Below, in pieces: positions 1 to 64,000 of a stretch of DNA of 64,000 nucleotides. The position numbers and the translations under genes are program-made. This DNA comes from Candidatus Methanomethylicia archaeon. GTDB taxonomy: Archaea; Thermoproteota; Methanomethylicia; Nezhaarchaeales; B40-G2. Below the pieces are notes generated by a model that was not told the DNA's origin, ran no database searches, and saw only the letters and a list, made by a program, of their open reading frames with translations. Every line of letters starts with the position of its first letter. Positions within the stretch are counted from its first letter, which is position 1. The DNA is taken from contig JAPDJI010000006.1 of assembly GCA_029259155.1 (NCBI GenBank), positions 24,470-88,469 on the forward strand, read 5' to 3'.

Positions 1-1
1 A

Positions 2-676
2 CAAGGTAGTGATGGGTAGAAGAAGTTTAAACCGTTTAGGTAGATTTCTCAGCGATAAGATGAAACCTCTAGTCGTTACGTAGTGTACGGTTTCTTTAAC
101 GAAATAGAGAGGTATGAGGGCCATGAAGGCTATAACTCCGGCCATCAAAAAGAATGATCTAAAATCCATGTTAACCAAGCTAAGTAGGACGAAGGCTACT
201 ATCGACCCTATGACAGCCCCAGCTGTGTCCAGGGCTCGGTGAAGACCAAAAGCCCTACCTCTCCAACTTTCAATTGCAGACTCAGCGATGAGGGCATCTC
301 TAGGAGGAGTCCTGATACCTTTACCCGCCTTCTCCGCTACCCTTAATCCTAACACGTGCTGCCAGCTTCCAACTAAGGTCAAACCCATCTTTGAGATAGA
401 TGAGGTCAAGTAGCCTAATGCTACGAGAATTTTACGCCTACCTAACCTATCTGACGCATAGCCAGCCGTTAACCTGAGTATGCTTGCTATGCCGTCGCCG
501 AGGCCACCGATTAATCCTATAGCTAAGCCTCCTCCGCCTAGCGAGGCTATGAAAAGTGGAAGGGCGGGCATGATCATTTCACTGCTCACATCGGTGATGA
601 AGCTGACTGCCCCTAAGAGAGCAACGTTCAGCCCCAAAGCGCCGATCGCGCCTTTCTTACCCGACATCATGCGCAT
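2..676 (-). CDS. MFS transporter (runs off window start; not in ORF track)
   Basis: Manual minus-strand translation: ...LGAVSFITDVSSEMIMPALPLF...GYASDRLGRRK...AEKAGKGIRTPPRDALIAES...RGRAFGLHRALDTAGAVIG; MFS motif A; in-frame ATGs at 676/670/667. Confidence 0.88.
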   Translation of the reverse strand, partial: MRMMSGKKGAIGALGLNVALLGAVSFITDVSSEMIMPALPLFIASLGGGGLAIGLIGGLGDGIASILRLTAGYASDRLGRRKILVALGYLTSSISKMGLTLVGSWQHVLGLRVAEKAGKGIRTPPRDALIAESAIESWRGRAFGLHRALDTAGAVIGSIVAFVLLSLVNMDFRSFFLMAGVIAFMALIPLYFVKETVHYVTTRGFILSLRNLPKRFKLLLPITTL

Positions 677-759
677 CGTCAACCTTTCAATAGGACCGAA
701 GACTACTTTAGGTTTCTGCAGGGAGCTTCAAGGTCAAGCTTGCTTACGGTCTCCAACAA

Positions 760-856
760 GTCTGGGATGAGAGGCTTGCGATGGATGAGGGAGGTTAATG
801 AGTCCATCGCTAAGGGCTGAGGCCTAAAAAACCTTGATGAGACTAACTGAGGCTGG
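760..856 (+). ncRNA. Candidate K-turn/K-loop (box C/D-like) small RNA or structured leader
   Basis: 8-bp stem GCGATGGA/TCCATCGC (778-810); box C TTGATGA (834-840) and box D CTGA (847-850) closed by CC/GG; further CTGA at 817. Confidence 0.3.
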
Positions 857-880
857 TAACATGAAACTTTATCTTTAGCA

Positions 881-1951
881 GTGCCGAAGTGGGGAGAGGT
901 GTACCTTGTGAGGAGGGTGATCTATAACGTCACAGCTAAGTGTAATCTTCATTGTAGACACTGCTATGCTGCAGAGCTCCAAGGAGGTGTAGAGCTCTCT
1001 ACTGATGAAGCTCTGGGGGTAGTTGAGGAAGTAGCTAGGTGCTTTGGGAAGGACACCAAGCTCATATTTAGTGGAGGCGAGCCTCTACTTCGCGAAGACG
1101 TCTACGACCTTATAGAACATGCTTCAAGGCTAGGTTTACGGGCTTCGCTTGCTACCAATGGAACCTTAATCACTGAGCAAGTAGCTGAGAAATTAAGAAA
1201 ATCGGGGTTGACTGAGGTTTCAATAAGCTTAGATGCGGCATCTCCCGAGATCCATGACCAGATCAGGGGGCAAGGGAACTTCGAGAAAGCTCTAGAAGGA
1301 CTTAAAGCCTGTAGGAGAGCTGGACTTGAGATACTCATTGACCCCTGCGTGTTCAGTTTCAACGTTGAGCAAGTTCTAGAGCTTCTAGGTTTAGCTGAAG
1401 AGCTGGGAGCTAAAGGACTAAGAATTTTCCACTATATTCCCATGGGTAGAGGTAAACATGAGCTGCCTAGCGCGCAACTAACGACGGATAAGTACAGTGA
1501 ATGGCTTCAACGCCTCTACAACGAGCAACTACGTAAACCAAACATATCCATATACGTGACGCAGACCCCACAATACACACTGCTTCTAGCCAAGGGTGTA
1601 GAAACAGGTTCATCTATAGCCTCTAAGATGTATGAGGAGCTTAAACCGGGATGTAGAGCAGGAACCCACACGCTTTCAATTAAACATAACGGCGACGTCA
1701 CTCCTTGCCCGCTTTGGACGACAGCTCTCGGTAACCTCCGCTCTCAAAGTCTACGTGAAGCCTTAAACTCTGAGCTTGCCAGGAAGCTTAGAGATAAGCA
1801 GCGTTACCTGAAAGGTAAATGCGCCGACTGTATCTACGTTGATGTATGTGGCGGGTGCCGTGTAAGAGCCTATCAAGCTACAGGCGATTACTTCAGCGAG
1901 GATCCATTATGTAGCGAAGTTTTCTATAAGCCTCGTGGCGAGGAGGCTTGA
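881..1951 (+). CDS. Radical SAM/SPASM protein (AhbC/AhbD/NirJ/PqqE-like); likely start GTG 908
   Basis: CNLHCRHCY, SGGEPL, SPASM GCRAG..GDVTPC..CADC...CGGCRVRA...EDPLC. Confidence 0.9.
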   Translation: MPKWGEVYLVRRVIYNVTAKCNLHCRHCYAAELQGGVELSTDEALGVVEEVARCFGKDTKLIFSGGEPLLREDVYDLIEHASRLGLRASLATNGTLITEQVAEKLRKSGLTEVSISLDAASPEIHDQIRGQGNFEKALEGLKACRRAGLEILIDPCVFSFNVEQVLELLGLAEELGAKGLRIFHYIPMGRGKHELPSAQLTTDKYSEWLQRLYNEQLRKPNISIYVTQTPQYTLLLAKGVETGSSIASKMYEELKPGCRAGTHTLSIKHNGDVTPCPLWTTALGNLRSQSLREALNSELARKLRDKQRYLKGKCADCIYVDVCGGCRVRAYQATGDYFSEDPLCSEVFYKPRGEEA

Positions 1952-2793
1952 ATAAGGCTAAGTTTGTTAGAATGGAGGCTAGACTCAAGAAGAAACTATA
2001 CCGTGAAGTAGCGCTTAAGTCCCTTAAAGCGCTGATACATGATAGTGGCCCCTACTTTATCTTTGACTGCGGCTGCGGCGAAGCCTACGAAGCGGTATAT
2101 GGTTTCTTCCCAGTTCTCAGGCGCCTTAAGCTTAATGCCGAGATAACCATACTTCTACTCGACCTCTCAAAGAAAGCTTTGGAAAAGGCTTTACGTAAAC
2201 TAAAACAGACTTCCTCAAAAGGGATCGTTGAAGTTTACGCTGTGGTCTGTGATGTAGCTCATTTACCCTTTAATAAGGTGGTGGTTGATAGAGCGCTCGG
2301 CTTCTATGGATCAATACTTCACGAGCTATATATGCGAAAGTCTCTTAATGAAGCCTTGAGCGAAGCCAGAAGGTATTACAGGCTGATGGCTGGCTATGAC
2401 TACGTCGACCCAGACCCTCGAGGAGAATTTAAGATTAAAATAACCGACTTAAACGCTGATTTGAGGAAAAGAATCTTTAGGTTAGCCGAGAAGCTTGGAG
2501 AACAAGTCGATGATCTATGTAGGCTTTCTCTGGTCCTTGAAGCAGTGTATCAGCTTAGCTTTCCCGGCGGCCAACCTCTAAGTCACCTCCACTTTACTAG
2601 GAAGGCCTCCTCTATGCGCCGCCTCCTGAGCCGCCAAGGCTTAAGGTTAAGGTGGACGAAGAGATACGACATAGCTCCTGAAGTGGGCTTTAGGCTTAAG
2701 GCACTGGGGGCTGCTCATCTTTCCTTTCCCTTTCCGTTAAAGGGAAGATTAGCATGGCTTGCTGAGCGATATAAACACTCAAAAGATTTTTAA
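1948..2793 (+). CDS. Divergent class I SAM-dependent methyltransferase-like protein
   Basis: FDCGCGE motif I, LLDLS motif II, VCDVAHLPF; 4-bp overlap with radical SAM gene. Confidence 0.55.
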   Translation: MNKAKFVRMEARLKKKLYREVALKSLKALIHDSGPYFIFDCGCGEAYEAVYGFFPVLRRLKLNAEITILLLDLSKKALEKALRKLKQTSSKGIVEVYAVVCDVAHLPFNKVVVDRALGFYGSILHELYMRKSLNEALSEARRYYRLMAGYDYVDPDPRGEFKIKITDLNADLRKRIFRLAEKLGEQVDDLCRLSLVLEAVYQLSFPGGQPLSHLHFTRKASSMRRLLSRQGLRLRWTKRYDIAPEVGFRLKALGAAHLSFPFPLKGRLAWLAERYKHSKDF

Positions 2794-2856
2794 GTACGAA
2801 ACAGCCCACCGAAAAAGTAAAGACTTGGTGTTGAGTAAGGAGGGAAGGTTGATCAT

Positions 2857-3186
2857 ATGAGTAAAGACCAAGCAGTAGGAGCACTCCTCGTCTTAATATC
2901 CATAGTAGTCATGGTACTATACATATGGTTAGTGTTCTTTCCAGGATATCCTCCAGGACTATTGCCTCCCGGCATAGATGTCATAATACTGAAGTTAACG
3001 GGCACCGTCGCCATAATCATAGTCTTCGGCATACTAGCATGGATAGGCTATACGCTCGCCACCACCCCACCGCCTAAACCTATTGAGGAGATAGAGAAGG
3101 AGCTCGAGGAGGAGCTAAAGGAAACCGAGAAGAAAGAACAGGAGAAACCTGAAGAAGCTAAACCTGAAGGAGAGGGAACTAGCTAA
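2857..3186 (+). CDS. Two-TM membrane protein with acidic tail
   Basis: Two hydrophobic helices, WIGYTLATTPPPKPIEE, Glu/Lys-rich C-terminus. Confidence 0.75.
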   Translation: MSKDQAVGALLVLISIVVMVLYIWLVFFPGYPPGLLPPGIDVIILKLTGTVAIIIVFGILAWIGYTLATTPPPKPIEEIEKELEEELKETEKKEQEKPEEAKPEGEGTS

Positions 3187-3276
3187 GGGAGTTTCCAACC
3201 CTACATTCTTACATTTATTTCTAGCTTAGCTTAAGGCGGACTGAAGCTTTTAAGGGGCTAGGTCGCAGTTTCACCT

Positions 3277-3939
3277 ATGGAGACCGATGAAGGAGACCTT
3301 GCCAAGGTGGTTGAGGCTCTAAAACGTATTGATACCTACCCGGAAGAACTAGGCTTAGACTTAACTAAACCTGAAGGTAGGTTCAAGTGGCTGTTGGCAT
3401 CTATCCTGTTCGCTAAACGTATACCGGTCGAGATCGCTAAACGTACCTTCAAGCGCTTCATGGAGGAGGGCTTAACAAGCCCTAAAGCCTTATTGAAGGC
3501 TGGCTGGAATAAGCTCGTTGAAGTACTCGATGCTGGAGGCTACGTACGCTACGATTTCTCCACGGCCTCCAACCTATTAGAAGCCATGGAGACCCTTGAA
3601 AACCTAGGAGGCTTAGAGGAGCTCTACGAGACGTCTACGAGCCCTGTGGACTTGGAACGTAGATTGATGAGCCTTAAAGGTGTAGGACCCACTGCGGTAA
3701 GTATTTTCTTACGGGAACTACGTGGAGTCTGGAGTAAAGCTAGGCCCAAGCTTTCAAGTTTCGCTTTAGAGGTCTCTAGAAAACTTAGGCTTCCTGAGGA
3801 CCTAGCGGTGGTGCTGGAGCCTAGGCTGGTTAAACTTTTCATAGAGTACTGTAAACGTGGGCGCTGTCCATTATGTCCAGTTAAAAACTTTTGTTGTGAA
3901 GAGGTTGCGAAAAAGTCGACAGGTAAAAGGCATGGTTAA
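3277..3939 (+). CDS. HhH-GPD (endonuclease III-related) DNA glycosylase family protein
   Basis: LMSLKGVGPTAV HhH motif, GGYVRYD, C-terminal Cys cluster YCKRGRCPLCPVKNFC. Confidence 0.8.
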   Translation: METDEGDLAKVVEALKRIDTYPEELGLDLTKPEGRFKWLLASILFAKRIPVEIAKRTFKRFMEEGLTSPKALLKAGWNKLVEVLDAGGYVRYDFSTASNLLEAMETLENLGGLEELYETSTSPVDLERRLMSLKGVGPTAVSIFLRELRGVWSKARPKLSSFALEVSRKLRLPEDLAVVLEPRLVKLFIEYCKRGRCPLCPVKNFCCEEVAKKSTGKRHG

Positions 3940-3948
3940 TAGGCCTTA

Positions 3949-4347
3949 CTATGTACTGAGCCTCTCCTTAACGAGGTCTAGGAACTCGCCTGCTTTCTTT
4001 ACCTCGAACTGTATGAGCCCTGAATCTAAGATGTCTTCATGTAAGAGCTCTCCTTTAAACAGTCGGCTCCTAGCAATGAACCTCTCGTATAGTCCTCTCT
4101 TGGCGAGTTCAGGGTCGTTTCCTTCAAGCGACATTAGCAGCCTCCTCCTATCATAGTGACTTCTCGGAAGCTGAGAGTACAATTTGAGTATGAGTGCGTC
4201 AGCTGCCTGTATGACTGCTTCCCAAGCCCTCGAAGCAGCGTCTCGCATCTTTATCATGCTGTTCTCGGCGACGCCTTCCTCAAGACATTTTAAGGCTTCT
4301 TTATAGAGTTGGGAGGCTGAACTTATTAGGCCATCCGAGGTCTCCAA
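3949..4347 (-). CDS. PaREP1/HEPN-family protein
   Basis: Helical A..(K/R)AW.AV..A pattern (DAASRAWEAVIQA), PRSH, LH motif. Confidence 0.7.
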   Translation of the reverse strand: METSDGLISSASQLYKEALKCLEEGVAENSMIKMRDAASRAWEAVIQAADALILKLYSQLPRSHYDRRRLLMSLEGNDPELAKRGLYERFIARSRLFKGELLHEDILDSGLIQFEVKKAGEFLDLVKERLST

Positions 4348-4503
4348 ACTTCCCAGCCCTTAGGCTGCTAGGTCTCCCTCTATTTAAGGTAGACGGCGTA
4401 GTGGAAAGTGAGGTATTACTATTACTTTTTCTAGCGGCTTCGCTAACAGGCCCTCGCCTCCTTTATATCCAAGCGCTCCTCAACAACTATTTGTAAGTTA
4501 ACC

Positions 4504-5172
4504 ATGCTTGACGTTAAAAGATGTAGGAGATGCGGTATTTATACCGAGCTTTCTGATCATTGCGGAGAGCCTTGCGACACGGTGTTAGAGGGAGGTATGA
4601 GGCTTAGGTTGAGTAGGTTTATGACTGCTCTATTGAGGCATGCTGCTCCCAAGTATGGCTTGTCGCTTGATCCTGAAGGTTGGGTTAGCCTTGGCAAGCT
4701 CCTAGGCGTGATGAGGTCTAGGTATCCTTGGCTGCGTGCGGAGCACCTACTTGCCGTGGCCCATACCGACCCTAAGGGTAGGTTTGAGGTGAGGGAGGGA
4801 TTGATCAGAGCAAGGTATGGTCATACCTTACATGTGGAGCTAAGCTACCCTGAAGACCTGGAAATTAAGTTGTTATATCATGGGACCACTTCATCCAAGG
4901 TCGGCACTATCCTACGTGAAGGCCTCAAGCCCATGAGGAGAAGGATGGTACACCTATCTCCTACCTTAGAGGATGCGTTAATCAACGCTTTAAGGTGGAG
5001 GCGAACACCATCAATCATAGTGGTGGATACTGATAAGCTTAGGAGTAGAGGTGTTAAGGTCTTCAGAGCCAGCCATAGAGTCTACTTGGCGAAATATGTG
5101 CCTCCCTCATGCATCGTCAAGGTAATAAAGGACATTAAACCTTATACATTTGAGCGTAGTAGCTTATCCTAA
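4504..5172 (+). CDS. kptA: RNA 2'-phosphotransferase (Tpt1/KptA) with N-terminal Zn ribbon
   Basis: LSRFMTALLRH, DPKGRFE, IRARYGHT, LYHGT, GLKPMRRRMVHLS. Confidence 0.93.
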   Translation: MLDVKRCRRCGIYTELSDHCGEPCDTVLEGGMRLRLSRFMTALLRHAAPKYGLSLDPEGWVSLGKLLGVMRSRYPWLRAEHLLAVAHTDPKGRFEVREGLIRARYGHTLHVELSYPEDLEIKLLYHGTTSSKVGTILREGLKPMRRRMVHLSPTLEDALINALRWRRTPSIIVVDTDKLRSRGVKVFRASHRVYLAKYVPPSCIVKVIKDIKPYTFERSSLS

Positions 5173-5186
5173 GTAGGTGTTAGGAC

Positions 5187-5282
5187 ATGGCTAAGAAGAG
5201 GTTTTCTCGGATAGCAGGCTTAATGATAATGCTAATCCTGCTCCTCTCCATAGTAGCCTCCGCCATCCTCTTCATGATATAG
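5187..5282 (+). CDS. 31-aa single-TM micro-protein (below ORF-track cutoff)
   Basis: AGGTG SD upstream; MAKKRFSRIAGLMIMLILLLSIVASAILFMI*. Confidence 0.6.
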   Translation: MAKKRFSRIAGLMIMLILLLSIVASAILFMI

Positions 5283-5330
5283 AGTTGGCTTAATAAACCA
5301 CCACGTAACTCTATCCCTGGGTCGACCTAT

Positions 5331-5681
5331 ATGGGAGGAACCAAGAAGAAGAGCCTAAGCCAATTGGAGAAGCAGCAACAGCTTAAGGAGAAGAGGGAAA
5401 GGGAAAAGGCGGAAAGGGAGAAGCGTAAGAGGGAGGAGAAGGCGGAGAGAGATAGAAGCGTACGCATGTTAATAGCCTCTGATGAACAGGTTAAAATCAT
5501 AGAGCAGGAGGCGTTATCGAACGGTTACGTAACTCCCTACACCGTGGCTTCACGGCTTAATGTGAGGATAAGCGTAGCTAAGCTTCTCTTAAGAGACGTT
5601 GCGGCTCGAGGCATCATAAAACCAGTATCTAAGAGTTCTAGGACAATAATCTATGCTCCAGTCTCCGCTGCAAGCAGCTAA
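5331..5681 (+). CDS. rps25e: 30S ribosomal protein S25e
   Basis: MGGTKKKSLSQLEKQQ N-terminus; YVTPYTVASRLNVRISVAK..LR wHTH core. Confidence 0.92.
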   Translation: MGGTKKKSLSQLEKQQQLKEKREREKAEREKRKREEKAERDRSVRMLIASDEQVKIIEQEALSNGYVTPYTVASRLNVRISVAKLLLRDVAARGIIKPVSKSSRTIIYAPVSAASS

Positions 5682-5796
5682 GAATACACTTAAACGTGAA
5701 GGCTGCGTGGTTATTATTGAAGGAATTAACTATTCTGGTTTAATCGGGGATCGCGGGATTTTTAAATGGGTATAGGTCTAAAGGTTTGGTGTAATT

Positions 5797-6333
5797 TTGC
5801 TCGATCTGCTTAGTGAAACATTCGAGCCTACAGGTGTTGGAAGCCTCCTCTTCTTGCTACTGCCTCTATTGATTTGTTGCTTAGCTTCAACCTTTCTACG
5901 TGGAGGCTCAGCTAGTCAAGCTCAAGCCACAACAGCTTTAGAGGTCGATTCATGGTTTACCCCTAAGAACATCAATGACGCGTTCAATGAAGTATGTAAA
6001 GAAGTTGATAAATGGCGAGAACAATCTACAGCCTCAACCAGCGACAAAAAAGTGGTAGGACGTTTTCGGGTTTTACAATCCATCCCTCCAAGGCTTCATA
6101 GCGTATTTGATGAAAGAGAGGGTGAGATCACGTTTGAGTTGACCAAGGTTGAAGGGGGCGGTACATCGGTTAGGGTGAAGTATAGCCCAACAGCTAGGCA
6201 GCGTATATACGCGTTTAGGGCACAATCTGACGTTAAGGTTCCCTCGGCCTTAACGCTCAGTTGCCCTTCATGTGGTAGATCTGTTCTGAAAGACTATGAA
6301 GCGTGTCCTTATTGTGGAAGCAAGCTTAAGTGA
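5797..6333 (+). CDS. Membrane-anchored protein with C-terminal zinc ribbon
   Basis: N-terminal TM helix; CPSCG...CPYCG. Confidence 0.7.
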   Translation: MLDLLSETFEPTGVGSLLFLLLPLLICCLASTFLRGGSASQAQATTALEVDSWFTPKNINDAFNEVCKEVDKWREQSTASTSDKKVVGRFRVLQSIPPRLHSVFDEREGEITFELTKVEGGGTSVRVKYSPTARQRIYAFRAQSDVKVPSALTLSCPSCGRSVLKDYEACPYCGSKLK

Positions 6334-6794
6334 TACATATGGCTGCTTTAAACTTAGAGAAGCTCATTGCTCACCGCCACTGGGTAACGGTGAAGGTTGG
6401 CAGTAAGAGCATACGGGTTTGTGCCCGGTGTACAGGCTGTATAGTAGGCTTTTTCTCACTCCTCTTTCTCACTTTACATGTCAATTTCGAGTTTTTCAGA
6501 GCTTTATCACCGTATCTACAACTCACTGTATGTCTCCTTCTGGCGATGCCTGCAATGGTCGACTGGCTGACGCAGACCTACGGTTTAAGGAGCAGCACCA
6601 ATAAATTAAGGATCATCACGGGATTCCTAGAAGGGATTAGTGTAGCCTTCCTATCCCTCGCTGCCATCCCCTTCATTATCAAGATGCTAACCTTGTTATC
6701 TATCGGTGGAGGAGCCTTCACTTTAGGTTTTCTTTTAAACTCCAAGTTTAATGGAGGGGAAAATGACACCGCGACTTCATTTAGTAGTCGCTGA
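6330..6794 (+). CDS. DUF2085-family membrane protein
   Basis: VCARCTG, PAMVDWLTQ..GLRSSTNKLRIITG. Confidence 0.85.
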   Translation: MIHMAALNLEKLIAHRHWVTVKVGSKSIRVCARCTGCIVGFFSLLFLTLHVNFEFFRALSPYLQLTVCLLLAMPAMVDWLTQTYGLRSSTNKLRIITGFLEGISVAFLSLAAIPFIIKMLTLLSIGGGAFTLGFLLNSKFNGGENDTATSFSSR

Positions 6795-6826
6795 AGTTTT
6801 ACCACGAAGCACTCAGTAAGGATTGG

Positions 6827-7381
6827 CTAGGTAAACTCTGCGAGCGATAATCCTCTCCTAACTTTAGGCAACTTCTCTGTGGCGTTAATTACCCCGCTAG
6901 GGGTTCTTTCGACGTAGCCTAGCTCTAACAGCTTCTTTAACACCTTGCCGGGGTCTTTTACGCCTAGAGCTTTAAGGTCGTCAAGGAACCTCAGCTCACC
7001 TACGCTCCAGTAATCGTTAAGGTAAGCTACCGCAACCTCTAAGTCCTCCTTCACCTCTTCGAGCGTAAGTGTGGCTGGTGTAACTGTCTTCGCTACGGTT
7101 ATGCTCGGCATTGGTTCAGGGGGTGAAGTTTCAGTTTTTAACAGCTTAACCACGCTGGGAGCTGCTAATCCATCTAATCCCTCGACTACACGGTATCCTT
7201 GCGGGGCTTCAGCCACCCCTCTTGAAACCATCTCGTTCAATATTACCGCTACTACAAGCATCGATCCCATGTCTTCGCGCTGAGCCCATTCAACGAGTTC
7301 TTCGAAGCTGGCTTCTCCACCTTTCTCCTCTATGGCTTTACGGTAGCGTTCTAGGAGCTTCTCAAAGGCGTCTTCGCTCAA
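6827..7381 (-). CDS. Hypothetical protein, two predicted winged-helix domains and C-terminal PIP-like motif
   Basis: LNEMVSRGV and LKKLLELGYVER wHTH-like segments joined by a Pro/Thr linker; ends SLAEFT. Confidence 0.6.
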   Translation of the reverse strand: MSEDAFEKLLERYRKAIEEKGGEASFEELVEWAQREDMGSMLVVAVILNEMVSRGVAEAPQGYRVVEGLDGLAAPSVVKLLKTETSPPEPMPSITVAKTVTPATLTLEEVKEDLEVAVAYLNDYWSVGELRFLDDLKALGVKDPGKVLKKLLELGYVERTPSGVINATEKLPKVRRGLSLAEFT

Positions 7382-7418
7382 AACAAGTCCTCCACTAGTC
7401 TCTCTGGAGACAGGAGGC

Positions 7419-8069
7419 TTAAACCTCCAACGCCTCTTCTTTATCTACATTAACACTTTCGATGAGCTTAAGCCTCTCTGCTTGTAGCCTCTCAAACTTA
7501 GCTCTCCTCTCATACTTCTTTCGCCGACTCCTAGCTATAGTTACGAATATCCTCCTAGACTTCTCTCTATACTCTACTCTGAGCGTAACCTCCCTGTCCA
7601 TCCACTCGTCTTTCATTAATATGTGTCTGACCTTTTTTCGGTGGGGGAACCTGACTACCACTATAGGTATGGCTGTAAACCCCCTCGTCTGAAGTTGATG
7701 ATACTTTGCGTGAAGCTTAGCGTAGTCTTCAGGTCGAACGTGGAAGATGTCTCTCCTAGATACCTTACATTCTAATAGCTTAACCTGAGGCGCCTTGTTG
7801 AAGACTAGGATATCGACGCCTCCAAAGCTATGTTGGCTCTTAAAGACCACGCCTCCACGTTTAAACCTGTTATATAAGAACCTTTCAAAGCGCTCTCCAT
7901 CAGGGTATATCTTCGACCTGTAAATGTAGCTCTTTAAAGTCTCTTCAAGCTTGTTTTTTGCTTCATCCACCCTGCCGTCCTCTAGAAGCTTTATGGCCTC
8001 TCCAAGCGCCCTATCGAAGCGATGATGGTAGAGCTTCACATCATCCGCCCCAGGGAGCCGGGTCAACAC
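7419..8069 (-). CDS. Hjc-like PD-(D/E)xK nuclease with N- and C-terminal extensions
   Basis: GERFERFL...SQHSFGGVDILV...LLECK. Confidence 0.7.
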   Translation of the reverse strand: MLTRLPGADDVKLYHHRFDRALGEAIKLLEDGRVDEAKNKLEETLKSYIYRSKIYPDGERFERFLYNRFKRGGVVFKSQHSFGGVDILVFNKAPQVKLLECKVSRRDIFHVRPEDYAKLHAKYHQLQTRGFTAIPIVVVRFPHRKKVRHILMKDEWMDREVTLRVEYREKSRRIFVTIARSRRKKYERRAKFERLQAERLKLIESVNVDKEEALEV

Positions 8070-8105
8070 TATATTAGAGTGCCACTTAGCTTTACCGGTT
8101 AACAG

Positions 8106-8627
8106 GTGGTTGCCGTGTTAATAGGGTTGATATCAGATACACATGACAATATTCACGCGATCAAGGCAGCCGTATCCTTCTTCAACAGCGAAGGCGTCGA
8201 CCTTGTCCTCCATGCAGGGGACTACGTAGCCCCCTTTACTGCTGAATTTTTCAAGGAATTGAAGTGTAGGCTCATAGGCGTGTATGGTAATGTCGATGGA
8301 GATCGGGAGCTGTTGAAGGAGCGCTATATTAACATCGGGGCTGAGATCAAGGGGTTTATGGCTGTGCTTGACCTGTCAGGAATTAAGGTGGCCCTAATAC
8401 ATGGCTCACCTATGGAGCTTGTGAATGCTTTAGCTAAATGTGGAGAATACGACGTGGTGGTACATGGCCACACCCATAGAGCCCGCTGTGAAAAACTCGG
8501 TGTAACACTTGTCGTTAATCCAGGCGAGGCTTGCGGCTATTTAACTGGAAAGGGGACCATAGCGTTGTTAGAGCTGCCAGAGCTAAAGGTCAACCACGTA
8601 GTTCTACACGAACTAAATAAAAACTAG
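8106..8627 (+). CDS. YfcE/MJ0936-family metallophosphoesterase
   Basis: SDTHDN, HAGD, GNVD, HGHTH, NPGE. Confidence 0.92.
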   Translation: MVAVLIGLISDTHDNIHAIKAAVSFFNSEGVDLVLHAGDYVAPFTAEFFKELKCRLIGVYGNVDGDRELLKERYINIGAEIKGFMAVLDLSGIKVALIHGSPMELVNALAKCGEYDVVVHGHTHRARCEKLGVTLVVNPGEACGYLTGKGTIALLELPELKVNHVVLHELNKN

Positions 8628-8635
8628 TTAAATAT

Positions 8636-9292
8636 TCACTGCTCACTACTTACTAAGGCTTCCAAGTCCTTTATGGCTTTTTCAGCCTCCTCGACATTTA
8701 CTCCTCTCCCAGCTCCAACGAGGCCCGGCAACCCTCCAGCTACAGCTTCCTCTACGGTGTCGGCGGAAGGTATCTTGCCTTTAATCGCCACTGGTCTAGG
8801 TTCGAGGACAGCTCCTCTCACCGCTATTACGTCTTCTAGCGGTGTGGCAGCTATCATACCTACCACTTTATCTTCTAATTTAACTCTAAACACGTGGTCC
8901 CCTATGGTGGTAGTAGCTACCTTCTCTACTTTATAGGCGAGGCGCTTGGCTAAAGCCTCCTCCACTTCTGCTAAGGTTTTCTCTACGTGTTTCGCTACTT
9001 CTTCATCTGGTACACGTTTGAAGTATTCTATTTTCAAGGTGTTCAGCTTGAACCTGATCTTGCCATCCACGACCTCGTAATCCACCCTGGCCCTCACTAC
9101 ATCACCTTTATCCGACTCCAGCTTGTCTACGATGATCCTGTAAAGTACTTGATTAAGCTCAGCAGCAGCCCTAGCTATTTCTTTAGAGTCCACCTCTCCC
9201 TTAGCGACTGCTTCTCGTAGCTGGGCAAAGAGGGTTTTCTTGATCTTGTTGGCGTAAGCCCCTGCAATTATGAAGCCTGTACTTAGCTGCAA
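8636..9292 (-). CDS. DUF2258 / ThermoDBP-related nucleic-acid-binding protein
   Basis: LSTGFIIAGAYANKIKKTLFAQL...AAAELN...DKGDVVR. Confidence 0.8.
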   Translation of the reverse strand: MQLSTGFIIAGAYANKIKKTLFAQLREAVAKGEVDSKEIARAAAELNQVLYRIIVDKLESDKGDVVRARVDYEVVDGKIRFKLNTLKIEYFKRVPDEEVAKHVEKTLAEVEEALAKRLAYKVEKVATTTIGDHVFRVKLEDKVVGMIAATPLEDVIAVRGAVLEPRPVAIKGKIPSADTVEEAVAGGLPGLVGAGRGVNVEEAEKAIKDLEALVSSEQ

Positions 9293-9367
9293 GTCTTTTC
9301 ACCTCTCCTCTTTTTAATGAATAGGGGGATAAGGCTTTTAAGGTTGATAGTGATGCTGCTGCTGGCT

Positions 9368-10396
9368 TTAAAGCGCCTTTGTCTTAACTTTCTTCTTCAC
9401 TCTTTTGGTAGCTTCAACCATTACTTTCAGCTTGGCTATGGCTATGAGGTGGCCTACATCGTCTTTGAAGTATGACTTAAGCCCCCCAAACCCACAGTCA
9501 GGGTGTATGAGAAGCCGGTCGTATCCGTATATTTCTCCAGCCTTATCGATGAAGGCTTCCACTTCATCTACGCTCTCAACCGCCTCGCTCCAGGCTTTAC
9601 GTCCGGCAGCTACGTCCAACATTAACTGAGGGTCTGGATTTGAATCTACGCATCCTAGCCCTAAGATCTTATCATAACCCTCCAGTTTTTTCCTATCATA
9701 AGCTTCGAGGTTTTGCGGAGTTGCCTTAAACGCATGGCTAAGTACTGGGAAACCTGACCTTAACAGTAGGTCGGCCACAGGCTGGGCGTCGCCACAGCAG
9801 TGAAGGGACGGAATGGCTCTTGAGAAGGCTTTCACCACTTTATCCAACGCCTCTAATATGACGTCCTCCTTCAAGCCAGCGTAGAGAGCATAAGGCAGGA
9901 CAGGCTCGTCTATGGTTATAATCCTGGCCCCCCCTTCATCATATCCCTTAACTATAGAGGCAACGACGTCTGCTAAAGCCAATACCACGTCTGGGTACTC
10001 CACAGCTCTATGTTCCTTCGTGACCTTAATCACTGACGCTAACGTAACTGGGCCTGTAACCGGAACTTTTAGGCCTATCACTTTCCCCATCATCCCGCTC
10101 TTGGAGAGGTGCTCCATCGCTAAGTCGAGGTACTCTAAGCCAATAGGCTTAGCTGGAGTTTTAGGTTCTCCTACAAGCCAAACTTCACCTTCCCTTATCT
10201 CTACTCCACAACCCTGCTCAGCTAGTGGCTCGAGGAACATAAGGTTCATGTCGAGGAGTTGGCCGTAACATGGATAATCTATCCCTGCCTCTACCTGATC
10301 TCTCAAGGCTCGAGCCATGTTTTCGTAGGAGTGAGGTAGAGGAAAGCTCCCTATCACTGTGGTTCTAAGCTTCCCGTAAAGCTCCTCCACCTTCAA
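9368..10396 (-). CDS. Cobalamin-independent 'core' methionine synthase (single-domain MetE-like)
   Basis: TTVIGSFP, TGPVTLA, IDEP, HCCG, PDCGFG. Confidence 0.82.
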   Translation of the reverse strand: MKVEELYGKLRTTVIGSFPLPHSYENMARALRDQVEAGIDYPCYGQLLDMNLMFLEPLAEQGCGVEIREGEVWLVGEPKTPAKPIGLEYLDLAMEHLSKSGMMGKVIGLKVPVTGPVTLASVIKVTKEHRAVEYPDVVLALADVVASIVKGYDEGGARIITIDEPVLPYALYAGLKEDVILEALDKVVKAFSRAIPSLHCCGDAQPVADLLLRSGFPVLSHAFKATPQNLEAYDRKKLEGYDKILGLGCVDSNPDPQLMLDVAAGRKAWSEAVESVDEVEAFIDKAGEIYGYDRLLIHPDCGFGGLKSYFKDDVGHLIAIAKLKVMVEATKRVKKKVKTKAL

Positions 10397-10980
10397 CTCT
10401 CTACCCCTGCGATGTCTGCTATAGCTCTAAGCAACTTAGCTTTGCAGACCTCGCAGAACTCCGAGGTCTTATAATCGGTGTCAGCTATGGTGTTACTGAA
10501 CCTCATCACGCAGGTTGGGTTATGGCAATGGTTTAGCCCCAGCGTATGTCCAAGCTCGTGTACAGCTTCCTTCAAGGCTCTCTCCATAAATAACTCCTCA
10601 TCAACTCCTCCATACAGGCTTGCTTTGAGCCTAGCTAGGTATATGACGGCGTAGTTTCCCCTTACCTCGGCCTCACCGAAGACAAAGTTTAAGCCAGGGA
10701 CGTAGGCATCTACATCAGCTACTCCTAGCACCTTTACGTCCGGCGGCTTAGGGCCGTGAAGCTCCTTTAACGCTTTCATTATCGCCGGTGATAGGTATTG
10801 GTGTCTCCACTCATCGAAAGCCCATGCAGGTAGGTCGAGAACTTCCTCAGCCACCACGCAGGCGGAGCTCGGTATCCTTACTTCCACTCCTCTACTTAGG
10901 TAATCGAGGACTTCCTTGTTTATCTTGCCTATGGGTTGAAGAAACACCGTTATCCAAGCAGCTTTCACACCCCTGAGCAT
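10393..10980 (-). CDS. amzA: Archaemetzincin zinc metalloprotease
   Basis: HELGHTLGLNHC..P.CVM.FS....D.K....C..C. Confidence 0.93.
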   Translation of the reverse strand: MLRGVKAAWITVFLQPIGKINKEVLDYLSRGVEVRIPSSACVVAEEVLDLPAWAFDEWRHQYLSPAIMKALKELHGPKPPDVKVLGVADVDAYVPGLNFVFGEAEVRGNYAVIYLARLKASLYGGVDEELFMERALKEAVHELGHTLGLNHCHNPTCVMRFSNTIADTDYKTSEFCEVCKAKLLRAIADIAGVES

Positions 10981-10984
10981 CTTT

Positions 10985-12073
10985 TTACCTCCAAACTCCA
11001 GGCCAGTAAGGCGATAGCAGCCGCTTCACCGTGTTGATGGTATCGTCTACGCGGTTTAGCACCCATTTATCCTCAAGTATAACGTCGTCCTTCACGCTCA
11101 CCTCTTCTACTCCTGCCAGCACGGCGGTGGCCAAGTAAAATGCCCTAGCCGCTGCTTCAACGTCATATCCGCCAGCGAGCTCTATCATTACGCGGCCCTC
11201 ACATATTTCATCGCTCGCTGAAGCTATTAATCTTGCTACTTCGATGTAACAGCTCATGGTTAGGTCGAGGGAGGTCAAGGGATCGCTGTAGTAGGTATCT
11301 GCGCCTAGAAGGAGAAACAACATGTCAGGTTTAAACGCCTTAAATAAGGGTAGGAAGAGCTCTTTGAGGGCTTTCAAGTATGCTTGGTTAGAGGTCCCTG
11401 GAGGTAAAGGTATGTTTACCGTGAAGCCTCTACCCTCGCCTTCACCTATCTCCTCAGCTCTGCCCGTGCCTGGATAGAGGGTTCTTGGGTCTTGGTGAAG
11501 CGACATGTAGAGCACAGAAGGGTCTTCATAGAAGATCTCATGGATGCCGTTGCCGTGATGAGCATCGCAGTCGAGGACGAATACCTTTGAGGCCAAGCCT
11601 TTACGTTGAACATACCTTATAGCTACAGCCTCCTGATTAAAATAACAAAATCCGAAGGATTTACCTACGTGGCTTCTCGTAGCGTGGTGGCCACCAAACA
11701 TCGCGCACTGGACCGCTACGTTAAGCTCGCCCTTCAACACCATCTCGCACCCCTGCATTACCCCGCCTGTCTGTATCAAAGCCCTCTCGTAGGTTCCTGG
11801 AGGCACGGGAGTATCTCCATCAAGCCATCCACCTCTAACGCTAAGGAACTTTATGGCATCCAGCAACGACCTATCATGAACAGCTAGAAGGTTCTCCTCC
11901 GTCGCTACTAAGCTAGTCTCCACCACCCTCACGTTTGGTCGTTCAAGTATTCTGTTCTCCCTAAGGAGTTTCATGTATGCTTCATGGCGCTCCCTACCCT
12001 TAAAGGGATGTAGCTCCCCGAAACTATGTTGAAGCAGCTCCTCTCTATGGAGAATGCCAAGCCTCCGTTTCAT
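10985..12073 (-). CDS. Histone deacetylase / AcuC-family deacetylase
   Basis: GGHHA, GFCYFN, DCDAHHGNG, SLHQDP..YPGTG, GADT, GGY. Confidence 0.93.
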   Translation of the reverse strand: MKRRLGILHREELLQHSFGELHPFKGRERHEAYMKLLRENRILERPNVRVVETSLVATEENLLAVHDRSLLDAIKFLSVRGGWLDGDTPVPPGTYERALIQTGGVMQGCEMVLKGELNVAVQCAMFGGHHATRSHVGKSFGFCYFNQEAVAIRYVQRKGLASKVFVLDCDAHHGNGIHEIFYEDPSVLYMSLHQDPRTLYPGTGRAEEIGEGEGRGFTVNIPLPPGTSNQAYLKALKELFLPLFKAFKPDMLFLLLGADTYYSDPLTSLDLTMSCYIEVARLIASASDEICEGRVMIELAGGYDVEAAARAFYLATAVLAGVEEVSVKDDVILEDKWVLNRVDDTINTVKRLLSPYWPGVWR

Positions 12074-12788
12074 CGACGCTCACAACCCACCTAGACTACG
12101 CTCAATTTAAGCCTTAGTAGTGGTGAAGGCTAAAGCTTTCTAGCTTGCCTAGGAAGAGGTTAAAAGTACGCTGTTCTCGCATAAAGCTGCAAGGGTCCCA
12201 AAGATACGTACACGTATCCGTTAAGGGTGACTGACGTATCGATGAATTGATGGATTGAAAGATACATGTAACGCAACCGCATAGGAGAGCGAAAAACGGA
12301 AACCAGGCCCATAACCCATTAAGGAGAAAAAAATTCTCCTTAGCGATTGGTTAGACCGCTCTAAACGACCTGTTCAGATCGTTTTCAAGACAGCCTTTCC
12401 ACCAGCCGACCATATAAGGTCTAGCTCTCTAATAACCTACCCGGTTATGGCCAAAAACGTGAATGGCATTTATTCTTCCCTAGTATAGAAACGTTCCTTC
12501 AGAATTTATACTAGAATATAAGTTTCTATGTATAATTTTTCATGTAATTATGGAACCATAATCCCCCCACTCTGGTGTAAACTATTCTGCCTTTTTCCTT
12601 AGAGTGTTATAGTCTATTGAGCGGTCTGGAAACCTTGAAGAGGGATCGCCATGAACTTAAGCTTCAAGCCGGAGGAGGTTTTGTACAATGAGGTCGTCGA
12701 GTTAATGGTGAGTGGGGATTTAACTGGCTTCTAGGAGGACGTTAAAGCTTATTAATTTAGAACTTCATTCTATCGAAGGGTCACAAGC

Positions 12789-13571
12789 TTGTTAAAGGCC
12801 CTACTCAAACTACTACGGATTTACCCACTGTATGAGAAGTGGCTATGGCATCAGGTTAAAGGTAAACCTATACCTCAACACATAGGAGTTATCCTGGATG
12901 GCAACCGTAGGTGGGCTCAGAACAGGCTATACAAGCCGTGGCTAGGCCACTTTTACGGTGCCGATAAGGCAGAGGAGCTCTTAGACTGGTGTTTGAAGCT
13001 GGGTGTGAAGACATTAACGCTCTACGCTTTTTCAACCGAGAACTTCGAGAGGCCTCCTAATGAGGTGGAGGCTATCTTCAAGGTGATAGAGGAGAAGCTG
13101 CTTAAACTGACGGATGATCCTAGGATCTATAGACATAAAGTAAAGGTTAAACTGCTTGGGAGGCGCGACCTCCTACCACCTAACCTTAGGAGGCTTTTCG
13201 AGGAAGTTGAACGTAAAACCGAAAACTTTGACCAACACTTCCTCAACATAGCTGTAGCCTATGGAGGGAGAGCTGAGATAGCTGACGCTGTCAAACGTAT
13301 AGCTGAGGCAGTGGCGCGAGGAGAGATTGCGCCTGAGGAGGTGGACGAGGAGCTCATAGAACGCCACCTATACACGGCACATCTGCCCAACCCACACCCA
13401 GACCTTATCATAAGGACATCGGGTGAGGAGCGGCTTAGCGGCTTTCTCCTATGGCAGTCAGCGTACAGTGAACTATGTTTTCTCGATGTCTACTGGCCGG
13501 AGTTTAGGAAGATAGACCTCCTTAGAGCAATAAGGGTATATCAGTCTAGGCAACGGAGATTTGGACGCTGA
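12789..13571 (+). CDS. uppS: cis-prenyltransferase (polyprenyl diphosphate synthase)
   Basis: HIGVILDGNRRWA, YAFSTENF, YGGRAEI, PDLIIRTSGEERLSGFLLWQ. Confidence 0.96.
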   Translation: MLKALLKLLRIYPLYEKWLWHQVKGKPIPQHIGVILDGNRRWAQNRLYKPWLGHFYGADKAEELLDWCLKLGVKTLTLYAFSTENFERPPNEVEAIFKVIEEKLLKLTDDPRIYRHKVKVKLLGRRDLLPPNLRRLFEEVERKTENFDQHFLNIAVAYGGRAEIADAVKRIAEAVARGEIAPEEVDEELIERHLYTAHLPNPHPDLIIRTSGEERLSGFLLWQSAYSELCFLDVYWPEFRKIDLLRAIRVYQSRQRRFGR

Positions 13572-13600
13572 GAAAGCCTCAGATTCGGCCCTGACCATAC

Positions 13601-14029
13601 CTACCTTAAAATGTGCGCCACTTCAACTCCAAGCTTCTGAAGATACCTCGCTATGAAGCGTCTATGACAACCTCTAGGGTTCTCCTCCAGACAGAGGAGA
13701 CAGGTACGTTTTTGGCTCGCTAACTTTAACAGCTCTTTTATTCCGTCCTTAAAGCTCTTCGTATCCATGTAGCGTTCAAAGCCTCCGCGACGGTAGCCTC
13801 CAAGCCTATCTCCCATCCATACATAGCTTATCCCAGCTTCCTTAAGCCACCGCTCCATGTTCTCTCGCGCGAAGTCACCCTGCTTGGACTTGGGCCACCT
13901 CCTGATGTCTACGACTAGCTCTATTCCACTGGCTTTCAACATGCTTAAGACTCGCTCGCGGCTACGTGAGCCATAGCCTATGGTCCAAATTTTCAAAGCT
14001 CTCTCCGTCAATGTCCTGCTCAAATACAT
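13601..14029 (-). CDS. DUF488-family protein
   Basis: WTIGY, VDIRRWP.S, LGGYR, LLCLE..P..CHR. Confidence 0.88.
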   Translation of the reverse strand: MYLSRTLTERALKIWTIGYGSRSRERVLSMLKASGIELVVDIRRWPKSKQGDFARENMERWLKEAGISYVWMGDRLGGYRRGGFERYMDTKSFKDGIKELLKLASQKRTCLLCLEENPRGCHRRFIARYLQKLGVEVAHILR

Positions 14030-14117
14030 AATATATGGGCTTCACTAATCCTTTTCCTCTGCGTAGCCCTTAAACATGAGCTGTCTTTTACTATGAGCGA
14101 GATACTGGTGGTTTATC

Positions 14118-14732
14118 TTGGACCTCTGGGAGGCTATAAAAACGAGGAGGAGTATCCGTAAGCTTACAGGGGAGTTAAGCTTCAGCAGCCTCCTTAAACC
14201 TTTGGAAGCGGCTAGATGGGCTCCTAGCGCTCATAATGCTCAGCCATGGAGGTTTCTTCTAATTTTAGATCCTCAAGTTAAAAGAAGCTTGGCTGAAGCT
14301 ATGGCTGAAGCTTGGGTCAAGGACCTCATAGCCGACGGCGTAGAGAAAGAAGCCGCTGAGAAGGCAGCTTATAGGTCGGTGATGATGATTGTCAGTAGCC
14401 CAGTTGCTATAGTTGTCTGTTTAACCATGGAAGATATGCAGAAATATCCTGATGAGCGTAGGAGGAGGGCTGAATATTTAATGGCGGTTCAAAGCGTTGC
14501 GGCAGCCGCGCAGAACCTGCTTTTAGCGCTACATGCTGAAGGTCTGGGTGCATGCTGGCTTTGTGCCCCGCTATTTTGCCAGGAAGCTGTTAGAGGGGCT
14601 CTCGGGATCCCAAGCGACGTAGAGCCGCAGGCCTTGGTAATTGTAGGGCGTCCAGCCGAATCCCCCCTCCCCCCGCCTAGGAGGCAGTTAAATGAGGTGT
14701 TGTTCATCAATAGGTGGGGTGTTAAGCCTTGA
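14118..14732 (+). CDS. Nitroreductase, FbiB C-terminal-domain-like (F420 biosynthesis associated)
   Basis: RRSIR, APSAHNAQPWRF, W..DL..DG, YPDERR..AE..MA.QS, GLGACW.CAPLFC; overlaps cofD. Confidence 0.85.
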   Translation: MDLWEAIKTRRSIRKLTGELSFSSLLKPLEAARWAPSAHNAQPWRFLLILDPQVKRSLAEAMAEAWVKDLIADGVEKEAAEKAAYRSVMMIVSSPVAIVVCLTMEDMQKYPDERRRRAEYLMAVQSVAAAAQNLLLALHAEGLGACWLCAPLFCQEAVRGALGIPSDVEPQALVIVGRPAESPLPPPRRQLNEVLFINRWGVKP

Positions 14733-15658
14733 TAACGGCGTTGGCAGGTGGTGTAGGAGCCTCAAAGCTCCTTAGAGGCTTGGTGGAGGTGGTGGATCCC
14801 AGAGAGCTCACGGTGATAGTGAATACCGGGGATGATATAGATCTCTTCGGCCTCTATATCTCACCTGACGTGGATATAGTCACATACACCTTAGCCGGCT
14901 TGGTGGATGAGGAGAAGGGTTGGGGTTTCAAGGATGATACCTTCCACTGTCTTGAAACGCTGAAGCTTTATGGTTACGATACGTGGTTTAAGCTTGGCGA
15001 CCGCGACTTAGCCACCCACATCCATAGGACCTTGTTGATGAAGGCTGGTTTAACGCTGTCTCAAGCCACTGCTATGATCTCTAAAGCGTTAGGAGTGCGC
15101 TCTAAGATACTGCCGATGAGTAACGATAGGGTCACCTCTATGGTCAAGACGGACCGTGGCGTGATGACTTTTGAGGAGTACTTGGTCAAGCATAGCATGG
15201 TCCCTGAAGTACGAGATGTGTTCTACGCAGGGGTCGAGGATGCTAAACCTGCTCCAGGAGTGGTTGAAGCGTTGGAGGAGGCTAAGGTTATCGTGATATG
15301 TCCAAGCAACCCTGTGGTCAGCATAGGTCCTATACTATCTATCCGAGGTGTACGTGATGCTCTGCGACGTGCTCAGGCTAGGATAGTGGCGGTATCTCCA
15401 ATTATAGGCGGCAGGCCTGTAAAGGGGCCAGCTGACAAATTGATGAGAGCATTAGGAGTAGAGGTATCAGCTTACGGAGTGGCTGAAATGTACAGGGATT
15501 TTCTGGATATCATGTTAATAGACGAGGCGGACGTTAAGCTTAGACCGAGGATAGAGACGCTGGGCATTAAGGTTGCGGCCACCTCGACCTTAATGAAGAG
15601 CCTCGAAGATAAAATTAGGCTAGCCAGGTTAGTCCTTAAGGAAGGGCTTAAGCATTAA
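14729..15658 (+). CDS. cofD: 2-phospho-L-lactate transferase
   Basis: LAGGVGASK, VNTGDD, ISPDVD, LGDRDLATH, PSNPVVSIGPIL, KGPA. Confidence 0.96.
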   Translation: MITALAGGVGASKLLRGLVEVVDPRELTVIVNTGDDIDLFGLYISPDVDIVTYTLAGLVDEEKGWGFKDDTFHCLETLKLYGYDTWFKLGDRDLATHIHRTLLMKAGLTLSQATAMISKALGVRSKILPMSNDRVTSMVKTDRGVMTFEEYLVKHSMVPEVRDVFYAGVEDAKPAPGVVEALEEAKVIVICPSNPVVSIGPILSIRGVRDALRRAQARIVAVSPIIGGRPVKGPADKLMRALGVEVSAYGVAEMYRDFLDIMLIDEADVKLRPRIETLGIKVAATSTLMKSLEDKIRLARLVLKEGLKH

Positions 15659-15790
15659 CGTGAAAGCCCCTCCAGAATGGAAACTAGGTACTCCTTAAAC
15701 TTCTTGAATAATGCTCTTCCAGCCTTGGTTGGGTAGCACCTCTAACCGTTATGTTCTATGAAGGGCATGTCCAGTATTGATGCTCTCTTT
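15656..15790 (-). pseudogene. Possible remnant of a winged-helix regulator C-terminus
   Basis: ILDMPFIEHNG*RCYPTKAGRALFKKFKEYL resembles the Y..T.KG..L wing/helix; internal stop. Confidence 0.3.
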
Positions 15791-15865
15791 ACTTGGAAAT
15801 CCGCCTTGCTTGAAGCATGAGTAAAAGAATAAAGTTAAAAGTAGCCTACCTGTTAGCTGGGCTCC

Positions 15866-16510
15866 ATGTTGAAGGTTTTTGCTGCTGTCCCGGTTAAGGA
15901 GCTATCTTCAGCCAAGACTAGGCTATCTAAGTTACTATCCCCCGACTTCAAGGAGGTCTTTGTCTTAGCTATGTTGAGAGACGTATTGGATGCTTTAATG
16001 TCATCGAGCTCCCTGAGTGAAGTGATGGTGATTTCCTCAGACCCTGAAATATTAGAGGAGGCTTCAAGGCGAGGAGCCGTAGGGATCGATGAAGGGGAGC
16101 CTAGAGGGATCAATGAGGCTTTAAGGTTGGCGGTCGATGAGGCCTTAAGACGGGGCGCTGAGGCATTGCTTATCGTGCCGTGCGATGTCCCTCTCATTAA
16201 GGCCTCAGACATAGAAAAGTTGATGAGCTTCTTGGAGCCCCCTCCTTCCATGGTTATTTCCCCCTCAAAAAATAGGGAAGGTACCAATGCTTTGCTCCTG
16301 GCTCCCCCGAACGTCATAGCTCTTCGTTTTGGCCCTCAAAGTTTCCAGAACCATTTAGAGGAGGCGTCTTTAAGAGGGGTCAACGTAAAGATCTACGAGT
16401 CTTCAAGCCTGGCGCTGGATATAGATGAGGAGGAAGACCTTCAGATCCTAAAGCGGATGAAGGGAGAGGGACGTGTCATAGCTCTCCTAGAGTCTTTTGG
16501 TTTTCGATAA
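15866..16510 (+). CDS. cofC: 2-phospho-L-lactate/PEP guanylyltransferase
   Basis: VPVK...AKTRLS, AMLRDVL, PCDVP, GTNAL, FG..SF..H, DIDEEEDL. Confidence 0.95.
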   Translation: MLKVFAAVPVKELSSAKTRLSKLLSPDFKEVFVLAMLRDVLDALMSSSSLSEVMVISSDPEILEEASRRGAVGIDEGEPRGINEALRLAVDEALRRGAEALLIVPCDVPLIKASDIEKLMSFLEPPPSMVISPSKNREGTNALLLAPPNVIALRFGPQSFQNHLEEASLRGVNVKIYESSSLALDIDEEEDLQILKRMKGEGRVIALLESFGFR

Positions 16511-16603
16511 CTCTTTGATGTAACCAGCAGGGCGTTTTGGTCCCGGGACACTTTTTAAAGAGCCTTCTACGTAACAAGTTTTGACGGTTGGAGGCGCGGT
16601 GTT

Positions 16604-17059
16604 TTGGAGAAGCGGATGAGTTGGGACGAGTACTTTATGGAGATGGCCAAGCTGGTCAGTAAGCGTAGTACCTGTTTAAGGAGGCATACGGGCGCTGTGC
16701 TCGTGAAGGATAACCGTATAATTGCTACTGGCTATAATGGAGCCCCTAAAGGGTTACCCCACTGCGCGGAGGTTGGCTGTATGAGGGAGGCTTTAAAGGT
16801 GCCTTCAGGTCAGCGACATGAGCTCTGTAGAGGGCTACATGCGGAGCAGAACGCCATTATTCAGGCAGCGGTGTTCGGCGTAAGCACTAGGGGCGCTACG
16901 CTGTACACTACGACCTATCCCTGCGTGATATGCGCCAAGATGATTATTAATGCCGAGATCGGGGAGGTAGTGTACGATGACGACTACGAGGACGACTTAG
17001 CCAAGCGAATGCTCAGCGAGGCGAGGATTAAGGTTAGGAGGTTTAAGACACGACGCTAG
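16604..17059 (+). CDS. dCMP deaminase (ComEB-like)
   Basis: SWDEYFM, RSTC, TGYNG, HAEQNA, PCVIC. Confidence 0.93.
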
Positions 17060-18473
17060 CAGCCCGCTCCGCTGCCTCGATCAACGGGTCTGGATGTAGG
17101 CCTAGGGCGAGGCAGATCAAGGCCAGGGCGAACATGGGTATTAGCATGGCGAACGATACTCTAACCCTCCCCAGCCTCCTGCGGGTCAACATGACTCGGT
17201 TGATAAAGCGGAGCCAAGCAGCTGAGAACACCGCCATCATCACCGCTGCGGCCACGGTGGGCGCCAGTAGCCCCACGTCGACCCCGGCCATGTAAATGAG
17301 GAGCTCGCTCACGAATATGTTCAGGCCAGGGATGCCGATGATGGATAAGGAACCTATAAGTCCCGCTGCGCTAGCCTCAGGCATGAACCATAGCATGTCG
17401 CCCAGCGTCCTAATGTTCCTGACCTTCACCTCATGGACTATGCAACCAGCGTAGAGGAAGAGGAGGCTCTTCACTATCTCATGGTTCAAGGTGTGAGCCA
17501 CTGCTGCTACAGCCGCTCCGTGAGCGAAGAGGCCTAGGGCGAAGACCACTAAGCCCATCTCGTTGATGCTTGAGTAAGCCATGAAGCGCTTGATGTCAAG
17601 CTGAGAGAAGGATAGAATGGCTGTGTAGCTAAGCATCGCAAGCCCACATCCCCACACTAGCCAGCTAACTGACCTCAATGACTCTAGGCTCCAGCAGCCA
17701 TACAATATCCTTAGGAAGCCGTAGGCCGCGACCTCTATCATCAACCCTGATAGCATGGCGCTGACGGGTGCGGGTGCTTCTGAGTGAGCATCAGGGAGCC
17801 ATACGTGAAGCAGGGGGATCACGCCCATCTTAATCAGTAAGCCTATGGACACGGAGGCCGCTGCGAAGACTTCAAGGGGGCTGTCTAGGCCAAGTTCCTT
17901 CACGGCCAGGAGGTTAAAGGTCCCCTTTAAGGCGTAGAGCGATAGCAGGCCGAAGAGGAGGGTTGTTGAGGCCACGTGGGAGATGAGTAAGTATAGCATC
18001 GCTGCCCTAGGTGCCTCAGCGCCCTCCCCGTAAAGGTGAATGAGGGCGTAAGAAGACCAGACCATGAGCTCCCAGAAGAGGTAGAAGGCTATCATGTCCA
18101 CTGACATCAAGCATCCAATCATGCCTGAGGTGAAGAGCAGGAGGAGGCCGCTGTAGAGCTGAGAGCCGTGCTCCACATACTTAGTGCTGTAGGTTAGGCA
18201 GGCGTGGCTGATGAAGGAGGCTAGTACCACGAAGGCCGCATTAAGCTCGTCGAAGCACAGCAGCCAGCTAAAGGCCAGCGAGCCTCCGTGGCCCCAGGAA
18301 GCCTCGAAGCACGCTCCCCCTTGGAGGTAGAGCTTGGTCGATAAGGTAAGCGCGGCAATCAACGCGGTGAGCGCAGCGGCCCAGGCCGCTGTTGGTGGAA
18401 GCTTACGCGAGCAGAGCGTATTGAAGCAGCCCACGGCAAGGGGGATTAATAGAATTAAGGCAGCCTCAAACAT
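17043..18473 (-). CDS. Proton-conducting antiporter-like subunit, NuoM/MrpD-type
   Basis: [32 protein letters not shown] (TM12 Glu). Confidence 0.9.
17746..17810. repeat. 65-bp exact direct repeat, copy 1 (copy 2 at 19682-19746)
   Basis: CCTGATAGCATGGCG...GCCATACGTGAAG identical in both antiporter genes. Confidence 0.9.
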
Positions 18474-20364
18474 GTTTAACCAGCCTCCAAGCTAGTGTTG
18501 CGAGCAGCGAGGCGGTGAAGGCGAGGAGCCAGGCTTGATTAAGCGATGCAGCAAGGAGAGCGGTGAGGAGGGCTGAGAGGGCTAGGCTTACATCGACCAT
18601 CCTCCTCAATAGCTCTGCGGGGTGTCTCCTTCTAAGCGCTTGGCCTAGTGGGAGGCTGGAGGCCTTAGAGAAGAAGGCTGACTCGTGGGTCCTGGCTACC
18701 TCCTTGGCGGTCAGCATGGCCGCGTCGGGCAAATCATCTAAGAAGCCAGCTCTAAGCTTAGCTTCGGAGCCTTGGCTTAGGAGCCTCGACATCCTTAGAA
18801 ACGACGAGGCCAGCCAGGAATACGCGTAGTCCACGCCGAGCCCAGAGGTCAGCAACGATGTGAGCCTCCTCGGGGCCGTGCAGTTGCCTATTTGATAATA
18901 GGCCCACCATAGGGCCAGGCCGGCCAGTGCGCATAGTAGGGTAGAGGCCATCAGGAAGAGGCTGAGCCTTACTTCGAGGGATTCCACGATTCCGAGCGTG
19001 ACCATCCACCTAGCAGGGGTAATGAGCAGCACGCCTAGAGGAAGGCCTAGGAGGCAAGCTGAGGCAAGCGCTAGCATGGGAGGCAGGGTGGTGGACGGCG
19101 GCGAGGCCTCGACGAGCCTGTAGGAGGAGCCGTAGATGAAGCCGAGTAGCCTAGCCACGTAGGCCACGGTGAGGGCAGAGCCCAGCATCATTAACCCAGC
19201 CACCCAGAGCCTCCCCTCCTCGAGGGCTGTGTCTATTATCAGGTCCTTGGTGAAGAAGGCGTTGAGAGGAGGGATGGCTGCGAGGGCTAGGGCACCTATA
19301 GCGAAGGCAGCTCCATGAAGCCTTAGGTCGGTCCCCACCCCCCTAAGCACCCTTAAGTCCCTAGACCCAGCAGCGTGGCTTAACACGCCGGCGGCTAGGA
19401 AGAGGAGGGACTTGAAGAGGGCATGGCTGAAGGCGTGTAGGCCTGCTGCCACTAAGCCCAGCGTGGAAGCTAGGCCGAGGGAGGCCACCATGTACCCTAG
19501 CTGGCTTATGGAAGAGAAGGCCAACACCCTCTTCACGTCAAGCTCGACTAGGGCTGCTGCCCCTCCATAAAGCAGGGTTACTACCCCCCCGAGGAGTAGT
19601 AGGGGGGCCAGCCCCTCAGCTATTTCCACGCTTAAGTCCATGGTCCTAATCAGCATGTAGACCCCGACGTGTACCATCAATCCTGATAGCATGGCGCTGA
19701 CGGGTGCGGGTGCTTCTGAGTGAGCATCAGGGAGCCATACGTGAAGTGGGTAGATGGCCACCTTGAAGGCTAGCCCAGCGACCATTAAGGCGCAGGCCAG
19801 CTTCAAGCCCCACGTAGCCTCGTGGGCTGCTAAGAAGCGTAGCTGAGCGAGGTCGAAGGTATGGGTGGTCATGTAGAAGGTGACTATGGACACTACCATC
19901 AACGCGCCGCCTAGGTGAGTGAAAATGAAGTACTTAGTAGCTATCGACAGCGCTTTCTCCTTGGGACACTCAGCCCAGTGGGCTATAAGGAGGTAGGAAG
20001 GTATCAACATGAACTCCCAGAACACGTAGAAGAGCACGAAGTTTCTTGAGGTCACTGAGCCAGCCATGCCGAGGGCGAAGAGGCATAGCAGGCCGAAGAA
20101 CCTGGACCTATCAGTCTCCACGTAGCTGTGAGAGTAGACGCTGGCGAGGAGCGATATGGTGAGCACGAGGACTATGAAAGCCTGGGAGAGTAGGTCGTTG
20201 AAGAAGGGTAGGTCAATGGGGTCGGGGATGAAGAGGAAGGCGAGAGACATAGCCAAACCAAGTGAAGCTGCGAGACCTGCGTGTTCCTCAAGCCTATCGC
20301 TCACCGCTATGGTTAGAAGCACACCAGTGGCGGAGAGAACCATGAGAGAGTAGAGGGTACCCAT
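18466..20364 (-). CDS. Proton-conducting antiporter-like subunit, NuoL/MrpA-type
   Basis: [49 protein letters not shown]-terminal extension with VDYAY. Confidence 0.9.
   Translation of the reverse strand: MGTLYSLMVLSATGVLLTIAVSDRLEEHAGLAASLGLAMSLAFLFIPDPIDLPFFNDLLSQAFIVLVLTISLLASVYSHSYVETDRSRFFGLLCLFALGMAGSVTSRNFVLFYVFWEFMLIPSYLLIAHWAECPKEKALSIATKYFIFTHLGGALMVVSIVTFYMTTHTFDLAQLRFLAAHEATWGLKLACALMVAGLAFKVAIYPLHVWLPDAHSEAPAPVSAMLSGLMVHVGVYMLIRTMDLSVEIAEGLAPLLLLGGVVTLLYGGAAALVELDVKRVLAFSSISQLGYMVASLGLASTLGLVAAGLHAFSHALFKSLLFLAAGVLSHAAGSRDLRVLRGVGTDLRLHGAAFAIGALALAAIPPLNAFFTKDLIIDTALEEGRLWVAGLMMLGSALTVAYVARLLGFIYGSSYRLVEASPPSTTLPPMLALASACLLGLPLGVLLITPARWMVTLGIVESLEVRLSLFLMASTLLCALAGLALWWAYYQIGNCTAPRRLTSLLTSGLGVDYAYSWLASSFLRMSRLLSQGSEAKLRAGFLDDLPDAAMLTAKEVARTHESAFFSKASSLPLGQALRRRHPAELLRRMVDVSLALSALLTALLAASLNQAWLLAFTASLLATLAWRLVKHV
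19682..19746. repeat. 65-bp exact direct repeat, copy 2
   Basis: Identical to 17746-17810. Confidence 0.9.
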
Positions 20365-20368
20365 CGAC

Positions 20369-21820
20369 CTAGACCTCCATCATCCAACTCTCCTCCAAGC
20401 AGGCTACGGCCGCCTTGTGAGCTGACTCAAGGAACGGTGAAGGAGCGAGGCCTATGAGGAAGCAACTTATGATCAGCGAGATTATTAGGGCTCGGAGGCC
20501 CCAGCTAGCTCCACGCTGCGTGGATGGCCCCTCCCCGGCCCTGCTGTACATGGAGTAGAGAGCCCTCATGAAAGATGCCAGCATAACTAGGTCGAGCACG
20601 ATGAAGGCCGCCGCTACCCATAGGAGACCCTCCTCAACCATCGATAGGAACACTAAGAACTTGCTGTGGAAGCCGTTGAGTGGGGGCACAGCGCAGCTAC
20701 TGAGCGAGGCTATAAGGAAGCCAGTGGTGCCTAGTAGCACGTGTTTATAGGCACCCTTTAAGGCATAGATTCTCCTTCCCTGAGAGGACTGTATGAAGAG
20801 CGCTATGCTGGCGAAGAAGAGGTTCTTAATTAACACGAGGTTGAGCACGTGGAAGAAGACTCCTTGAAGGGCCGTATGGTTAGCTATGCCCCAAGCCATC
20901 ATCAACACACCCCCCTCCCCCACTGAGGTACAGGTTACGAGGCGCTTAAGGTCGTCCTGGCCGAGCGCAAGTAGGTAGCCAGCAGCCATGTTTACAACAG
21001 CGGCCGCGAGGAAGAAGTCCTTCAAGGCTGGTAAGAGGGGACGGTACACGGTGAATAACATGCGGGTCGCTCCATAGAAGCCGACGACTCTCACCGCAGC
21101 AGCCATGAACGCGCTCGAGGGGCTTGGAGCCCATGGGTTAACCCCCGGGAACCATATATGGGCTGGGAACACCGCTAACTTCACCCAAAAACCTCCCAGC
21201 ACGAGGGGTAGGGTCAGCCATAGAGCCTGAGGCGGAATAGTGGAAGCCACCTCAGGTATCATGGTCGACCCTGCCTGAAGAGCTAGTACCGCGAAGCCGA
21301 GCACGAGGAGGATGGTGGAGGCCGCGTCGAAGGCTAAGTAGAGCGCTAAGCTCTCCCTAGGCCCTGTATCTATGCCGACCTCGTCAGGTAGGCGGGGGGC
21401 CATGAAGTAGTAGGAGGCCAAGTTCATCAATAGGTAGAAGAGGAGAAAGCTAAGGAGGTCGCCACAGTAAATAAGGCTCACGATCCCCAGCAGGGATAAG
21501 GTGAGGGAAGCATAGTAAGCAGGATCGTTTAGCTTCTTTAAGTAAGTAGCTGCTAAGAGCATGGCGGCAGCTCCAGCCATGGTGAACTTCTCGAGGAGCA
21601 GTGCTCCATAGGCGTCCAGGAAGAGAAGGCTTGGAGACCTAGAGAGCACGGCTGGGGTATCCTCGACAAGGGGGGCTGCTAAAAACGAAGCTGCTAGGCA
21701 GGCTAGGGAGCCTACTACAGCTACGTAGCTAGTAAGCTTAGCTCCACGCTTCACTACCGCTGAGGCTGAGGTGGCTACAGCTGTAACAATAGCCGCCTGT
21801 AGAGGCAGTGAGGCTAGCAA
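20369..21820 (-). CDS. Divergent antiporter-like subunit, NuoN/MrpD-type
   Basis: KLAVFPAHIWFP, DLKRL, PPLNGFHSKF; TM5 Glu apparently replaced (FYLLMN). Confidence 0.85.
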   Translation of the reverse strand: MLASLPLQAAIVTAVATSASAVVKRGAKLTSYVAVVGSLACLAASFLAAPLVEDTPAVLSRSPSLLFLDAYGALLLEKFTMAGAAAMLLAATYLKKLNDPAYYASLTLSLLGIVSLIYCGDLLSFLLFYLLMNLASYYFMAPRLPDEVGIDTGPRESLALYLAFDAASTILLVLGFAVLALQAGSTMIPEVASTIPPQALWLTLPLVLGGFWVKLAVFPAHIWFPGVNPWAPSPSSAFMAAAVRVVGFYGATRMLFTVYRPLLPALKDFFLAAAVVNMAAGYLLALGQDDLKRLVTCTSVGEGGVLMMAWGIANHTALQGVFFHVLNLVLIKNLFFASIALFIQSSQGRRIYALKGAYKHVLLGTTGFLIASLSSCAVPPLNGFHSKFLVFLSMVEEGLLWVAAAFIVLDLVMLASFMRALYSMYSRAGEGPSTQRGASWGLRALIISLIISCFLIGLAPSPFLESAHKAAVACLEESWMMEV

Positions 21821-21836
21821 TTCACAAGGCCTCCAA

Positions 21837-22487
21837 TCAGAGGCCGAGGAAGTGTAGCCTATGCCTTCTCCTTAATAGGATGACTGCGTCTCCCTGCTCC
21901 AGCTGAGGTACTTCGTTAGGTAGTAAGGCGGCCCCCCCTCTGAGTATGAGGAGGGGGTAGGTGTCTTTGAGCTTCCTGCGTATGTCCAGCGGCCTAAGCC
22001 CCTTTAGCCTAGAGCCTTCGTCCACGGACACCTCCTCGACCTCTATGTCCTTGCGCACCATCTCAAGTAGCTCGAAGAGGCTTATTCTCCTAATCTTAGC
22101 GTAGATCCTTAACACCGAGGAATCTACGTGGTTGACCAGCTCGTGAAAGCCCAGCGACCTACAGACCTCAGCGTAGGAGGCGTGCTTTATTCGAACAAGC
22201 ACCCTTCTAGCTCCTAGGTTCTTGGCTAGGAGGGAAGCAATGAGGTTCACTGGGTCGCTCCCTGTCAGGGCGGCGAAGACGTCAGCCCTCCCCACGCCCG
22301 CCTCGATTAACACGCGTGGGTCAGTGGCACTTCCGGTGAAGACGTTAACCTCAGCCTCGAGAGACTTGGCTAGCCTCTCGGTGACCTCTGGGCTAGTGTC
22401 GATGGCCGCTACTTTGTAGCCGTGGAGCACCATCCTCCTCACCGTGGCCTCTCCAACGTCGCCTAAGCCGGCCACTATGATAAACAA
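21837..22487 (-). CDS. TrkA/KtrA-family RCK regulatory protein
   Basis: AGLGDVG Rossmann motif, GSATDP, ALTGSD..N, C-terminal RCK_C. Confidence 0.88.
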   Translation of the reverse strand: MFIIVAGLGDVGEATVRRMVLHGYKVAAIDTSPEVTERLAKSLEAEVNVFTGSATDPRVLIEAGVGRADVFAALTGSDPVNLIASLLAKNLGARRVLVRIKHASYAEVCRSLGFHELVNHVDSSVLRIYAKIRRISLFELLEMVRKDIEVEEVSVDEGSRLKGLRPLDIRRKLKDTYPLLILRGGAALLPNEVPQLEQGDAVILLRRRHRLHFLGL

Positions 22488-23119
22488 CCACTAGCCCCCT
22501 CCTTGTGTCTGATTAACACGAGGACATCGCCCGGCTCCAGCGTCAAGTCGGGGTCGGGGAACTTCACCTCCCCCTCTGACAACACGAAGGCTGGGTAGGA
22601 GTTCTTCAGAACCTCCTCACCGAGCTCCTTGATCTTCCTCCACGCTAGCTCCGAGCCCTCCCCTATCTCGACGTGCTCGACGTCGACGAAGTGCTCACCT
22701 ATAGAGACTACGTCGGCCAGCTTAAAGCCATGGACAGATGCATCGATCCTAAACGCTGTGGCCTCGGCTGGGCTACAGATCTCGGTGAGGCCGACCATCC
22801 TACAGGCCTCCACGTACACCGGGTTCTCGACCCTCACCAACACCCTCCTAGCTCCCTGATGCTTAGCCAGTAGAGCTGAGACTAAGTTTACATCGTCGCT
22901 CCCCGTCAACGCTAAGAAGGTGTCAGCTTCCTCAACCCTCACCTGTTCCATGACGTGGGGGTCTGTTACGTCACCCTTCACCACCTCAACCCCCCTTGCC
23001 TCAAGCTCCCTGCAAGCAGCCTCATCGCGCTCGATCACCACGACGTGATAGCCAAGCCCCTTCAAGTAGGTCGCCAGCGCCCTCCCGATGTCGCCTCCTC
23101 CGGCTATCACTACCTTCAC
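22475..23119 (-). CDS. TrkA/KtrA-family RCK regulatory protein
   Basis: AGGGDIG, IERD, GDVTDP, ALTGSDDVN, PDPDLTLEPGD. Confidence 0.9.
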   Translation of the reverse strand: MKVVIAGGGDIGRALATYLKGLGYHVVVIERDEAACRELEARGVEVVKGDVTDPHVMEQVRVEEADTFLALTGSDDVNLVSALLAKHQGARRVLVRVENPVYVEACRMVGLTEICSPAEATAFRIDASVHGFKLADVVSIGEHFVDVEHVEIGEGSELAWRKIKELGEEVLKNSYPAFVLSEGEVKFPDPDLTLEPGDVLVLIRHKEGASGCLS

Positions 23120-23214
23120 TCCCTACCTCACCGCCGACCTTAAACTCTTAGATACGTAAAAGGGTATCGCCGTAAAGGAAATAGGTCGGCTAGTAAAAGA
23201 AACTATAGATAGGC

Positions 23215-23862
23215 TTGTTCGTGGTCATAGCTGGCGGCGGTGGTGTTGGTAAAGCTCTGGCTAAGAGGCTTATTGAGAGAGGGGAGAGGGTCGTCGTAGT
23301 GGACAAGGACCCCTCGACGTGCTCTATGCTTCGAGAGGAGCTGGGCGTCGAGGTGGTAGAGGGCGATGCTACCAACATGAACGTCCTCCAGCGCGCTGGC
23401 GTCGAACACTGTGACGCCCTCTTCGCCCTAGTTGGCCAGGGCAACATCAACGTCATGATAGCGTTGGCTGCCACTGTCTGTGGCTGTAAGGCTGGGAGGG
23501 TTGTAGTGAGGGTGGACAACGACCGCTACCTTGAAGTGTGTAGCATGCTCGGCTTGAAGGAGGTCGTGAACCCAGCTAAATCGGTGGCCGTAGTGGTGTC
23601 CGAGATGGTTAGAGGTGTCAAGCTAACCACGTTGGCGGAGATGTACTACAAGGGTTACATCGACGTAGAGAGCGTAAAGGCAGAGGATGAACAGTATCTA
23701 CAGGCCCTCGTAACTAAGATTGCCCATATGGTAGGTCAAGAATGCCACCCTATCCTCGTGATAAGGAACAGTAAGATCATGCTTCCTGAGCCTAACCTCA
23801 AGCTCAAGGCAGGGGATGAGGTAGTTCTCATAAAGCGGAGGAGTTTGATGTGCGCGTCGTGA
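23215..23862 (+). CDS. TrkA/KtrA-family RCK regulatory protein
   Basis: AGGGGVG, VDKD, GDAT, VVNPA, LKAGD. Confidence 0.88.
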   Translation: MFVVIAGGGGVGKALAKRLIERGERVVVVDKDPSTCSMLREELGVEVVEGDATNMNVLQRAGVEHCDALFALVGQGNINVMIALAATVCGCKAGRVVVRVDNDRYLEVCSMLGLKEVVNPAKSVAVVVSEMVRGVKLTTLAEMYYKGYIDVESVKAEDEQYLQALVTKIAHMVGQECHPILVIRNSKIMLPEPNLKLKAGDEVVLIKRRSLMCAS

Positions 23863-24476
23863 TAGCTGGAGGAGGAGATCTCGGGGAGTCGGTCGCCAGG
23901 ATCTTAAAAATTCAAGGCGTACACGTCACCATAGTAGATCGAAGTAGGAAAACTTGTGAGAAGCTTGCTAAAAGGCTAGATGTGGACTTTGTTGAAGGAG
24001 ATGTCAGTGACCCATTAACGCTGGAAGAGGCGAGAATTGAGGAGGCTTCGGCTTTCCTAGCTTTAACGGGCGATGACTCCATTAACACTATCTCCTCGCT
24101 CATAGCTAAGCGATACGGAGTTCCAAGAATAATAGCTAGAATAGAAGACTCGAGCTATGCTCGCGTATGTGAGGCTAATGGGGTGGAGGTCGTCAGCTTC
24201 GTTGAATCAGCCTCTATGATGTTGGAGGCCATATTGTATCACAATAAGCTGATCGAACTAACCTCATTAATAGAGGAGGAGGGGTTGGACATAGAGCGCA
24301 TAGATTACCACGGTAAAACAGGGGAGTTAAAAATTAAGCATAATGACGCCTACCCAATTATGGTGGTGAGGGGCGGCGAAGTCTTCCTGCCCAATCCAGG
24401 GCTTAAGCTTAAAGATGGTGACAGAATATTCATCATAAAAAGGCGTAAGAAGCTCTTCTACATACCTGAGCTTTAA
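23850..24476 (+). CDS. TrkA/KtrA-family RCK regulatory protein
   Basis: AGGGDLG, GDVSDP, ALTGDDSIN, LKDGD. Confidence 0.9.
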   Translation: MRVVIAGGGDLGESVARILKIQGVHVTIVDRSRKTCEKLAKRLDVDFVEGDVSDPLTLEEARIEEASAFLALTGDDSINTISSLIAKRYGVPRIIARIEDSSYARVCEANGVEVVSFVESASMMLEAILYHNKLIELTSLIEEEGLDIERIDYHGKTGELKIKHNDAYPIMVVRGGEVFLPNPGLKLKDGDRIFIIKRRKKLFYIPEL

Positions 24477-25918
24477 AGCACTATACCTGTCGAGAAGTAA
24501 AGAGCTGTGCCTATGAGGATGACGATGAACCATAGGAGAAGATCTAAGAACCTTTTACGCCTCGTTAACCCAGGCCTTCTGGTCAGCTGTGACGGATAAA
24601 TAGTTATGTTTAGCCTCTTGGCCACTAAGAAGGAGATCATGGATGCTATCAGCATAGGTGCGAATAAGCTGAAGTTACTGCATGTTTCACATAGGAGTAG
24701 GATAGTAGACATGGGTACTCTACCGGCAGCGGCGTAGAGCGCAGCCATCCCAGCGACTATGTAGGCAACATGCGCCCCTGACCTAACTATGAATTCAGGA
24801 AATAGCGCATCGAGAGCTAATGCGTAAGCTCCACCTATCATCGCTCCGCAGAAAAGCGAAGGTACTATTACACCTCCAGCTCCAGCGCTAGCTATGGAAA
24901 AAGTGCTAGCCAAGATTTTTCCGAAGTATAAAAGGAGGAAAACCCATATCAGAAGGTGGCCAAAGCTATTAAAGAGCTCCGTGAAATCTATGGTTTCCTG
25001 TATTACCCAGTAGCCCATTCCCCATAAATAGAGCTCCCCTAGCATTAAAAGCCCTAACAACACGACGAGGCCGTCGAGCAGTCCTCCAATAGCTGGCCTT
25101 AAAGGTCTAGGTATTTTAGAGTCTCTAATCGGGTAATGGAAGGCATAGAATATTTTAGTCCATAGAGCAGCTGCAATAACCGATACAAGCCCCAGCAACG
25201 CCATGCCTGCGACGTGAAATAAGCTGTAAGCTACGTTGGGGTTCAGTATTAACATGTCATGGAACTTTGGAAAAGTTACGAGAGGCTCTGAGCCTAAAAG
25301 GGAGTTGAACAGCAGAAAACCTACTACCGAAGATATCAGGGCTGACGGTAAAGCTTCCACCTCGACGTCTTCAGAGTATAGGACCTCGCTAGCAAAGATC
25401 CCCCCACCGAGGGGGGCACTGAAGATTCCTCCTAAAGCCCCTGCAGCTCCACAGATAGCCACTATCTTAGCGTCTCTACGCGTAAACTTCATGAACCTCC
25501 CAAGCCATGTTTTCTTAAAGAAGAGGTTGATGGCTGCGGCGACGGCGCTGCCTGAATATGCCATAGGACATTCTCTGCCAGCGCTGCCACCTGTACCTAT
25601 GGTTAGGGAGGCGGTCAAGATTTTCAATACCCCTTTGCCCGGGTTTGTATACCCATGATGTAGGTGGACGAGCTCTATCATGCCATCGGTGGAGCATGGA
25701 ATGTAGAATGCATCTTTGTCTAGAAGGTAATTAAGTAAGCCTACGGCTAAACCGCCTGCAAAAGGTATGAGGGCTACCATAAACAATAAGCCTTGACTAC
25801 GAGCTTGATTGACGAGATCTAAGAAGAACTCTATGGAGAACTTCAAGGAAACAGTAAAGGCTATGCCTGCGATTCCACCGAGAAGTCCTGAAAGGAGGCC
25901 AAAGATCACCCATTTCAT
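24473..25918 (-). CDS. CLC-family chloride channel/transporter without CBS domains
   Basis: TIGTGGSAGRECP, F.APLGG..FASE, GGVIVPSL, TIY. Confidence 0.9.
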   Translation of the reverse strand: MKWVIFGLLSGLLGGIAGIAFTVSLKFSIEFFLDLVNQARSQGLLFMVALIPFAGGLAVGLLNYLLDKDAFYIPCSTDGMIELVHLHHGYTNPGKGVLKILTASLTIGTGGSAGRECPMAYSGSAVAAAINLFFKKTWLGRFMKFTRRDAKIVAICGAAGALGGIFSAPLGGGIFASEVLYSEDVEVEALPSALISSVVGFLLFNSLLGSEPLVTFPKFHDMLILNPNVAYSLFHVAGMALLGLVSVIAAALWTKIFYAFHYPIRDSKIPRPLRPAIGGLLDGLVVLLGLLMLGELYLWGMGYWVIQETIDFTELFNSFGHLLIWVFLLLYFGKILASTFSIASAGAGGVIVPSLFCGAMIGGAYALALDALFPEFIVRSGAHVAYIVAGMAALYAAAGRVPMSTILLLCETCSNFSLFAPMLIASMISFLVAKRLNITIYPSQLTRRPGLTRRKRFLDLLLWFIVILIGTALYFSTGIVL

Positions 25919-26180
25919 AATTCTATTACTTAATATTTCATGTACATTTAGGATCGTTGAGAGGCCACCCCGGAACTCTCATTTCCCTATAGTTAGGACT
26001 ATCTCCCCCCTGTGATGGCAACTTATGAATAAACTTTTTGCTGTTTTTTCAAGGTAGCGTAGGGCGAGTGAAAACTACGACGACTTAAGTACTATTGCTG
26101 TTGAGAAATGTAGCGCTGTGTCTATTATGGTGACAGCGAACAACATAAGATGGTCGTCCTGAAACTTTGGGGAGATGTGG

Positions 26181-27317
26181 CTAAGACCCGCCGCTTAACT
26201 TGAAGAAGTTTAAAATGGTCTTTGCAGCTATTCTTGCACCGTTCAAGACGTCTGCGACTTTAACGTACTCGTCTTTAACGTGCGCCTGCCCCCTGGTCAT
26301 GGTACCTATAGACACTATAGGCACATTGAACAGCCTGTGAAGTTGAGCTGCATCTATCCAACCTTTAGCCACGGTTGGCCAAGCCTTAAAGCCTTCGTCT
26401 TTAGCTGCTTCCAAGGCAGCCTTCGCTATGGGGCTTGACGGCTCAATCACGTAGCCTTTCAGCCCGCCCTTTAGCCTGACCTTAAAACCATGTTTAAGTG
26501 CTCTATTTGCCACCTCTAGCACGCGCCTTACGGCATCTTTAGGGCTTAAGGTAGGTAGGAGCCTAAAGTTCACGTTCATGTAACATGAGTCAGGTACCAT
26601 GGTGGGCCACTCACCTCCCTTAATGACTGTGACGGTAACGTTCTCGACGACCGGTAGAGGTCTTTCCATCCGCTGTAAAATTCTTGGGGATCGTAGCTCG
26701 CTGATAAGGTCGTAGGCCCTATAGATGGCGTTGACTCCAAGCTCAGGCTCTGAGGAATGATAAGCCTTACCTTCCACTATCACCTCCACGTTAGCTATAC
26801 CTCTACATCCTATCACTACTTCACATTGTCTGTCTTCAGCATCTATATAATGGTCTAGGCATATGCCAGCGTCGACGTCCACCTTGTCCTTCAACCCTCT
26901 CCTCGCCCTCACCTTACCTCCTCCCTCTTCCCTCGATGTGAAGAGAAGCACAAGCCTCCCGGGGAGGTGCTGAGTAACGAGCGCCTTGGCTATGGTCAAC
27001 ATCGCCGCCACTCCTGCCTTATTGTCTGAGGCCCCTCTACCGTACACCTTACCTTCTCTAAGCATACCTGAGTAGGGATCTATGGTCCATCCGTTTCCCG
27101 GCGGGACCGTGTCAAGGTGAGCGTTTAGTAAGACCCTGCGTTTTCCGCTACCTAGCTCGGCTATGACGTTGAAGTAGCCATCTACCTCGGCTCTCAGCCC
27201 CATCTCCTGTAGCTTAGAAACTACTAGCTTCGCAACTTTTTCTTCTCCTCTAGGAGGGCTTGGAATCTTAACTAGTTCCTGAAGGGTTTTAACCAAGTAA
27301 TCTGAGTCCAGCTCCAT
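26181..27317 (-). CDS. M20-family metallopeptidase (ArgE/DapE-like)
   Basis: NAHLDTV, YGRGASDNK, REE, GKAYHSS.PE.GVNA, AH..DE. Confidence 0.92.
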   Translation of the reverse strand: MELDSDYLVKTLQELVKIPSPPRGEEKVAKLVVSKLQEMGLRAEVDGYFNVIAELGSGKRRVLLNAHLDTVPPGNGWTIDPYSGMLREGKVYGRGASDNKAGVAAMLTIAKALVTQHLPGRLVLLFTSREEGGGKVRARRGLKDKVDVDAGICLDHYIDAEDRQCEVVIGCRGIANVEVIVEGKAYHSSEPELGVNAIYRAYDLISELRSPRILQRMERPLPVVENVTVTVIKGGEWPTMVPDSCYMNVNFRLLPTLSPKDAVRRVLEVANRALKHGFKVRLKGGLKGYVIEPSSPIAKAALEAAKDEGFKAWPTVAKGWIDAAQLHRLFNVPIVSIGTMTRGQAHVKDEYVKVADVLNGARIAAKTILNFFKLSGGS

Positions 27318-27356
27318 ACAGGAGCCTTTTATACTGCTAGCTTCTTAAAGCCTATT

Positions 27357-27701
27357 GTGGACGTAGAAGCTAAGATTTTAGGGGCGAAGGCAGCGGAGAA
27401 GTCTCTAAATCGTTATGGGGCCCTTCTCGAAGGAGTTGCTGTCTACCTTAGCGACTGCTGTCTTGACGGTAAACCCTACGCTGAAATATACGTCTTCCTT
27501 GAAGAACTTCCTATCGAAGAGGAGGATATAGCCTCAGAGATTCTAGCCTCAATTAAGGAAGGTGAGTGTGCAGGCGTATCAGTGTTTGTCTTCACTTTAA
27601 GCGAAGTTGAGCGTAGAAGAGGCAGCCTAATAGAGGCGTTGAAGGTCTCCCACATAGCTTACGACAGGTCTGGTAGAATTAAGCGCCTCTTGGAAACCTA
27701 G
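27357..27701 (+). CDS. Small hypothetical protein, possibly a degenerate minimal nucleotidyltransferase
   Basis: MNT-like size and C-terminus (EAL....IAYD..G.I..L) but no GS/DxD motif. Confidence 0.45.
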   Translation: MDVEAKILGAKAAEKSLNRYGALLEGVAVYLSDCCLDGKPYAEIYVFLEELPIEEEDIASEILASIKEGECAGVSVFVFTLSEVERRRGSLIEALKVSHIAYDRSGRIKRLLET

Positions 27702-27768
27702 AAGTCAAGGTAACGTACTTTCCCTACGTTATAGATGGGTCTTAAAGGCGTGCCTCAAGCATGGTATG

Positions 27769-29196
27769 TCATAGCCTTTCCCAAAGCTCCGAGGTGAATA
27801 GAGCTAGGATAGGTAGCAGTTCTAAGCGTCCAACCCACATACACCAGACCAAGGCCAGCTTCGAAGTAGCGTTAAGGCTGAAAAGATCCAAGTACGCTGG
27901 TCCGACACCGCCCTCCGCTGATAAAGTGGCTGATAGAGCTGATGTGAAGGGTATGCCTTGGGCTGTTATGATAAGTGTAGAGACAAAAGCTACGGCCAAG
28001 TAGATGAAGAAGAAGCTAGCTACTCTTAACGCGTCTTCAACGTTCATGATCCTTCCTCCGACTTTGAGAGGTTTAATGGACTTTGGAGGAAGCATGGTTT
28101 TATGTACTTCATGTGACGCTAGCTTGAAGAGCACTATCATCCTCGCCACCTTGATAGCTCCAGCGGTGGAGCATAGCGATCCACCTACGACCATCAATAT
28201 CATCAATATCCACTTAGACGCCTCGGGAAGAGAATTAACATCCATGCTGGTGAAACCGGTTGTCGTAGCTATGGAAACTGTCTGAAATACACCTAGCCTA
28301 AATGCATGTAGTGTACTAACGTTTAGATGAAGAACTATATCGAGGGAGACTATGATCGAAGCTACGGCTATAATCATTAACATTACCTTAAGCTCCAGGT
28401 TCCTCCAAACCTCATCGTTCCTCCCTTTAAGTAGATAGAGGTGGACGTGGAAGTTGGTGGCCCCTATAATCATGAACACCACTAGTACGCTCTCTACCCA
28501 GGGGTTATGAAACCCCTCTATATTAAGTGTCTTTGTTGAAAATCCTCCAGTGGCCAACGTGGTAAAGGAGTGGCATAGAGCGTCGAAGCCCGAGAGGCCT
28601 AGGTAAGTCAGCAAAATAGCGCACAGGAAGGTGTAAAGCGTGTATATTAGCCAAAGATCCTTAACCGTGTCCCATGCCCTAATCGTAAGTTTCTCCTCTC
28701 TAGCTTCAGCTACGTAAAGCCTCCAAACTCCAATTCCACGTGGAGTCATAAAGAGGATGAAGAACAATACGATTCCAAGCCCTCCAAGCCATTGAGTTAA
28801 GGCCCTCCAGAAGAGTAAGCTATGAGGGACATCTTCAAGATTGCTCAGTAAGGTCATGCCAGTAGCCGTAAACCCAGACATGGCTTCAAAGAAAGCGTCC
28901 AGGGGTGCCATGTCATGTAGGTATGGAAGAGAGCCAATACCTGTTATCAGGAGCCAACCCATTGCTGAGAAGAACAAGGCCTGAGCTGGATTGATCTCGT
29001 CAGGGATGGGTAGCTTCGCGCTAAAGAAACCGCCTACAATCATGAGGGGGAGAGCTACTGAAAGCAGCTCTTCAAGAACCATCCACTCCTCATAGATTAC
29101 AGCTACAAGACTAGGGGCTAAGAGCACGAGCCCAAGCAACAATGTGAGCCTCGCGAAGAGAGCAGGTAGTGCCAGTTTCTTCAATCCTGACACCAA
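27769..29196 (-). CDS. trkH: Trk-type K+ uptake membrane subunit
   Basis: FEAMSGFTATG, WRALTQWLGGLG, ATGGFS, TTTGF, STAGAIKVAR, GRLE. Confidence 0.95.
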   Translation of the reverse strand: MVSGLKKLALPALFARLTLLLGLVLLAPSLVAVIYEEWMVLEELLSVALPLMIVGGFFSAKLPIPDEINPAQALFFSAMGWLLITGIGSLPYLHDMAPLDAFFEAMSGFTATGMTLLSNLEDVPHSLLFWRALTQWLGGLGIVLFFILFMTPRGIGVWRLYVAEAREEKLTIRAWDTVKDLWLIYTLYTFLCAILLTYLGLSGFDALCHSFTTLATGGFSTKTLNIEGFHNPWVESVLVVFMIIGATNFHVHLYLLKGRNDEVWRNLELKVMLMIIAVASIIVSLDIVLHLNVSTLHAFRLGVFQTVSIATTTGFTSMDVNSLPEASKWILMILMVVGGSLCSTAGAIKVARMIVLFKLASHEVHKTMLPPKSIKPLKVGGRIMNVEDALRVASFFFIYLAVAFVSTLIITAQGIPFTSALSATLSAEGGVGPAYLDLFSLNATSKLALVWCMWVGRLELLPILALFTSELWERL

Positions 29197-29353
29197 GTTT
29201 GACGAGGCATGGGGATATTAACCGTCGGTTTAAGCTTTTTGCTATTCACGTACCCATGAACAAGTAAAAGATATAAGTAGAATGCCACGCTTCCCTTTTG
29301 CCTTAGAGAGGCTTCAACGCCGCGTGGATGGCTGAGGGGGAAGGTGCGTAGCG

Positions 29354-29620
29354 GTGTCGGCAGAGGCCGGCGAGATCCTGATAGGTAGGAAGCCTGCAGC
29401 AAGCTACATACAGGCGATCCTAACCGCGGCCGCTAGAGGAATCAGTGAAGTAGTGTTGAAGGCTAGAGGCAGGAACATTAGCAAGGCAGTAGACGTCAGC
29501 CAACTTGCCCTAAGAGTAGTGTTAAAGGACTTTGAAGTCTACGATGTGAAAGTAGGCTCTGAGGAAGTTACTGGCGGCCGCAGAGTGTCAACCATAGAGA
29601 TAAGGATGAGGAAGAAGTAG
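29354..29620 (+). CDS. albA: DNA/RNA-binding protein Alba
   Basis: IGRKP...Y, VLKARGRNISKAVDV, VSTIEI. Confidence 0.93.
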   Translation: MSAEAGEILIGRKPAASYIQAILTAAARGISEVVLKARGRNISKAVDVSQLALRVVLKDFEVYDVKVGSEEVTGGRRVSTIEIRMRKK

Positions 29621-29698
29621 ACGGTGAACCACAACCAACCCATCTTTTTCTTATAGGTACTATAAGATTAATTAAACTCCTTTAGACTAAATCGTAGG

Positions 29699-30043
29699 GT
29701 GTTAAGGTTGTCTCAATATGATATTATGGTGACAACTACAGAGAAGGTCCCCGGCTTCGAAGTAGAAAAGGTTATCGGGCTGGTATGGGGGTCCTCCATA
29801 AAGGCTAGGCACGTAGGCAAGGACATTAAGATGGCTTTAAAACACATCGTGGGCGGCGAACTTACGGATTACGCCGAGATGATGGAGGATGCAAGGCGGA
29901 CAGCGCTTAGCCGCATGTTGGAGCATGCTAGACAGCTTGGAGCTGATGCGGTTATAAACATTAGGATGACCACGTCGATGGTTATGTCCGGGGCCGCTGA
30001 GATCATAATTTACGGCACTGCTGTGAAGCTCAAGAAAACTTAG
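29699..30043 (+). CDS. UPF0145 (YbjQ) family protein
   Basis: TTTE.VPG, IVGGEL..Y, LGADAVIN, YGTAV. Confidence 0.92.
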   Translation: MLRLSQYDIMVTTTEKVPGFEVEKVIGLVWGSSIKARHVGKDIKMALKHIVGGELTDYAEMMEDARRTALSRMLEHARQLGADAVINIRMTTSMVMSGAAEIIIYGTAVKLKKT

Positions 30044-30701
30044 TTCTGAGTATTAATACCTTGCCGAGGTCGGTTAACCTATAGCTTTTATCAAGAGTAA
30101 GCTCCACTAATCCTCTATCTTCAAGCGCGGAGAGCGTATTTGAGAGTTCTTCCACGCTCTTTCCTTTCATCTGGGCTATTTCTCTTAACTTGAGCTCTCT
30201 CTGCCTTAGAATTTTTAGAAGTTCCAGCTCTTCGTGGCTGAGGGCATGTAGGAGGGGCTTCACGTTGAACATAGCTCTATGTAAAGGATATAGCATAGCT
30301 GAGTATGAGAACGCAGAGGCGGCGTAGAGGCTGTACGATAAGGGAGGCTCGATGGGGATATGTATGAAGAGGATGAGGAACGCTAGTAGCGCTAACCCCA
30401 TGGCCACTGCCTTAGCTTTGTTTTCCTTAGCTCCGAAAAGCTTGTTGTAGAGGGCTCCTAGCAGGACACCAACCACTATTAAGGTTAAGGGCAGGAAGAT
30501 AACGATGGATGACACTATCAAAACCCAAGAGTGGAGAGTCGGTTCAATGGCTTCGAGGCCTACGGAGCTTAGAGCCTCATAGAGCCTCTCCGGGCTATGG
30601 ACTAGGACAAAAAGTGTAGCTGAGGTGAGGATGAATATGCATGGAAGGATGGCTATGAAACCTGCCTTAGCCCCAGCATTTGTGGTCAAGTTAAGCTTCA
30701 C
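30030..30701 (-). CDS. Membrane protein with C-terminal winged-helix domain
   Basis: About 4 TM helices, then ELELLKIL..LKLREIA...LSALEDRGLV....YRLTDLG. Confidence 0.75.
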   Translation of the reverse strand: MKLNLTTNAGAKAGFIAILPCIFILTSATLFVLVHSPERLYEALSSVGLEAIEPTLHSWVLIVSSIVIFLPLTLIVVGVLLGALYNKLFGAKENKAKAVAMGLALLAFLILFIHIPIEPPLSYSLYAASAFSYSAMLYPLHRAMFNVKPLLHALSHEELELLKILRQRELKLREIAQMKGKSVEELSNTLSALEDRGLVELTLDKSYRLTDLGKVLILRTKFS

Positions 30702-31446
30702 ACCTCCTGAACAAGTAGGCGCCTAAAAGCAGGGTGAAGGTACATAGCACGGTTAACACGATGAGGTTTACGATTAATGGAAGCGCCCCTTGACCAATAA
30801 GTGCTCCTCTCAATCCGTCTACAGCATAAGTTAAAGGATCGAGATAAATTATCCACTTCATCCATGTAGGCGCGCTCTCTAAGGGGAAGAAGGCGGTGGA
30901 GAGGAGGATCATGGGCATGATCAACAGGTTCATTATCAAACTAAATCCTTCAAAGTCGCTTAGTCTAGATGCTATTATTAACCCTATTCCTACGGCGAAG
31001 AAGGAGGTCAACAGCATGAATAGGAGGCCAAGCGTCAGCCCTAAGGCATTAATCTTAACCCCCATGAGGGCGCTTACGGTTAATATAGCCAAGCCTTGAA
31101 ACATCGCTACTGTAGATCCTCCAAGCGTTTTCCCCACCACTATGGAAAGCCTGCTTACAGGTGCAACTAAGACTTCCTTCAAGAACCCGAATTGTCGATC
31201 CCAGATTATCAAAACTCCTGAAAACATGGATGAAAAGGCGACCGCTACGACAATCATTCCGGGCGCCAGGAAATCTAGGTAACGGATTCCCTCCCTAAAA
31301 CCGGGAAACCTAGCAGCGCTTAATCCGAAACCTAAGATCACTAAGAAAAGTAGTGGCTGCATAAGGTTGGCTACAAGCCTACTTCGTGCTCTTATCAGCC
31401 GCTTAATTTCCCTAAGCCACAACACGTAGACGGCTTGTAAGTTCAA
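30691..31446 (-). CDS. ABC-2 type exporter permease (DrrB-like)
   Basis: YLDFLAPG, DRQFGFLKEVLVAPVSR, PLTYAVDGLR. Confidence 0.93.
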   Translation of the reverse strand: MNLQAVYVLWLREIKRLIRARSRLVANLMQPLLFLVILGFGLSAARFPGFREGIRYLDFLAPGMIVVAVAFSSMFSGVLIIWDRQFGFLKEVLVAPVSRLSIVVGKTLGGSTVAMFQGLAILTVSALMGVKINALGLTLGLLFMLLTSFFAVGIGLIIASRLSDFEGFSLIMNLLIMPMILLSTAFFPLESAPTWMKWIIYLDPLTYAVDGLRGALIGQGALPLIVNLIVLTVLCTFTLLLGAYLFRRCEA

Positions 31447-31449
31447 TCC

Positions 31450-32424
31450 TCAATGCCTCCACGGCTTCCCTTGCCTTTCAGCTCTCTCTTCCAAAGGAAC
31501 CTTACCCGTCAAATGTATGAACACGTCTTCGAGCGTAGGTCTACGTAAACTCACCGCCTCAACCTCAATAGCCATCTGCTCCGCCAACTTAACCACTTTA
31601 GGGACTTTCCCCTCCCCCTTCTCTACGTATATGCTTAGATGTTTACCATCCGTCAGCTTCACGTCCTTAACCCAGCCCTCCTTCGCTAGAACCTCGGCCA
31701 GTTCTCGTGCTCTAGCGCAACTTAGAGTTATAACGTCCTTCCCCATCAAATCCTTCAGGTTAGAAGGCGTGTCCGAAGCTATTATCCTACCTCGATCAAT
31801 GATAGCTACCCTTCTGGCGAGAAACTCGGCTTCTTCTAAGTAGTGGGTGGTCAGAAACATGGTTACACCTTCATCACGGTTAAGCTTCAACACATAGTCC
31901 CATATAATCCTCCTAGACTGGACGTCAAGACCTAGCGTAGGCTCATCGAGGAAGAGCACTTTAGGGTAATGCATTAAGCCTCTAGCTAATTCAAGCCTCC
32001 GCTTCATACCTCCAGAGTAGTTCCTAACGAGCTCGTCCGCCCTATCAAGTAGGCCGACAAGCTCCAAAACCTCTCTTATACGTTGAGCTCTACGTTTCCT
32101 CTCTATTCCGTACATCCTGGCGTGGAAGTCGAGATTCTCACGGCCGGTAAGCCTATCATCTAGAGCAGGCTCCTGAAACACTACGCCTATCACTCGCCTC
32201 ACTTCATCGGGCTGCTTTACCACGTCGAAGCCACAGATCTTAGCTGTGCCCGACGTAGGTCTTAGAAGGGTGGAGAGTATTCTAACTGTGGTTGTCTTGC
32301 CTGCGCCGTTAGGTCCTAGGAAGCCAAAGATCTCTCCTTCCTTGACCGTGAAGGATACATGGTCTATCGCGACTACTCTCCCATTAAAAACCTTTGTCAG
32401 CTCATCGGCCTCGATAGCTGTCAA
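31450..32424 (-). CDS. ABC exporter ATP-binding subunit (DrrA-like)
   Basis: GPNGAGKTT, YSGGMKRR, LFLDEPT, TTHY, PTLEDVF. Confidence 0.95.
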   Translation of the reverse strand: MTAIEADELTKVFNGRVVAIDHVSFTVKEGEIFGFLGPNGAGKTTTVRILSTLLRPTSGTAKICGFDVVKQPDEVRRVIGVVFQEPALDDRLTGRENLDFHARMYGIERKRRAQRIREVLELVGLLDRADELVRNYSGGMKRRLELARGLMHYPKVLFLDEPTLGLDVQSRRIIWDYVLKLNRDEGVTMFLTTHYLEEAEFLARRVAIIDRGRIIASDTPSNLKDLMGKDVITLSCARARELAEVLAKEGWVKDVKLTDGKHLSIYVEKGEGKVPKVVKLAEQMAIEVEAVSLRRPTLEDVFIHLTGKVPLEERAERQGKPWRH

Positions 32425-32541
32425 ACTTCTACACCTTCTTAAACGTCCTTACGTTCTTGTCACGTTTTTCTTCTCTAGAGCTCTCCTTAGGCTGCTTCAT
32501 CTTAATATTAATGTTTCCTCACCTATTTTTGGCTGGTTGCC

Positions 32542-33054
32542 TTGATCAATATGGACCGTGAGTATTTGCCCTCCATGTCCATCGAACAGGCCTTCCTACC
32601 AAATGGACGTAAAGTGGAAGTTAGGATAGTTAGACATCCAGGAGCGGTAGCTATCTTGCCAGTTTTTAATGACCGTCGCTTGATCCTACTGAGACAGTAT
32701 AGACCTACCATTAACAGGTGGCTGGTGGAAATACCCGCTGGGACCCTAAAGCCTGGAGAAACCCCTGAAGACTGTGCGAGACGCGAACTCCTAGAAGAGA
32801 CCGGATACGAAGCTGAGGAGCTAACAAAGCTTTTAGAGGTTTACCTTGCCCCCGGCTACAGCGATGAGCTGCTCCACGTTTTCATAGCCAAGGGTTTAAG
32901 GTTTAAAGGAGCTAGCCCTAGGCTTGACGAGGTGATCGAGACTATGACCATAGAATTAAGCGAGGCTTTAGAAATGGTGGCCCGCAACGAGATAAGAGAC
33001 GCTAAGACCATTGCGGCCTTGCTTTACTTAGCCTCCTTTCAACGTCAGCTTTAA
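32542..33054 (+). CDS. Nudix hydrolase (ADP-ribose pyrophosphatase-like)
   Basis: EIPAG...GE....ARRELLEETGY; DAKT. Confidence 0.93.
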   Translation: MINMDREYLPSMSIEQAFLPNGRKVEVRIVRHPGAVAILPVFNDRRLILLRQYRPTINRWLVEIPAGTLKPGETPEDCARRELLEETGYEAEELTKLLEVYLAPGYSDELLHVFIAKGLRFKGASPRLDEVIETMTIELSEALEMVARNEIRDAKTIAALLYLASFQRQL

Positions 33055-33086
33055 AAAGCCTCTCTTCACCTACTCTGCGACCTTAC

Positions 33087-33470
33087 TTGCATGAGTTCTC
33101 CGTCATGCAGTCGATGGTGGAGATGATCCTTAGCATGGCTGAAGCTAAGGGTGCAGTTAAGGTACTATCGGTTTCCCTGCGTGTAGGAGAGCTTACTTTC
33201 CTTAATCCTGAGCAGTTAAGGTTCGCCTTCGAAGTCTTAACGGAGGGCACCATAGCTCAAGGCGCATCCCTCCTAATAGAGTCTGTTAAGCCCGCGGTCA
33301 GGTGTAGGAGATGTGGCTATGAGGGGGAGGTAGATTACCGGGGAGAAGAAGTACACTTACCTCTCGTCGTGCCCTTATCGGTTAAGTGTCCGAAGTGTGG
33401 CGGCGACGTGGAGCTGATAGCCGGGAGGGAGTGCACTCTAACCTCCATCAAAGTGAAGCTTGATGAGTAG
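33087..33470 (+). CDS. hypA: Hydrogenase nickel metallochaperone
   Basis: MHEFS, GELT, CRRC, CPKCG, GRE. Confidence 0.95.
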   Translation: MHEFSVMQSMVEMILSMAEAKGAVKVLSVSLRVGELTFLNPEQLRFAFEVLTEGTIAQGASLLIESVKPAVRCRRCGYEGEVDYRGEEVHLPLVVPLSVKCPKCGGDVELIAGRECTLTSIKVKLDE

Positions 33471-33529
33471 ATGGTTTAACGTTGCTGTGTTCAATGTATA
33501 CTACGCTGTTGAGGCTAATGGACGTAGCC

Positions 33530-34390
33530 CTAAGCTTCCTTAAACAGCCCCTTAATGGACGTAGCGCTTAGGTCTTTGGGGGGTACAAGGTGCAGGTGGA
33601 GGCCTACGTCTTCAACAGGATGAAAGCCTAAAGCTAAGCCTACTAACTGCGAGACGTGGAGCACGGGGATAACTTTATCGAGCTCGCCGAGGTCTCTCAT
33701 CTGGTACTGCGTCTTATCTATCATTAGCTGGCAGGCAGTACACATCACTAATATTAGGTCTGCGTCTGCGTCCACCATGCTCGTTACCTTTAGCCTCGAC
33801 ACCGGGCTAAGGGCTTCTAGGACCCAGGGCCACTTCATGGCTGTGGCGCCGCAACACGTAGCTTTCTCTTCGTAGCTCAGTACGTTCGCACCGAGCGATA
33901 AAGCTATATCTTCTAGTAGATCCTCGCCATCCACGCCCTTAATGGCTTTAGCGTGCATGGCATAAGCGTAGTGACAGCCTACATGAGTAACCACATTAAG
34001 CCCTTTTAGGGAGTCCTGGGCCATCTCGCTTATCTTCTCTCTGAGAAGCCATAGAACCTCAGCCACGTGTAGACACTCTATGTTCTCTGAAGGACTTTTC
34101 TTCAGAGCTACGTTAAACGTCCTGTAGCAGCCGTTGCAAGGCGTCACCACTACGTCGTGTTTGATCAGTCTTCGCATATTGTAGCTGGTCAACATCTTCA
34201 ACTCCTCCCTACCTATCATCCCTGCTATTTCAAGCGGTAGGCCGCAGCAGACAACGTGTTCAGGACTGAGTACTTTGAAGCCTAGTTTCTCAAGCACCTT
34301 AATGGAGGAGTAAGTTACGCCGGGGTAAATGCTTGTAGCTATGCAGCCAGGGTAGAACGTTAAGCTCCTCCTCTTTAAGAGCTCCTCCAT
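33530..34390 (-). CDS. hdrB: Heterodisulfide reductase subunit B (start re-assigned to ATG 34390)
   Basis: Two CCG domains: YPGC, VCCG, CNGC, HVGCH, TCCG, CTAC; GGTGAGG SD before 34390. Confidence 0.88.
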   Translation of the reverse strand: MEELLKRRSLTFYPGCIATSIYPGVTYSSIKVLEKLGFKVLSPEHVVCCGLPLEIAGMIGREELKMLTSYNMRRLIKHDVVVTPCNGCYRTFNVALKKSPSENIECLHVAEVLWLLREKISEMAQDSLKGLNVVTHVGCHYAYAMHAKAIKGVDGEDLLEDIALSLGANVLSYEEKATCCGATAMKWPWVLEALSPVSRLKVTSMVDADADLILVMCTACQLMIDKTQYQMRDLGELDKVIPVLHVSQLVGLALGFHPVEDVGLHLHLVPPKDLSATSIKGLFKEA

Positions 34391-34403
34391 CTCAAGCCTC
34401 ACC

Positions 34404-34856
34404 TTAAGCTTTCTTGCCCCTCGGCTTAGGCCCTCGCCCCCCAATGATCTTTCTCAGCTCAGCTCTCACGTATTCTGGGAGCAGGCGAGGGTTAAGCCCC
34501 CTCGGCTCGTTGAAGTCGCGTACCTTATCATTCACAGGCGCCATCATAACTCCTCGGCTCAGTATATTGTCGAGAGCCTCTAAGTAGACCTCTAAGTCGC
34601 CTCGCTCTAGACCTCTGCTCACGAGCATCCTTCTCAGCGCCTCTACGACCTCAGGTATGTGTACTGCATTGGGACATACGGCCTCACAGGTGTGACATAA
34701 TAGGCAGAGCCAAAGGTGGTCGTGAAGCGCCTCTCTACCCATCGCTACGTTTAGCATGACTCTTCTAGGGCTGAAGCTCATTGTAGCTCTTGCTGATGGA
34801 CAGGCAGATGTACATGCTCCACACTGGATACATCTGCGTCCTTCACTGAGTAGCAA
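34404..34856 (-). CDS. hdrC: Heterodisulfide reductase subunit C
   Basis: CIQCGACTSACP, SPRR, LWLCLLCHTCEAVCP. Confidence 0.9.
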   Translation of the reverse strand: MLLSEGRRCIQCGACTSACPSARATMSFSPRRVMLNVAMGREALHDHLWLCLLCHTCEAVCPNAVHIPEVVEALRRMLVSRGLERGDLEVYLEALDNILSRGVMMAPVNDKVRDFNEPRGLNPRLLPEYVRAELRKIIGGRGPKPRGKKA

Positions 34857-34889
34857 TTCTAAAATAACTCTTCACCTCCTATTGAATTT

Positions 34890-35267
34890 ATGTCGGAAGT
34901 CGAACTCATGCTGTTGGTAGCTAGGGTGCACGGCGCTGAAGTAGTTTCACGGATATGTACTGCCTGCAGGGAATATGAGGATGCTGTAGCGCTAGCTTTA
35001 ATCTCGAAGGTGGACGCTGAGAGGCTCGGGCTTAAGGATGGAGACCTCGTTGAGGTGTCTTCTATTACGTCTGTAGTGACCGTTAAGGTTAAGGTCTCCG
35101 ATGAGGTACGTGAGGGGCAAGTCTTGATGCCGCAGAGCCCTTGGTCTATGTCGCTCATACCTAGCAGCTGGGCTTCAAGGCCATACCCTAGGCTTAGCGG
35201 ACTCAAGGTAACGGTTAAGCGGTCTTCGGGTGAAGCAACCAGCCTTGACAAGCTACTCCACTCCTGA
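34890..35267 (+). CDS. fwdD: FwdD-like molybdopterin-dinucleotide-binding subunit
   Basis: DAERLGLKDGD.VEV, G.V.MP.SPW, G.KV.V. Confidence 0.8.
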   Translation: MSEVELMLLVARVHGAEVVSRICTACREYEDAVALALISKVDAERLGLKDGDLVEVSSITSVVTVKVKVSDEVREGQVLMPQSPWSMSLIPSSWASRPYPRLSGLKVTVKRSSGEATSLDKLLHS

Positions 35268-36560
35268 GAACTCTTTCCTCAACCTCTCGAGGTCGCCGCG
35301 CTCGAAGAGTATCCTAACCTTTGGGGAGGCGAAGATCTTGATGGCCTCCTCGACTCTTCTCTTAACCAGCTCGAAGCCTGCTGGAAGAGGTGGTATAGGT
35401 CTCGGGGGCGGCGGCACGTACTCTTCTGTGGGAAGCTCTACTTTCCTCGCGTATAGCTCGCCCCTTGGCGCTCTGTAGCCTTCAAGCACTTTCTTAAAGA
35501 ACTCTTCATAGCTAGCTGACCAAGGGGCTCTACCTTTCTCAATCCTCATGTGCTTTCTCCTAACCTCTAAGGCCTCGACAGGACAGGCCTCCTCGCAGGC
35601 TCCACAGTATATGCAAGCTTCCTTGACAGCCGATACCTTGTCTGGTCCCACTGCCTTAGAGACGTATATTGCCTTAGTCGGACAAATGTTGATGCAGTTT
35701 TTACATCCTGAAGGATCGCACTTATCAGGGTTAACCATGACCACCTCTCCGTCAAAGGGGGGCTCACAGCTTACAGCCTCGGTGGGACATACCTTAGCGC
35801 ATAGCCCACAGTAGACGCAGAGCTCTTCGTCGACCTCCACCGAGCCGCTTACGCGAGGCTTCTCTACGACCCTCGGCGCAGCCTTTGTACACTCGACCTT
35901 TATAGCGTCCGTCGGACATATCTCCTCGCATAGGCCACAGTAGTCGCAGAGCTCCTCGTTGACGATGATTGTTAGCCCCGGCTTAAAGCTGGGCGCTTCA
36001 GGCCGAGTCCACTCAATCCGTAGCGCATCGCAGAGATCTTCGCATAGGCCGCAGTAACAACACTTCTCTAGGTCTACAGCTATCTTGCCCTCGGCGTACC
36101 TATCAGCTGTCTCGTACTTGACAAGGTCTTCCTTCTTAGCCACCTCGACCTTAGCCTTGATGGCTACACGAGGGCACACGCGCTCGCATAGGTGGCATGG
36201 GATGCACTTGTCCTCATCGATCGATATGGAGCCCTCGACCCTTGGGTACTCCTCCTCGTGCTCGATGTTGACCTTGAGGGCGTGGGTAGGGCAGATTGAC
36301 GAACATAGGGGGCATATCACGCACTTGCCCTCGTCTATCATTATGAGGGGGGCCTCCAACTTACCTGAAGCGACCTCCTTAATGGGCCCCAAGCTAATGG
36401 CGTTAGTGGGGCACACCTTGACGCATAGACCGCAGCCCACACAACGATCGATTATGAAGGTTAGCTCCTTACCTAATACAACGCCCTGCCACCTGTAGAG
36501 CAGGAGATTTTCCTCTATCGCTGAGAGCTCGGTGATGGGCTTCTCAGACAAAGCTTCCAC
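35253..36560 (-). CDS. fwdF: FwdF-type polyferredoxin
   Basis: Eight CxxCxxCxxxC(P)-type motifs with FwdF-like spacing (one variant CDPSGCKNC...CP). Confidence 0.88.
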   Translation of the reverse strand: MEALSEKPITELSAIEENLLLYRWQGVVLGKELTFIIDRCVGCGLCVKVCPTNAISLGPIKEVASGKLEAPLIMIDEGKCVICPLCSSICPTHALKVNIEHEEEYPRVEGSISIDEDKCIPCHLCERVCPRVAIKAKVEVAKKEDLVKYETADRYAEGKIAVDLEKCCYCGLCEDLCDALRIEWTRPEAPSFKPGLTIIVNEELCDYCGLCEEICPTDAIKVECTKAAPRVVEKPRVSGSVEVDEELCVYCGLCAKVCPTEAVSCEPPFDGEVVMVNPDKCDPSGCKNCINICPTKAIYVSKAVGPDKVSAVKEACIYCGACEEACPVEALEVRRKHMRIEKGRAPWSASYEEFFKKVLEGYRAPRGELYARKVELPTEEYVPPPPRPIPPLPAGFELVKRRVEEAIKIFASPKVRILFERGDLERLRKEFSGVE

Positions 36561-38940
36561 CTCCAGTGGCCTCGGAGCCTATTGGCCCGAGGTTAGCCAC
36601 CTCATCCACGAACCATCTTATCAGCTCCGCCAGCCTCTTTCCCTCAGTCGCTGAAGCCCCGTCGATGTGGAGCCTCCTAGGGTTTATGCCTACCTCCTTC
36701 AACACTTCCCTGAGGGCTGAGGCCCTTTCATTAGCCTTCGCCCTGCCGGAGCGGTAGTGACAGTCTTGTTCGTGGCAGCCAACTATGAGCACGCCGTCAG
36801 CCCCCAACTCAAAGGCCTCTAGCACGTGTACCGGCGTGACCCTAGCTGAACAAGGCACCCTGATGACCCTCACGTTAGTCGGGTAGGGAATCTTGCTAGT
36901 CCCAGCGTTGTCTGCGGCTGCGTAGCCGCACCACTGGCACATGAAGGCCACTATGAGCGGGAACTCCTTCTTCTCGGACAGCAGGGCCTTAAGCATGAGC
37001 GATATCTGCTCGTTGCTCAGGATCCCGCCGGGAGGAGATAGAGCTCCTGTCGGACACACTGCATAGCATGCTCCACAGCCTCGGCAGGCTAGCTCATCTA
37101 CCTCCACCTTCCCCTTCTCCACCTTCAGGGCTCCGAAGAGGCATGCATTTACGCAAGCGAAGCATCGCTTACATGTACTTGGATCAATGGTAGGAGCGTA
37201 GACCTCAACCTCAACCTCACCTCTCTTGATGAGCTCTGCTGCCCTAGCCGCCGCAAGCCCAGCTTGCATGACAGACTCGGTTATATCCTTAGGCCCTGTG
37301 CACGCTCCCGCCACGAAGATTCCTTTGCTGAAGGTGTCGGCTGGGTTAAGCTTTAAGTGATACTCAGCTAGGAAGTCGTAATCGCTTAGCTGTAGGCCGA
37401 GGAGCTTGGCCAGCTCCCTATTGTCTGGGGGCGCCTCCACGCCTACGCTGAGTACGACGAGGTCGAACTCCTCCTCGACCATCTCTGAGGAGAGTGTGTC
37501 CTCGTAGAAGATCTTGATCCTCCCTTGCTTCGTGGCCCTAAGCTGCCCTACCTTCGCCCTTAGGAAGCGTACGCCCAGCTCCAGGGCCCTCCTGTAGGCT
37601 TCCTCACACGCCTTGCCAATGGCTCTCACGTCGGTGTAGAAGATGGCAACGTCGACGTCGGGGAGCATGAGCTTGGTCTGTATGCTCTGCTTGATGGCGT
37701 TCATGCAACATACTCGGCTACAGTAAGGCCTCCCAATCCTGTCAGACCTGCTCCCCACACACTGTATGAAGGCTACTTTCTTAGGTTGCGCCCCGTCCGA
37801 TAACCTAATTATTTTTCCCTTGGTTGGACCCGAGCTATTAAGCATCCTTTCGTACTCGGGCCCCGTCACGACGTCGAGGCACCTGCCATAAAGGTATTCT
37901 GGAAGCCCCCGCGGGTCAAAGGGCTTGAAGCCGGTGGCTACGATGATGGCCCCTACCTTGAACTCGATGTAAGAGTCTTGGTCCTTGAAGTTTATAGCTT
38001 TAGGATCGCATACCCCGAGGCACGACATGCAGCCAATACACCTACTCATATCTATGTAAGGCGCTGGAGGGACGGTTTCTGGCGAGGGCTTAACGATGGC
38101 CCTCCTCATACCTATACCGTAGTCGTACTCGCTGGGGGCCTCGATGGGGCATACATCGAGGCACTTATTGCACCCGTTGCAGAGCTTTTCATCGATGTAC
38201 CGAGCCTTCTTCAACACCTTCACGGTGTAGTTGCCGGGCGCACCCTTGACCTCTACGACCTCGCTCAGCGTGTACACGTCTATTAGGGGGTGGTTGTACA
38301 CCTTCGAGAGTTGGGGGCCTAGCACGCAAATGCTGCAGTCAAGGGTTGGATAGACCTTGTCCCACTTGGCCATGTGCCCCCCTATGAAGCCCTCCTTCTC
38401 CACGAGGTATACCTTGATCCCCATGTCGGCAAGGCTTAGAGCGGCTGTGATCCCTGCTACGCCTCCACCTATGACTAGGACCGCTTTCTCCACGGGCAGC
38501 TTTGCTACCTTAGCCTCCCTGGCGTAAGGCGCTGCGGCTATGGCCATGCTGACCAGGTCAGCGGCCTTGACGGTAGCTCTATCTGGGTCGTGTGCGTGGA
38601 CCCATGAGCACTGTTCCCTCAGGTTAACTATCTCCACGAAGCCTCTATTGAGGCCAGCCTCCTCAGCGGCGTTCTTGAAGAGCTCGCTGTGTAGTGTAGG
38701 GGTGCAGCATCCTATGATTAAGCGGCTAGCCTTCTCCTCCTTTAAGGCCTCTTTTATTTTTCTTAGGCCATCATCGCTGCAGCAGTGCTCATGTTCATAG
38801 AAGGCTACGTCTGAGTACTTCTCAGATAGAGTTTTAATGACCTTACCTACATTTACTACCCCTGCGATGTTTGAGCCGCAGTGACAGATGAAGGTCAGGA
38901 CCTTGCTGGGAGCTCCCCCCGCACCGTCCAGCCTAGCCGT
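36544..38940 (-). CDS. hdrA: HdrA fused to C-terminal MvhD; N-terminus extended about 100 codons beyond the ORF track
   Basis: Open frame upstream of 38637 encodes FICHCGSNIAG...HCCS...GCCTP..H; then REQCSWVH, GGGVAG, TLDCSIC, QCVGSR..YCSRVCC; MvhD CQWCGY, PCSARV, GCHEQDCHY. Confidence 0.92.
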   Translation of the reverse strand, partial: TARLDGAGGAPSKVLTFICHCGSNIAGVVNVGKVIKTLSEKYSDVAFYEHEHCCSDDGLRKIKEALKEEKASRLIIGCCTPTLHSELFKNAAEEAGLNRGFVEIVNLREQCSWVHAHDPDRATVKAADLVSMAIAAAPYAREAKVAKLPVEKAVLVIGGGVAGITAALSLADMGIKVYLVEKEGFIGGHMAKWDKVYPTLDCSICVLGPQLSKVYNHPLIDVYTLSEVVEVKGAPGNYTVKVLKKARYIDEKLCNGCNKCLDVCPIEAPSEYDYGIGMRRAIVKPSPETVPPAPYIDMSRCIGCMSCLGVCDPKAINFKDQDSYIEFKVGAIIVATGFKPFDPRGLPEYLYGRCLDVVTGPEYERMLNSSGPTKGKIIRLSDGAQPKKVAFIQCVGSRSDRIGRPYCSRVCCMNAIKQSIQTKLMLPDVDVAIFYTDVRAIGKACEEAYRRALELGVRFLRAKVGQLRATKQGRIKIFYEDTLSSEMVEEEFDLVVLSVGVEAPPDNRELAKLLGLQLSDYDFLAEYHLKLNPADTFSKGIFVAGACTGPKDITESVMQAGLAAARAAELIKRGEVEVEVYAPTIDPSTCKRCFACVNACLFGALKVEKGKVEVDELACRGCGACYAVCPTGALSPPGGILSNEQISLMLKALLSEKKEFPLIVAFMCQWCGYAAADNAGTSKIPYPTNVRVIRVPCSARVTPVHVLEAFELGADGVLIVGCHEQDCHYRSGRAKANERASALREVLKEVGINPRRLHIDGASATEGKRLAELIRWFVDEVANLGPIGSEATGGGSFV

Positions 38941-38962
38941 CTAGACCACCTTCATTAAGCGT

Positions 38963-40234
38963 TTAGAGCGAGGAGCTCAACCTCTCAAGGAACACCTCCT
39001 CGTCAGCCACGCTGGCTGGAGGCTTAAGGAAGGGTTTAAGCTTCACTTCGACGCCGTCCATCCTCGTAACTGTCCCTCCACTCTCAACACCCATTATTGA
39101 GAGCGGAACCGAGACTTTCCCGTTAGAGAAGGTCCAGGTAGCCCTCTCCTCTAGGACTATTGTTGGGATCCTCATTAAAGCCTTAACTGCTAGAGGGGTT
39201 AGTTCCTCGGACACCTCGCTTTTAACTATGAGTGCTGCGTCCACCCCTTCCCGCTCGAGCTGGCAAGTTGCAGTAGCCTCAGGGGACATGTGTTCTTTAA
39301 GGGCTGAGAAATCCAGGGCCCGTGGCGCGCCCCCAAGCTTCTTTGTGATGAGGGCTTGGCCCATAGAGTTCACGTACTCAGCCATAGGCATTATGGAGAC
39401 CTTCTTTCCAAGCTCAAGCAGCGACCTAGCCAGCTCAGCCATGGAGCTTAAAGCCTCTTCAGGCTTCTCCGACTGAAGTAGTCCGCGGCCGATGAACATA
39501 GCCACGTAGGTGGCCGGCTTAAGGTCCTTAATTATGGATGAGAGGTCCCTTAAAGTTACACCTGCGGCCTCGCCCACCGTGGGGGTCTTGCTAAACATAA
39601 GGTCTCTTAGCGCTCTAGCGAGCTCAGCGTCGCTTCCAGGCCTTAACAGTACTTTATGCTGGGCTATCCTCATGGTATTAGTCTCCCTAACATCGACCAC
39701 CGCGACTATCCTGCTCTCTCTGCCCATAGGGGTGCTTCTTCCCCTCGGAAACACGGCGTAGCGACTTGCATGCCTCAGGTGAGTCTCTGCGGGATCCGCA
39801 CCCCAGTACAATATGAAATCGGCGTCTTCAAGGATATCGTCCAAGCGAGCGCCTAGGAAAGAGGGGTCGAGGTCTAAGAGGGCGTGGCAAATGCTCGCTG
39901 AGCTATCGTAGAGTCCTCTAAGCTTCTGGGCTAGTTTTACTAGAAGCTCTACAGTCCTATTGGTACTGTTTGCCCCTCCGTAGATAAGCGGCTTCTTCGC
40001 CACCTTTAAGATCTCAGCGGCCTTTTCTAAAGCTTCGTCCACCGACACCTCCTTGAGTCCTCCCTGCTCAGCGATGGCCACCTTCATAGGCCTAGCTCCG
40101 ACGAGCTCCTTGAACCTCTTGGTCCCATGGCTACAAGTACCCAGGACCCTAGTTACCGTGTTGTCTCTTACGTCCACCACTATATCGTCGCACAGCAACG
40201 AGCAACTAGTGCAGGGCACACCCTCTATCTCCAT
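38963..40234 (-). CDS. fwdB: Formylmethanofuran dehydrogenase subunit B (Mo/W-bisPGD catalytic subunit)
   Basis: CTSCSLLCDDI..C..G, ASICH, WGADP...H.RH.SRY..FPRG, VDVR.T, GVE..GT..RMDGV. Confidence 0.92.
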   Translation of the reverse strand: MEIEGVPCTSCSLLCDDIVVDVRDNTVTRVLGTCSHGTKRFKELVGARPMKVAIAEQGGLKEVSVDEALEKAAEILKVAKKPLIYGGANSTNRTVELLVKLAQKLRGLYDSSASICHALLDLDPSFLGARLDDILEDADFILYWGADPAETHLRHASRYAVFPRGRSTPMGRESRIVAVVDVRETNTMRIAQHKVLLRPGSDAELARALRDLMFSKTPTVGEAAGVTLRDLSSIIKDLKPATYVAMFIGRGLLQSEKPEEALSSMAELARSLLELGKKVSIMPMAEYVNSMGQALITKKLGGAPRALDFSALKEHMSPEATATCQLEREGVDAALIVKSEVSEELTPLAVKALMRIPTIVLEERATWTFSNGKVSVPLSIMGVESGGTVTRMDGVEVKLKPFLKPPASVADEEVFLERLSSSL

Positions 40235-40701
40235 TAAGCCACCACCTTTATCGCTTCGCTATAACACACAAGCTCGCAAACATTACAGTTCATCCTATGG
40301 GGCGGGTACCTCCTACACTTTTCGAGGTGGAGCACCTTAATTTTACCGTCCTCCACCAGCCATAAAACCTCATCGGACAGCGGGTTTAGCCCTTTCCCTG
40401 CCCTCGTGTCTAAGACAACGTTGGCGGGGCAGGCAATCACACAGTTCCCGCAGCCGATACATTTATCGAGGTCTATATTAACGAGGGTCTCGGACGCTGA
40501 GATAAGGGGGGCCAAGAGTTTCGTGAGCTCAGCCAACTTACCAGAATATTTAGGGTCAGACGTTAGAAGCGGGCAGTCCTCAATCCTAGCCTGTCTATTG
40601 ATCAGCTTCATGGCAAAACCCATACATGTCGTACCGCATTTCTTGCAGTTAGTTCCAGGCAAGAGCTTGTAAACTTGGAGGGGGGTTATCCGGGTAGACA
40701 T
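40234..40701 (-). CDS. fwdG: FwdG-like ferredoxin with N-terminal FeS domain
   Basis: LPGTNCKKCG.TCMGFA...CP; CIGCGNCVIACPAN; CNVCELVC. Confidence 0.8.
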   Translation of the reverse strand: MSTRITPLQVYKLLPGTNCKKCGTTCMGFAMKLINRQARIEDCPLLTSDPKYSGKLAELTKLLAPLISASETLVNIDLDKCIGCGNCVIACPANVVLDTRAGKGLNPLSDEVLWLVEDGKIKVLHLEKCRRYPPHRMNCNVCELVCYSEAIKVVA

Positions 40702-40841
40702 AAACTCACGCGCCTTAAGTTCACCTCGAATTTTTCGGCTGGCCTAAAAAAGGCCAGGTAGTTAAAGCTTTGGTTGTGCGCCTCTTAGCTGAACCGCTCT
40801 GTGACAATTAAGATAAACTTTTTCATTATTTTGGCTGTAAC

Positions 40842-41915
40842 CTAGAAAAGCATGTACCTTGTCCATAGCCTAGAAGGCTCATACCTACCGGCTATAGGTA
40901 TCTTAAAGCCACAGCTTCTGCACCTCATATCTTCGCTAAGCCTCCAAGCAGTTACCTCGAAGCCAAGCCTCTCCACAACAGCCTCGCCGCAGCTAGGACA
41001 GTAGGTGGTACTTCCTTCACCTCCAGGGACGTTGCCTAAATAGACAAATCTTAATCCTTCCTCTGAAGCGACCCTTCGAGCTCTTCTGAGAGAATCTATT
41101 GGTGTTGGAGGTAGATGGGTGAACTTGAAGTGTGGGTAGAACCTGCTAAAATGTACTGGTGTATCTGGACCTAGCTCATCGTAAAGCCACTTACACAGCG
41201 CTCTAACTTCCTCCAAGCTATCGTTAAGCCCAGGTATCAGCAGAGTAGTGGTCTCTACATGGACTCCTTTACGTTTAAACTCAGCCACAGTTCTCAGGAC
41301 CTCTCTTAGCTCACCTTTACAGTATTCGCGGTAGGTATCCTCCTTGAACGCCTTAATGTCCACATTAGCAGCATCTATGAAATGGACGGCTTCATCTAAG
41401 GCTTCAGCGCTTATGTAACCGTTGGTGACGAACACTATGAAAATGCCCTCCTTTTTAGCTTCACGTGCCACGTCTAAGTCGTACTCTAGCCATATAATAG
41501 GTTCATTATAGGTGATGGAGATAGAGGGGCACTCGGTTCTTTTAGCGGCCTCGACCACGCTTCTGGGGTCGGCGTACTCTAAGTCAGCTGTATTCAGCCT
41601 AGCTGGCTGAGAAAGATGCCAATTTTGACACCAAGGACACCTAAACGAGCAGCCAATGCTGCTTATCGATAACGTGGCTGACCCTGGCCAGAAATGGTAT
41701 AGAGGCTTCTTTTCTATGGGGTCTACCGCCATGGCTGTGAGGCGCCCATAAATAAGGGAGTACAGCCTGCCATCTATGTTAATCCTGGTGCCGCAGAAGC
41801 CGTATCCGCCGGGCTTAATGGTGCACCGTCGAGGGCAAATAGTGCATTGGACATAGCCCTCTTCAAGCTCCACGTAAAACCTAGCCTCAACCCCTATGTC
41901 GACTTGCTGCCTCAT
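40842..41915 (-). CDS. AmmeMemoRadiSam system radical SAM enzyme
   Basis: CTICPRRC, DPIEKKPLYHF.PG, GCSFRCPWCQNW, TYNEP, HFSRFYP, VYLGNV. Confidence 0.93.
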   Translation of the reverse strand: MRQQVDIGVEARFYVELEEGYVQCTICPRRCTIKPGGYGFCGTRINIDGRLYSLIYGRLTAMAVDPIEKKPLYHFWPGSATLSISSIGCSFRCPWCQNWHLSQPARLNTADLEYADPRSVVEAAKRTECPSISITYNEPIIWLEYDLDVAREAKKEGIFIVFVTNGYISAEALDEAVHFIDAANVDIKAFKEDTYREYCKGELREVLRTVAEFKRKGVHVETTTLLIPGLNDSLEEVRALCKWLYDELGPDTPVHFSRFYPHFKFTHLPPTPIDSLRRARRVASEEGLRFVYLGNVPGGEGSTTYCPSCGEAVVERLGFEVTAWRLSEDMRCRSCGFKIPIAGRYEPSRLWTRYMLF

Positions 41916-41972
41916 ACCGATTAACGCCGCCTAGATAAGAAAAGCAAACGTGAAAATAAAAATTCAGTATGC

Positions 41973-42293
41973 CTATAGGATCTCTACGGATACCTTTAGT
42001 CTCTCTCCTTTCTTAACGTCATCAGCAGCGGCTAGCTGTTTATCGAGGTCCCAGATCTTTAGCAGCCTCCATAGACTGGCAGCCTCACCCTTCTTAGAGC
42101 CCAGGTCAGCTATGGTCTCAAAGGGCTCAAGCTTCGCTACCGAGATGCGTAGCTTTGCTCCTGTAGGAGCGTCAGCTTCAGCGCTGAAAGTCTTCTTTCG
42201 CTCCTCAGCTGTGAACAGCTCAGCTATGGTCACCTTTCCTCCTTTCTTAACATCTACGCCAGCCACTAGTTCCACAGAACCTAAGCTAGCCAC
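41973..42293 (-). CDS. Hypothetical protein with four internal A-x-x-D-x-K-K-G-like repeats
   Basis: AGVDVKKGG / AEADAPTGA / ADLGSKKGE / AADDVKKGE; GAGG SD upstream. Confidence 0.7.
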   Translation of the reverse strand: MASLGSVELVAGVDVKKGGKVTIAELFTAEERKKTFSAEADAPTGAKLRISVAKLEPFETIADLGSKKGEAASLWRLLKIWDLDKQLAAADDVKKGERLKVSVEIL

Positions 42294-42329
42294 TTCGCCT
42301 CACCCCCGCCATGAGGGGCTTGTCAGCTG

Positions 42330-43115
42330 TTAGACGTGTGAGCGGAAAAGCTTTACGCTCACCGCTTCCACGATGTTTGCCACCCCTATCGAGGCGGGGG
42401 CCTCAATAAAAACGTCTACTTCACTTGTCAACGCCGACCTCGCTACGTTAACTTCTATGAGCTTGGCACCCCTCCACCTAGCTTCTAAAGGTAAGCTCGC
42501 GGCAGGCATCACCACTCCTGACGTGCCTACTATCAGCATAGCATCACATTGGTGGACTTCCTTTAACGCGCTCCTCCACACCTCTGGATCGACAGCCTCT
42601 CCAAACCAAACGACATCTGGCCTCAAAAGACCACCACAGCTAGGACAAATAGGAGGTAGGTTGCTTGGGGGATCGGTAAGCTTGTCCTTAAAGCTACAAT
42701 GGACGCATTTAACCGACCAGATATCTCCATGTAGCTTAATTATTTTCCTTGACCCAGCCCTTTCATGTAAGTCGTCTACATTCTGCGTCAAGACCGCCTT
42801 AATTAAACCCAGCTTTTCCAGCTCAGCTAAGCCTAAGTGGGCTTGATTAGGGGTAGCTTGCTTTATGAGCGTCATTCTCCATTTATACCAGTTCCAAACC
42901 TTGGTAGGATCCTTGGCGAAGGCTTGAGGCGTAGCGTAATCCTCTGGCCTAAAATCCTTCCAAAGGCCACTAGCACCCCTAAAGGTTGGTATCCCTGACT
43001 CTGCAGAGATACCTGCTCCTGTGAAGGCTACAACATACTTGGAGCCCAATAGGATCTGCGCCGCTCGCTCGGCGAGCAAGCCCTTACGCCTAGACTGAAA
43101 TCTTGGAGCTTCCAC
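42330..43115 (-). CDS. cobB: Sirtuin (NAD-dependent deacylase)
   Basis: TGAGISAESGIPTFRG, TQNVDDLH, LHG, LRPDVVWFGE, GTS. Confidence 0.95.
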   Translation of the reverse strand: MEAPRFQSRRKGLLAERAAQILLGSKYVVAFTGAGISAESGIPTFRGASGLWKDFRPEDYATPQAFAKDPTKVWNWYKWRMTLIKQATPNQAHLGLAELEKLGLIKAVLTQNVDDLHERAGSRKIIKLHGDIWSVKCVHCSFKDKLTDPPSNLPPICPSCGGLLRPDVVWFGEAVDPEVWRSALKEVHQCDAMLIVGTSGVVMPAASLPLEARWRGAKLIEVNVARSALTSEVDVFIEAPASIGVANIVEAVSVKLFRSHV

Positions 43116-43626
43116 TGCTTGAAGTTTTTTCTCGCTGCATCGCTATGGCCCCTGTCCTTGCAAGCTCCTTTATCCCGTAGCGCTTAACGATGTCTAGGAA
43201 AGCATCTATCTTCTCTGGGTCGCCTGACAATTCTATGGTAAGGCTTTCAGGTGAAGCGTCTACCACGTGGCCTCTGAAGATCTCCACGAACTGCATTACA
43301 TCCGCCCTCACCGAGGTATTAGGTGTGTGTATCTTAACCATGGCTAGCTCCCTCATCACCGCAGCCTCAGGCTTAAGCCGGCTTACTTTAACCACGTCGA
43401 TGAGCTTAGCTAGCTGTTTAACGACCTGTTCCAGTATCTTCTCGTCGCCCATCATGGTCATGGTTATCCTAGAGATTCCCTTTACCTCTGTGGCACCAAC
43501 AGTTATCGTGTCTATGTTGAACCCTCTCCTCCTTATCAATGAAGTTACCCGGTGAAGCACACCTGGCTTGTCTTCAACGAGCGCTAATACTACGTGTTTA
43601 CTAGGCGCTATTGCCTTCACCCCCAA
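43090..43626 (-). CDS. ilvH: Acetolactate synthase small subunit
   Basis: LVEDKPGVL.RV..L..RRGFNI, QL.KLIDV, RELAMVK, ELARTG. Confidence 0.95.
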   Translation of the reverse strand: MGVKAIAPSKHVVLALVEDKPGVLHRVTSLIRRRGFNIDTITVGATEVKGISRITMTMMGDEKILEQVVKQLAKLIDVVKVSRLKPEAAVMRELAMVKIHTPNTSVRADVMQFVEIFRGHVVDASPESLTIELSGDPEKIDAFLDIVKRYGIKELARTGAIAMQREKTSSSGSSKISV

Positions 43627-45317
43627 GTTACCTCGTTTAAGCCTCTTCCTGGGAAGACCATGGGGAACACTTTTTCATCTGGGCTAACGGGCACGTCTAT
43701 TACCGTGGTCACCTCCATCTTCATAGCTTCCTTGACGGCTCCTTCAAACTCTTCGTATGAGCCCACCCGCACTCCATGAGCTCCGAAAGCCTCCGCTAGC
43801 TTCACGAAGTCTGGGAGCCTCTTAAGGTCTATGGCCATGAACCTCCTTCCAAACATTAAGTCTTGCCACTGCCTAACCATACCTAACGAGGAATTATTGA
43901 CCACTACGACGATAACCGGTATGTTCTGTGACACGCTAGTGGCTAGGTCCTGCTCCGTCATTAGGAAGCTTCCGTCCCCGTCGAAGTCAACCACCACCTT
44001 ATCAGGCTTAGCTACCTTAGCTCCTAGGGCAGCTGGGAAGCCGAAGCCCATGGTTCCAAGCCCACCCGAAGTTATGAAGGTCCTCGGCTCATAGACCTCG
44101 AAGTTGATGGCCGCCCACATTTGATTTTGACCAACCCCAGTGGTTAATATAGAGTCTCTTGGCAACAGTTTCCTTAAGATTTTAACGAGCCTCGCAGGCT
44201 TAATTCCAGCTTCACCAGCCTCGTATCTATCCTTAAACTGCTCCTTCAGCTCCTTAATCCTCTTAACCCAATGGCTTTCCTCACCTGCCTTCCTAGTAGC
44301 CATGGAGGATAGGGCTTCCTTTATGGCGGTTAACGCGGACTTGGAGTCAGCAACGATGGGTACGTCAACCTTCACGTTTTTACCTATTTCCGCCGGGTCT
44401 ATGTCTATATGAATTATCTTTGCTTTTTGCTCAAAAACATCGAAGCGACCTACCGACCTATCCGAGAACCTCATGCCGACAGCTAGGATCACGTCTGCTT
44501 TAGTTATTGCTGCATTTGCTTCTCCTCTACCGTGCATCCCTATCATGCCTAAACACAGAGGGTGATTTTCAGGTATAGCTCCCTTACCCATTAAGGTGGT
44601 CACTACCGGTATCATCAAGGCCTCGACTAGCTCCAAAAGCTCCTTCGTAGCGCCTGAAGATATGACTCCTCCTCCAGCTATAATGATGGGTTGCTCAGCC
44701 TTCATTAACAGCTCAGCGGCTTTCTTAACCTGCAGCGGGTGGGGGTTTCTAGGAGGGGGTTTAAAGCCTCTAAGCTCCACCTTCTCCGGGAAGTCGATTT
44801 CTTCCTCCTCAGTTTGTACGTCTCTAGGTAAATCTATGAGCACGGGCCCCGGCCTACCCATGGATGCTATATGGAAGGCTGCCTTAATCACGCTGGGTAT
44901 CTCTGAAGGTGAACTTGGCTGAAAGGTATACTTAGTTATGGGGGTGGTTATACCTATAATATCGGCTTCCTGAAACGCGTCTCTACCTATCATGAGCTTT
45001 GGCACTTGTCCAGTTATGGCGACGATGGGGGAGCTGTCCATGTAGGCATTGGCTATCCCCGTTACCAAATTCGTAGCTCCGGGACCAGATGTTGCAGTAC
45101 ACGTGCCTACTTTACCGCTAGCTCTAGCGTAGCCGTCAGCCATGTGAGCCACGCATTGTTCATGTCTGCCCAGGATGTAGGTTAGCTCACCTTCATCCAA
45201 AGCGTCCCTAAAAGCGTCATGTAAAGGCAGCGTTGCCCCTCCGGGGATACCGAAGATGACTTTGACCCCCTCTCTTTTTAGGGCCTCCACTAAAGCCTTA
45301 GCTCCGCTCATTTTCAA
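43617..45317 (-). CDS. ilvB: Acetolactate synthase large subunit
   Basis: FGIPGG, RHEQ, TSGPGATN, GVGQNQMW, GGLGTMGFG, GDGSF...NN. Confidence 0.97.
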   Translation of the reverse strand: MKMSGAKALVEALKREGVKVIFGIPGGATLPLHDAFRDALDEGELTYILGRHEQCVAHMADGYARASGKVGTCTATSGPGATNLVTGIANAYMDSSPIVAITGQVPKLMIGRDAFQEADIIGITTPITKYTFQPSSPSEIPSVIKAAFHIASMGRPGPVLIDLPRDVQTEEEEIDFPEKVELRGFKPPPRNPHPLQVKKAAELLMKAEQPIIIAGGGVISSGATKELLELVEALMIPVVTTLMGKGAIPENHPLCLGMIGMHGRGEANAAITKADVILAVGMRFSDRSVGRFDVFEQKAKIIHIDIDPAEIGKNVKVDVPIVADSKSALTAIKEALSSMATRKAGEESHWVKRIKELKEQFKDRYEAGEAGIKPARLVKILRKLLPRDSILTTGVGQNQMWAAINFEVYEPRTFITSGGLGTMGFGFPAALGAKVAKPDKVVVDFDGDGSFLMTEQDLATSVSQNIPVIVVVVNNSSLGMVRQWQDLMFGRRFMAIDLKRLPDFVKLAEAFGAHGVRVGSYEEFEGAVKEAMKMEVTTVIDVPVSPDEKVFPMVFPGRGLNEVTWG

Positions 45318-45364
45318 TTCTATTCGCCTCCACTAAATGTTTCTTCGCGTAAAAGGAGCTCTTC

Positions 45365-45460
45365 GGCAGGTCTTTCACACTTGGAGGGTACCATCCCTCA
45401 TCTCAGCTTCCTCCAAGAAAGGTTGTGCACCCCCTTAGCGGTGAGGAATATTAAAAATAT
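45365..45460 (-). promoter_or_regulatory. ilvB promoter and structured 5' leader
   Basis: TTTTAATAT box near 45450; stem CTTTC-TTGGAGG/CCTCCAA-GAAAG spanning 45372-45421. Confidence 0.4.
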
Positions 45461-45522
45461 TTCGCTCCCATTAAAGTAGAACTTATATTGATTCTAACAC
45501 CTCCTTAGTGTGGTGCATTGGG

Positions 45523-46203
45523 TTGAAGTATGAAGTAGTCGGTAAACCTGCCTACACAGCGTTAAAGGTAGTTTTGGATCCAGGAGAGGCTGTAACGGCT
45601 GAAGCTGGAGCCATGCTAGCTATGGAGGGGGACATAGCCATAGAGACCCGTACGGCAGGCGGCCTACTTAAAGGGCTACTGAGAAAGCTTGCTGTAGGGG
45701 AGACTTTATTCCTCAACACATTTAGGGCAGGTTCTAGAGGAGGCGCTGTTTGGTTAGCGCCGAGCGTCCCTGGAGACATCGCGTACTTCGAACTTAAAGG
45801 AGGAGGCCTAATAATACAGGATTATTCTTACCTTGCCCATTACGGCTCTGTGGACTATGAGTTGAGATGGAGAGGGTTAAGAGGGCTCTTGGCTGAGCCT
45901 GGAGCTGGGCTTATATGGCTAAGGGTTTATGGAGCTGGCGGGGTATGGATCAATAGTTACGGCGCCTTAGAGGTAAAAGAGCTGGGTCCAGGGGAAACCA
46001 TGACCGTTGATAACGGCCACCTCGTAGCTATGGAAGACACAGTAGACTTCTCCGTAGGAAAGTTTGGAGGATGGAAGAGCTTCATGCTCGGCGGTGAAGG
46101 CTTAGTGATTAACCTTAGAGGCCCGGGAAAGGTCTTCCTGCAAACTAGAACTCTCTCGGTCTTCGCTGAATTACTAAGTAGATTCTTGCCGAGACAACGC
46201 TAA
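45523..46203 (+). CDS. AIM24/TIGR00266 family protein (likely TTG start 45523)
   Basis: L.PGE.V.AEAGAM, GE.LF.N.F, VDNGHLVA, GGEGLV...GPG.V..QTR. Confidence 0.9.
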   Translation: MKYEVVGKPAYTALKVVLDPGEAVTAEAGAMLAMEGDIAIETRTAGGLLKGLLRKLAVGETLFLNTFRAGSRGGAVWLAPSVPGDIAYFELKGGGLIIQDYSYLAHYGSVDYELRWRGLRGLLAEPGAGLIWLRVYGAGGVWINSYGALEVKELGPGETMTVDNGHLVAMEDTVDFSVGKFGGWKSFMLGGEGLVINLRGPGKVFLQTRTLSVFAELLSRFLPRQR

Positions 46204-46219
46204 GCCCGGTGTATGTAGC

Positions 46220-47014
46220 ATGTCCACCCCCCTAACCATTGTTAAGCTGGGGGGCTCTGTCATAACACATAAAGAGCTTGAAGGCGTTGCTAACCAAGAG
46301 GTCATAGATAGACTAAGCCGGGAATTAGCAGAAGCTAGGCGAAGTAGCCTAAAACTCGTCGTTACTCATGGTGGGGGCTCATATCCCCACCCCGTGGCGG
46401 CGAGGTTTAGAGTTCATGAAGGCTACGGTGAAGGAGGGGAGGAAAAACTCATGGGTTATGCTTTAACTCAAGATGCAGCAGCGCGGATAAACAGGCTCAT
46501 AACATCGAGCCTCCTACGACACGGTGTACCAGCAGTTTCGATCCAGCCATCAGCCATAATGGTTTCCGAAGATGGCGAGGTCAAGGAATGCTACCTCAAC
46601 CCTCTACAGAGGATGTTGAAACTTGGCTTTGTCCCAGTGCTTTATGGCGATGCCGTAGTGGATACGAGGAAAGGTTTTACCATAGTTTCCGCCGAGGCAA
46701 TCATCAAGTCATTGTCCCCCTTACTTAAGCCAGAACGTATAGTGGTCTGCGTGGATGTCGATGGTGTGTACGATAGGTATCCTGGGGGCGACCTCATCGA
46801 TGTTATATGTAGCGATAATATAGAGAAGGTCAAGGTCGGTCTTGGGAATGCTAGAGGTTTTGATGTCACTGGAGGTATGCTTCATAAGGTATCGATGTTA
46901 TACTCGCTTGCTACTCAGGGGTATCCTTCTATCATAGTTAACGGCCTTAAACCGGGGCTTTTACTTAAAGCCTTAAAAGGAGAGAAATGTACAGGCACGT
47001 TGATAAAGAAATGA
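46220..47014 (+). CDS. Isopentenyl phosphate kinase
   Basis: KLGGSVIT.K, HGGGSY.H, PVLYGD, DVDGVY, DVTGGM..K. Confidence 0.9.
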   Translation: MSTPLTIVKLGGSVITHKELEGVANQEVIDRLSRELAEARRSSLKLVVTHGGGSYPHPVAARFRVHEGYGEGGEEKLMGYALTQDAAARINRLITSSLLRHGVPAVSIQPSAIMVSEDGEVKECYLNPLQRMLKLGFVPVLYGDAVVDTRKGFTIVSAEAIIKSLSPLLKPERIVVCVDVDGVYDRYPGGDLIDVICSDNIEKVKVGLGNARGFDVTGGMLHKVSMLYSLATQGYPSIIVNGLKPGLLLKALKGEKCTGTLIKK

Positions 47015-47167
47015 GGTAGCCCAGTTTTCGATGAGTGGTAACGAGAGTTATTGAGGTATGTAACCTTTATTTTACAAAAGTTTTAATTTTGCCACTGAAT
47101 GCCTAAAAACGCTGAAAGCTTAAAAACTAATCGTACTACATAAATCTACGCGGGAGGAAGCGAGAGG

Positions 47168-47503
47168 ATGGGTTCATTCACCGCAGAAGTCAAGGACTCA
47201 CCTGAGAACATCTTTGCAATGATACAGAGAACCATTGGTGCCAGCGGTTTCGAGATAAAGTCAGTGGTTCCTAACACGAGCATCATAGCTGAAGGAAAGC
47301 GTGAGTATAGGCTCTGGCTCCTCATACTATTAGTCTTAATCATGTGGCCTTTAGCATTAGTGTACTTCTTCACTAGACCGAAGAATACCATTAGTGTGAC
47401 GATTAGCCCTAAGAGAGAAGGTGAAGGCAGCGTCGTCACCATTTCAACTTCAGGTAAAAAAGCTGACGAGATACTCCAGATGCTTTCAACCTCTCTAAGA
47501 TAA
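47168..47503 (+). CDS. Small membrane protein, unknown function
   Basis: Central hydrophobic hairpin LWLLILLVLIMWPLALVYFF; own TATA-like box upstream. Confidence 0.7.
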   Translation: MGSFTAEVKDSPENIFAMIQRTIGASGFEIKSVVPNTSIIAEGKREYRLWLLILLVLIMWPLALVYFFTRPKNTISVTISPKREGEGSVVTISTSGKKADEILQMLSTSLR

Positions 47504-47542
47504 AGCTGATGACCACAACCTCATTCTTTTTGGTGCCTCGGT

Positions 47543-48124
47543 TTGCGAGCTATAGAGGTAGCGGTATCCATTCCAGCTGCGCTTATTGCTGGTTTACTCG
47601 CTGCTGTTTCGTCAGTCAATGGAGAACTCCTCCTCGCATTACAGATACCTATGACTACTCTCCTCTTAGTGCCTGTATATGTGGGAGGCGAGTTCAGCAT
47701 CCTATTGCTTGTTCTCATGTTTACCAGTATTTTGGTCCCGATTGTAGAAGAAACAGGTAAGGCCTTTGGCTACATCCTCCCCTTACTAGGTTTCAGGTCC
47801 AGGTTTAACCTTTCCTTCGCTTTTCTGCTGGGAGCTCTTTCAGGCTTCTCCTTCGGAGTGATCGAGAATTTTATCTACGCTAATGCCCTTTCTGGCCTAT
47901 CGCCAGAGAAGTATGCAGCGATTATGTGGTTTAGATGGATAGCCTGTTTACCTCTACACATGATCAGTACAGGGGTTGGCTGTCTCTGTTTGGCCTACAT
48001 TCTCGAGAAGCTTGGTTTAAGGGAGCCTAACGCCTTGGCCTTGTTCATGGGACTTATGCCAGCCTATGTAATACACGGCACCTATAACCTAATAGTTTCG
48101 CTTTTCCCACCTGTAGGGTTTTAA
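47543..48124 (+). CDS. PrsW-family intramembrane glutamic protease
   Basis: PIVEETGK, GFSFGVIEN, PLH, HGTYN. Confidence 0.88.
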   Translation: MRAIEVAVSIPAALIAGLLAAVSSVNGELLLALQIPMTTLLLVPVYVGGEFSILLLVLMFTSILVPIVEETGKAFGYILPLLGFRSRFNLSFAFLLGALSGFSFGVIENFIYANALSGLSPEKYAAIMWFRWIACLPLHMISTGVGCLCLAYILEKLGLREPNALALFMGLMPAYVIHGTYNLIVSLFPPVGF

Positions 48125-48164
48125 GGTTAAATAGATGCTTAAAGAAGGTCTTAGATGATTCTCG

Positions 48165-48788
48165 ATGGCTGTTTCCTTAGACGAAATAGCTAGGCAAGTG
48201 GAAGCATGCCGTAAGTGTGGTCTATGGAAGTCTAGGACTCGCCCTGTTGTGGGTGAGGGCAGTTTAGATCCTAAGATCATGTTCATAGGAGAGGCTCCTG
48301 GTAGGAACGAGGATCTTCAAGGAAGACCTTTCATTGGAGCTGCAGGTAAACTGCTGACAGAGCTTCTTAGAGGTATAGGGTTGACGAGGGATGACGTTTA
48401 CATAACCAATGTGCTTAAATGTAGACCTCCGGGTAACCGTGATCCTCTTCCAGAGGAAGTAGAAGCCTGTACTCCTTACTTAGACGAACAAGTTAAGTTG
48501 CTGAGGCCTAGGATCATAGTTACCTTAGGGAGATTTTCCACCTTCTACGCCTTTTCTAGAGCCGGTTTAACTTTCACGAGCATGGTCAAGGTTAGAGGGA
48601 AAATCTTCAAGAGCCAACTACTAGGCTTAAGGGTATCCTTGATGCCCACATATCATCCAGCAGCAGCCCTCTATTACCCCAAGTTAAAGGAGCCCTTGAT
48701 AAAGGACTTCGAGAAGCTAAAGAAGGAGCTTGAAGGTTTAGATAGCGTAGATGAGAGTAGAACTATCAGTTTGAGCGACTTCATGTAA
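48165..48788 (+). CDS. udg: Family 4 uracil-DNA glycosylase
   Basis: CRKC, GEAPG..ED.QGRPF.G, TNVLKCRPP.NRDP, YHPAA; C-terminal PIP-like ISLSDF. Confidence 0.95.
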   Translation: MAVSLDEIARQVEACRKCGLWKSRTRPVVGEGSLDPKIMFIGEAPGRNEDLQGRPFIGAAGKLLTELLRGIGLTRDDVYITNVLKCRPPGNRDPLPEEVEACTPYLDEQVKLLRPRIIVTLGRFSTFYAFSRAGLTFTSMVKVRGKIFKSQLLGLRVSLMPTYHPAAALYYPKLKEPLIKDFEKLKKELEGLDSVDESRTISLSDFM

Positions 48789-49004
48789 CCTCCTTTGAAC
48801 CATGACATGGCGGGTCCTCAACGTTCAGACTTGATGGACATTGCCGGGAACTCAGCATCCAGAGATTAGTGGCCTCCATGGGTTATGGGCTTAGAGGGAA
48901 AGATTGAAACCTCTTCCTCGAAGTTTGTCGCTGTGGTTAAAGCGTTGTTGTGGCTTATTGCCAAGCTGTTAACAAGATAAAAGGCTTTTCATCTTGCGCG
49001 AGCA

Positions 49005-49229
49005 TTAAGCTTCGATCAGAGTTTCGCTACTCCTAACGCCCTCGATCGAGTTTATCTTAGCTGTGAGGCTGGAGACCTTGGCTGAATCCTCTGCCTCCAA
49101 GAAGCAAACTATATCAAACCTTCCGTAAGTGAAGTAGGCTTTCTTTACCTCAGGCAGCTCTAAGATGGACTTTAAGATGTTATCCATCCTGGTCGGCACG
49201 GCTTTGATTAGTACGCAGGCCTTAACCAT
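49005..49229 (-). CDS. Stand-alone Lrp/AsnC ligand-binding (RAM) domain protein
   Basis: KA.VLI, YGRFDIV, I..IEGV..SETLI; no HTH. Confidence 0.88.
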   Translation of the reverse strand: MVKACVLIKAVPTRMDNILKSILELPEVKKAYFTYGRFDIVCFLEAEDSAKVSSLTAKINSIEGVRSSETLIEA

Positions 49230-49232
49230 GCT

Positions 49233-49469
49233 TCACCCTCCTGTCTTTATCTCTACGAGCGTTTCAGTAAAGACTATACCTGCTAGCCTACCTATTCTTA
49301 ACACTACGTTGCTCAAGGTGTTGAAGTCAGGAGCCTCTATATCGGCTACTACATCATATCTACCAAGTACAGTGAACGCGTCCTTAACCTCCTTGAACTG
49401 CCTTACGCGCTCGGCAGCCTCCTTAAACCTACCCCTCTCGCTTCTAATTAACATGCAAGCCCTTATCAT
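49233..49469 (-). CDS. Stand-alone Lrp/AsnC ligand-binding (RAM) domain protein (start ATG 49469)
   Basis: MIRACMLI, LGRYDVV, GIVFTETLV; no HTH. Confidence 0.88.
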   Translation of the reverse strand: MIRACMLIRSERGRFKEAAERVRQFKEVKDAFTVLGRYDVVADIEAPDFNTLSNVVLRIGRLAGIVFTETLVEIKTGG

Positions 49470-49624
49470 TAAGCAGCACCCCATTAAGACAGTGCTGAGG
49501 CATCTTATAACGTTAATCCACTCACATCCTTTGTTCATAAAGCTTCATCGATCAAATACCTCTACAGCTACCATGAATGCTTTCAGATCTTGCTTGGAGC
49601 ATTTAGGATCCATTATAGGAGTCT

Positions 49625-50662
49625 TCAAGCCTCATTCGTGCTAAGCTTAAACGCTAAAGCTCTCCAAAGCTCCTCCTCCACGGGCTTAGAGAGATCCTCG
49701 AATACACCATTAGGCTTAACTAACCACAACCCCTCCTTAGCCTCCACCACCTCACCTACCACAGCTGCCTCAACACCTACCTTCCTAACCGCCTCTAATA
49801 CCTCTCTTAAGCTCCCAGGCTTGACTGTCATCACAAGGCTTCCCGAACTTATAGTCCGGAGGGGGTCTATTCTCAACACGTCGCAGAGCTTCTTGGTTGT
49901 TGGATCTACGGGGACCTTCTCCTCGTACACCTTCACCCCCACCTTGGAAGCCCACGCTAGCTCCTGGATAGCTCCTAAAACTCCTCCTTCAGTGGCGTCA
50001 TGCATAGCTGTTACCCCTCCTGTGTCCATCACTGCCTTGGCCTCTGGAACTACGCTTATCTCCCATATCATCGACTCCAGCCTACGCTTTTCCTCCTCGC
50101 TTAAAATAGGCGTGAGTTCTTTTCTCAACTCACCGACGAGGATGGCAGAGCCCTCAACACAGGCTCCTTTCGTAACTACGAGCAAGTCCCCAGGCCTAGC
50201 CCCGCTTGAGGTAACGTATTTATTCTTGGGTGCTTCGCCCATGGCTGCCACCACCATTAACGTCCTCGATAGGCCCGCCACTACTTCGCTGTGTCCTCCG
50301 ACCACTGCTACACCAAGCCTTTTTGCAGCCTCATCTATCTGCTTAGCTAGCTTGTCTACCTCCTCTGCCTCAGCTCCTTCGTGTAACAGGATGGTTACCA
50401 TGATCCATAAGGGCGTCGCACCCTTAGCTGCAACATCATTAATAGCTACGTTGACCGCCAGCCACCCTAGGTTTTCAATAGCTCCGGTAATGGGGTCGAT
50501 ATGAGTAACTAGGACGCGGTCGCCCATATCGATGACGGCGGCATCTTCTCCTATAGCTGGACTAACCAATACCCTGTCGCTATGAGCTCCAAGCCTATGA
50601 AGTATAAGCTCCTTTAACAATTTAGGTGGGATCTTTCCGTAGGGAGGAAGCTTTAATGACAT
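49625..50662 (-). CDS. AIR synthase-related (HypE-like) protein
   Basis: GKIP, GEDAA, DPITGA, NDVA..GA.P, GGHSE, MHDATEGG, ISSGSL. Confidence 0.9.
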   Translation of the reverse strand: MSLKLPPYGKIPPKLLKELILHRLGAHSDRVLVSPAIGEDAAVIDMGDRVLVTHIDPITGAIENLGWLAVNVAINDVAAKGATPLWIMVTILLHEGAEAEEVDKLAKQIDEAAKRLGVAVVGGHSEVVAGLSRTLMVVAAMGEAPKNKYVTSSGARPGDLLVVTKGACVEGSAILVGELRKELTPILSEEEKRRLESMIWEISVVPEAKAVMDTGGVTAMHDATEGGVLGAIQELAWASKVGVKVYEEKVPVDPTTKKLCDVLRIDPLRTISSGSLVMTVKPGSLREVLEAVRKVGVEAAVVGEVVEAKEGLWLVKPNGVFEDLSKPVEEELWRALAFKLSTNEA

Positions 50663-50730
50663 GTTAGCCGCAACCTTTTTACCTCTACCTTTTAAGCTAA
50701 GGTTCTATTAAGTATTGAGGTACGAAAAGG

Positions 50731-51645
50731 ATGAAAAGCGAAGAAGAGCTTTACAAGGTTTACCAGGCTCTTGGTAATCCTCAGCGACGTAAAATAATCT
50801 ATCTTCTAGGTAGCCGAGGACCTCTTTCCTTCTCTGAGCTTAAAAAGAGCCTCAATATAAGTGTCGGAGCTCTCTACTACAATATAGATCAGCTAGGCGA
50901 CCTCATATTACAGGCACCGGATAAACGCTATGCTCTTACAAGTAAAGGAATGGCAGTCTTCAATTTAATGAAGAGCGAGGAAGACCTGCTTGAAGCAGTG
51001 AAGACCGGTTCAACCATACCTTCATGGGCTTGGAGCGTATACAACGGGGTGCGCCAACTATTCTTCCCAAGAGAGATCCTAAGCATCCTCTACGCTAAAC
51101 CTAAACTAGGACTTATAACCGCCTTGGCGGTCATGGTTATTGGAGCACTGGTCTGCTCCTTGACGGGTACCGACGTGTTCCTGACCTATATCAGAACGGG
51201 GTTTAGGGGGTCCTTTGCCATACCTGAGCTGAACCTCTATGTCAGGACCGATCCCAGGCTTTTCTCAGCGGTCACTTTCATTGCTACCTGGTTTATCTTC
51301 TCAATCATACCCTACACCGTGGTGAGCGCGTTGAAGTGGGAGTGGGACTGGAATAAGCTTAGCCGCTTCTTGGAAGGCTCGGCGGTAAGCATGCTTCCTG
51401 CAGCGATATACGTTGTGATTCATAGCGCTGTTATGAGTACTGGAATCACGGGCTACGCTACTTTCGCGTCGCTGGGTGCACTTTTCGGCATACTTTGGGC
51501 TCTCATGATAGGTTCTATAGCTGCTAGCCTCAGCATAGTTAAGCGCATCAGCGGCTCTAAAGCCTTGATAATAATGGTCATAGTCGCCTACCTTTGCATG
51601 ACCGCGCAGCAAGCCCTCATCGTTAAGTGGTTCGCAACTCCTTGA
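50731..51645 (+). CDS. ArsR-type wHTH fused to multi-TM (Yip1-like) domain
   Basis: ALGNPQRRKII..L...LSFSEL...G.LYY...YALT.KG, then about 5 TM helices. Confidence 0.8.
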   Translation: MKSEEELYKVYQALGNPQRRKIIYLLGSRGPLSFSELKKSLNISVGALYYNIDQLGDLILQAPDKRYALTSKGMAVFNLMKSEEDLLEAVKTGSTIPSWAWSVYNGVRQLFFPREILSILYAKPKLGLITALAVMVIGALVCSLTGTDVFLTYIRTGFRGSFAIPELNLYVRTDPRLFSAVTFIATWFIFSIIPYTVVSALKWEWDWNKLSRFLEGSAVSMLPAAIYVVIHSAVMSTGITGYATFASLGALFGILWALMIGSIAASLSIVKRISGSKALIIMVIVAYLCMTAQQALIVKWFATP

Positions 51646-51681
51646 TCGATGAGGGGATAGAGCTTTCGCATAGGACGTAGG

Positions 51682-53313
51682 CTATAATCTACGGGGAGCT
51701 GCAGCCTTAGTCGTCAAACCAAGTTCTACGCTGAGCTCTTCCTTAATGAGGTCTTCGTAGGCATGTATCTTTACGGGAACCGCGAACTTGATACCTGAAG
51801 GAGGAGAAACCACCAAAGCCTCCCCCCTATCCAGCGACTTAATCTCCTGCCCCGCCCTCTCCAAGAAGGGGCTATATTGAATAACCTTAGAGTAGTCAGG
51901 TTTCGTGGGCAGCGGTAGTATGATCTTGGTGAGCTGCTGCCTTATGATAGGTTCGTCGAGTTCACCCGGCATCTGAGTGATGCAACACAGTCCAACCCTG
52001 TACTTCCTACCTCTCTTACTGATGACCGAGAACACGTTTTCTCTCCTCCCTCCTCCTTCTTGGAGGGCTGCCTTGGAGAGGTATCGATGGGCCTCCTCGA
52101 CCATGATCAGCGCGGTGGGGAGCATGGACCATTCCTCGATGGCCTCCTTCCTCAGAGCCTCATAGTAAGTAAACACTCTCCTGGTTACTACCACGTTAAG
52201 CAGCTTCTCTTGTTCTTCAGATGCGCTCGGCATATCGATGAGCACGACCTTACCCCTCGAGACGGCGTTAATCAACGCCCTGACTAAGTCGGTGGAGCAG
52301 CCATTAGGCTTAAACACTGCTTGGTCGCCGAGCATCCTACGCAACTTCCGCTTCGTAACAGCTATGGTCACCTTCTGCACTTTCTTACCTAAGTCTCTGT
52401 AGAGCCATTCGGCATCCACCTCCATCAACCGGTTAAGCCACTTATCTCCATACCAGTTCCATGCCAACCATAACAGCGACTCCTGTGGAGGCGTAAACTC
52501 ACCTGTCTGGCAGAAGTCCTCTGGGTGGAGCTGGCTCCATGAAAGCTCCAAGGGGTGGGCAGCTATGCTACGTGAAAGCTTATGTCCATTATACCTAAAA
52601 TTAAACTCCACTCTACAGACCGCTGAGACCTTGTTGGTTACGTAGAGTAGCCTTGAAGGAGCATAAGTGGAATGAGCTAAACCCATGTGGTCGTGATCTC
52701 CACCGTTAAAGTACTCGCTCTCAGTGTCTATTACTATGAGGCTGTAGTTGCCTTGGGGGTTCCTCATCACGTTCCATGCCAGCACCTTACCGAAGTTGGT
52801 CTTACCTCCTCCTGTTATAGAGCATACAAGCAAATGGTGTGGGAAGGCTTTGAACCCTACAAGCGTAACTTTGCAGGCAGCTGCTCGATGTCCAACTCTC
52901 ACGTACCCTATATCCACGTCTCCAACGTCTAGGTTAAGTTGAGCTAAGTCATAGCTATCTAAATCTTCAACGACGCTGAAAAGCTTAGGAGAGCCTGTTG
53001 GACCGTGGCACACGCCGTCTTCATCTAGCTGAGCTACCAATGAAGCAAGGGCGGTATCATAGTACCTTAAAGGACCATCGAAGAGCTCAAGGCTCTCCCC
53101 CATCCCTCTCCTATGTGAGATCCTAGCGATTTCAGCTGGCGTAAAAAGAGCTTCAGGTTTGAACCCATACACCCTGGCGATGTACCTTACATGGTTATCC
53201 TCTATCTTAACAAGCTGTCCTCTCTCTACCCTAGCCCCTTCATTGACCCTAAACTTCACAGATAAGCCTTCAACCCACACCACCACACCAAGCTTCAAAA
53301 CATGGACCCCCAC
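51682..53313 (-). CDS. HerA/FtsK-superfamily ATPase
   Basis: N-terminal HAS-barrel-like region, Walker A SITGGGKT, Walker B IMVEEAH, KRGRKY, ITQMP.ELD. Confidence 0.88.
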   Translation of the reverse strand: MGVHVLKLGVVVWVEGLSVKFRVNEGARVERGQLVKIEDNHVRYIARVYGFKPEALFTPAEIARISHRRGMGESLELFDGPLRYYDTALASLVAQLDEDGVCHGPTGSPKLFSVVEDLDSYDLAQLNLDVGDVDIGYVRVGHRAAACKVTLVGFKAFPHHLLVCSITGGGKTNFGKVLAWNVMRNPQGNYSLIVIDTESEYFNGGDHDHMGLAHSTYAPSRLLYVTNKVSAVCRVEFNFRYNGHKLSRSIAAHPLELSWSQLHPEDFCQTGEFTPPQESLLWLAWNWYGDKWLNRLMEVDAEWLYRDLGKKVQKVTIAVTKRKLRRMLGDQAVFKPNGCSTDLVRALINAVSRGKVVLIDMPSASEEQEKLLNVVVTRRVFTYYEALRKEAIEEWSMLPTALIMVEEAHRYLSKAALQEGGGRRENVFSVISKRGRKYRVGLCCITQMPGELDEPIIRQQLTKIILPLPTKPDYSKVIQYSPFLERAGQEIKSLDRGEALVVSPPSGIKFAVPVKIHAYEDLIKEELSVELGLTTKAAAPRRL

Positions 53314-54329
53314 AAGGCTTCTTCCTTGAAGCTAGCTGCCCTAACGTTAGCTAGGAAGCGCTCAGCCAGCCCCTTCCTCTTAAGCTGTTCAAGGAGCAGC
53401 GCTCTATCTACTTCAGCCTCATACCTGGTTATCTTAGCCTCTTCGTGTACTCCACGGATAGGATGAGGGTAACCAGGCGTAGCAGCGTCTTGTAGAAGTG
53501 CCAATTCACCTAAGAAGAACTCTAGGTCACCCTCCTTCAACGCCTTCCTGCTTACGTCCACCCTAAACGCGTGATCAGCCTCACCATCAAACTTAACAGC
53601 GCAAGGCTCCCCAACATACCAGGAAGGATATTGTTGAAGCTTAAAGAGCGGGTAGTACCACCAGGCGCATCCCTTCAACACTAAGCTACCTCTATAATTA
53701 AGGTATCCTAACAGCGGCTCACCCGTGTTCAGCTTCATTTTAGAAGCCTTACATACGCCCATAACCACCACTTTCCTATCGCTAAGCTCCTTATCGAACC
53801 TCTCCATGAGTTTACGGGTCTCCTCTTTGAGGGCAGGCACCGCCATTAGAGGCCTATCCAGTACGCAGTAATCTCCCTCCTTTAACAGCTCCGCTACTCT
53901 CCAAGCCTCCTCCAACTCAGCCTTCAGGAGCAGTTCCTCAGCCTCCACTCTCTTCGACACTACCGCGAAGCGTTTACGAGGCGTAAACCTCCTAGCTAAC
54001 GATCTCCACCTCCACACCGCAGCCACTGTCTTGACAGCGATTATCTTGAAGCTCCCGCAGTCAAACAACACCTTCAACGACGCGTCCACTGAGAGGAAGC
54101 GTTTCCTATTAGGGATAGGCTTAAGCTCCCGAAATCTACGGTCATCGATGGGAGGCCCCCTAATCACTCTGCCTCCAACCGACAAGACTGGGTAGGGGAG
54201 GCTAACTATTTCCCCTGTCAGCGTGACCTCCATCCATCCCTTTGAGGAATAAAGCTCTTCAAGCCTCTCCATGACCTCGCCTACGCTGGCGAGGAGCTGA
54301 GAGGCATTAAGTAACCTCAAGGAAAGCAC
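53295..54329 (-). CDS. NurA-family nuclease
   Basis: SVDAS, VLDRPL, GVCKAS, FRVD, GYPHPIRGVHEEAKI; overlaps herA start. Confidence 0.8.
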   Translation of the reverse strand: MLSLRLLNASQLLASVGEVMERLEELYSSKGWMEVTLTGEIVSLPYPVLSVGGRVIRGPPIDDRRFRELKPIPNRKRFLSVDASLKVLFDCGSFKIIAVKTVAAVWRWRSLARRFTPRKRFAVVSKRVEAEELLLKAELEEAWRVAELLKEGDYCVLDRPLMAVPALKEETRKLMERFDKELSDRKVVVMGVCKASKMKLNTGEPLLGYLNYRGSLVLKGCAWWYYPLFKLQQYPSWYVGEPCAVKFDGEADHAFRVDVSRKALKEGDLEFFLGELALLQDAATPGYPHPIRGVHEEAKITRYEAEVDRALLLEQLKRKGLAERFLANVRAASFKEEALWGSMF

Positions 54330-54517
54330 CTAGCTTGAAGGCCTTCCAAGCTTATTAAGCATGGCGATAGACTCACGTAATGTCCCACGGTAATTCTTTA
54401 ATCAAACAGGCTCTTGACCTCCTTCACCGTCAAGGATATAGCGAAACTGTAGTTACAGGCTGATGAATATGCTAAAAAAACAGCCACAATTAACGTAGCC
54501 TCATGAATAGTAACAAA

Positions 54518-54548
54518 ACATATATAACTGGAAACGTTCTATATATGT
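54518..54548. promoter_or_regulatory. Perfect inverted repeat ACATATATA-N13-TATATATGT (operator or back-to-back TATA boxes)
   Basis: Directly visible, ending 19 bp upstream of the CARF-wHTH start. Confidence 0.5.
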
Positions 54549-54567
54549 CCGTAGCAGGGGATAATTA

Positions 54568-55383
54568 ATGGTAGTCCTAGTGTGCTTCGTAGGCCACGAC
54601 TATCAGCGGATTATAGACGGAGTAAATCACTGGAGGGCGAGAGAACCGCTAGAAAACATCTACTTGGTCTACGATCGTAAACGTGATAAGTACGGTTATG
54701 CCTCTAAGCTTAATGCTAAGGACCTCTCTGAAGTCTTGGCCTTTGCTGGTCAACGTCCAGAGCTCGTAGGCGTGAACCCTCAAAGCTACGAGGACGTCTT
54801 CGCTTCCCTCTATGGCATACTGAGGCGCGAAGTCGACGAGAGGGGAAGGAGGGTACTCGTAGATGCTACTTCAACCACAAAGGAGGCGTATGGAGCCGTA
54901 GTTACTGTCTCCCTCATGTTCCCTAACGTATCCATCTATGTTGTGCCTCCTGCTGAGCGAGGATGGTATGTACCGGAACCTGACACACCAGGCTTTGAAG
55001 AATGGTTTCATAGGGTTAGAAGCGTGAGAGGTTTAATGCCACAAGAGATCTACTTACCTGGCTTCAGGCTGGAGAGACCTAGCGAAGATGAAGAACGAGT
55101 ACTATTAGCGCTTGAGATGCATGGAGGGAAAACGGACTCCATTAAGACCTTGATAAAGTGGTGTAATGAAGATCCTAATAACCCTGCTATAAAGAACAGG
55201 TATAGCAGGCTCATCGACAGGCTGGTTGCCAAAGGAATATTGGTTGAAGGACCTGCCGCTAAAACCAAACCCGTCCATTTAACCAGCTTTGGGTTGGTAC
55301 TAGCCAAAGCCTTGAAGACGTACTACGGGCAGGGATATGAAACCCATACCTTAAGCTCAGCTATTCTCCCGACCTTAAAGTAA
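54568..55383 (+). CDS. CARF-like Rossmann domain + wHTH regulator (DUF6293/Csa3-like architecture)
   Basis: FVGHDYQRI, IYLV, VLVDATSTTK (cf. NxSxGxK/DxTGGxK), LP linker, C-terminal wHTH IDRLVAKG...V.LT.FG. Confidence 0.72.
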   Translation: MVVLVCFVGHDYQRIIDGVNHWRAREPLENIYLVYDRKRDKYGYASKLNAKDLSEVLAFAGQRPELVGVNPQSYEDVFASLYGILRREVDERGRRVLVDATSTTKEAYGAVVTVSLMFPNVSIYVVPPAERGWYVPEPDTPGFEEWFHRVRSVRGLMPQEIYLPGFRLERPSEDEERVLLALEMHGGKTDSIKTLIKWCNEDPNNPAIKNRYSRLIDRLVAKGILVEGPAAKTKPVHLTSFGLVLAKALKTYYGQGYETHTLSSAILPTLK

Positions 55384-55803
55384 CTCTCACATAAGACAGA
55401 GAATAGAAATGTTACATCAGCCTATAGGCAACGACACAGACAGACTCTGCAAGGTTAAGGATAAGCGCCTCCCTCACCGTCAAAGAGATACCTTTCCCTA
55501 TTGGAGGAGAAGAAATAGTATCAAAAAAGAGATACCATATTCAAGACATGTAAAATTATATCATAAAAATGTAAATGATATTTTTAAATTGAGATTCTTT
55601 ATATAAATTGCTTTAAAGTTATTAAAGAGCCTAGAATAGAACTAAAAGCCCCTCGAACTAAATAAAGATCAACTGTTTGAACATTTATCCTGGTTGTTGT
55701 ACGGTCATTATGCACCTCTTGTTGGTCTTAGGGAAAACGACAGATGCTAGTATTTTTTCCTGACCCCTGAATTTTCAAATACTTCTTAAGAAAACATCCT
55801 AGA

Positions 55804-56391
55804 GTGGTGGTTACAATGGAGATATTCGATGCTATTAAAGGTAGAAGGTCTATTAGAAGTTATAGACCTGATGAAGTAGAAGAGGAGAAACTACTAAAGA
55901 TATTGGAGGCGGCTCGCTGGGCTCCCTCATGGGCTAATACCCAGTGCTGGAGGTTTATTGTGGTGAAAAGTAGAGAGCTGAAGGAAGCGCTAGCTGAGAC
56001 CCTTCCCGAAGGCAATAGAGGCAAGAAGGCTCTTTTGGAAGCCCCCATTGTGATAGCACTTTGCGCCGAAAGAGGGCGTTCAGGTTTCATAAAGGGGAAG
56101 CCTGGCAGCGATAAAGGTGACTGGTGGTTTATGTTCGATGCTGCTCTAGCTGCTCAGAACCTCACTTTAGCTGCCTATGCCTTAGGGCTGGGTACTCTTC
56201 ATATTGGATGGTTTGACGCTAAAAAGGCAGCTGAGATCTTAAATGTGCCTCATGGCTACGAAGTAGTAGAGCTCATCCTCCTAGGCTACCCAGGGGAGGG
56301 GCCGAAACCTACTTCAAGGAAGGGGCTGGACGAAATAGTCTTCGCTGAACGCTTCGGTCAACCTTACCATTTAACTGCAGCCTCTCCATGA
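55804..56391 (+). CDS. Nitroreductase family protein
   Basis: RRSIRSY, APSWANTQCWRF, LAA..LGLGT, LGYP, RK.L. Confidence 0.92.
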   Translation: MVVTMEIFDAIKGRRSIRSYRPDEVEEEKLLKILEAARWAPSWANTQCWRFIVVKSRELKEALAETLPEGNRGKKALLEAPIVIALCAERGRSGFIKGKPGSDKGDWWFMFDAALAAQNLTLAAYALGLGTLHIGWFDAKKAAEILNVPHGYEVVELILLGYPGEGPKPTSRKGLDEIVFAERFGQPYHLTAASP

Positions 56392-56453
56392 AACACCTTC
56401 TTTTTCCTTGCCATAGGGATTTTCGGTAAGCTTTATGGATACACGAATCGACT

Positions 56454-57458
56454 TCAAGGTAATGTGAGCGCAAGAGGGATCGATAGAAGTATCAACGTGG
56501 CAGCGCAGAGGCCCATTAAACATAGGATTTCTTTCAGGTTTTCAGGATAAGTTTTCCTTAAGAGAAGCTTAACGATTCTCCTTAACAGCGAGGCTAAGGT
56601 TTTAGGGAGGGGTATCATGAAGGGCGTGCTTTCACGATATCTTAGATACTCCTTGCCGTGCTTCTTTATCATTACCGTCTCCTCCCAGAGAGCGACGGTT
56701 ATGATTAGAAGGGTAGAGATTAACCATGGAAGTGTCGGCGTAGGTACGTAACCTCCTCGTGGAGCTTGAGCTCCAAGCCAGATCGTGGTTAGCAGGAGGC
56801 CATAACTCCATAATATGAAGCCTAGATATTGAGGGTGGCGGCTCATCTTATATATCCAGTAATCAATCAACTTATGCCTCTTGAACCTGCCATACAGCCA
56901 GGTAGCCGTGCTTAAAGTAAAGATCAGAAGGCCTGCAAACATGAACATCAAGCTGATTAAGGCTGCAGGCCCTTCCAAGAGAGATAAGTGAATAGTACTC
57001 ATCAACTCCTTCATGATCAGGGAAGCAGGTAAAGCAATGAGGAGGTAGGGAAGTAAGGCTATATGTCCCAGCTTTAAGATCACTGGGCTTATGTCTAGTA
57101 AAGGTATCCATAGCAGCCTTAAGGAGCCTATTCCAGCTAAGAAGAACATGGTGAAGGCAAAGTGGCCGAAAGTAGGTAAGTGGAAGGCTACCGAGCCTAG
57201 GAGCGCGAATCCAGACCTTTTGATTATGAACCCTGTCACTATTAATCCTATGACGGCCAACAGCGAAACATAACCTATAGGTCTAAGATAGTTTAAGGTC
57301 TCTCTGGCCGGTTGCCAGTTTCCAAATCCGTAGTCGGGAATGTGGTTGAGGAGGATGCCATGAATGAGTCTTGGAACCTCCAGAGTAGCATAAAGGAGAG
57401 CGATTGTGAACAACAACGATAAGATGACAGCTTGCATCAACTCAGGCCATCTAGCCAA
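56454..57458 (-). CDS. ICMT/PEMT-type membrane methyltransferase-like protein (DUF1295-like)
   Basis: Many TMs; IYKMSRHPQYLG, EE......G.EY..Y...TP. Confidence 0.75.
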   Translation of the reverse strand: MARWPELMQAVILSLLFTIALLYATLEVPRLIHGILLNHIPDYGFGNWQPARETLNYLRPIGYVSLLAVIGLIVTGFIIKRSGFALLGSVAFHLPTFGHFAFTMFFLAGIGSLRLLWIPLLDISPVILKLGHIALLPYLLIALPASLIMKELMSTIHLSLLEGPAALISLMFMFAGLLIFTLSTATWLYGRFKRHKLIDYWIYKMSRHPQYLGFILWSYGLLLTTIWLGAQAPRGGYVPTPTLPWLISTLLIITVALWEETVMIKKHGKEYLRYRESTPFMIPLPKTLASLLRRIVKLLLRKTYPENLKEILCLMGLCAATLILLSIPLALTLP

Positions 57459-58039
57459 GCCGCATCACCTATACGCAAGTGAAGGCTTTAAGCTCAGCAC
57501 TAGCCATGAAGTTTGTCAAGCCTAAGACATAGATTCTCGTGATGCCTAGGGCTACAAAGACCCCTACAGTTATCAACGTAGGGGTGAAACGCGTCAATTA
57601 GGCCTTTCACCACCCTAACCAATAGCTTAGGCTTACCTATTATTTCATGGTTCAGAACGCAGTGTTCAAGAAAATAGAACGCTTTACAGCTAAGGTTGAC
57701 TTAAACGATAACTACGACGTAAAAACCGTGGATTTAGCGATATTCACGGTCATCTTTCCTTGAGTTGAAGCAGCTCCAAGAGCCCATGCGCCGAGGCCTT
57801 CCTTATCTCAGACCTTACTATTAAACCAGGTATCAATTAAGAACCTTCATCCCCCCTCAGCGCTCAAAAATTACCTCATACATGGCACCACTTTGTAACC
57901 TATACTTTAGCTAGAAATCATCTGAAGCTGGTGAAGTCAATTTGTTTAAACTGCTTTAACATACGAAGGCTCTACGATACCAGATTTTTATTTCTCCTTG
58001 TAGTTTTCATCTGAGAGGAGCTGGCTGCTTGGTGGATAT

Positions 58040-59035
58040 ATGGCCAGCCTCAAGAAGCTAATATCGAAGCTTTTAGGGGGAAGTTGTAGCACTGCAGTTT
58101 TTGCTTTAACGACTAAATGCAACTGCAGGTGCGTAATGTGCGGCATGCACCGTAAACCACCGGAGACCATGGAGCTTGAACGCGCAAAGAAGGCCTTGAA
58201 GTTCTTTGCTGAGAACGAGTTTCTCATGGTATACTTTACTGGTGGCGAGCCTACCCTCCATCCAGATATCCTTGAGATAGTCGGTTTCGCTAATAAGCTA
58301 GGTTTATTTACGGTCTTATCAACTAACGGAACCTTGTCTGAGGACTTGTTACAGGGTTTAAGGAAGGCTGGCTTAAACGTACTTACAGTATCTTTAGATC
58401 ACTGGAGGCCTGAAATCTGCGAAAAGATACGCGGCGTTAAGGGGATTATGCAGCAACAGGAACATGCTCTTCGCTACGCTAAGGCTATAGGGTTAAAGGT
58501 CTACGCCCTCGTATACATCAATCCTTACCTTGTTCATGAAGGAGTGGAGAAAATGGTGAAGTATGTCGATTCTTATCTGAACGTCCCCATAGGTTTCTGC
58601 TACCCTACGGCGTCTGACGTTAACACTTACGAACTCCATGGAGATTTCAAGGAGGAAGACCTTAACCGTAAGCTTAAACGGAGTATCTTGAAGCTCATCC
58701 AACTCAAGAAGCTAGGATATAGAATAGTGAACACCATTACCTACTTGGAGGATATTTTGAGGCTTAGCGCAAAACCTAACTTCTACTGTAAGGGAGGCGA
58801 GAACGTCTTTTATGTTGACTGGCGGGGAGACGTTTACCCCTGCTTCCTTAAAGATAAGCTCTTCAACCTCTTCGAGGATGAACCTAGGCTCTTAAAGGAC
58901 ATCGAATGTGACGAATGCTTCACCAACTGTTTTCGCGAACCGTCCATAATACCTCAACTCTTTAAATCCCCTAAGATACTTTTCAAAGAATCTCGATACT
59001 CCCTTCACATCATGGACCTAGTCTTACAATTATGA
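58040..59035 (+). CDS. Radical SAM protein with short SPASM/twitch domain
   Basis: CNCRCVMC, TGGEP, STNG, VSLD, CKGG...GDVYPC, CDECFTNC. Confidence 0.88.
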   Translation: MASLKKLISKLLGGSCSTAVFALTTKCNCRCVMCGMHRKPPETMELERAKKALKFFAENEFLMVYFTGGEPTLHPDILEIVGFANKLGLFTVLSTNGTLSEDLLQGLRKAGLNVLTVSLDHWRPEICEKIRGVKGIMQQQEHALRYAKAIGLKVYALVYINPYLVHEGVEKMVKYVDSYLNVPIGFCYPTASDVNTYELHGDFKEEDLNRKLKRSILKLIQLKKLGYRIVNTITYLEDILRLSAKPNFYCKGGENVFYVDWRGDVYPCFLKDKLFNLFEDEPRLLKDIECDECFTNCFREPSIIPQLFKSPKILFKESRYSLHIMDLVLQL

Positions 59036-59060
59036 TACCCACCAGCTTAGACTACACGGG

Positions 59061-59861
59061 TCAAGCTAAGCTCTTTATCTCCACCCTATCACCTACCTTG
59101 ACGTTGTAGAACGAAGCGGCATCACCTTTATTAATTGCTATTTCTGCTAAGCCGAAGCTGTCAGGGACTAGCAGAGTTTCTCCTTCTTTGACTTCAGCAT
59201 AAGCTTTTACTAACTTGGTTTCAATCCTCTTAATCCCCACCTTTATTTCGCACTTTCCACCGTACCCTACTAGCTCCTCGACAACTCTAGACGGTATGCT
59301 GGTCACAATATTACCGAAAATGTCGATATGGATTACCTCCCCGATTGCCACATGGTCCTTAATGCTATAGGTGGGAGGAGATAATGACACTGGATCTTTA
59401 ACGCAGGGTCCAACCTCCTTGAAAGCATTGTGGTGTAGGCTTATTTTAGCGGCTGTTGGGGCGAACACATCCCTTCCATGAAAAGTTGGGGAAACGACGG
59501 ATAACATAAAGGAGGGGTTGGTTATTTCACGTACTTCCATTAAGCCATCGTCTAGCGCCGCCATCATTAAAACCCCGTTGTCAGGCCCCACGAAAAAGTA
59601 TCTTTTTGTTTTAATCGCTAGCGGTCTCCTAGCGGTGCCTACACCAGGGTCCACTACAACCACGTGGATAGTTCCTTCAGGAAAGAACCTGTAGGAAGCC
59701 CATAAAAGCAAAGCAGCCGCTTTCACGTCGTGCCGCGCCACTTCATGGCTTAGGTCAACGATTACGGCGCTGGGGTTTATGCTTAGAATCACCCCTTTCA
59801 TAGAAGCTACGTAGGGATCTCTTAAACCAAAATCTGTTAACAAAGTTATTACCTTATTCAT
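59061..59861 (-). CDS. SAM hydroxide adenosyltransferase (DUF62, chlorinase/fluorinase family)
   Basis: ITLLTDFG, VVDPGVGT.R, GPDNG, TFHGRDVFAP, D.FGN, EIAIN.G. Confidence 0.93.
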   Translation of the reverse strand: MNKVITLLTDFGLRDPYVASMKGVILSINPSAVIVDLSHEVARHDVKAAALLLWASYRFFPEGTIHVVVVDPGVGTARRPLAIKTKRYFFVGPDNGVLMMAALDDGLMEVREITNPSFMLSVVSPTFHGRDVFAPTAAKISLHHNAFKEVGPCVKDPVSLSPPTYSIKDHVAIGEVIHIDIFGNIVTSIPSRVVEELVGYGGKCEIKVGIKRIETKLVKAYAEVKEGETLLVPDSFGLAEIAINKGDAASFYNVKVGDRVEIKSLA

Positions 59862-59930
59862 GTAATCAGCCTCGCCGAGCTAGAGCTTAAAAAGTACGTC
59901 CGCCGGAGCTTAAAAAGGGGACCTGCCATA

Positions 59931-60725
59931 ATGATCCAGCTCCCCAAGATCGATGCGGTTAAAGCTGCAGAGATCATTAAGTCCTTTATCAAGGTTAAAG
60001 TCGAAGAGGCTGGCTGTGAAGGTGTAGTTGTCGGTTTAAGTGGAGGACTAGACTCCTCAGTAACGGCGTGTCTATGCGTGAAAGCTCTTGGAAACGCTAG
60101 GGTCAAAGGATTGATTATGCCTGATAGCCAGGTGACGCCTCATGAAGATGTGGACGATGCTTTGAAGCTGGCTGAAATGCTCGGAATAGAGCATAAGATT
60201 GTAGATATCTCGCCCATGGTTAAACAGATCGTTGAAAACCATCCTTACCGCTCACCCTCCAACATTGTGGCTGAAGGAAACGTAAGGGCAAGGATCAGAA
60301 TGATCCTGCTCTACTACGTGGCTAATGCCTACAATCTTCTCGTAGCCGGTACGGGTGATCGAAGCGAGATCATGATAGGTTACTTCACTAAGTATGGCGA
60401 TGGAGGAGTAGATATCCTACCCTTAGGCTCCCTCTATAAAACCCAGGTCAGGGAGCTTGCAAGACACCTAGGTCTCCCTCCACAAATTGTCGAGAAGCCA
60501 AGTAGCCCTAGGTTATGGAAGGGGCAGACCGCTGAAGGGGAGCTTGGCTTAAGCTACGACGTAATAGACCCTATCCTCCATGGGCTATACGATCTAGGCC
60601 TACCCTTAGAAGAGGTGGCTGAAAGGGTCGACGTTAAAATCGATGTAGTGGAGAAGGTCAAATTCATGGTTGAGCGCTCGGCACATAAAAAAGCGCTTCC
60701 TCCTGTAGCTAAGCTGAACCTATAG
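59931..60725 (+). CDS. nadE: NH3-dependent NAD+ synthetase
   Basis: GLSGGLDSS, GNVRARIRM, GYFTKYGDG, LYKTQV. Confidence 0.96.
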   Translation: MIQLPKIDAVKAAEIIKSFIKVKVEEAGCEGVVVGLSGGLDSSVTACLCVKALGNARVKGLIMPDSQVTPHEDVDDALKLAEMLGIEHKIVDISPMVKQIVENHPYRSPSNIVAEGNVRARIRMILLYYVANAYNLLVAGTGDRSEIMIGYFTKYGDGGVDILPLGSLYKTQVRELARHLGLPPQIVEKPSSPRLWKGQTAEGELGLSYDVIDPILHGLYDLGLPLEEVAERVDVKIDVVEKVKFMVERSAHKKALPPVAKLNL

Positions 60726-60739
60726 GTGGTAGGGAGAGG

Positions 60740-61525
60740 TTACATGCTTACTAGCCTATTTATCCTCCTTAGTAGCTCGTGTACCTCGTTTACTCCTTTA
60801 ACATAGAATTTAGCTAAGCTACGCTTTTTCCTACCTACAACTATAGTCAATCCACGAGGCGCTAAGGCCTTAAAGGCATATTCGTCGGTCTCGTCATCAC
60901 CTATATATATGGGCGTATACTCCCTCGTCCCCGTGGCTTCAATTAGGTATAGCGCTGCTCTTCCCTTATCCCAGTCTACGTCTGGCATAAGCTCGTATAC
61001 TTTCTTTCCCTTCAACACCCTGAAGCCTGAACGCAAGGACATAATGAAAGATAGGGCTTTAGAAACAGCTCTCCCCCCTCCTTTAGGAGCTAGGCGGTAA
61101 TGTATTGCGATGCTCAGCCCCTTATCCTCGACCATTATTCCCTTCATACCTGCAAAGGCTTGGATAAGCTCTCTGTGAATTTCTCCTATAACCTTCCTCA
61201 GTTTTTCGGCCTTGGCGTGAATGAAGGAGACGCCTGGCCCCTCCACCTCTAATCCATGTAAACCGGCATAGTAAATTCCATCAATTCCGATAAGCTTCTT
61301 CAGCTGGTTTAAAGGCCTGCCGCTAATAATAGCTACCTTAACCCATCTCCCAGCCTTAACTATGCTTGAGAGAAGCTTTCTAGTCTCCTCACTTAGCTTA
61401 GCTTCTTCAGGTCTATTTACTATCGGGGTCAGTGTACCGTCATAGTCCAACATAAGGAAGAGGCCTAACGCTACCCGAAGCCTCCCTTCAACCTCTAACC
61501 AATGGCTGAATAATTGAGCTGGCAT
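60740..61525 (-). CDS. otsB: Trehalose-6-phosphate phosphatase
   Basis: LDYDGTL.PI, ISGR, G.HG.E, HYR, WDKG.A, GDDETDE.AF. Confidence 0.93.
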   Translation of the reverse strand: MPAQLFSHWLEVEGRLRVALGLFLMLDYDGTLTPIVNRPEEAKLSEETRKLLSSIVKAGRWVKVAIISGRPLNQLKKLIGIDGIYYAGLHGLEVEGPGVSFIHAKAEKLRKVIGEIHRELIQAFAGMKGIMVEDKGLSIAIHYRLAPKGGGRAVSKALSFIMSLRSGFRVLKGKKVYELMPDVDWDKGRAALYLIEATGTREYTPIYIGDDETDEYAFKALAPRGLTIVVGRKKRSLAKFYVKGVNEVHELLRRINRLVSM

Positions 61526-61595
61526 CCATCCAGCTTTCCTCTTTTTCTCTTTTAAAGCTTGACTTAGAGGCTACGTGAGACCTTTAAAGCGGTTC

Positions 61596-62740
61596 TTAGC
61601 CACCTAGCCTAGTATAAAATATCTTGGTGCTGGACTCGTATACGTCATATCCTGAGTATGCATAGACGGGTAGGCCTGGAGGCCACCACTCACCGTAATC
61701 CTTTACGTAGACCAGGTTGCTTACCTAGTCTGGCACGGTGTCATATGGCTCCTCCGCTGGAAGGTAGAAGCAGTGCATGTAGCCTCCCTTGGCTATGTAT
61801 AAAGCGATCCTATAGGTACAGTTAGTGAACATAGTTACTCTTACAACGTGATCCCTCCAATCATCAACGTAACTCGGAGGATCGGGGGGATAATATAGAT
61901 CTTCCCAGAAGAGGAGGTAGTCAAGCTCTACTTCTCCTTCAAGCTCAGGTACATGAAACCTCCAAATCCCGTTGGCGTCCTTCCAGGTGAAGGTCCAGTT
62001 TCTCGTGGCGAAAGTAGGGTTTATGACGAAGATAACTGGTGAGCCTACCTTGTTTTGACCTTCACTCCACGTCAATGTCTCGCCAAGCCTCTTAACCGTC
62101 ACATTGTATTCGTCAACCCACTCAACAATCGGGGTATAGCCTTCTAATGCCAACCCTGTACCGTCAATGCCATAATCTCCATAAAGCTTAAAGTAAGCCA
62201 TGGTATAGTCGAAGACCAGCCAGTGTCTTTTCAGGGATCCTGACGAGATGTTTGCAAGTAAAGCTATCATTGGAGCTTGTCTTGAAACAGCCTCAGTTAA
62301 GTATGATCCAGGTATATAGATGAGCGGCGAGGTACCTTCAACTGTTTTAAGCATCACCTTCACGACGCTGTAAGCTGTCCAGTCGCTAAGAGCCTCCTTA
62401 TGAAAAGTTGAGGTATAATGACTTTAACCACACCTCCTGGATCAACCGACTGGTTTACCGATCTTGACATTATTAGGCAGCCCTCCACCGCTTAAAAGAT
62501 AGTAGGTGTCTACATGCATGGTGTAGTCCTCTACGTTCCTTGCGTATATTACAAGGCTGCCGCCACACGTAATCGCGTATGCATCTATTGGTAGAACCCC
62601 ATCCCTTTAGGCTTTGAAGGTCCTTGCGTATAATTGACCACGAAATAATGAAAAACAACGGCAGCAGAGAGGACTATTGCTATCAGGATGAGAATAGCTA
62701 TTATGTTCGAAACGGCCTTAGCCAAGCAGAGCTCGCTCAA
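61596..62740 (-). pseudogene. Disrupted archaeal type IV pilin-like surface protein
   Basis: Class III signal KA|VSNIIAILILIAIV near 62720; pilin-like IDA..LVIYARN..VD.YY, VDPGGVV and VKV..KT.EG segments in successive frames; ORF 61725-62363; frame continues past TAG to 61596. Confidence 0.65.
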
Positions 62741-62795
62741 TTCCTTGAAAAGTGTCAAGTTTCTTTACTTAATAAATTTTAAACGTTTCTTTAAT

Positions 62796-62809
62796 AAAAA
62801 GAAAAAAAA
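62796..62809 (-). terminator. Oligo-T terminator
   Basis: TTTTTTTTCTTTTT on the minus strand directly after the stop at 62810. Confidence 0.55.
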
Positions 62810-62968
62810 TCAAACAAACCTGGGTTTTTCTTTTGTCCACTCATAGAACACTAAGTTGCACTTAGCACAAACATTAATGATAGAGAATATGGACCTTGTT
62901 CTCCCCACTTTGAGAGCAACTACTCCATATCTAGCTGATTCACCGCCACATCTAGGACACTTTCCCAT
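62810..62968 (-). CDS. 52-aa CPxCG-type zinc-finger micro-protein (start ATG 62968)
   Basis: MGKCPRCGG...VCAKCNLVFYE; followed by T-tract. Confidence 0.7.
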   Translation of the reverse strand: MGKCPRCGGESARYGVVALKVGRTRSIFSIINVCAKCNLVFYEWTKEKPRFV

Positions 62969-63067
62969 ATGAGTAAGTGAGGACGTCACAGAATCTAAAT
63001 AAACTACAAATTTTATATAGTTTTCTATACGATGGCCACCTATTTGTAAAAACATAAGAGTGAACGC

Positions 63068-63298
63068 TCAGTCTCCTAGCCCTCCCGATAGACCGTTACC
63101 GCGCAGATCCAAGGCATATACGGCGTTTCCATGCTGAGCTAGACAGGCTCCAAGGTTAACGAAGAAGCCCGAGTGCCCGCTATACTATGAAGACAAAGCA
63201 CCGCTCTCTCAGCTTCTCTTTTCTGGCAGCCAGCATCTAAGGAAGAGGGGAGTGCCATCACGTGCGGATAAGTGGTGTTCATACTCTTGTATCGTCAT
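63068..63298 (-). pseudogene. Truncated, frameshifted alpha/beta hydrolase (lysophospholipase-like) N-terminus
   Basis: ARDGTPLFLRCWLP / AVLCLH / HSGFF..L...LA..G.AVYALDLRGNGLS then stop. Confidence 0.75.
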
Positions 63299-63522
63299 CC
63301 CCCCTTCTATGTCCCTAAATCTGAGGTTTAAGGCTCATAAGCATAGCGATAATTATAATATTACCTCCTCCTTTTAGTGGAGGATACGGAGGCTGTGAAG
63401 ACGCGCTCTGGGCTAGTAAACTTAATGTTGATTATTTTTATCGGTGATCGAGGGTGAAAAAGACTAAGTATGTTAAGGCTTTTCTTAACGGAAACGCCGC
63501 TTATCTTCTGCTACCATTGACC

Positions 63523-64000
63523 ATGTATATGTTTGAGGAGGTATGGGTGAGCCAAGCGTTAACCTTCATTATCGGGTTGGCCGTTACCTTGGTGGTGACC
63601 TACCTCGTAAACTCTACGTTAATGAAGTACTTCCAGAGACTTGCTGAAAAGCAGCCAAACCTCCTCACCATGTACGTCTTTCTAAGGAGGCTGGTGATAG
63701 GTACATTGGTATTTTTAGGGGTCTCGGTCTCCACGTTTATTTCCTTCCCAAATGTTGGTATAGCGTTAACCTCCCTCCTCATAACTGCTGGCTTCGCTTC
63801 CTTGGTTTTAGGCCTCGCCGCTCAGTCAAGTCTCTCCAATATCATCTCCGGAATACTAGTCTCAACTGCTCAGCCGTTCAGGATAGGCGACGCAATATTC
63901 TTCAGGAACGACTTCTGCTTTGTCGAGGACATTAAGCTCATGCATACCGTCCTCCGCACCTGGGACAATAGAAGGCTGCTCGTACCAAACACTATTTTGC
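63523..64000 (+). CDS. MscS-family mechanosensitive channel (runs off window end; not in ORF track)
   Basis: AGFASLVLGLAAQSSLSNIISG...QPFRIGD...VEDI.L.HT.LRTWDNRRL.VPN. Confidence 0.9.
   Translation, partial: MYMFEEVWVSQALTFIIGLAVTLVVTYLVNSTLMKYFQRLAEKQPNLLTMYVFLRRLVIGTLVFLGVSVSTFISFPNVGIALTSLLITAGFASLVLGLAAQSSLSNIISGILVSTAQPFRIGDAIFFRNDFCFVEDIKLMHTVLRTWDNRRLLVPNTIL

What the first reader, a model, noticed from the sequence alone, without database searches (positions are those of the whole stretch)
17043..23119. RCK-linked, redox-module-free trio of complex-I/Mrp-type antiporter subunits: candidate nucleotide-gated ion-translocating system
Seen: a tight minus-strand run RCK-RCK-antiporter-antiporter-antiporter (junctions: -13, 16, 4 and -8 bp). 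The three subunits carry the distinct TM12 signatures of NuoN/MrpD (FHSKF), NuoL (FTKD plus C-terminal extension) and NuoM (FVSE). No MrpB/C/E/F/G, NuoA/H/J/K, hydrogenase or FeS subunit is adjacent. Charged residues are remodelled: the N-like subunit appears to lack the TM5 Glu, and the position usually holding the TM8 Lys reads R, H or E. Known: these subunits normally sit in Mrp antiporters or in Nuo/Mbh/Mbs/Ech complexes, and RCK rings normally gate Trk/Ktr/Kef/KhtU transporters. Inference: a minimal L/M/N arm controlled by RCK ATP/ADP/NAD(H) sensors, a combination I do not recognise as described.
Basis: partly seen in the sequence, partly recalled or inferred. Interest (0 to 1): 0.78.

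Follow-up and report, generated by a model that had tools for sequence, protein, structure and literature searches.

The report
RCK-linked stand-alone complex-I antiporter trio
An uncultured hot-vent archaeon carries a tightly packed operon in which two nucleotide-sensing RCK regulators precede three complex-I-type ion-translocating membrane subunits with no other complex-I or Mrp parts, which looks like a new kind of regulated ion transporter but is so far supported only by gene order and sequence.

Summary
Window 17043-23119 (minus strand) encodes RCK_A, RCK_B, then NuoN-like, NuoL-like and NuoM-like proteins, with junctions of -13, 16, 4 and -8 bp.

**What supports a stand-alone arm**
- The genome's other three complex-I-like systems are each complete and have their own antiporter-like subunit.
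- The only two NuoK/MrpC genes lie in those systems.
- The N-like subunit has lost the TM5 Glu, which 232 of 238 homologues keep.

**Conservation and distribution**
- The operon recurs, equally tight, in a sister genus and in a third metagenomic lineage.
- The N-like subunit forms one 50%-identity cluster among 1.84 billion representatives.
- It was found in one other of 185,579 species genomes.
- The genes are under purifying selection.

- A second, divergent RCK pair.
- A short CLC.
- An orphan TrkH 4.6 kb away.
- All of these are confined to the same two genomes, so the RCK partner is not settled.

**Verdict**
- Best reading (0.45): RCK_A/B gate an N-M-L cation/proton transporter.
- Main rival (0.25): the RCKs serve TrkH-1.
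- No binding or expression evidence was obtained.
- I rate it a new variant of known kinds, interest 0.6.

The parts
22475..23119 (-). RCK_A, 214 aa, first gene of the operon. It has TrkA_N and TrkA_C domains, a GGGDIG nucleotide loop, and an acidic residue at the end of beta2 (IERD).
   Evidence: Pfam PF02254 102 bits and PF02080 27.4 bits. The best solved relatives are TrkA chains 4g65 and 4j9u, E 1e-28. It is 69% identical to the G001 orthologue.
21837..22487 (-). RCK_B, 216 aa. It overlaps RCK_A by 13 nt and carries a GLGDVG loop and an AAID motif.
   Evidence: Pfam PF02254 86.7 bits. It is 73% identical to the G001 orthologue and 33-40% identical to the other three RCK paralogues. Orthologues at E<=1e-20 were found in only 2 of 41 related genomes.
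21821..21836 (-). The 16-nt gap between the RCK_B stop and the N-like TTG start. It contains GGAGG at 21834-21830, a Shine-Dalgarno-like motif.
   Evidence: Read directly from the sequence. The gap is 16 nt in the 79% lineage L046 and 0 nt in G001.
20369..21820 (-). NuoN-like antiporter-type subunit, 483 aa. Key positions: TM5 Glu replaced by L130, TM7 K214, TM8 R244, TM11 K332, TM12 K387.
   Evidence: PF00361 114 bits. The best NCBIfam model is TIGR01770 NDH_I_N at 143 bits, below its 333-bit cut-off. It groups with a NuoN clade (SH-aLRT 96) on a stem of 2.2 substitutions per site.
18466..20364 (-). NuoL-like subunit, 632 aa. Key positions: E117, K201, H232, K318, K373-D374. After TM15 comes a roughly 100-aa amphipathic helical stretch, then the final TM helix or helices.
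   Evidence: PF00361 215 bits. NuoL models NF005141 and TIGR01974 score 260 bits and align through residue 563-573, below their cut-offs. The AF2 model has pLDDT 71 and pTM 0.75. The top 38 Foldseek PDB hits are NuoL/ND5/NdhF/MrpA chains. The core is not in the NuoL/MrpA clade.
17043..18473 (-). NuoM-like subunit, 476 aa, overlapping the L-like gene by 8 nt. Key positions: E135, K215, E247 (where a Lys is usual), K335, E390.
   Evidence: PF00361 183 bits. The best NCBIfam model is TIGR01972 NDH_I_M at 234 bits against a cut-off of 264. Alignment to MbhH 6cfw_H shows E where MbhH has the TM8 K. It sits next to the NuoM clade.
23120..23214 (.). A 95-nt divergent intergenic region between RCK_A and RCK_C. 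It holds A/T-rich TATA-like words about 25 nt upstream of each start. These were read by eye only.
   Evidence: Sequence. No tool tested archaeal promoters. The sigma-70 scan is not applicable and was at or below shuffle level.
23215..24476 (+). The second RCK pair: RCK_C (23215-23862) and RCK_D (23850-24476). It is divergent from the operon and convergent with the CLC gene. This is context and a possible part of the same system.
   Evidence: PF02254 95 and 92 bits. The same layout occurs in G001. Among 41 relatives the pair is confined to G000 and G001.
24473..25918 (-). CLC-type chloride channel or exchanger, 481 aa, with no CBS domains detected. This is context and a rival RCK partner.
   Evidence: PF00654 205 bits is the only Pfam hit. 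An orthologue (73%) occurs only in G001 among the 40 other relatives searched. Other CLCs there are at most 45% identical, in open frames of 582-590 aa for the full-length ones.
27769..29196 (-). TrkH-1, 475 aa, a second TrkH with no RCK gene directly beside it. This is context and the main rival RCK partner.
   Evidence: PF02386 181 bits. A second TrkH copy occurs only in G000 and G001 of 21 genomes searched. In G001 it lies on another contig with no RCK gene among 8 neighbouring ORFs scanned.
17721..17819 (.). A gene-conversion tract shared with 19657-19755 in the L-like gene. It is 99 nt at 90% identity with a long exact core and encodes the TM7-TM8 stretch [24 protein letters not shown] in both genes.
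   Evidence: Repeat family D1. The G001 L-like and M-like genes share their own variant (TPI instead of APV).

Best explanation
The five genes encode one machine. The NuoN-like, NuoM-like and NuoL-like proteins form a stand-alone membrane arm, clamped by the L-like lateral helix. The arm moves protons in exchange for, or together with, a monovalent cation (K+ or Na+). A cytoplasmic hetero-oligomer of RCK_A and RCK_B switches it on or off by sensing ATP/ADP or NAD(H).

**Shown**
- The genes form a tightly coupled operon that is conserved and under purifying selection.
- No small Mrp or Nuo subunit and no redox module belongs to it.
- The lysines at TM7, TM11 and TM12 are kept in the N-like and L-like subunits; the M-like subunit keeps K215 and K335 and has Glu at TM12.
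- The TM5 Glu is kept in the L-like and M-like subunits but lost in the N-like subunit. This is the one position that would face a NuoK that does not exist here.
- The RCK nucleotide loops are intact.

**Inferred**
- The N-M-L order of assembly.
- RCK docking on the arm.
- The ion species. The acidic pair E247/E390 in the M-like subunit is a candidate cation site.
- The ligand. c-di-AMP is unlikely because no diadenylate cyclase was found.
For: **Operon structure**
- The junctions are -13, +16, +4 and -8 nt, with GGAGG before the N-like start.
- The same order and tightness occur in G001 and in a third lineage, L046. L046 covers only the end of RCK_B, the N-like gene and the start of the L-like gene.

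**Selection**
- dN/dS between G000 and G001 is 0.10-0.23 for the trio and 0.12-0.18 for RCK_A, RCK_B and RCK_C. A flanking peptidase gives 0.17. dS is near saturation, so these are rough values.

**No orphan complex**
- PF00361 hits in the genome fall in four places.
- The C7 nuo operon, the C4 hydrogenase-like operon and the C19 Mbh/Mrp-like operon each have their own antiporter-like subunit and their own NuoD-like gene.
- PF00420 is found only at C7 and C19.

**TM5 Glu**
- It is present in 232 of 238 homologues aligned. The exceptions are the 3 N-like orthologues (Ala), one other protein (Gln) and 2 gaps.

**L-type fold**
- The L-like model, including its C-terminal helices, matches NuoL-type chains.

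**Co-distribution**
- N-like orthologues and RCK_B-type paralogues are both confined to G000 and G001 among 41 relatives.
- Of the 43 PF02254 hits in those genomes, only the 8 on G000:C5 and G001:C6 lie within 5 kb of a PF00361-like hit listed. The nearest case elsewhere is about 14 kb away.

**Composition**
- The trio plus RCK_A, RCK_B and RCK_C form one GC3 island (65-73% against about 50-55% for the flanks).
Against: - Nothing shows that the RCKs touch the trio.
- Two other membrane proteins confined to the same two genomes could be the RCK partner. TrkH-1 has no RCK gene of its own and lies 4.6 kb away in this genome. The CLC abuts RCK_D.
- RCK proteins are classically Trk/Ktr/Kef regulators, and all four paralogues match TrkA models best.
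- All carriers belong to one archaeal family, so the conserved order could be plain inheritance. Flanking genes are syntenic too.
- Mrp structures place the Na+ path partly in small subunits that are absent here (recalled from the literature).
- In the N-like subunit several canonical residues are replaced: TM5 E, TM8 K to R, the TM11 His, and LPDAH to FPGVN. It could therefore be inert.
- No expression data exist.
Confidence: 0.45

Rival explanations
1. RCK_A/B, alone or mixed with RCK_C/D, are split-TrkA-type gating subunits of the orphan K+ transporter TrkH-1. The trio is an independent, ungated cation/proton transporter that merely shares their transcript. The link would then be physiological (K+ and H+ balance), not physical.
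For: - TrkH-1 is an extra TrkH found only in G000 and G001 of 21 genomes searched, the same genomes that hold the RCK quartet.
- No RCK gene was found among the ORFs scanned around TrkH-1 in either genome, whereas TrkH-2 has its own divergent TrkA.
- All four RCKs match TrkA models best.
- Two-gene TrkA rings are known (PMC4380455, title and start of the abstract seen in the listings).
Against: - In G001, TrkH-1 lies on a different contig from the RCK cluster.
- There are two RCK pairs. The free-standing C/D pair could serve TrkH-1 and leave A/B for the trio.
- The A-B-N-L-M junctions are overlaps or gaps of 0-16 nt in three lineages, which is typical of subunits of one complex.
- The canonical TrkA on C9 could also serve both TrkH proteins.
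Confidence: 0.25
2. The trio is an alternative or extra distal membrane arm. It would dock onto one of the three resident complex-I-like enzymes (Nuo, the hydrogenase-like complex or the Mbh/Mrp-like complex) under some conditions, much as cyanobacterial NDH-1 swaps NdhD/NdhF paralogues. The RCKs would act as condition sensors.
For: - The gene order N-L-M equals that of the genome's own nuo operon, which runs K-N-L-M.
- Each trio member keeps the type-specific TM12 motif.
- Extra PF00361 genes beside canonical nuo genes exist in the phylum, for example five in the G052 locus.
Against: - The N-like subunit lacks the TM5 Glu that couples NuoN to NuoK, which 232 of 238 homologues keep.
- Every resident complex already has its own antiporter-like subunit.
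- The trio members sit on stems of 1.2-2.2 substitutions per site, away from the canonical subunits.
- The operon is not linked to any nuo or mbh gene.
Confidence: 0.1
3. The trio is a decaying or non-transporting relic of a duplicated nuoNLM block, and its position next to the RCK genes has no functional meaning.
For: - Several canonical residues are replaced in the N-like subunit.
- All three proteins score below the NCBIfam cut-offs.
- The distribution is very narrow.
Against: - All reading frames are intact in three lineages.
- dN/dS is 0.10-0.23, like the neighbouring genes.
- The lysines at TM7, TM11 and TM12 are invariant in the 5 N-like sequences aligned.
- Ongoing gene conversion between the L-like and M-like genes keeps the TM7-TM8 core identical.
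Confidence: 0.05

Closest known systems
Mrp (Mnh/Pha/Sha) multisubunit cation/proton antiporter
   Same: It uses PF00361 antiporter-like subunits (MrpA, MrpD) without any redox module and works as a secondary cation/H+ exchanger. MrpA, MrpD and MbhH chains are among the best sequence and fold matches.
   Different: Mrp needs MrpB, C, E, F, G and the MrpA C-terminal domain. None of these is in the operon, and the genome's only copies sit in the C19 Mbh-like cluster. The system here has three large subunits rather than two, with L/M/N-type TM12 signatures, and is preceded by RCK genes.
Membrane arm of respiratory complex I (NuoL/M/N)
   Same: The three subunit types are the same. The gene order N-L-M matches the host's own nuo operon. 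The L-type lateral helix is present, as are the TM7, TM11 and TM12 charged residues.
   Different: There is no NuoA/H/J/K and no Q or N module. The N-like subunit lacks the TM5 Glu. The TM8 position reads R, H and E. The subunits sit on long divergent branches, and the L-like core falls outside the NuoL clade.
Partial NDH-1 operon (nuoA, H, J, K, L, M, N) of marine actinomycetes
   Same: It is a complex-I membrane-arm gene set without the peripheral redox arm, discussed as an ion-related (marine) adaptation (PMC4018334, passages read).
   Different: That set keeps NuoA/H/J/K and has no reported RCK partner. It is bacterial.
Trk/Ktr K+ uptake systems (TrkH-TrkA, KtrAB) and the two-gene TrkA ring TM1088A/B
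   Same: The regulators are RCK/KTN proteins of about 215 aa with a nucleotide loop, and the regulator is encoded by two genes (PMC4380455 as listed).
   Different: The co-transcribed membrane partner is not a TrkH/KtrB-type channel-like protein but three antiporter-like subunits. The RCK quartet is only 25-29% identical to the genome's canonical TrkA.
RCK-regulated CPA2 cation/proton antiporters (KefC, KhtTU, AmhMT)
   Same: They are the functional analogue of the proposed system: a cation/H+ exchanger switched by a soluble or fused RCK/KTN module. The KefC paper appears in the listing; the rest is recalled.
   Different: The membrane fold is unrelated (PF00999). The genome has two such genes elsewhere, on C6 and C11.
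DabAB/MpsAB and cyanobacterial NdhD3/F3-CupA
   Same: These are precedents for PF00361 subunits recruited outside respiration by a non-redox partner (recalled; cyanobacterial papers appear in the listing).
   Different: Their partner is a carbonic-anhydrase-like protein. No DabA (PF10070) was found in this genome.

Membership tests
Mrp antiporter | At least two PF00361 subunits (MrpA-type and MrpD-type) | tested here: met
   Three PF00361 proteins are present.
Mrp antiporter | Small subunits MrpB (PF04039), MrpC (PF00420), MrpE (PF01899), MrpF (PF04066) and MrpG (PF03334) in the operon | tested here: not met
   None occurs among the 17 ORFs scanned around the operon. The junctions leave no room for further genes. 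The genome's copies are in the C19 cluster, and PF00420 is also at C7.
Complex I / group-4 hydrogenase superfamily (whole enzyme) | NuoH/MbhM-type subunit plus the NuoB/C/D/I redox module | tested here: not met
   None is adjacent. The three NuoD-like genes of the genome lie at C7, C4 and C19, beside their own membrane subunits.
NuoL/MrpA-type subunit (L-like protein) | TM12 Lys-Asp motif and a C-terminal TM15, lateral helix and TM16 extension | tested here: met
   K373-D374. Helices 499-579 and 582-631 appear in the model, although this C-terminal part has low confidence. Full-length Foldseek matches to NuoL/ND5/NdhF/MrpA give TM about 0.7.
NuoL/MrpA-type subunit (L-like protein) | Placement in the NuoL/MrpA/HyfB clade and a score above the curated family cut-off | tested here: not met
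   It lies outside the NuoL/MrpA clade, which is starred at 99, and nearer the NuoM clade. It scores 260 bits against cut-offs of 556 and 407. Part of the core is homogenised with the M-like gene.
NuoN-type subunit (N-like protein) | Conserved TM5 Glu, TM7 Lys, TM8 Lys and TM12 Lys | tested here: not met
   The TM5 position is L130 (Ala in the orthologues) and the TM8 position is R244. K214 and K387 are kept. TIGR01770 scores 143 bits against a cut-off of 333.
NuoM-type subunit (M-like protein) | TM5 Glu, TM7 Lys, TM8 Lys and TM12 Glu | tested here: not met
   E135, K215 and E390 are present, but TM8 is E247. TIGR01972 scores 234 bits against a cut-off of 264. In the 238-sequence alignment only 133 have K in this column, and the column is not aligned precisely there.
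RCK/KTN regulators | TrkA_N Rossmann domain above the Pfam cut-off, with a GxGxxG loop and an acidic residue after beta2 | tested here: met
   PF02254 scores 102 bits (A) and 87 bits (B). GGGDIG...IERD and GLGDVG...AIDT were read.
RCK/KTN regulators | C-terminal TrkA_C lobe | tested here: inconclusive
   RCK_A scores 27.4 bits for PF02080 against a cut-off of 27. RCK_B has no PF02080 hit, although it aligns full-length with the paralogues that do.
Trk system | RCK protein encoded with, and acting on, a TrkH/KtrB partner | tested here: inconclusive
   TrkH-1 lies 4.6 kb away in this genome but on another contig in G001. Binding was not tested.
DAB/Mps CO2-hydration systems | DabA (PF10070) partner | tested here: not met
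   There is no PF10070 match in the 94%-complete genome.

The most novel reading that the evidence does not exclude
This is the first transporter built only from complex-I/Mrp antiporter-like subunits: an N-M-L arm with no NuoK/J/A/H, no small Mrp subunits and no redox input. It would be gated by a two-gene, nucleotide-sensing RCK assembly. It would be a natural minimal system in which the long-range charge relay between antiporter-like subunits runs on ion gradients alone, under ATP/ADP or NAD(H) control.
Probability: 0.4. Interest if true: 0.8.

Novelty: new variant of a known kind. Interest (0 to 1): 0.6.

Why it matters
How the antiporter-like subunits of complex I and Mrp pass a signal along the membrane arm, and which of them carry which ion, is still debated. 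All studied systems contain the NuoH/J/K- or MrpB-G-type modules.

A conserved operon that keeps only the three large subunits would give a stripped-down object for structural and transport work. Here the first subunit has lost exactly the residue that normally receives the upstream signal.

If the RCK pair really gates the trio, the range of RCK/KTN regulators would extend beyond Trk/Ktr/Kef/channel partners to a third, unrelated membrane architecture.

The locus also shows a lineage-specific burst of ion-handling genes: four RCK paralogues, a second TrkH, a short CLC and the trio. All occur in a hydrothermal archaeal family.

Tried and rejected
- **Complex prediction.** The N-like protein with RCK_A and RCK_B, 913 residues, using my own shallow alignments, returned 'no answer' with a score of 0.00. 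This is no evidence either way. The other trio members and TrkH-1 could not be tried because the cap is one job.
- **Expression.** No RNA holder was listed for 17043-24476. I did not use read laying, because the runs are held only as contigs from runs marked as probable DNA.
- **Wide RCK scan.** I spent the scan on the N-like alignment instead.
- **Rosetta-stone fusion.** A 'longer' search with RCK_B gave 4 proteins, all double-RCK TrkA types of 441-453 aa and none with PF00361. The tool itself calls this weak evidence.
- **Long fused proteins.** The 1166-1328-aa proteins near the top of the representative search are fused PF00361 units without RCK. Their high scores are sums over 2-3 stretches. 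I rejected them as closer relatives.
- **Nearest non-orthologous relatives of the L-like protein (about 40% identity).** Two loci were scanned with Pfam. One is a canonical nuo locus and one holds a lone NuoM-like gene, and no RCK gene appeared among the ORFs scanned (23 of the 34 listed). For a third locus, G247, only ORF sizes were examined.
- **Bacterial promoter and terminator scan, and Rfam.** Both gave nothing beyond chance.
- **Comparison with the 99%-identical strain L045.** There were too few differences to judge selection.
- **c-di-AMP as ligand.** Judged unlikely, because no PF02457 hit was found in the 94%-complete genome.


Full report
**1. What is there**

The minus strand of window 17043-23119 carries five consecutive ORFs:
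- RCK_A, 22475-23119, 214 aa
- RCK_B, 21837-22487, 216 aa
- an N-like protein, 20369-21820, 483 aa
- an L-like protein, 18466-20364, 632 aa
- an M-like protein, 17043-18473, 476 aa

Pfam gives TrkA_N (PF02254) for both small proteins and Proton_antipo_M (PF00361) for all three large ones, well above the cut-offs. None of the 17 neighbouring ORFs scanned is an Mrp small subunit, NuoA/H/J/K, a hydrogenase or an FeS protein. The 16-nt gap before the N-like TTG start contains GGAGG.

NCBIfam ranks NuoN, NuoL and NuoM models first for the three proteins respectively. All score below the curated cut-offs.

**2.

- Directly upstream, on the other strand, lies a second RCK pair: RCK_C 23215-23862 and RCK_D 23850-24476.
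- RCK_D is convergent with, and overlaps by 4 nt, a CLC gene of 481 aa for which Pfam finds only the channel domain.
- A TrkH gene lies at 27769-29196, 4.6 kb from RCK_A.
- The four RCK proteins are 33-37% identical to each other and only 25-28% identical to the genome's canonical TrkA, which sits divergently beside a second TrkH on contig C9.

**3. The organism and its other complex-I-like systems**

The window lies in a 1.55-Mb, 94%-complete assembly of 47 contigs. Named homologues come from 'Thermoprotei archaeon' and 'Candidatus Geothermarchaeota' MAGs. The one related record found in the species collection is titled 'uncultured Nitrososphaerota archaeon'. DNA of the locus occurs in hydrothermal-vent and sediment metagenomes.

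PF00361 hits fall in four places. Besides the trio these are:
- a nuo operon on C7 with NuoA, B, C, D, I, H and K and the large subunits in the order N (521 aa), L (704 aa), M (509 aa);
- a group-4-hydrogenase-like operon on C4 with its own 704-aa subunit;
- an Mbh/Mrp-like cluster on C19 with MrpF, MrpG, MbhD, MnhB, MrpC, MrpE, one 541-aa PF00361 subunit and an MbhM-type subunit, and a NuoD-like gene close by on the other strand.

The three NuoD-like genes and the two PF00420 genes are all in these clusters. So there is no orphan complex missing its L/M/N subunits.

**4. Residues**

I aligned the trio with the G001 trio and with the genome's own subunits. I also used pairwise HMMER alignments to the solved MbhH.

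| Position | N-like | L-like | M-like |
|---|---|---|---|
| TM5 Glu | L130 (Ala in orthologues) | E117 | E135 |
| TM7 Lys | K214 | K201 | K215 |
| TM8 (usually Lys) | R244 | H232 | E247 |
| TM11 Lys | K332 | K318 | K335 |
| TM12 | K387 | K373-D374 | E390 |

In an alignment of 238 homologues returned by the two word-based searches, the TM5 Glu is present in 232. The exceptions are the three N-like orthologues, one other protein (Gln) and two gaps. The TM8 column is variable in that sample (K in 133 of 238) and is not aligned precisely there, so I give it less weight.

From established complex-I structures (recalled), the TM5 Glu of NuoN faces the NuoK glutamates, while those of NuoM and NuoL face the TM12 residue of the preceding antiporter-like subunit. 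Losing only the N-like Glu is what one expects for an N-M-L array with nothing upstream. This is an inference, but a specific one.

**5. The L-like protein**

- NuoL family models align through residue 563-573.
- An AlphaFold2 model built from a 15-row alignment has pLDDT 71 and pTM 0.75. The C-terminal part has low confidence but is helical, with helices at 499-579 and two hydrophobic helices at 582-631.
- Its best 38 Foldseek matches in the PDB are NuoL, ND5, NdhF or MrpA chains, aligned over about 600-725 columns.
- In a 41-row maximum-likelihood tree (quick search, SH-aLRT only), the L-like pair is not inside the NuoL/MrpA/HyfB clade (support 99). It sits unresolved near the NuoM clade.
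- In the same tree the M-like pair adjoins NuoM sequences, and the N-like pair joins a NuoN group (support 96). All three sit on stems of 1.2-2.2 substitutions per site.

Part of this is explained by gene conversion. A 99-nt tract at 90% identity, with a long exact core, is shared by the L-like and M-like genes. It encodes the same 24 residues in both. In G001 both genes share a different variant of that stretch.

**6. Conservation and distribution**

*Synteny.* G001, a different genus of the same family, has the identical layout M-L-N-B-A / C-D / CLC / peptidase. There the B-N gap is 0 nt and the A-B overlap is 25 nt. Protein identities for these genes are 66-73%, within the 48-84% range of the flanking genes.

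*Metagenome contigs*:
- a 99%-identical strain;
- a third lineage, 79% identical in the N-like protein, with the RCK_B end, a 16-nt gap, the N-like gene and the start of the L-like gene;
- a contig whose gene sizes match the G001 locus.

*Breadth of the searches.*
- The word-based search of 5.8 billion proteins found four clusters for the N-like protein at 69-100% identity, then nothing above 29%.
- For the L-like protein it found three clusters, then about 40% identity.
- A full HMMER pass over 1.84 billion 50%-identity representatives found one representative for the N-like family at E 2e-284. The next single-unit proteins are at E 1e-44 or weaker.
- The scan of one genome per species (185,579 species, own genome left out) found only G001's contig.
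- Among 401 genomes sampled from the phylum, only G000 and G001 have an L-like orthologue.

*Selection.* dN/dS between G000 and G001 is 0.10-0.23 for the trio and 0.12-0.18 for RCK_A, RCK_B and RCK_C. dS is close to saturation.

**7. How strong is the RCK-trio link?**

For it:
- Co-transcription-type junctions in three lineages.
- Co-distribution. RCK_B-type paralogues at E<=1e-20 occur only in G000 and G001 of 41 relatives, as do the N-like orthologues.
- Adjacency. Of 43 PF02254 hits at E<=1e-8 in those 41 genomes (25 genomes with a hit), only the eight on G000:C5 and G001:C6 lie within 5 kb of a PF00361-like match listed. The closest other case is about 14 kb away, in G012. One search left nine weak matches unlisted.
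- Composition. The trio plus RCK_A, RCK_B and RCK_C form a GC3 island (65-73%), against about 50-55% for RCK_D, CLC, TrkH-1 and the other flanks.

Against it:
- All carriers are close kin.
- The CLC orthologue and the extra TrkH-1 have the same two-genome distribution.
- TrkH-1 has no RCK neighbour of its own in either genome. At least one RCK pair probably serves it.

The most economical assignment is A/B with the trio and C/D with TrkH-1 or the CLC. This is inference only.

**8. Mechanism proposed**

An N-M-L arm held by the L-like lateral helix exchanges or co-transports H+ and a monovalent cation. The doubly acidic M-like axis (E247, E390) is a candidate cation site, and the L-like subunit is a conventional proton path. 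A heteromeric RCK_A/B assembly binds the cytoplasmic face and transmits nucleotide state.
- Both nucleotide loops are intact.
- No diadenylate cyclase was found, so ATP/ADP or NAD(H) are the likelier ligands.
- Isolated NuoL has been reported to conduct Na+ and K+. This is recalled and was not checked here.

I put 0.45 on this reading, 0.25 on 'the RCKs serve TrkH-1 and the trio is ungated', 0.10 on 'alternative arm of a resident complex' and 0.05 on 'relic'.

**9. Novelty and literature**

Full-text searches found no paper that combines these terms:
- 'Proton_antipo_M' with 'TrkA_N';
- 'MrpD' with 'RCK domain';
- 'antiporter-like' with RCK, KTN, TrkA or KtrA, among the top-listed papers. All listed rows show 0 for 'antiporter-like'.

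Four of the five papers that hold NuoL, NuoM, NuoN and TrkA together were listed, and I read passages of only one. It mentions them as separate marine-adaptation genes. That paper, PMC4018334, documents the nearest known redox-free arm, the partial nuoA, H, J, K, L, M, N set. The library misses most subscription journals, and I read no supplements.

I therefore rate this a new variant of known kinds, not yet a demonstrated new system.

Noticed in passing
window 23215-25918: RCK_C and RCK_D end convergently on a 481-aa CLC, overlapping it by 4 nt, and Pfam finds only the channel domain in that CLC. Among 41 relatives this CLC has an orthologue only in G001. The full-length CLCs of other relatives lie in open frames of 582-590 aa. 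An RCK pair might stand in for the missing cytoplasmic regulatory domain.
   Followed up: partly
window 27769-29196; G001:C2 (L038 7416-8861): This is a second TrkH (TrkH-1, 53% identical to TrkH-2) with no adjacent RCK gene. A second copy occurs only in G000 and G001 of 21 genomes searched. TrkH-2 keeps a divergent TrkA and, in G002, an MscS neighbour.
   Followed up: partly
window 17043-23862: There is a compositional island. GC3 is 65-73% in the trio and in RCK_A, RCK_B and RCK_C, against about 50-55% in RCK_D, CLC, TrkH-1 and the flanks. The boundary falls between RCK_C and RCK_D. The G001 genes examined in this locus have GC3 near 70%. This suggests replacement by DNA from a higher-GC relative. 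It remains unexplained.
   Followed up: partly
window 17721-17819 and 19657-19755: A 99-nt direct repeat (90% identity with a long exact core) links the M-like and L-like genes. Each lineage has its own shared variant of the encoded stretch: APV here and TPI in G001, for both genes. The L-like gene of L046 reads SPV. This indicates concerted evolution by gene conversion.
   Followed up: partly
G000:C7 (L022 9891-15113): In the alignment, the genome's own nuo N-type subunit has Thr where the TM7 Lys is expected, and its M-type subunit has Gly at the TM8 Lys position. The resident complex I is itself atypical.
   Followed up: no
G000:C4 (L023 1700-10357): A group-4-hydrogenase-like operon includes a CCG-domain (HdrB-like) protein between the NuoC-like and NuoD-like genes. 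One PF00361 match in this operon lies in an 852-aa open frame interrupted by one in-frame TGA. ORF calling gives separate 704-aa and 142-aa genes here.
   Followed up: no
L042 (G052:C22 184000-202000): A canonical nuo locus of another member of the phylum carries five PF00361 genes (692, 474, 522, 487 and 540 aa). This is a complex I with extra antiporter-like subunits.
   Followed up: no
proteins P0241, P0242, P0244, P0248, P0251, P0260, P0264-P0266, P0369; P0363: The representative library holds a group of 1252-1328-aa proteins. In the ones examined in detail, an N-terminal half unit is followed by two full PF00361 units. Their source organisms are unknown. It also holds a 616-aa protein with a PDZ domain fused in front of PF00361.
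   Followed up: partly
whole genome G000: RCK genes are expanded. G000 has 7 PF02254 hits at E<=1e-8 and G001 has 5, against 0-2 in the other 39 relatives. The hits include two K+-channel-RCK fusions, on C8 and C47.
   Followed up: no
window 14118-16510: Coenzyme F420 biosynthesis genes cofD and cofC, with a nitroreductase-family gene, lie just downstream of the operon's end and are syntenic in G001.
   Followed up: no
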